Origin: Bacteriovoracaceae bacterium
GTDB taxonomy: Bacteria; Bdellovibrionota; Bacteriovoracia; Bacteriovoracales; Bacteriovoracaceae
Reading direction: 5' to 3'
Assembly: GCA_041586955.1 (NCBI GenBank)
Contig: JBFGZE010000074.1
Span: forward strand, 1 to 17,468
DNA: 17,468 nt
Shown here: positions 1 through 17,468 of the stretch, piece after piece
How positions within the stretch are numbered: the first letter of the stretch is position 1
Layout of the letters: each line of letters begins with the position of its first letter
Program-made: the position numbers and the translations under genes
The notes under the pieces: generated by a model
What the model was told of the DNA's origin: nothing
The model's input: only the letters and a program-made list of their open reading frames with translations
Databases searched by the model: none

Positions 1-416
1 ATGCGGCTATCGGGGCGGTCTACTTTATTAATAACTAAGGCAATTTTGAGATCGCGCTCAAGCGCCTTTTGTAAAACAAAACGAGTTTGCGGTAATGGGC
101 CTTCAGCAGCGTCAACTAAAAGACAAACACCATCAACCATAAGGAGGGATCTTTCTACTTCTCCACCAAAGTCAGCGTGCCCGGGGGTATCGAGAAGGTT
201 AACTTTAACGCCTTTCCAATAAGTGGCGCAGTTTTTGGCAGAAATGGTGATCCCTCTTTCTTTTTCGATATCTCCAGAGTCCATCACTCTTTCTTCAACA
301 GCTGCGCGCGGGTCAAAGGCACCGGATTGTTGAAGAAGCCCGTCGATGAGGGTAGTTTTGCCGTGGTCAACGTGGGCGACAACAGCGATATTTTTTAATG
401 AGGACCATTCGTTCAT
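1..416 (-). CDS. typA: Translational GTPase TypA/BipA, N-terminal part (continues past the left edge)
   Basis: Manual minus-strand translation from ATG at 416: [32 protein letters not shown]...[20 protein letters not shown]...[46 protein letters not shown]...[11 protein letters not shown]. It has the G1, G2, G3 and G4 motifs and the TypA-typical [11 protein letters not shown]. An AAGGA Shine-Dalgarno (SD) sequence lies upstream. It is missing from the ORF track because there is no stop codon in the window. Confidence 0.96.
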
Positions 417-501
417 GGAGATTCCTTGTTGCAATGCATTTAAAGACGATTGGCGTTTAGTTTAGTATGCTAGGGGCGATTTGTAATTAGAAAAGGTAAA
501 T

Positions 502-2325
502 ATGATTCAATTTCACGAAATTTCTAAAAGCTTTGGCCCTAAAAACCTCTTTTCAGAGGTGACTTTTTCAATCGGCCATGGAGAAAGGGTAGGCTTTGTC
601 GGCCGTAATGGCAGTGGTAAATCAACTTTGTTTAAACTTATTAAAGGGGAAATGGATGTTGATTCTGGCCGAGTCCAAATTCCAAGCGGGTATACTATTG
701 GCTCAATCGATCAGCATATTCATTTTGAAAAACAAGATGTTTTATCGGAAGTCATGAGTGTTTTAAGTGAAGAAGAGCAATGGGAGGAGTATAGGGCAGA
801 AAAGATTTTACAAGGTCTAGGCTTCTCGAAGGAAGATCAAGCTAAGGACCCGATGTCTTTTTCTGGCGGTTTTCAAATCCGTATTAATTTGGCCAAGGTT
901 ATTATTAAATCCCCGAGTCTTCTGCTACTCGATGAACCGACCAATTATCTCGATATTATTTCTCTTAAATGGTTGTCTCAATATTTAAAGCAATATCCTG
1001 GTGAAGTTTTTTTTATTACCCACGACCGCTCTTTTATGGATGCTGTTGCCACTCATACCGCGGGTATTCATCGGGGAAAAGTAAAAAAAATAAAAGGGGA
1101 TACTGAGAAATTTTATTCGAAAATTTTTGAGGAAGAGGAGAATTACGAAAAAACACGACTCAACCAAGAAAAGAAAGAAAAGCATCTGGTTAGTTTTATT
1201 GATCGTTTTAGGGCGAAAGCAACGAAGGCGAAACAGGCGCAGTCGCGCTTAAAACAATTGGATAAAATGAATAAGCTAGAGCAATTAGAGGATATCAGTG
1301 AAATGAATTTACAATTTCATTATTCGAAAATTGCCGCCAAGTTTATTCTCTCAGTTGAGGACCTTCAATTCGGCTATACGGATGAATTATTAATTAACAA
1401 CCTTTCCTTCCAAATGGGGGCGAAAGACCGTATTGGAATTATTGGGAAAAATGGAAAAGGGAAGTCGACATTATTAAATGTTTTAAATGGTTTTTTAAAA
1501 GAAAAATCAGGGCAATATAACTTTCATCCAAAAGCGGATATTTCATTTTTTGGCCAAACAAATGTGGAAGCCCTTCATGCCAATCATACGATCTTGCAAG
1601 AAATTCAATTGGCCAACCCCGATCTTGGGCAATCCTCTCAACGGGCCATATGTGGCGCGATGATGTTTAGCAATGAAGATGCCCTTAAAAAAATCTCTGT
1701 TTTAAGTGGGGGGGAAAAGGCCCGGGTCCTATTAGGTAAGATTATGGCGCAAAAGTCGAATATCCTCTTATTGGACGAGCCGACGAACCATTTAGATATT
1801 GAATCGGTTGAAATCTTAACGGAGGAATTAGAAAAATTTCCAGGTGCCTTATTATTAGTAACCCATAATGAAAATTTATTAAAGCGACTGGCGACGAAGT
1901 TGATTATTTTCCGCGAGGGGAATTGTGAATTTTATAATGGCGATTATGAAGATTTTTTAAAGCGCGTTGGTTGGGAAGAAGATGAAACAAAGCAAATAGA
2001 AAAAAAGACTGAAAATAAAAAGGTTGGGACAAAAGAGCGGCAGGCGATCATTTCAGAAAGAGCGAAAATGTTAAGGCCTTTGCGTGAGAAAATAGAGGAA
2101 AGGGAAAGGCAAATCACAGGTCTAGAGTTATTATTGAAGGATGAGACCTCTAAATTGGAATTGGCCTACTCTCAAGATGATCAGCAGGTGGTACGTGATT
2201 CTTCGGAAAGGATTGGCAAAATAAATAAAAAAATCGAGGAAATATTTGAAGAGATTTGTCAGACAGAAGAAGATGTTCTTCACATTGAAGAGAAATTTGT
2301 CGCAAAACTTAAAGACTTCAATTGA
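502..2325 (+). CDS. ABC-F family ribosome-associated ATPase (YheS/Uup/YdiF-like) with C-terminal coiled coil
   Basis: Two ABC domains: Walker A GRNGSGKST and GKNGKGKST, signatures FSGG and LSGGE, Walker B LLLLDEPTNYLD and LLLDEPTNHLD. Charged inter-domain linker (FIDRFRAKATKAKQAQSR). No transmembrane segments. Confidence 0.93.
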   Translation: MIQFHEISKSFGPKNLFSEVTFSIGHGERVGFVGRNGSGKSTLFKLIKGEMDVDSGRVQIPSGYTIGSIDQHIHFEKQDVLSEVMSVLSEEEQWEEYRAEKILQGLGFSKEDQAKDPMSFSGGFQIRINLAKVIIKSPSLLLLDEPTNYLDIISLKWLSQYLKQYPGEVFFITHDRSFMDAVATHTAGIHRGKVKKIKGDTEKFYSKIFEEEENYEKTRLNQEKKEKHLVSFIDRFRAKATKAKQAQSRLKQLDKMNKLEQLEDISEMNLQFHYSKIAAKFILSVEDLQFGYTDELLINNLSFQMGAKDRIGIIGKNGKGKSTLLNVLNGFLKEKSGQYNFHPKADISFFGQTNVEALHANHTILQEIQLANPDLGQSSQRAICGAMMFSNEDALKKISVLSGGEKARVLLGKIMAQKSNILLLDEPTNHLDIESVEILTEELEKFPGALLLVTHNENLLKRLATKLIIFREGNCEFYNGDYEDFLKRVGWEEDETKQIEKKTENKKVGTKERQAIISERAKMLRPLREKIEERERQITGLELLLKDETSKLELAYSQDDQQVVRDSSERIGKINKKIEEIFEEICQTEEDVLHIEEKFVAKLKDFN

Positions 2326-2339
2326 AAAAGGAATGGGAT

Positions 2340-2723
2340 ATGTCTCAATTTGAAGAGTTATTAAATAAAGCAAAAAATGAACCTCGGCCATTACGGATTT
2401 TAATTCTCTTTGCCAAGGCCACCAATATGTTTGAGGGCGGCCAGCAGAGCTATAGTAGTGGTACAATTGAACCTATTATGTGTGTCGATAAAAGACCTGA
2501 AGAGCTAACGACTTTTAAGGCTCTTGTCGAAGAAGCAGATAGTCACACCAAGAAATGGAATTTTATTTTAGTTTCATCATTGAGCGGCACGAATAATACT
2601 GAACCCACAGATAAAGAAGTCGATTCAGCACTTCATAAGATGAGTAATGGCCTTGCAAGCGGAGAGGATCTTTCACAGTATATCGTTTGGAATCGGCAGG
2701 AAGAGCTTGTGGTAATAAGCTGA
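2340..2723 (+). CDS. Conserved hypothetical protein (127 aa, PxMCVDK motif family)
   Basis: ATG at 2340 is preceded by AAGGA. The sequence FEELLNKAKNEPRPLRILILFA...GTIEPIMCVDKRPEELTTFKALVEEAD...W resembles, from memory, a small proteobacterial family often auto-labelled 'ribonucleotide reductase subunit alpha'. Confidence 0.75.
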   Translation: MSQFEELLNKAKNEPRPLRILILFAKATNMFEGGQQSYSSGTIEPIMCVDKRPEELTTFKALVEEADSHTKKWNFILVSSLSGTNNTEPTDKEVDSALHKMSNGLASGEDLSQYIVWNRQEELVVIS

Positions 2724-2893
2724 TCACGTTACTTTGAAACCATCCTCATCGCCCTCTAGGGCATCGACAAGCTTCCTCGTCACGAGATAAGTTTGATCAT
2801 CATTTTATTTAAATGTTGCTGGCACTCGTTCTCGTGACATTATTGCTTAAATCTAGCATAGGTATTGCTGCGCTGCTACGGGAGCGGCCCACG

Positions 2894-3103
2894 CTATTTG
2901 GCCTTAATGCCCTCTACTTCATTCTGCAGCTCTGCAAGTTTTTTCAGGAGTATCTCATCATCTTGAACTAATTTTTTGGCACTTTCTATTCTTGAAAGTA
3001 GGAGCGAACACTCTTTTCTAGTGGATTTTCCATCATCCAGGGAACCAATTATGGTAAGGTCCTTGGAAATTGTTTCGATTAATGCTTCTTGTAAGGTGGC
3101 CAT
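2894..3103 (-). CDS. Small hypothetical helical protein (69 aa)
   Basis: ATG start, protein-like amphipathic/coiled-coil composition, and it fills otherwise free space. No recognised motif. Confidence 0.6.
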   Translation of the reverse strand: MATLQEALIETISKDLTIIGSLDDGKSTRKECSLLLSRIESAKKLVQDDEILLKKLAELQNEVEGIKAK

Positions 3104-3253
3104 GAGCGAATTCTCATATGAATTTCTTATAATATCAAGCCATTTTGCAGATCAATTGAGTAAAGCTTATTTAAAAAACTGATTTATATCATTAGAAAAG
3201 TGAAACAAAAAAGGTACAGAATAGATGAACAATTGCCCCTAACTGGAGGATTT

Positions 3254-3628
3254 ATGAAAAAAGGACTTATTTCGCTGGCATTTTTATTAATTACTAACGC
3301 ACATGCTAAGGTTAATTTTATTGAGGCCCTTGCCGCTAATTATCCCCAGATAGTTAATACTCCCATTTTAGATTGCATGACTTGTCATACAGTCAGTAAA
3401 TGGCAAAGAAATGACTATGGCATGGACCTACAAAATTACCTAAGAGATAATTATCAAGGTGATTGGAACCTCGATATTAATTATACTCGTAAGTTTATTA
3501 GACGGGGTATGAAGGCCATTGAACATCTCGATAGCGATGGTGATGGCTTCACTAATGCTGAAGAATTTAAGGCCCTAACAAATCCAGGAATCGCTGAAGA
3601 TAATCCTCGAGATGAATTAGTTCTATAA
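3254..3628 (+). CDS. Secreted putative monoheme c-type cytochrome with a DxDGDG Ca-binding-like loop
   Basis: Strong GGAGG SD before ATG at 3254. Signal peptide MKKGLISLAFLLITNAHA, heme-attachment motif CMTCH, and C-terminal LDSDGDGFTNAEEF...TNPG. Confidence 0.8.
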   Translation: MKKGLISLAFLLITNAHAKVNFIEALAANYPQIVNTPILDCMTCHTVSKWQRNDYGMDLQNYLRDNYQGDWNLDINYTRKFIRRGMKAIEHLDSDGDGFTNAEEFKALTNPGIAEDNPRDELVL

Positions 3629-3651
3629 AAACTTATAAAATTGAATCTTTT

Positions 3652-3687
3652 GCGGGACCATAGGCTTATGGTCTCGCTTCTTAGTTT
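3652..3687 (+). terminator. Intrinsic terminator between convergent genes
   Basis: 11-bp stem GCGGGACCATA/TATGGTCTCGC (one G-U pair), loop GGCT, followed by TTCTTAGTTT. Confidence 0.7.
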
Positions 3688-3698
3688 CGTTCCCATCT

Positions 3699-5876
3699 CT
3701 AAACCTCGATTTTTTTACCAATAGGTTTGCTCTCATCTGAACCTTTTCTTTCCCATGTGTGGAGTTTGCGCACCCATTTCATTAAATGGGTAGGCCGATG
3801 GTTTTTTTTCCAATTACCGGCCAAGTACTTATTGGCCTCACCCATTGTTGGATAAGTATGAATGGTACCGAGAATTGCCTCGAGACCAATACCGTGCTTC
3901 ATCGCCGTTACAAATTCTAATAATAAATCTGAGGCATGAGCACCAACAATGGTAGCACCTAGAACTTTGTCTGTTCCTGGTTTGGTGAGAACTTTAACAA
4001 ACCCATGGTCTTCACTATCAGCAATGGCGCGATCCAAATCATCTATCCCGTACTTTGTGACCTCATAGGGGGTATTACTTTGCTTGGCCGCCTCTTCATT
4101 GAGGCCAACAGTGGCCACCTCGGGATCAGTATATGTGCACCAAGGAATCACTGAATAATCGACACGAAACTTTTTGAAACGTCCAAAGAGACCATTGACG
4201 GCACAGTACCATGCCTGATGAGCGGCGGTATGGGTTAATTGATAAGGGCCAGTGACATCGCCGCAAACATAAATATTGGGAAAGTTGGTTTGTAGGTAAT
4301 CATTAGCAGAAATGGTACCATTTTTTCGTAATTCAACCCCTAACTCTTCGAGGCCAAAACCCTTTACATTGGCCTTACGTCCGACTGCGATCAAGATTTT
4401 ATCAAAATTGATTTCAATAGTTTCTTCCATAAATTCACAAACCAATACCTTTCCATTTTTAAACTCAACCGCTTTGTGTCCAGTTAAAATGTGGACACCT
4501 TCACTTTCCAGGCGATTTTGTACCTCCTGGGAGACATCGGGATCTTCTTTAAGCATAATTCTTGGGGCCATCTCAACGATTGTCACTTGTGAACCAAAAC
4601 GGCTGAAGCTTTGGGCAAGCTCTAATCCAATGGGCCCTCCCCCTAGAACAATCAAGTTCTTGGGTAATTCTTTTAGATTCCATAAAGTATCTGATACCAG
4701 ATAATCGACCTCTTCAATCCCCTTTATTGGGGGAACAAAAGGCCTGGCACCAGTTGCAATAGTAATATTTTTTGTGGTGATGATTTTTCCATTTATTTCA
4801 ATTTCCCAAGGAGAAATAATCTTGGCCTCACCCGTATAACAATCAACACCCAGTTTAGAATACCTTTCAATAGAATCATGAGGTTCTATTTTAGCGATTG
4901 TTTGATGCACGCGATCCATGATTTTTTTAAAATCAAATTTGATATCAATTTGATCGATACCAAACTCCTGCGCCCTTTTTGAATGATGAATAATAGAAGC
5001 CGATTTGATCAGGGCCTTGGAAGGAACACAGCCTGTATTAAGGCAATCACCTCCCATTTTGTGCTTTTCAATAATGGCGACTTTGGCCTCAACAGCTGCT
5101 CCAATATAGGAGGTGACAAGTCCCCCAGCTCCGGCGCCAATTGATACCATATTATAATCATAAATTTTTGGTCTTTTATAGCGAGCATACACCTTACTCG
5201 TTTTTATTGAATAAATGATTTTTTTAGCAATGAGCGGGAAGAGCCCTAATAAAACAAAGGAGCCAATAAGGCCTGGCCCAAGTATTCCCTTGAGCGAGTC
5301 TACCTGTGCTAATTGGACACCGGCATTTACATAAACGATGGTTCCAAAAATCATTCCTAATTGCGAGACAAAAAAATAGGTAATAGTTCTCATGGGGGTT
5401 AGTCCCATCACTAAGTTGATGAGAAAAAACGGGATAAGGGGAATGAGTCTTAAGGTAAATAAATAGAACGCACCTTCTTTTTCAATTCCCTGGTTGATTA
5501 GCTTTAATTTTTCAGAAAATTTGTTTTGAACATAATCTCTTAAAAGGTAGCGGGCCGCCAGAAAGGAGAGAGTGGCACCTATTGTACTGGCAAATGATAC
5601 GATAATCGTACCTCTGGTTAGGCCAAAAATGGCCCCACCAAATAAAGTCATGACTGTCGCACCAGGGATACTCAGAGCGGTTACCACAATATAGATTCCC
5701 ATATACGTGAGAATTGTCTCGAGTGTATGGGAAAGATAAAACTCTTGAAATCGTAATTGGTTGACCTTGATATAGTCTAAGGTTAGATACTCCCCTAGGC
5801 CGTAGAATCGAATGGCCCAGATGGTAATAATAATCGCTAAAAGCAGTAGAACTCTGGGCAAAATCTTTTTTATCAT
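3699..5876 (-). CDS. VTT/DedA (TVP38) membrane domain fused to a dihydrolipoamide-dehydrogenase/MerA-like pyridine nucleotide-disulfide oxidoreductase
   Basis: Hydrophobic N-terminal ~220 aa with the VTT hallmarks (ALSIPGATVMTLFGGAIFG, LRLIPLIPFFLINL). FAD site GAGAGG, redox centre GGDCLNTGCVPSK, NAD site GGGPIGLE, C-terminal HTYPTMGE. GAGG SD. Confidence 0.92.
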   Translation of the reverse strand: MIKKILPRVLLLLAIIITIWAIRFYGLGEYLTLDYIKVNQLRFQEFYLSHTLETILTYMGIYIVVTALSIPGATVMTLFGGAIFGLTRGTIIVSFASTIGATLSFLAARYLLRDYVQNKFSEKLKLINQGIEKEGAFYLFTLRLIPLIPFFLINLVMGLTPMRTITYFFVSQLGMIFGTIVYVNAGVQLAQVDSLKGILGPGLIGSFVLLGLFPLIAKKIIYSIKTSKVYARYKRPKIYDYNMVSIGAGAGGLVTSYIGAAVEAKVAIIEKHKMGGDCLNTGCVPSKALIKSASIIHHSKRAQEFGIDQIDIKFDFKKIMDRVHQTIAKIEPHDSIERYSKLGVDCYTGEAKIISPWEIEINGKIITTKNITIATGARPFVPPIKGIEEVDYLVSDTLWNLKELPKNLIVLGGGPIGLELAQSFSRFGSQVTIVEMAPRIMLKEDPDVSQEVQNRLESEGVHILTGHKAVEFKNGKVLVCEFMEETIEINFDKILIAVGRKANVKGFGLEELGVELRKNGTISANDYLQTNFPNIYVCGDVTGPYQLTHTAAHQAWYCAVNGLFGRFKKFRVDYSVIPWCTYTDPEVATVGLNEEAAKQSNTPYEVTKYGIDDLDRAIADSEDHGFVKVLTKPGTDKVLGATIVGAHASDLLLEFVTAMKHGIGLEAILGTIHTYPTMGEANKYLAGNWKKNHRPTHLMKWVRKLHTWERKGSDESKPIGKKIEV

Positions 5877-5934
5877 ATCGTCATCCTCATATGAGTTTGT
5901 TAATGAGTGAAATAAAAAATAGATTAGTGACAGT

Positions 5935-6474
5935 TTATTTTTTCTTAAAGTTTAGAGAAATAGAGTTGATACAATAGCGTAGGCCTGTGGGTTTTGGGCC
6001 ATCATTAAAAACATGCCCTAAATGAGCATCACAGCGAGAGCATAGAAGCTCAATTCTTTTCATACCAAAAAGCCTATCTTCTTTTTGAGTAATCTTATCC
6101 TTGGAAAGAAGATCAAAAAAAGATGGCCAGCCGGTCCCCGATTTAAATTTATGATCAGATTTGAAAAGCTCTTGGCCACAATTGGAGCAAGTATAGGTCC
6201 CAACTTCCTTATGGTTCCAATATTTTCCGCTAAAGGGTTTTTCTGTTCCCGCTTGGCGGGTTACTTTGTATTGGAGAGGACTAAGTTGTTTTTTCCAGTA
6301 TTGGTCACTTTTAGCTTTCCAATCAATTTTATCGGGGTTGATATCAATAAGGTGAACTGAAGTATCTCCTACCTTCTCATTGCCCACAGTTGGAAGAAAA
6401 GAAGCGAGAATTATCGCTCCTAGTATAATTGCGATCAATATTTTTAATAAGTTACGTCTGCTTGAGAGCTTCAC
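5935..6474 (-). CDS. msrB: Peptide-methionine (R)-S-oxide reductase MsrB with a Tat-like signal
   Basis: GTEKPFSG, Zn-binding CSNC and CSRC, SGTGWPSF, HLGHVF, catalytic RYCINS. GTG start with AAGGAG SD. N-terminus SRRNLLK followed by a hydrophobic stretch. Confidence 0.95.
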   Translation of the reverse strand: MKLSSRRNLLKILIAIILGAIILASFLPTVGNEKVGDTSVHLIDINPDKIDWKAKSDQYWKKQLSPLQYKVTRQAGTEKPFSGKYWNHKEVGTYTCSNCGQELFKSDHKFKSGTGWPSFFDLLSKDKITQKEDRLFGMKRIELLCSRCDAHLGHVFNDGPKPTGLRYCINSISLNFKKK

Positions 6475-6521
6475 AAATTCTCCTTTTTTAGTAGGTGAAT
6501 CAAGGTTCGCAAATGTGACGT

Positions 6522-7052
6522 TTAATCTTTTCGAACTTTTCCGTATATCTTAATTCCCAGCATGAGAGTTAAGGCAAAAAGAACGAGGGCGACAAGGCCT
6601 TTGGCCATATCAACGGTATCTTTGAGGACAACTAGGAAAACAATGGTTACCAAAAAGAGAGTGGCAATCTCATTAAAGATACGCAATTGTTTACCGGTCT
6701 TAGGAAAAACATCGTTTTTTAATTGGTTAAAAATTTTGCCACAAGAAAGATGATAAAAGCATAGGAGGACGACAAAACTTAATTTAATGATGAGCCAGGG
6801 ATTATCACTTAGGGGGAGGAAGTTATGAAGCATGGAGGTGCCAAAAACCAGGGTTAAAATGGCAGATGGCCAGGTAATACCGTACCATAATCTTCTCTCC
6901 ATAATCTTAAATTGAGCGGAGAGAATTCCCTTTTCAGGCTCAGGTTTTTCTTGGGCCTCAGTATGGTAAATAAAGAGGCGGACAATATAAAAGAGTCCTG
7001 CAAACCAGGTAACAACAGAAATAATGTGGAGGGCCTTCATATAATCGTACAT
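6522..7052 (-). CDS. hemJ: Protoporphyrinogen IX oxidase HemJ
   Basis: KALHIISVVTWFAGLFYIVRLFIYH, MERRLWYGITWP, WLIIKL, LRIFNEIATL and VFLVVLK are HemJ (UPF0093) hallmarks. Confidence 0.92.
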   Translation of the reverse strand: MYDYMKALHIISVVTWFAGLFYIVRLFIYHTEAQEKPEPEKGILSAQFKIMERRLWYGITWPSAILTLVFGTSMLHNFLPLSDNPWLIIKLSFVVLLCFYHLSCGKIFNQLKNDVFPKTGKQLRIFNEIATLFLVTIVFLVVLKDTVDMAKGLVALVLFALTLMLGIKIYGKVRKD

Positions 7053-7059
7053 GGAGGTA

Positions 7060-7088
7060 AGTGTATGCCTTTTCAGATTAAAATTGAA
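7060..7088 (-). promoter_or_regulatory. Putative sigma70 promoter giving a leaderless hemJ mRNA
   Basis: Minus strand reads TTCAAT-N17-TACACT-N7-ATG, with no SD before hemJ. Confidence 0.45.
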
Positions 7089-7098
7089 GCCATAAGAT
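7070..7098 (+). promoter_or_regulatory. Putative sigma70 promoter giving a leaderless phosphatase mRNA
   Basis: TTTTCA(7070-7075)-N17-TAAGAT(7093-7098)-N6-ATG(7105), with no SD. Confidence 0.45.
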
Positions 7099-7104
7099 AC
7101 GATT

Positions 7105-7713
7105 ATGACAATTGATGTTTATATTTTTCGGCATGGACAAACAGATTGGAATAAAGAGCGGCGTTGCCAAGGACATATCGATATCCCTTTGAATGATACA
7201 GGGCGAAGAGAGGCCCAATCACTTCGCCCGTTTATCAAATCTCTTAATCTCGATATTGTCTATTCGAGTGACCTTTCCCGCGCGCGTGAAACGGCGAAAT
7301 TGGCAAGTGAAGGGCTCAATATTCCCATTCATCATACTCCCTTATTACGGGAAGCCTATTTTGGTAAGGCCGAGGGACACCTTTTTCTTGAACTTGATCA
7401 TATTTGCGGGGAAGGATTTCTAGCTCAATTTAAATCCTATGAAGATCTCGATTTGCGTTTCCCCGGGGGGGAGAGTCGACGCGAGGCGATTTCTCGCGCC
7501 CATCAATTAATTCAAGATGTATTACAAAATGGTCATCGCCGAATAGGCTTAAGCACTCATGGTGGTATGATTCGCAATATTCTTTTCTCTTTTAATGATG
7601 GTGCTCTTCAGGATTTTCCGATCCCTAATTGTGTTATTTATCACCTTCAATTTCTTGAAGGTGATTTTAAGCAAGGAAAAATAATAGGTATGGTTAATCA
7701 ATTAGGCCTTTAG
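7105..7713 (+). CDS. Histidine phosphatase (phosphoglycerate mutase-like) family protein
   Basis: RHGQTDWN motif, QGHIDIPLN, SSDLSRARET, LREAYFG, PGGES, STHGG, IPNC. Confidence 0.92.
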   Translation: MTIDVYIFRHGQTDWNKERRCQGHIDIPLNDTGRREAQSLRPFIKSLNLDIVYSSDLSRARETAKLASEGLNIPIHHTPLLREAYFGKAEGHLFLELDHICGEGFLAQFKSYEDLDLRFPGGESRREAISRAHQLIQDVLQNGHRRIGLSTHGGMIRNILFSFNDGALQDFPIPNCVIYHLQFLEGDFKQGKIIGMVNQLGL

Positions 7714-8812
7714 GAAGTTTTAGAGCGAGAAAGAGGGTGCGTTGGTATTTGCTAAAATTATTGTCTGATACGAGGACTATTGAACGGCTACCATCTTTGA
7801 ATCGTGGACCAAAACAAATCCCTTCAAAATTGTCGAGGCGCTTAAATTTGGGGTCCATTTTTGCGACAATGGTATCTAAATCGGACAAAAGCGTCTTTTT
7901 CGCAAACTTAAGAGACTGTCCCTTTAATTGCGGTATCTTAAGAGTATTTGTCGCTCCTTCCAAATGGACGAGGTAGATACGGATGACCTGCTTTTTTAAT
8001 TTAGGTAACCAAGATCTCTCAAGTGTTATTAACCTTTGATGATCAAGAGCGATGAAGTCAACGAGGCCATTTTCCCCTTTTTTATTATCGGTAGTGGCCT
8101 TATTATTAATGACACTAAGTCGGTAGGGGAATTCTTGATCAAATTGGAAGTGCCCCTTTTTATCCTTTTTTAAACGTAGGATACGGAGAGTGCTTTCTGT
8201 TTTATAATCGGCGATATTGCCATCTTGGACCAATGCTTCTTCATTCGCCGTAAAAAGATATTGTCCATCTCTAGTATTCGCCAAGCTTTCTAGAGCGAGG
8301 TTTTTACGATTTCCCCATGTCCCTCGTGTTTTAAAATTGGGGTTAAAATGCTCGGGCATATGGATTTGTTTTTTTAGAATTCCCTTTTTATTAAAGTGGA
8401 AAATTGCTGGAGGAATAATTTTTTTTTCTCGAAAATAACCTTCGGATGAAATGAAGTATTCGTCTTGATCGAGAGCGATACCTTCAAAATCGATATCATT
8501 TTTAAGAAAATTCTTTTTCTTTTTATCTTTGAGAATAATCTGACGAGTTGGTCTAAGTTCGATGAGGTTATCATTCAAAACACCTTTCCAGACGTAGAGA
8601 CGAGCAGGGCCATGCTCACTGCGGTCATCAGAGATGGTGTAGAACTCATCTCTTTGGGCGTGGTAGCGGATTCCACTTAGACCACCTAATGGGAGGTTTT
8701 TAAACTGAGTATCCGAGGTAAAGTTTTGGTCGTCAATAAAGGGAAGATTTGAAGTTAGGGATCCGCATGAGCAGATCCCTAGCATTATTAGAAGGATAAA
8801 TGTTTTGGCCAT
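7694..8812 (-). CDS. Esterase-like activity of phytase family protein, probable lipoprotein
   Basis: Lipobox-like GICSC. Family motifs GGLSGI, ISDDRS, DFEGI, ISSEG, NLALESL, NEEALVQDG, LERSW, DNFEG, LVSDNNFS...QRT. Confidence 0.87.
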   Translation of the reverse strand: MAKTFILLIMLGICSCGSLTSNLPFIDDQNFTSDTQFKNLPLGGLSGIRYHAQRDEFYTISDDRSEHGPARLYVWKGVLNDNLIELRPTRQIILKDKKKKNFLKNDIDFEGIALDQDEYFISSEGYFREKKIIPPAIFHFNKKGILKKQIHMPEHFNPNFKTRGTWGNRKNLALESLANTRDGQYLFTANEEALVQDGNIADYKTESTLRILRLKKDKKGHFQFDQEFPYRLSVINNKATTDNKKGENGLVDFIALDHQRLITLERSWLPKLKKQVIRIYLVHLEGATNTLKIPQLKGQSLKFAKKTLLSDLDTIVAKMDPKFKRLDNFEGICFGPRFKDGSRSIVLVSDNNFSKYQRTLFLALKLPKGLID

Positions 8813-10401
8813 TATTGGCCTCTAAAAGTTGGAGCACCTGCAAGGTTAGTTTGGTAGAAGTCTCCAAACTTTTCCATTTGTTTATGGAAAGAGGCCGCCA
8901 GATTTTGGGCCTTGGTGTCAAATTCCTCTTTATTCGACCAAGCTTCCTTAGGGTGAAGTAAGGATGTGGGAACGTTGCGAACGGCTTGAGGAATTTCAAA
9001 TCCAAAAATAGGATCTTTAGTTGTAGGCGCCAGGTTTAGATTATTCGCCTGGATTGTGCGAATAATATTACGAGTAATATTAAGAGGGAAGCGCTGACCG
9101 ACACCATAAGCACCACCAGTCCAGCCTGTATTGATGAGCCATACTTTGATATCGTATTTTTCAAGATAATGACCTAGTAACTCAGCGTAGACACTGGGGT
9201 GTTGAAGCATGAAAGGAGCACCAAAGCAGGGAGAGAAAGTGGCCTGAGGCTCTTTCACTCCAATTTCAGTACCCGCCAATTTCGCTGTATAGCCTAGAAC
9301 AAAGTAAAACATCGCCTGTTCTTTTGTCAGCTTGGCAACTGGAGGTAAAACACCAAAAGCATCAGCACTTAAAAAGAAAATATGCTTAGGGATTTTACCT
9401 TGGCTACTCGTCTCAAGTTCCTCGATAAAGTCAAGAGGATAGGAGGATCTACCATTTTCGGTAAGAGTGTTATTAAAGAAGTCGGGATCACCAGTTGTTG
9501 GATCAACGATCACATTTTCAAGCATAGAGCCAAATTGACTAGAGGCCTTGTAAATTTCCGGCTCACCTGTTTTAGAGAGCTTATAGGTTTTGGCGTAACA
9601 GCCGCCTTCGAAATTGAAGACCCCGTCATCGCCAAGACCGTGTTCATCATCACCAATGAGAAGAGAGCCTTCATCTGTAGAAAGAGTTGTTTTGCCTGTG
9701 CCAGATAGGCCGAAGAAAACAGAAACTTCGTCATTTTTCAACTTATTGGCCCCTGCGTGCATGGGAAGAATATTTCTATCGGGAAGCATATAATTAAGCA
9801 CGCAGAACATACTCTTTTTAATTTCACCAGCATAAAAAGATCCGACAATAATGGTAATCTTTTGATCAAAGCATGTGGTAATGACAGTTCCAGATTTCGT
9901 TCCATATTCATCTGTATTGATTTCGAGATCTGGTGCATGCAGGATAGTGAAATCGTCATTATTGAGTTGGCGCTCTGGAGTACGAAAGAGGTATTTCGAA
10001 AAGAGTGCATGCTGAGGACGGTTGGTAATTAAGCGAACACCGATATTATGCTCTTTATGAGCGCCAACACTTCTTTCTGTAATAAAAACTTGTTCACCTT
10101 TATTAAGGTGCCCCAAAACCGTTTCTTTTAATTTATTAAACGTTTCCGTACTCATTTCTGAGAGCGAGTTTTCCCACCAAACACTTTTTTCTGTTGTCGG
10201 TGTTTTGACGACGTATTTATCATTGGCCGAGCGGCCAGTATGTTTACCAGTTTCAACAACGAGAGCGCCGTGTTTGGTTAGCTTTCCTTCTCCGTTGCGA
10301 ACGGTTTTTTGAATGAGGTAGTTCATGGGGGCATTAAACTCAATTTTCTTATTCGGAATATCAAGGTTTAAACCTAAGTTACTGTAGAATTCTCGATTCA
10401 T
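8812..10401 (-). CDS. pckA: Phosphoenolpyruvate carboxykinase (ATP)
   Basis: TGKHTGRS, YAGEIKKS, MHAGAN, FFGLSGTGKTTLS, LIGDDEHG, FNFEGGCYAK, TENGR, DAFGVLPP, FSPCFGAPF, NTGWTGG. GGAG SD. Confidence 0.98.
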   Translation of the reverse strand: MNREFYSNLGLNLDIPNKKIEFNAPMNYLIQKTVRNGEGKLTKHGALVVETGKHTGRSANDKYVVKTPTTEKSVWWENSLSEMSTETFNKLKETVLGHLNKGEQVFITERSVGAHKEHNIGVRLITNRPQHALFSKYLFRTPERQLNNDDFTILHAPDLEINTDEYGTKSGTVITTCFDQKITIIVGSFYAGEIKKSMFCVLNYMLPDRNILPMHAGANKLKNDEVSVFFGLSGTGKTTLSTDEGSLLIGDDEHGLGDDGVFNFEGGCYAKTYKLSKTGEPEIYKASSQFGSMLENVIVDPTTGDPDFFNNTLTENGRSSYPLDFIEELETSSQGKIPKHIFFLSADAFGVLPPVAKLTKEQAMFYFVLGYTAKLAGTEIGVKEPQATFSPCFGAPFMLQHPSVYAELLGHYLEKYDIKVWLINTGWTGGAYGVGQRFPLNITRNIIRTIQANNLNLAPTTKDPIFGFEIPQAVRNVPTSLLHPKEAWSNKEEFDTKAQNLAASFHKQMEKFGDFYQTNLAGAPTFRGQ

Positions 10402-10646
10402 ATTTTCTCCATTAAGATTTAACTTTTATGCCCACTAAGAATAATCCCATTTAAGGGAAGGGGCTAGTGGAAATAGGCAAGAAAATGCGGAAAATGTGAA
10501 TGATTCAATGTGACAATAAGCGTCTTATGAAATTGAGAACTTCAAATAATGAATCTAGTCCTGCGTTATGAGTGTTCTCGTTAATATCCTCATAAAATTC
10601 AATAACAGGCCCAATGATATATCTTGAGAATAATCAGCAATTGACT

Positions 10647-10677
10647 AAAAATGGCCGGCAGGCATTTCCCAACGGCC
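10647..10677 (-). terminator. Probable intrinsic terminator of the 729-aa gene
   Basis: Minus strand GGCCG-TTGGG-AAATG-CCTGC-CGGCC-ATTTTT, 20 nt after the stop codon. Imperfect GC-rich stem plus U-tract. Confidence 0.55.
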
Positions 10678-10697
10678 CAGCTGACAAGAGAGATGGA

Positions 10698-12887
10698 CTA
10701 GCGAATACCCCAATCTTGATAGATTTTAGATGATCGCAAATAATCACGATAGGAGCAGGCCCTTTTGAGAAACGAGCTATGCATAAGTTTTGAGTTAATC
10801 CTCTTAGACGATGGGCCACCAGGAATAATGGGCCCAAGTTTTAGTCCAAGGCAGTATTTTTTATCGATTTTACTAGGCCATTTAGGGGCACTCAAGAGAC
10901 CAAAGCAGAGTTCTGTACGTGAGCGGCGGTGGATCTCTTTAATCATCCCAGAGGCATTTTTTTCTTTTTTGAGGAGCTCTTTAAGAAGAGTTTTAATGTT
11001 TTTTCGAAATACTTCAACAAAGCTTTCCATGGTGGCCAAGGTAATAGGGCGGGCCCTTTTGAGATCGGCCATAATTAAGGCATAATTATCGGTGCCACTA
11101 ATCTTGCTGAGCACATCGGCAAAGCGATCGGCCACTAAAAGTTGAGCTGCCATATTTTGGTCTTCCGGCGTCGCTCTTTTAAATAATTGCAGAAGTGATA
11201 AACGCACAATCATGTCTAAGCGACTCTGTAAGACGGCGACACCAAATTCTAATTCGGCTTCATTAAAGATTTTCTGCAGAGCTTCACGTGGCGAGACTCC
11301 GGTATCACCAAAGGTTGCTTCATTGATAAGGTCATTAATTCTCGTCAGTTTAGAAATAGTACTGGTGTATAGCTTGTCATAGACGCCTCGTTCAAAATTT
11401 CGAGGAACATTATTTGTTAAAAATTTAACTAAAGTTTCGACGGATTCTTTAGGACTTTTTTTCCACCGATTGGAAGATGGCTCCCAGGCACTGGTAATGA
11501 GCTTAAGCGGGTCCGGTTGTAGTGCCAGCGCCAATTCTTGATTAACTCTTTGCTTGGCCAGGTCCACCCATTGAAAATAACGAGATTGGAGGATCTCGTA
11601 ATTGGGAACAAAGGCGCCATTGGGCCATTGGCTAAATGGGTCAAACTCATTAAAGCCGATACCAAAACCCCCACTTGAGCGTGGTTGGGTACTAAGCCCT
11701 AAAAGATAAAAAGGCGCATAACTTTGAGTATAAATATCAAAAAGAGGATTGCCTCCCACGGAAGTGTTAGCAAAGCGGCTATTGTTGCCATCACTTAAAA
11801 GTTTATTGATGACAGAGCGGATGACAGACCATTTTTCGAGAGGGGTAACGGTCTTTTGGTAGAGAGGTCTATTTTCACCAATGATACCACTGCCTTTTGC
11901 TTTGGCGGAGCGGACTTTGGCCTCTCGGTTAAATACATTTCTCTGTCTTTCGGCATCTGCCGAGGTTGTCGCTTGGACTCCTGAACGAATTTGTGTCAGC
12001 CAATTAAGGAACACAGGAATTTCAATATCAACTAAGCGAACCGCTTTTTTTAATTCATCACGAGATCTCTCTCGGCGATTTACGGCCTTGTAATTAAGGA
12101 AGTGAATGGCATCATCCATTTCACACCAGCGATTGGATAAACTTTCCATCACACATTTATAGGCTTCAATGGCAGTTGAACTATTCGATAACTTTCGAAT
12201 TTTACTGGCCAGACGCCCTTTGCGGACGCCATCTACAATACTGCCAATAATGTCGGTACCGGCGGCGAGCCCTAGGCTGAGAGCGGGGTTAATACTTGAG
12301 CTGGCCGAGGTGATAGCAGCAGTCAATGAGCCAATATTACCTAAAAGCTGGGGCCTCTTTAAAAGACATACTTGGTTATTAACAATTTGCTCAATCGCAG
12401 AGTTACTAACAGTCACGATTTCTGACATGAGATGGGATTTGGATAGAGCTAATTGATTATCATAGGCGCGAATGGTGCCGATTAATCCCGCTCGCTGAAT
12501 TTGCAAATCGCTGAGCGCTGATTGCAATTGTTGGCGTACCATTGGGTCATTAGTACGGCTAAGCTGAAGGAGGATTTCTCGCTCCTGGGCCTCAATAATA
12601 TCTGCATCGATTCGATGGGAGTTAATATCTTCTAGACTATTAATTTTATAGGTGAGATTAGACAATTGGCCGATGGCACCAGCGACACTTTGGCAGTCGG
12701 GATCGTTGGCAATACTATTAATATTAACCATTAAGGCCTCGGCATCTCGCAGGGCCTGCTTGGTCCATTCTCCATGGGTTTTACAATTGGCGCTAAAAAA
12801 CTCTAGCATTTGCTCACCGGGAATAGTCTCACCATAGCTCTGGCCGATGGAGAATATAAGAAAAAGGATGATACCTTGTCGCTTCAT
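10698..12887 (-). CDS. Large secreted hypothetical protein (729 aa)
   Basis: Long ORF with GAGG SD, Sec signal peptide (MKRQGIILFLIFSIGQSYG), 8 Cys, and predicted helical/coiled-coil regions. No family recognised. Confidence 0.85.
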   Translation of the reverse strand: MKRQGIILFLIFSIGQSYGETIPGEQMLEFFSANCKTHGEWTKQALRDAEALMVNINSIANDPDCQSVAGAIGQLSNLTYKINSLEDINSHRIDADIIEAQEREILLQLSRTNDPMVRQQLQSALSDLQIQRAGLIGTIRAYDNQLALSKSHLMSEIVTVSNSAIEQIVNNQVCLLKRPQLLGNIGSLTAAITSASSSINPALSLGLAAGTDIIGSIVDGVRKGRLASKIRKLSNSSTAIEAYKCVMESLSNRWCEMDDAIHFLNYKAVNRRERSRDELKKAVRLVDIEIPVFLNWLTQIRSGVQATTSADAERQRNVFNREAKVRSAKAKGSGIIGENRPLYQKTVTPLEKWSVIRSVINKLLSDGNNSRFANTSVGGNPLFDIYTQSYAPFYLLGLSTQPRSSGGFGIGFNEFDPFSQWPNGAFVPNYEILQSRYFQWVDLAKQRVNQELALALQPDPLKLITSAWEPSSNRWKKSPKESVETLVKFLTNNVPRNFERGVYDKLYTSTISKLTRINDLINEATFGDTGVSPREALQKIFNEAELEFGVAVLQSRLDMIVRLSLLQLFKRATPEDQNMAAQLLVADRFADVLSKISGTDNYALIMADLKRARPITLATMESFVEVFRKNIKTLLKELLKKEKNASGMIKEIHRRSRTELCFGLLSAPKWPSKIDKKYCLGLKLGPIIPGGPSSKRINSKLMHSSFLKRACSYRDYLRSSKIYQDWGIR

Positions 12888-12967
12888 TGAATAACCTCAT
12901 AAATATAAATGTATAAAACTTTTTAAACGTGGTGCTGCAAAGGGTCAATGGTGAGGGGAGTATTTAC

Positions 12968-14737
12968 CTAGGCCTTGGGGATCTCAATAAAAAAGAGGGA
13001 GCCCTGTGATTTCGCATGATTAATGCCCACCTGGCCTTTATGTATGAGGGCAATATGTTTGACAATAGAGAGTCCAAGCCCTGAGCCACCAAGATTGCGA
13101 CTGCGGGCCTTATCGACAGAGTAAAAGCGTTCAAATAGACGTTGATGATGCTTTTCGGGAATGCCGGGACCCTGGTCCTCGACAATAAGGAGAAGGTTAT
13201 TATCTCGTCCTTGAGCTGAGATTTTAACTTGAGTGTCGGCCGGGCCGTATTTGATGGCATTATCAATAAGGTTAACCATCGCTTGCTCAAGCAGGTTGGA
13301 ATTGCCAAGAATTTTAATCTCTCCGTCAATATCAATTTTAAATTCGATATTCTTATCCAGCGCCTTTTTCTCACAAACCTCGATCGCTGGCAGAATAAAA
13401 GAATTAGCAGATAAAATTTGAAAATTAATATCGTCAATTTCACTTTCTTGTTCGATTTTTGACAACATGAGGAGATCTTCAATAATGGCATTAAGGCGAG
13501 TGGCATGCTTGGAAACAATTCCAAGAAATTTCTGTCGCATAGGCGGTTCAATATTTTCTTCATCTAATAATGTTTCAATAAAGCCTTGTATTGCGGTGAG
13601 AGGAGTTCTCAATTCGTGGCTAACATTGGCGACAAATTGTTTACGGTGACTTTCTAATTGTCTTAGCCGCGTAATATCGTAAAAAACCATTAAGGTCCCA
13701 AGAATTTCATTCGCTGATGAGTAGATTGGAGTTCCGTGAATTTGGACGATGCGATTATTTGTTAAGGTGATTTCTTCTTCAATGAATTGGTTTTTGTTAT
13801 GTATTTTTTGGCGTATTTCTTCCAAGATGGGGTTGCTAAAAACATCTCGCAAGGGACTTCCTTTAAAGTCCTTATGGATACTAATGCCGAACATTTCTAA
13901 AACGGCCTTATTCCAGTGCATGATATTACCGTCGATATAAAGGGATAGAACCCCTTCTCGCATACTGGAAAATACCGCTTCCCTTTCATTCCGCTGCTTC
14001 ACGATTTTATTGAATTGTTTATCGAGCTTATTACCAAGGTCATTCATACTATCTGCCAATTGAAAAACCTCTCGTGAGTGATTACCTGGCAATTCGACCT
14101 TGATGTTAAAGTCTCCCATCGCCATTTTTTGGGCGTAGGATTTCATGATTTCTAGGGGGTAACTAATTTTACGACTAAGCCATAAATTGACGAAGATTAA
14201 AATGATCGCGAGAATAACACCAGTTAAACCAAACTTTAAGGTGAGGGTTTCAATTGCTTGTTCTATCTTTTCCATGGGGAAAGAACCGCGCAAAACGGCG
14301 ATTATTTGATTATTTTTCTTCAAAGGAATGGCGATATAAAGAAGTGGACGATCTAATACGAGACTTCTTCGCACCGATTTTCCTAAAAGACCTTGAAGGG
14401 CCATTTTAATTTCATGGCTATTCTTTTGATTTTTCATTTCTTGAGGATTTGTTTTGGAGTCGCAGAGGACTTGCCCATTAATATTCACAAGAGTGATTCG
14501 GGTATGAGCAATTTCACCCATCTCTAGGCAGTTCCTTTGAAGAAACCTCTTATCTTGAAGAGAGCTAAGGACTAAAGGAGAAAGGAGGTTAAGCTTTTCT
14601 TCTAATTGTGCACCTTGATCTTCTAAGTAGAAATCACGAAAGGAGTGGCGAGCAAAGCCAATAAGAACAAAAATCTCTAAAAAGGTCACGATTAATAAGG
14701 ATGGGTATAATTGCCAGAATAATGGTTTATTTTTCAA
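12968..14737 (-). CDS. phoR: PhoR-like sensor histidine kinase (2 TM, periplasmic sensor, HAMP, PAS, HisKA, HATPase)
   Basis: H box FVANVSHELRTPLTAI, N box NLIDNAIKY, G1 EDQGPGI, LFERFYSVDKARSR, G2 GGSGLGLSIVKH. The TTG start overlaps the regulator's stop (TTGA). Confidence 0.8.
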   Translation of the reverse strand: MKNKPLFWQLYPSLLIVTFLEIFVLIGFARHSFRDFYLEDQGAQLEEKLNLLSPLVLSSLQDKRFLQRNCLEMGEIAHTRITLVNINGQVLCDSKTNPQEMKNQKNSHEIKMALQGLLGKSVRRSLVLDRPLLYIAIPLKKNNQIIAVLRGSFPMEKIEQAIETLTLKFGLTGVILAIILIFVNLWLSRKISYPLEIMKSYAQKMAMGDFNIKVELPGNHSREVFQLADSMNDLGNKLDKQFNKIVKQRNEREAVFSSMREGVLSLYIDGNIMHWNKAVLEMFGISIHKDFKGSPLRDVFSNPILEEIRQKIHNKNQFIEEEITLTNNRIVQIHGTPIYSSANEILGTLMVFYDITRLRQLESHRKQFVANVSHELRTPLTAIQGFIETLLDEENIEPPMRQKFLGIVSKHATRLNAIIEDLLMLSKIEQESEIDDINFQILSANSFILPAIEVCEKKALDKNIEFKIDIDGEIKILGNSNLLEQAMVNLIDNAIKYGPADTQVKISAQGRDNNLLLIVEDQGPGIPEKHHQRLFERFYSVDKARSRNLGGSGLGLSIVKHIALIHKGQVGINHAKSQGSLFFIEIPKA

Positions 14738-15429
14738 GACACCGTGTCCTTAAAGCGATAGCCAACTCCACGCACGGTCTCAATGAGGTTACCCTGAAGT
14801 CCTAGCTTTTTTCGCAATAAAACGATTTGTACATCTACCGAACGGTCAGTGATGGCATGGTTTTCACCTCTTACTAAGTCGACAATATTGGAGCGAGAAA
14901 AAACCTGGCCTGGCTTTTGGGTCAATATATGGAGAATTTGGAATTGGCCATAGGTCAATTTTATCTCCCCATCTTGAGTGGAAACTTTTCTTTTGATTGG
15001 ATCGATTTGAATGCCGCTAATTTGGGTCAGTTGGTTTTGTTCCTTTTGCCGCGATTGAGATTTTCTTAATTGAGATCTAATTCGGGCCATTAAAATTTTT
15101 GGACTGAAGGGCTTTGTTAAATAATCGTCACCCCCAAGATCAAGGCCCATGACCATGTCTTCTTCTGTTCCCTTGGCGGTAATAATTATAATGGGAATAT
15201 GTTTAAATTGAGGGTTGGCCTTAATTTTTTGGCAGACTTTAAGGCCATCAATTTTTGGTAGCATAATGTCGAGTAAGATAAGATCGGGCCTTTCTTTTTT
15301 TGTAAGCCTTAATCCCTCTTCACCGTCGCCGGCCAATAGAACATGATAATTTTCTTTAAGTAAGTGGAAATGGATCAGTTCTCGAATATCACTTTCGTCT
15401 TCGATGACAAGAACCTTAGAGGGGTTCAT
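14734..15429 (-). CDS. phoB: OmpR/PhoB-family response regulator (PhoB-like)
   Basis: Receiver domain VIEDE...LILLDIMLP...ITAKG...DDYLTKPFS and winged helix DRSVDVQI...LRKKL...IETVRGVGYRF. Directly upstream of the PhoR-like kinase. Confidence 0.78.
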   Translation of the reverse strand: MNPSKVLVIEDESDIRELIHFHLLKENYHVLLAGDGEEGLRLTKKERPDLILLDIMLPKIDGLKVCQKIKANPQFKHIPIIIITAKGTEEDMVMGLDLGGDDYLTKPFSPKILMARIRSQLRKSQSRQKEQNQLTQISGIQIDPIKRKVSTQDGEIKLTYGQFQILHILTQKPGQVFSRSNIVDLVRGENHAITDRSVDVQIVLLRKKLGLQGNLIETVRGVGYRFKDTVS

Positions 15430-15768
15430 AAAAACTCCATGGTTTTTTCCAAATTATCCAAATTGCTCTTAGTAAGCAAGACCAAAGCAAAAAGTTTTCA
15501 ATTTTAATTAGAATAGCGTTGCTTATTGCTCCGTGCGTAATAATTATTTTTTGTAATATGACAATTATGGCATCTCGTTAATTTGTAAAGATTTGAAAAT
15601 ATATTGATAATTAAATAATTAACATTGAATTTATTGCTAAAAAAACCGCTATTAAAGGTCATAAAGCGATGTAGGCAATTCAAGTGCAGATTCGGTTTTG
15701 CCGCAACCAGGTTGACCCTCATCATGCTCAATCGGAGCTTGGGTCGGCGTATGGTTTTAGGAGAGAGG

Positions 15769-16332
15769 ATGGAGATTTCATTTGAACAAACGAAAGAGAC
15801 AAGTATGAGTAATAAAGAAATGTGTATGCAATCGCCACAAGTGGCGAAGTTCGCTTCTCTTGGAATTTTGGCCGCAGAAAAAAAAAGCGGAGATCGGCGG
15901 GCGATAAGCAATAACGAGTTGATAGATATAAAGAAAATACCAGTAGGGAAGTTAAAGGTTCTTTTAGTTGATGATGAGGAGCTTATATGTGAGTTTCTCG
16001 AGTTGGTATTAGCTGATCATTTTGAAGTAACGGCAGTAAGTAATTCAGAAGTAGCACTTAAACTCATTTATACAGAAAGATTTGACGTGGTGATAACTGA
16101 TATAAAAATGCCCAAAGTCTCTGGAGATACAATTGCCATAGCAGTTAGAAGTGAGCAGCCGCACGCCCATTTGATTATTATGAGTGGGAATCTTCGAGGT
16201 AACCTACCGGTATCATTATTAGCATGTGAACCTTTTTTATTTTTGGCCAAACCTTTTTCCTCTCCAAAGGAGTTAAAAGAAGAAATATTTGAGTTTGTTA
16301 ATCGTGAAAAAGAGAGCTGTGGACAAACCTGA
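15769..16332 (+). CDS. Stand-alone receiver-domain (CheY-like) protein with an N-terminal extension
   Basis: KVLLVDDEE...DVVITDIKMP...IIMSG...LAKPFS. ATG at 15769 has an AGGAGAGAGG SD, making it a better start than TTG at 15625. An alternative start at 15804 is possible. Confidence 0.8.
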   Translation: MEISFEQTKETSMSNKEMCMQSPQVAKFASLGILAAEKKSGDRRAISNNELIDIKKIPVGKLKVLLVDDEELICEFLELVLADHFEVTAVSNSEVALKLIYTERFDVVITDIKMPKVSGDTIAIAVRSEQPHAHLIIMSGNLRGNLPVSLLACEPFLFLAKPFSSPKELKEEIFEFVNREKESCGQT

Positions 16333-16337
16333 TCCAT

Positions 16338-16367
16338 TTGTTTCGATTGATCACTTTATTGTATGAT
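16338..16367 (+). promoter_or_regulatory. Putative sigma70 promoter giving a leaderless mRNA for the binding protein
   Basis: TTGTTT(16338-16343)-N18-TATGAT(16362-16367)-N6-ATG(16374), with no SD. Confidence 0.45.
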
Positions 16368-16373
16368 CGCCCC

Positions 16374-17096
16374 ATGAAATCAATACTGCTTTTTCTATTA
16401 GTATTGGGATTTATACCTATAGAGGCAGGAACTTTACTTGTTGGGTTCAGCGATGTTCCTCCTCATATTACCATGAAACAAGGAAAAGTATTTGGCCCAG
16501 CGAAAGATTATATTGATATGGTGGCCAAGAAAGCGGGCCATAACCTCATTTGGGTTAAGGTTAATTCGAAAAAAGCAGTTGAAATGCTACTTGATGGTCA
16601 ACTCGACTTTTATTATGCATTCGCTCATTCTAGTAAACGAGATTTAAATCTTCAATTTGTGAATACTCCACTCGCGGAAACGATGTATTGTTTTTTGGTC
16701 CACAAAAATGACCCAATTACTTATGAAGAGATTATGAATACTTCGATCAAAATTTTAAGACCTCTTGGATTTGTTATCATCGACGCCTTAAGTAAAAAAA
16801 GAAATGATTTTATTGAAATTGGAGGGGTCGAGCATCGACCGCGACTCATTCAATTAATTTTAAGTAAAAGGGTAAGAGTTGCTTATCTCCCCGCATGTGA
16901 AATAACGAATGATATTGTTGGAAATGAAAATATTCGCATGATAAATATTAAAAATAGTAAAACCAAATTCTATTTTGCTTTTTCAAAAAAAGTTAAACCT
17001 GAGGTTGTTAAAAAGTTTGATGAAATTTTGGCAGAGCTCACCGAGCAGAAAAATAGTTATCTTGAATATTACAGCAGGACCCTCAAAAACAAATAA
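16374..17096 (+). CDS. Periplasmic substrate-binding protein (family 3-like), orphan
   Basis: Signal peptide MKSILLFLLVLGFIPIEA. DVPPH...G...DYI, EMLLDGQLDF, SSKRD, LIQLILSKRV and YFAFSKK follow the SBP_bac_3-like pattern. No permease or ATPase gene is adjacent. Confidence 0.78.
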   Translation: MKSILLFLLVLGFIPIEAGTLLVGFSDVPPHITMKQGKVFGPAKDYIDMVAKKAGHNLIWVKVNSKKAVEMLLDGQLDFYYAFAHSSKRDLNLQFVNTPLAETMYCFLVHKNDPITYEEIMNTSIKILRPLGFVIIDALSKKRNDFIEIGGVEHRPRLIQLILSKRVRVAYLPACEITNDIVGNENIRMINIKNSKTKFYFAFSKKVKPEVVKKFDEILAELTEQKNSYLEYYSRTLKNK

Positions 17097-17119
17097 ATTA
17101 TTTTCTAGTAATAAATGCC

Positions 17120-17153
17120 AAACGTACTATTTTTCTTAGTATGTTTATTTTTT
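17120..17153 (+). terminator. Possible intrinsic terminator after the binding-protein gene
   Basis: 10-bp AT-rich stem AAACGTACTA/TAGTATGTTT (one G-U pair), 7-nt loop, followed by ATTTTTT. Confidence 0.45.
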
Positions 17154-17251
17154 GATTCTTTACCTTTTCCAAAAAATGTTGAATATTTTTTAAAATTAAT
17201 GACCTTAGAATCTATTGGGCCCGTTTTGTTTTATTGGTTTTTTATTTTTCC

Positions 17252-17468
17252 CTCTCGCAGAGTGAACGAGAAGCGTAAGCGCCGAGAGATCGAATCCATT
17301 ATTTCAAAGAACTTTAGAATATCAAGGATGAGTGGTGGCCCGGGCATCTACAATGCGGCAAAGGCCTACGGGCTTTGAAGCGTTGGAGTTTACTCTCTCG
17401 CAGAGTGAACGAGAAGCGTAAGCGCCGAGAGATCGAATCCATTATTTCGAAGAACTGTAGATTATCAA
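17252..17468. repeat. Non-coding tandem direct repeat, period 143 bp (copies 17252-17325 and 17395-17468), truncated by the window end
   Basis: Both copies read CTCTCGCAGAGTGAACGAGAAGCGTAAGCGCCGAGAGATCGAATCCATTATTTC(a/g)AAGAACT(t/g)TAGA(a/t)TATCAA. The first 54 nt are identical and 71/74 match overall. The period is not a multiple of 3. Confidence 0.95.
17333..17344 (-). other. tRNA 3'-end-like fragment (acceptor 3' strand, discriminator base, CCA), Phe-like
   Basis: Minus strand CCCGGGCCACCA; B. subtilis tRNA-Phe ends CCCGAGCCACCA. No T-arm or 5' half lies upstream within the window, so this is not an intact tRNA. Confidence 0.5.

Follow-up and report, generated by a model that had tools for sequence, protein, structure and literature searches.

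The 143-bp tandem repeat at the right end of the DNA analysed here, a 17,468-nt stretch from a Bacteriovoracaceae bacterium that we call the window, is very probably a tRNA-linked repeat (TLR-type) array attached to the 3' end of tRNA-Leu(CAA). Each unit carries a core of two hairpins, P1 and P2, and is closed by a copy of the tRNA end, designated X. The presence of these tRNA-end copies, together with the presence of the core beside many further gene termini in related genomes, makes a small mobile DNA module the likely identity of the unit, rather than a CRISPR-like or RNA-producing element. On balance we favour the reading that the unit is a small non-autonomous mobile DNA cassette, which would enter and multiply by recombination at the tRNA-end copies.

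The array at tRNA-Leu(CAA)

The two repeat copies begin at 17252 and 17395, with a period of 143, and agree at 71 of 74 positions, the first 54 nt being identical; all these values, given in an earlier note on this DNA, were reproduced. With an E value of 2e-28, the within-genome match is far above chance, and none of the further direct-repeat families in the window's listing exceeds 31 nt. As the note had observed, the copies still match at the last base of the window, and the match grows to 94 nt with 5 mismatches once contig C87 is added. The window is the entire contig C74 of a genome assembly of 194 contigs, and its last 121 nt (17348..17468) equal the first 121 nt of C87, one of two such joins among the 194 contigs. 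The extension to the right that the note had proposed was thus obtained through this overlap: C87 completes the linker with its final 7 bases and then carries tRNA-Leu(CAA) (129-212, minus strand), whose 3' end lies 8 bases past the window end, and the joint to an extra unit was recovered as well.

Read along the tRNA strand, the locus consists of the tRNA, a series of units each composed of an AT-rich linker, P2, P1 and X, and a partial unit ending at 17252. X (17333..17345, minus strand) closes each unit and is a 13-nt exact copy of the tRNA-Leu(CAA) 3' end, comprising the T-stem end, acceptor strand, discriminator and CCA; it is the longest suffix repeat and is spaced at +143. P1 (17348..17388, plus strand) is a long bulged hairpin whose base stands 2 nt after X, with 13 pairs, 9 of them with two-sided changes, and 88% of cells paired. 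The P2 region of the full unit (17395..17440, plus strand) is a purine-rich stem capped by GC-GTAA-GC at 17416-17423, and the covariance model built from 21 copies matches 17344-17437 at 76.7 bits. The AT-rich linker (17441..17468, plus strand) runs on to base 128 of C87 and abuts the tRNA 3' end. The distal truncated unit (17252..17332, plus strand) is made of the P2 half, with its own GC-GTAA-GC mini-hairpin at 17273..17280 (plus strand), and the AT-rich linker only, lacking P1 and the far-side tRNA-end copy; it differs from the tRNA-proximal unit at 5 positions and is a partial match to the covariance model built from 4 copies.

This order identifies the GC-rich 69-nt segment between the two copies (57% GC) as P1 plus X. 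The segment is constant, holds X and the best-conserved hairpin, and is the conserved core of the unit, so that the option of a variable spacer, which the earlier note had left standing, is refuted. The note had therefore seen a real repeat in the wrong phase, because the unit closes at the tRNA-end copy and the array hangs on the tRNA. The AT-rich DNA that it reported to the left is likewise present (23% GC at 17100-17250), and it is no leader but the intergenic flank (17097..17251), outside the unit, between a convergent SBP_bac_3 ORF (16338-17096, plus strand) and the array. Since 143 is not divisible by 3, we treat an 87-aa ORF at 17115-17378 as spurious. Each linker holds a sigma-70-like site by consensus match only (4 found, with 1.8 +/- 1.6 expected), and no terminator-like site was detected in the window at 16900-17468.

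Four neighbouring proteins were scanned, namely the SBP_bac_3 protein, a receiver-domain protein, an epimerase and a 96-aa ORF without a Pfam family, and none of the effector genes suggested in the note was found among them. The receiver-domain ORF (15625-16332) has a listed TTG start that is probably too far upstream, as the Pfam match covers residues 112-221 only. The 96-aa ORF (L001:290-580), upstream of the tRNA on the opposite strand, has a signal-like N-terminus and two GYCSPL..AG.KNCKK-like cysteine repeats. Among the 33 tRNA genes called in the genome, tRNA-Leu(CAA) alone has a downstream end-repeat longer than 9 nt (within 1500 nt downstream, less at contig ends), and neither covariance model detected a second locus in the source genome.

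Four public DNA runs, all from one study, contain the array stretch; they may include the source sample and are thus not independent support. In contigs of three of the four, the end of a unit of the tRNA-proximal type is joined to the start of another unit (L001 position 141 back to 1, a closed 143-nt loop), and since this joint is missing from the assembly, the array has at least two full units and one partial unit. The 121 nt shared by C74 and C87 are where identical extra units were collapsed by the assembler, as seen in a closed 173-nt unitig with the joint 141 to 1, and the collapsed extra copies in the public-run contigs are identical. That units and joint recur in these contigs contradicts the assembly artefact that the earlier note had considered. 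The depth in run X2 (junction 38.6, shared part 56.8, flanks 8.2 and 7.0) would fit about 6-7 units, a rough figure, as depth is no copy number, and run X1 (10.6 against 2.6-4.6) suggests fewer units than X2. Although unitigs give the same signal for both arrangements, we prefer tandem copies over a free 143-bp circle as the simpler reading. Apart from its link to the tRNA, the source locus is an ordinary collapsed repeat that accounts for the contig break.

Fold and distribution of the hairpin core

In a MAFFT alignment of 21 copies, 15 of the 20 pairs show changes on both sides, where the pairs were picked from these same sequences and kin are not independent. The covariation score was 0.449, a value reached by 0 of 500 shuffles, compared with 0.169 for shuffled alignments, slid-partner controls gave at most 0.136, and covariation was similar on a model-fitted alignment. 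The mini-hairpin, with the family consensus RC-GTNA-GY, is paired in all cells with four G-C to A-T swaps (G-C in 17 and A-T in 4 of 21 rows). The GC-GTAA-GC mini-hairpin pointed out in the earlier note is thus real and covarying, while its GNRA-type label does not hold for most copies, because the family loop is G-T-N-A (GTTA, GTCA, GTAA). Similarly, the CTCTCG/CGAGAG stem that the note described exists as sequence, and its 61-nt fold is unremarkable (z = -1.24), the outer P2 stem being paired in only 51% of the cells of the family alignment, for which alignment or purine-purine pairs may account. Taken together, the extra copies and the covarying structure bear out the note's suggestion of one end of a longer structured tandem array able to form single-strand hairpins.

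With RNA and DNA parameters alike, 19 of the 21 copies have the lower folding energy on the window plus strand, which is antisense to the tRNA. In the alignment fitted to this strand, G-T cells number 26 versus 15 A-C cells. At its apex P1 often carries a G-N-A or A-A-A triloop, and in most copies the loop of the mini-hairpin reads GTTA or GTCA. Loops of the GNA and GNNA kinds have an unusual stability in DNA rather than in RNA, which may be a hint of folded single-stranded DNA. Folded as a single sequence, the 149-nt unit gave z values of -0.18 and -0.28, which are not significant. The antisense strand had the lower minimum free energy in 13 of 13 family units, and the same is true of E. coli tyrV. 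On the transcribed strand, pairing of the copied end with the unit body reached 7 bp in the source unit against a shuffle mean of 6.8, and one of 13 family units beat its shuffles (4/200), whereas the closing stem of E. coli tyrV has 10 bp (0/200 shuffles). A tRNA-like closing stem was thus not seen on the transcribed strand of the family units.

The search of the genome and its relatives with blastn, as the note had proposed, recovered the unit in 6 of 237 family genomes, the source included. Covariance models reached further, with 14 of 151 family genomes for the 4-copy model and 24 of 151 for the 21-copy model, and the latter had no match in 121 genomes of other families sampled across the phylum; the counts of 24/151 and 0/121 are lower bounds, owing to strict pre-filters and at most 28 candidates scored per genome. 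A GTDB-wide pattern scan returned 12 loci, six of which score with the 21-copy model, are titled Bacteriovoracaceae, Bacteriovoracia or Halobacteriovorax and repeat known loci, the other six being chance matches. Genomes with the core have 1-6 model matches each, and loci in relatives 1-3 units. Of 29 other tRNA-Leu(CAA) loci, retrieved from among 52 matching genomes, only three carry the unit, all in one genus. In one genome (L193, G107:C1), 19 nt of the tRNA-Leu(CAA) 3' end are repeated 85 nt downstream of the gene, and the P1-P2 core is absent there.

In viral contigs, a first pattern scan gave two matches, both by eye inside coding sequence, and a second gave 29, none convincing, of which the best was marginal at 24 bits and was not accepted. 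Phages and plasmids yielded no blastn match. The Rfam check proposed in the earlier note returned no match at E <= 1 for the window at 16900-17468, and at nine loci the gathering score was reached by tRNA and tmRNA alone and by none of the units. We found no published work on this element in Bacteriovorax or Halobacteriovorax within the literature searched, which comprised few subscription papers.

Target sites, duplications and module order

The contexts of the core were surveyed in 64 matches of the 21-copy model outside the source genome, of which 13 were left unclassified. Twenty-nine of the 64 lie antisense behind a called tRNA, representing nine isoacceptors (Leu CAA, TAA and TAG, Pro, Met, Ser, Asp, Arg and Gly). 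In 25 of these 29 the end of the resident tRNA is duplicated at the P1 base (duplication score >=10), and the four rows without duplication are three truncated copies and one contig end. At 14 further sites the core starts at a same-strand stop codon with an offset of +4 to +11, guaA and groEL being among the genes concerned (a 15th, truncated tRNA-linked row was excluded from this set), and none of the 14 shows a duplication. At three others the core starts at a same-strand CCA. Two rows lie upstream of tRNA-Gly and tmRNA with the 5' ends of those genes duplicated, and three rows have 40-48 nt duplicated at coding regions. In all tRNA-3' and RNA-gene-5' rows the structured strand reads X-P1-P2-linker-X-gene, with X always copied from the resident gene. 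The copied end in relatives measures 9-17 nt by eye, and the unit length is 136-162 nt across 13 units.

Cores at orthologous sites agree at 88-100% within a genus and at 74% for G141, while cores at different targets in one genus agree at 86% (tmRNA-like versus Gly sites) and 82% (Leu(TAA) versus Pro). In the core tree, Met and Ser cores form a clade at 98/99, and 19 of 30 inner branches are open.

Several variants were noticed during this survey. In G096, a P1-only variant (L031 and L042) stands at the 3' ends of two frames of about 490 codons, with 40-42 nt of the gene end duplicated. Behind tRNA-Gly(GCC) of G175 (L072:1280-1640), three modules in +/-/+ orientation, with both the tRNA end and a downstream stretch of about 30 nt duplicated, look like nested insertions. 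In G028:C1 (L089 and L096, near 1986704 and 1949506), one full P1-P2 module is followed by tandem arrays of about 41-43 nt that consist of the P2 half alone. Downstream of tRNA-Met in G061 (L017:1438-1490), a 15-nt unit is repeated about three times beside a partial P2 motif. A second tRNA-linked module was also seen behind tRNA-Leu(CAA) and tRNA-Asp, consisting of a terminator, a hairpin-rich body and a longer tRNA-end copy (L015:1660-1805 in G145, L014:1195-1345 in G015 and L029:1655-1850 in G011); in these three genomes it gave no RtT match.

The order of modules is opposite in two congeners: where E stands for the unit and T2 for the second tRNA-linked module, G015 has tRNA-E-E-T2 and G145 has tRNA-T2-E-E, the last E being partial, with the E units identical at 143 of 145 positions and the linker moving together with its unit. 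It is possible that this swap arose by differential deletion of a longer ancestral array. Longer DNA is found in the same places. In the tRNA-Pro array of G013, a 4.3-kb island lies between units (L053:5017-8921, G013:C4) and carries cation-efflux, cytochrome c-FTR1 and iron-dependent repressor genes as well as a 140-aa ORF with a Recombinase domain; in G147, tRNA-Pro and its unit stand 8.9 kb apart, the DNA between them being bounded by two tRNA-end copies. The order swap and these inserts between X copies indicate that the X copies bound modules that are gained, lost or reordered. Truncated terminal units are frequent, as in the source array, G145 and G149.

A linked mobiliser was sought around these sites. 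For tyrosine integrases, a PF00589 match within 10 kb was found at only one of 33 sites (ten genomes, hand count), and none was present on C74 or C87. Just 3' of the match in L030 (G151:C112), about 50 nt from the module, a broken frame bears the tyrosine-recombinase C-terminal motif HMLRHSFATHLLE, identified by eye, and is the only close integrase remnant seen. At 10 of the 12 PF01797 (Y1_Tnp) loci from 5 genomes, the 21-copy model gave no match better than E 0.49, and no RAYT link was thus apparent. HUH elements follow a lagging-strand rule, and we observed no replichore bias, the structured strand being G-rich at 12 of the 20 antisense sites and at 11 of the 16 on the sense strand.

Known systems and competing explanations

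In the part of the published account consulted (PMC8144298), TLRs number 22 in E. coli, spread over ten loci with 1-5 at each, and their last 18-19 bp repeat the end of the upstream tRNA or rRNA; they were first described in 1978 and are presented there as having no known function. Other relevant literature, also consulted in part, is bioRxiv 10.1101/2024.07.17.603846. We found a 178-bp period, a 19-nt copy and three units at E. coli tyrV, and 181 bp, 19 nt and three units plus a partial one at serX. The source array has the same architecture, being directly 3' of a tRNA, with a 13-nt end copy at +143 and at least two full units and one partial unit, and it shares with the E. coli arrays (tyrT-tyrV/rttR, serX) the tandem non-coding units, each closed by a copy of the gene end, the often truncated last unit, and small hairpins that combine purine-rich stems with GNA or GNNA loops. 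It differs from them in its copied end of 13 nt rather than 18-19, which leaves it outside the E. coli TLR family in the strict sense, in hairpins that are antisense to the tRNA, those of E. coli being on the sense strand, in the lack of the closing stem that tyrV forms with its copied end, and in a core that also occurs at stop codons and RNA-gene 5' ends. Homology at the level of models was not detected, as the 21-copy model scores rtT at 5.6 bits (E 0.75). RtT RNA (RF00391) shares the genomic setting and was rejected as an identity, since none of five genomes matches it at E <= 1 while the E. coli control does, and its pairing of the copied tRNA end with the unit body is absent on the transcribed strand.

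Other known elements resemble the unit in part. REP, REPIN and BIME sequences are extragenic palindromes mobilised by RAYT (HUH) transposases, and like them the core is a short, lineage-restricted, dispersed hairpin module at gene ends, found in both orientations and once in a +/-/+ cluster (G175). It differs from them by its 1-6 matches per genome, by standing beside no Y1_Tnp gene, by flanking duplications of 10-50 nt and by the lack of strand bias. The attL and attR sites of genomic islands that target tRNA genes are direct repeats flanking the island; here too the duplicated tRNA 3' end flanks an insert, and the X sites also take long inserts, but the insert of about 130 bp lacks both ORF and integrase, is amplified in tandem and in every case bears the end of the resident gene. 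Att sites of an integrative island were set aside on the integrase survey (one of 33 sites). A CRISPR or TIGR-like array was rejected because the segment between the repeats is conserved, the collapsed copies are identical and no effector is adjacent. Integron attC sites carry RYYYAAC/GTTRRRY on one long bottom-strand hairpin, which the two-hairpin fold and the GTAA and GTCA variants do not fit by eye.

As regards origin, the explanation we prefer, a mobile cassette, can be outlined as follows. The two-hairpin core would act as folded single-stranded DNA, in the manner of REP-like elements, and a putative trans-acting enzyme would place it exactly at gene termini. With X on both sides, recombination or slippage from X to X or unit to unit could then expand, contract and reorder the array, the distal end would erode, and islands may use spare X copies as landing sites. 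The units would be transcribed by read-through from the tRNA promoter, and such RNA would probably be a by-product. Repeated small RNAs, as the earlier note had suggested, are conceivable by this route; it is the other strand, not that of the tRNA transcript, that bears the conserved fold. Counting against the cassette are the failure to find a mobiliser, the want of convincing matches in viral contigs, phages and plasmids, the lack of replichore bias, the possible origin of the order swap by deletion, the weak tree, and the stop-codon and CCA sites, where the fold is on the transcribed strand and fits an RNA role equally well.

An RNA role is the basis of an alternative that we judge unlikely, though deserving of attention, in which the unit encodes a functional, structured RtT/RrB-type RNA, made in one transcript with the tRNA, released by tRNA-processing nucleases that cut at the copied CCA ends, and acting as small RNAs or protein sponges. 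There is precedent in the consulted part of PMC8144298, where three rRNA-linked E. coli TLRs are transcribed, processed and bound by CsrA and Hfq, and the copied end is proposed as a processing signal. Every unit ends in CCA, the window lacks a terminator-like site at 16900-17468, and the fold would be in the transcript at 17 sense-strand sites. On the other hand, the tRNA-linked copies carry the conserved fold antisense, the antisense energy being lower in 13 of 13 units (though also in tyrV), the unit offers the copied end no strand to pair with (one of 13 above shuffles, against 10 bp in tyrV), and the distribution is patchy.

Somewhat more doubtful is amplification by slippage without an enzyme, in which a REP-like module settles beside a tRNA, after which the polymerase slips between the base of the hairpin and the tRNA T-arm and so copies the module plus the tRNA end, the array being a passive, selfish by-product. 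This would account for X always coming from the resident gene and being fused to the P1 base, for the frequently truncated ends (source, G145 and G149), for the missing linked enzyme and for a duplication that depends on orientation (25/29 versus 0/14), but it leaves unexplained the near-base precision at new gene ends and the E unit on either side of another module, and no replichore bias accompanies it. We regard as highly improbable the remaining proposal, that the unit is a scar: an island or prophage would have integrated at a tRNA 3' end and later been deleted, leaving an arm of its attachment site behind. Duplicated tRNA 3' ends are a classical island signature, the guaA and groEL 3' ends, which are island hot spots, are among the sites, and long inserts do lie between X copies in G013 and G147; the core, however, was not convincingly present in viral contigs, phages or plasmids, an integrase is near only one of 33 sites, and a uniform length of 136-162 nt (13 units) with a fold kept by compensatory changes is unlike random scars.

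Returning to the mobile cassette, the copying of the resident end, the stop-codon sites without duplication, the change of module order and the antisense fold favour a DNA-level mobile origin over an RNA function. A broader proposal may be put forward as a speculation that we judge unlikely: the P1-P2 core could be the founding example of non-autonomous single-stranded DNA elements of about 100 nt, inserted precisely by a putative enzyme at gene termini (tRNA 3' and 5' ends, tmRNA and stop codons) with orientation-dependent duplication, and TLRs in general might be their amplified products, serving both as cassettes that are shuffled and as decoy attachment sites that keep islands and prophages from integrating in tRNA genes. 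The Bacteriovoracaceae core bears on the origin of TLRs because one recognisable hairpin can be followed across many targets, and the idea of a mobile origin can be checked in cultured Bacteriovoracaceae.

Follow-up and report, generated by a model that had tools for sequence, protein, structure and literature searches.

In E. coli K-12, the tyrT/tyrV locus comprises three units at 178-bp spacing, each of which carries the tRNA-Tyr 3′ end, and both rttR and tpr are annotated there. We found the same arrangement, i.e. tandem units right behind a tRNA with the tRNA 3′ end in each unit, at one end of a 17,468-nt stretch of DNA from a Bacteriovoracaceae bacterium (genome G000; the whole analysed stretch is called the window), and the parallel to tyrT drawn in the original prediction for this DNA was upheld. 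The units belong to a non-coding family, which we named E. Integron gene cassettes are small promoter-less units with an attC site, an imperfect hairpin with conserved unpaired bases; they form tandem arrays and are thought to move as small circles, with the recombinase encoded elsewhere. E would resemble the cassettes as a small promoter-less unit with a folded recombination site and conserved unpaired bases, in movement as a small circle, in the formation of arrays and in a recombinase acting in trans. REP/REPIN-RAYT and IS200/IS605-derived elements likewise are short intergenic hairpin repeats with many copies per genome, located mostly just after genes, in hosts that have Y1 genes. Finally, elements integrated by integrases, CIMEs and tycheposons share with E a carried replacement gene end, the displaced native end as a direct repeat, stacking and decayed remnants. 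CIMEs are decayed gene-bearing elements, and E shares their logic.

The window is the entire contig C74 of the assembly, and its final 121 nt match the start of contig C87 (first 121 nt) without a difference. When searching the window with ARAGORN, no tRNA was found. On its minus strand, positions 17345->17333 read GCCCGGGCCACCA, followed by CTCATCC (17332->17326) and then by the repeated block. Past the overlap, C87 continues with AAAATGAG and with a minus-strand tRNA-Leu(CAA) at C87 c[129,212], which starts with GGCCCGG and has the 3′ end GCCCGGGCCACCA / CCGGGCCACCA. The last base of this tRNA is merged position 17476, which equals 17333 + 143 and is therefore in register with the 143-nt period. 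The original prediction had placed a minus-strand tRNA or a further unit with its end at about 17476, and had specified the start GGCCCGG, the 3′ end and the 143-bp register; the ARAGORN run on the right-hand flank confirmed each of these on C87. The predicted composition of the unit, a tRNA 3′ end plus a trailer of ~130 nt, also holds at this locus. The guess that the tRNA would be tRNA-Phe was wrong, as tRNA-Phe(gaa) of this genome, on contig C13, ends with GAGAGGGCACCA and the actual tRNA is Leu(CAA).

A further concern in the prediction had been that a 12-mer may match by chance. With both strands of the 3.46-Mb assembly (39% G+C) searched, the 12-mer CCCGGGCCACCA occurs exactly twice, once here and once at the 3′ end of the tRNA-Leu(CAA) gene itself, 143 nt onward on C87, which rules out a chance match. 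The shorter GCCCGGGCC has ~25 further occurrences in unrelated, mostly coding contexts and is uninformative. The tRNA-like sequence of 13 nt is a true duplicate of the tRNA-Leu(CAA) 3′ end. Together with its first trailer bases it forms the boundary between two units, A and B (Table 1), and this longer sequence has only two copies genome-wide, including the one on C87. For the proposed cutting of a transcript into unit-length RNAs by tRNA 3′-processing enzymes, a 5′ acceptor-strand partner of the duplicate was looked for inside the unit and not found. GCCCGGGC, which is present at window positions 17333-17345 and at the 5′ end of the tRNA on C87, is self-complementary, so that in a read-through transcript every duplicate of the tRNA end could pair with the tRNA 5′ acceptor strand or with another duplicate.

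Table 1. Features of the array and its convergent neighbour, in window positions
Feature	Position	Strand	Remarks
Family-3 solute-binding protein gene, convergent neighbour	16338..17096	+	
Element E unit B (distal, 3′-truncated)	17246..17327	-	94% identity to unit A over 80 nt
Promoter-like site, second copy, in unit B	17325->17298	-	Consensus match
tRNA-Leu(CAA) 3′-end duplicate plus first 5 trailer bases (CTCAT)	17328..17345	-	Identical to C87 141->124
Element E unit A	17346..17468	-	Full length, first 7 bases on next contig; covariance model R1
Conserved extended 3′ hairpin of unit A	17351..17385	-	RNAalifold; tail TAGAT at 17350->17346
Promoter-like TTGATA-16-AATAAT, start of unit A	17441..17468	-	10/12 consensus matches

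In the orientation of the tRNA, the order at the locus is tRNA-Leu(CAA), E unit A (~130 nt), the tRNA-end duplicate, E unit B, an unrelated AT-rich spacer and the convergent gene. As this neighbour encodes a solute-binding protein, the array occupies a normal intergenic space that lacks a recombinase. A repeat search of the window detected the two units as an 80-nt repeat pair (17246-17325 and 17389-17468) with 94% identity and 143-nt spacing; the array was absent from the TRF output because fewer than two copies lie inside the window. Unit A matched covariance model R1 of family E at 17350-17432 (83.5 bits, E-value 5e-19) and is homologous to copies behind other tRNAs. It contains a 5′ stem, the loop motif GCGCTTACGC (17425->17416), the 3′ hairpin and a tail. 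Its hairpin reads CAACGC-TT-CAAAG-C-CC/GTA/GG-C-CTTTG-CC-GCATTG, with the conserved TT.CC and C.C mismatches. Unit B stops just short of the 3′ hairpin, so that it lacks both the hairpin and a following tRNA-end duplicate, and it matched R1 weakly and with its 5′ part only (17242-17289, 21 bits). Two open reading frames in the surroundings are recorded here for completeness. On the next contig, just upstream of the tRNA (L002 290-580), a 96-aa ORF that starts like a signal peptide and contains two internal repeats (...KGYCSPL.K..G.KNCKK...) has no Pfam match, and a 729-aa ORF on the minus strand of the window (10698-12887) has no Pfam match at an E-value of <= 1e-4.

We also examined Logan contigs. 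In two metagenome runs of one study, the duplicate has unit-A-type sequence on its left side (five differences, 17306-17327), and the junction consists of unit A with its hairpin, the duplicate and then unit A again. Its depth was 38.6-56.8 in X1, compared to 8.16 for the flank, and 10.6 in X2, compared to 4.6, i.e. 2.3 to 7x the flank, where contig depths are not equal to copy numbers. The junction and its raised depth indicate that the real array has at least one more full unit than was assembled, or that unit circles exist, and in both cases the break of the assembly at this place would be accounted for. The true array at tRNA-Leu(CAA) is probably longer than the assembled one.

The covariance model R1 was built on 83 conserved positions and run on 151 of the 237 genomes of the Bacteriovoracaceae. 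Matches were found in 19 of these 151 genomes, representing 13 of 69 genera, with up to six matches per genome; BLAST with one subfamily as query detected up to 12 copies in G131. A BLAST search against 41 relatives gave a tandem pair of matches in G015, a genome from a different genus of the family. Its tRNA-Leu(CAA) precedes two perfect units of 145 bp, both with GCCCGGGCCACCA as their end, and a strong terminator comes after them. Where a tRNA lies upstream on the same strand, E begins 27-85 nt downstream of it. At least eight tRNA species are followed by E in this way (Leu-CAA, Leu-TAA, Pro-TGG, Pro-GGG, Asp-GTC, Arg-TCG, Met-CAT and Glu-TTC), and behind each of them its own 3′ end is repeated (at least 10-16 nt), starting 1-6 nt past the model match. 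Further copies, in each case with a local repeat, lie downstream of metK and of two paralogous coding genes in one genome, next to the 5′ end of tmRNA and inside other intergenic repeats. Tandem arrays have from two to at least four units with periods of 110-175 nt and were found behind Leu-CAA, Pro-TGG and Met-CAT, and also at sites other than tRNAs. The unit length is ~107-184 nt in 22 of the 24 tabulated loci, and 143 nt at the locus described here.

In a census of 49 E copies, 33 were followed by an exactly repeated stretch of 10 nt or more, which started 0-6 nt past the model match and had its partner no more than 400 nt upstream; 16 had no nearby repeat. Control probes placed 150 nt further on found a repeat in 7 of 47 cases, and all seven were inside arrays. 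The E copy of the window was itself scored as a miss, because its partner lies on C87. The nearest relative of an E core was found in the same genome at a different target for 17 of 55 cores, at the same target in another genome for 16 and elsewhere for 22, a pattern that is consistent with spread inside genomes. No common motif or microhomology between the E tail and the target flank was seen. Outside the family genomes, a pattern scan of genome contigs yielded 12 loci, seven of which were chance matches in other phyla that fall outside family E. The scan of viral contigs gave two matches, both of them chance matches in GC-rich coding DNA without the hairpin. In the metagenome scan, 80 of 91 stretches were examined and 10 passed the model at an E-value of <= 0.001; an autonomous partner was found in none.

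Other repeats were observed next to E. A third intergenic repeat, F (...AGCTCCCCA..TCTTTAGCTA...CAACAAGCCGGGTTCAAGCCCGGCTTTGTTGTCTCAGGAGCAATGGGAAAG), occurs at L060 1680-1900, L057, L058, L063 and L092 in the genus of G015. It is located after unrelated genes (guaA, an alanine-dehydrogenase-like gene and, in G131, metK) and has no Rfam match. E often adjoins this repeat and then duplicates its last 21-23 nt. Beside tRNA-Trp in G004 (L020 and L033), the E copy is followed by two fragments that resemble the 5′ half of tRNA-Trp on the reverse strand, and in each of them a short hairpin breaks the sequence at the position of the D-loop.

A unit combines a gene-end copy with the E module. The E module itself is ~90-130 nt long. 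It opens with a variable 5′ stem (loop with GCGCTNACGC) and a linker, which lead into an extended 3′ hairpin with imperfect pairing, and it closes with a fixed tail, ...TTTGCCGCAnGATGT in general and ...GCCGCATTGTAGAT at this locus, ~11 nt past the inner stem. The gene-end part of the unit extends, in the case of tRNAs, from about position 61-67 to CCA and sometimes includes trailer and terminator. The consensus of the hairpin is CAAYGC-TT-CAAAG-C-CC...GG-C-CTTTG-CC-GCAnTG with conserved TT.CC and C.C mismatches. Among 59 distinct copies, whose alignment was fitted to the model in a way that favours the structure, pairing was observed in 88.7% of cells, compared to 35-49% with a slid partner. 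Ten of the 13 hairpin pairs change on both sides, and the observed covariation was reached in none of 500 shuffles. Moreover, the stem centre is wholly different between E subfamilies while its pairing is retained, so that the fold matters in single-stranded form, either as DNA or as RNA. Folding of single sequences was unremarkable when compared to shuffles (z -0.98 and -1.78). In Rfam, the best E-value within 16900-17468 was 2.2, and at 12 related loci only tmRNA and tRNAs were found in gathering mode.

E also differs from two of the systems that it resembles. Elements of the integrase type have double-strand arm sites, whereas the conserved part of E is a covarying hairpin. Integron cassettes use one attI site and carry an ORF, whereas E is found at many gene ends and carries a spare gene end; no RYYYAAC/GTTRRRY core sites were seen in E by eye. 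A conserved, Tpr-like ORF was not found in the E units: the frame is open in the G000 unit and interrupted in the units of G015, G126 and Met-CAT, and the unit lengths are not multiples of three. Each unit of G000 opens with the candidate promoter TTGATA-16-AATAAT (a consensus match), and runs of A and T border the inner hairpin, with a true T-run after it in one array. With such a candidate promoter and T-run, a small transcription unit is conceivable, and an RNA function of E may coexist with mobility.

These features bear on the question whether the units move at all. A local tandem duplication of the tRNA trailer, without mobility and with the units kept for a small RNA (as rtT RNA) or as terminators, would fit the identical layout of E. 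coli tyrT/tyrV, a locus that yields the annotated RttR RNA (bioRxiv 10.1101/2024.07.17.603846). The promoter-like site in each G000 unit, as well as the inner hairpin with its A and T runs, could be read in the same way. However, tyrT/tyrV is a single locus with a small RNA and a small ORF, whereas E has many copies at many targets and no conserved ORF. The same module, always accompanied by the matching duplicate, was found downstream of at least eight tRNA species and of several protein genes, and this multi-target distribution already refutes the 'purely local' part of such a reading. In addition, occupancy varies among sister species, E has no Rfam match, and E and the E. coli units show no similarity in sequence or structure (the highest R1 score at tyrT/tyrV was 5 bits). 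We therefore regard a local origin by tandem duplication as very unlikely.

To follow E at a protein-coding target, we compared the metK locus between species. In G015, G130, G135 and G132, E is located immediately after the metK stop codon, and the final 16 codons of metK with their stop codon occur once more right after the E tail. The site is empty in G131 and G129. The functional and the displaced end of metK encode the same peptide and differ at 14 nt, all of them synonymous. The functional end does not vary among G015, G130 and G135, whereas the displaced ends differ mutually by 4-8 nt. An upstream end that is constant across species, next to a diverging downstream end, indicates that the upstream copy belongs to E and is not derived from the target. 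Between G015 and G135 there was no mismatch from +1 to +160, which corresponds to the 149-nt unit (gene-end copy plus E) and a 12-nt block, CCCTTGGGAAGA. In the flanks of the same pair, 600 nt of upstream metK are 93% identical, and the displaced end with the terminator 82%. The comparison of G130 with G135 showed the same borders, with two mismatches within the unit. Overall, the 149-nt block of spare gene end and E is 99% identical between species, whereas the flanks differ by 7-18%. That a non-coding block is better conserved than an essential gene, and with sharp borders, shows that it was exchanged recently as a unit. Judged from these alignments, the metK pattern is that of an integrative element which brings a replacement gene end, and not that of a target-site duplication.

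A transposon-like insertion with target-site duplications of variable length, produced by SINE-like target-primed reverse transcription or by another staggered cut, would be in line with the precise tail of E, its variable 5′ ends and repeats of 10 to ~100 nt. The metK copies speak against such an origin, since they differ at 14 synonymous sites, with the upstream copy identical in three species and the downstream copy diverging with the species. Moreover, RVT_1 was found in only one of five E-bearing genomes, four of which are 96-99% complete, and a reverse transcriptase was therefore rejected as the engine. Taken together, we consider insertion by target-site duplication improbable. The term MITE was likewise rejected for E, because the repeat length is variable (10 to ~100 nt) and terminal inverted repeats are absent from the alignments. 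The suggestion in the original prediction that the duplicated ends act as spare or decoy attB sites survives in part: 'spare' comes near to the reading of a carried gene end, whereas the duplicates look like integration products of a mobile unit with its own gene-end copy, and not like decoys.

The occupancy of the tRNA-Leu(CAA) site was then compared across one genus. Two E units are present at this site in G015. In G130, a different small element, X, which brings a terminator and a 21-nt duplicate of the tRNA end, comes first after the tRNA, and one E unit and a further, partial unit come next. A single E unit, its duplicate decayed, is found in G126, a truncated E in G134 and a remnant in G125. 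X only was found in G131, and neither E nor X in G135 and G129. E and X are thus stacked in differing order between tRNA-end copies in sister species. Decayed-element stacking, or accretion at one attachment site, has been documented (PMC5704250; bioRxiv 10.1101/2020.12.28.424599, on tycheposons), and the stacking of E and X follows the same pattern. X is a second small family (...GGCAGGAGCCGAAGCTGAC + CAAGTC...) that was observed at L013 1660-1800 (G130), L004 ~1190-1356 (G015), L210 (G131) and L019 (uncultured Halobacteriovorax). It is located behind tRNA-Leu(CAA) and tRNA-Asp and has its own terminator, and its closing tRNA-end duplicate is longer (11-24 nt) and starts in the T-loop.

Next to a mobile unit, the enzyme that drives it might be expected. 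No integrase was found among the 54 ORFs in 18 E loci, which are housekeeping genes, no recombinase was found in the window, and neither C74 nor C87 has a tyrosine or serine recombinase. The genome has five matches to PF00589, on contigs C18, C81 and C33. For seven of the E copies that lack a repeat, we also searched 10-20 kb upstream for a partner repeat and found none, so that no full-size parent was detected. These results are relevant to the possibility that the E copies are scars of large integrative islands or prophages, in which E would be the attP arm left by attR after loss of cargo and integrase, i.e. a CIME by decay. Direct repeats of a tRNA 3′ end are a hallmark of integrase-mediated integration, and the documented stacking of decayed elements at one tRNA has its counterpart in the stacked E and X at this type of locus. 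However, random decay would not yield units of 107-184 nt in 22 of 24 loci, and the 149-nt metK unit, with its sharp borders, is common to species at 99% identity. Units of ~110-180 nt without a gene, no integrase in the neighbourhood (0/54 ORFs), no upstream partner (0/7 copies) and viral contigs with two chance matches only are also unlike what is known of integrase-type elements and CIMEs. An origin of E as an island scar is therefore unlikely.

As single-stranded hairpin elements can be moved by HUH/Y1 enzymes, as in the IS200/IS605-derived and REP/RAYT types, Y1_Tnp was also searched for. It was present in all five E-bearing genomes tested and in 6 of 14 control genomes. An E copy was located within ~1.5 kb of only one of 12 Y1_Tnp loci. 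At this locus (L041 in G131), a 210-aa Y1_Tnp gene (IS200-like/RAYT-like) is flanked by AAAAGTATCGACGTACC at 1775-1792 and 2478-2495. The E copy lies ~260 nt from the gene, within a repeat that is found beside the gene as well, and is itself flanked by a near-identical AAAAGTATCGACGTACC-type motif in opposite orientation. Beyond this one locus, the link to a Y1 transposase was unsupported.

If E were moved by such an enzyme, the duplicates and arrays would be secondary and due to slippage at the hairpin. The conserved mismatches and the covarying stem centre, the importance of the fold in single-stranded form, the element end ~11 nt past the inner stem and the Y1_Tnp genes in all five genomes, one of them close to an E copy, would fit. 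On the other hand, there is no consistent pairing with Y1 genes, which are common in general, and, unlike REP/RAYT elements, E is flanked by long direct repeats of gene ends. To our knowledge, known IS200/IS605-derived and REP/RAYT members make no direct repeats, which we counted against this explanation. The joint movement of the metK unit with its gene-end copy would also be left unexplained, and we give movement by an HUH/Y1 enzyme little credence.

Observed in this study are the tRNA, its duplicate, the family E, the covarying hairpin, the transfer of the unit as one block, differences in occupancy and, at the loci searched, the lack of a recombinase in cis. The mechanism that we consider most likely, at about an even chance, is that the E unit acts as a miniature integrative unit and is mobilised in trans. 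The unit would consist of a copy of the target gene end and the structured E module. It would integrate at the end of a resident gene by conservative recombination within a short block that is identical in the copy of the unit and in the target. The functional gene would then end in the copy of the element, and the native end would be displaced downstream of the hairpin as the duplicate. The recombinase would act in trans, and arrays would be built by repeated integration at the regenerated site or by unequal exchange between units. Old distal copies would decay, where 3′-truncated units such as unit B need an extra assumption of decay. We infer a circular or single-stranded intermediate, with a role of the hairpin in recognition by the recombinase and/or as terminator. 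Since a duplex circle of 110-180 bp is stiff, the classical Campbell route would be physically awkward, which makes a single-stranded or unusual intermediate plausible. Some E copies lie in opposite orientation, with the tail abutting the CCA end of a tRNA or the 5′ end of tmRNA, and these are unpredicted by the miniature integrative unit model.

More tentatively, E could represent a class of minimal gene-free integrative units (~110-180 nt, a hairpin plus a spare gene end) that hop between gene ends and between species via a tiny circular or single-stranded intermediate, with a host recombinase reading the folded hairpin and with a promoter and terminator of their own as a possibility. We consider this wider proposal possible, with the chances rather against it. 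No published description of an E-like element was found in the literature, as judged mostly from search results and not from full texts, and the E family thus apparently is undescribed as a mobile element; integration with a carried gene end is already known. If the proposal is true, E would be among the smallest mobile DNA units known, and integration at gene ends with a carried replacement end would need no gene-bearing island. For annotation, the family would then be a warning of false partial tRNAs and of contig breaks at tRNA genes. It would then also explain many short tRNA-end duplicates and tandem tRNA trailers, possibly including tyrT. For the organisms themselves, it would point to a trans-acting recombination system in marine predatory bacteria that recognises a folded hairpin.
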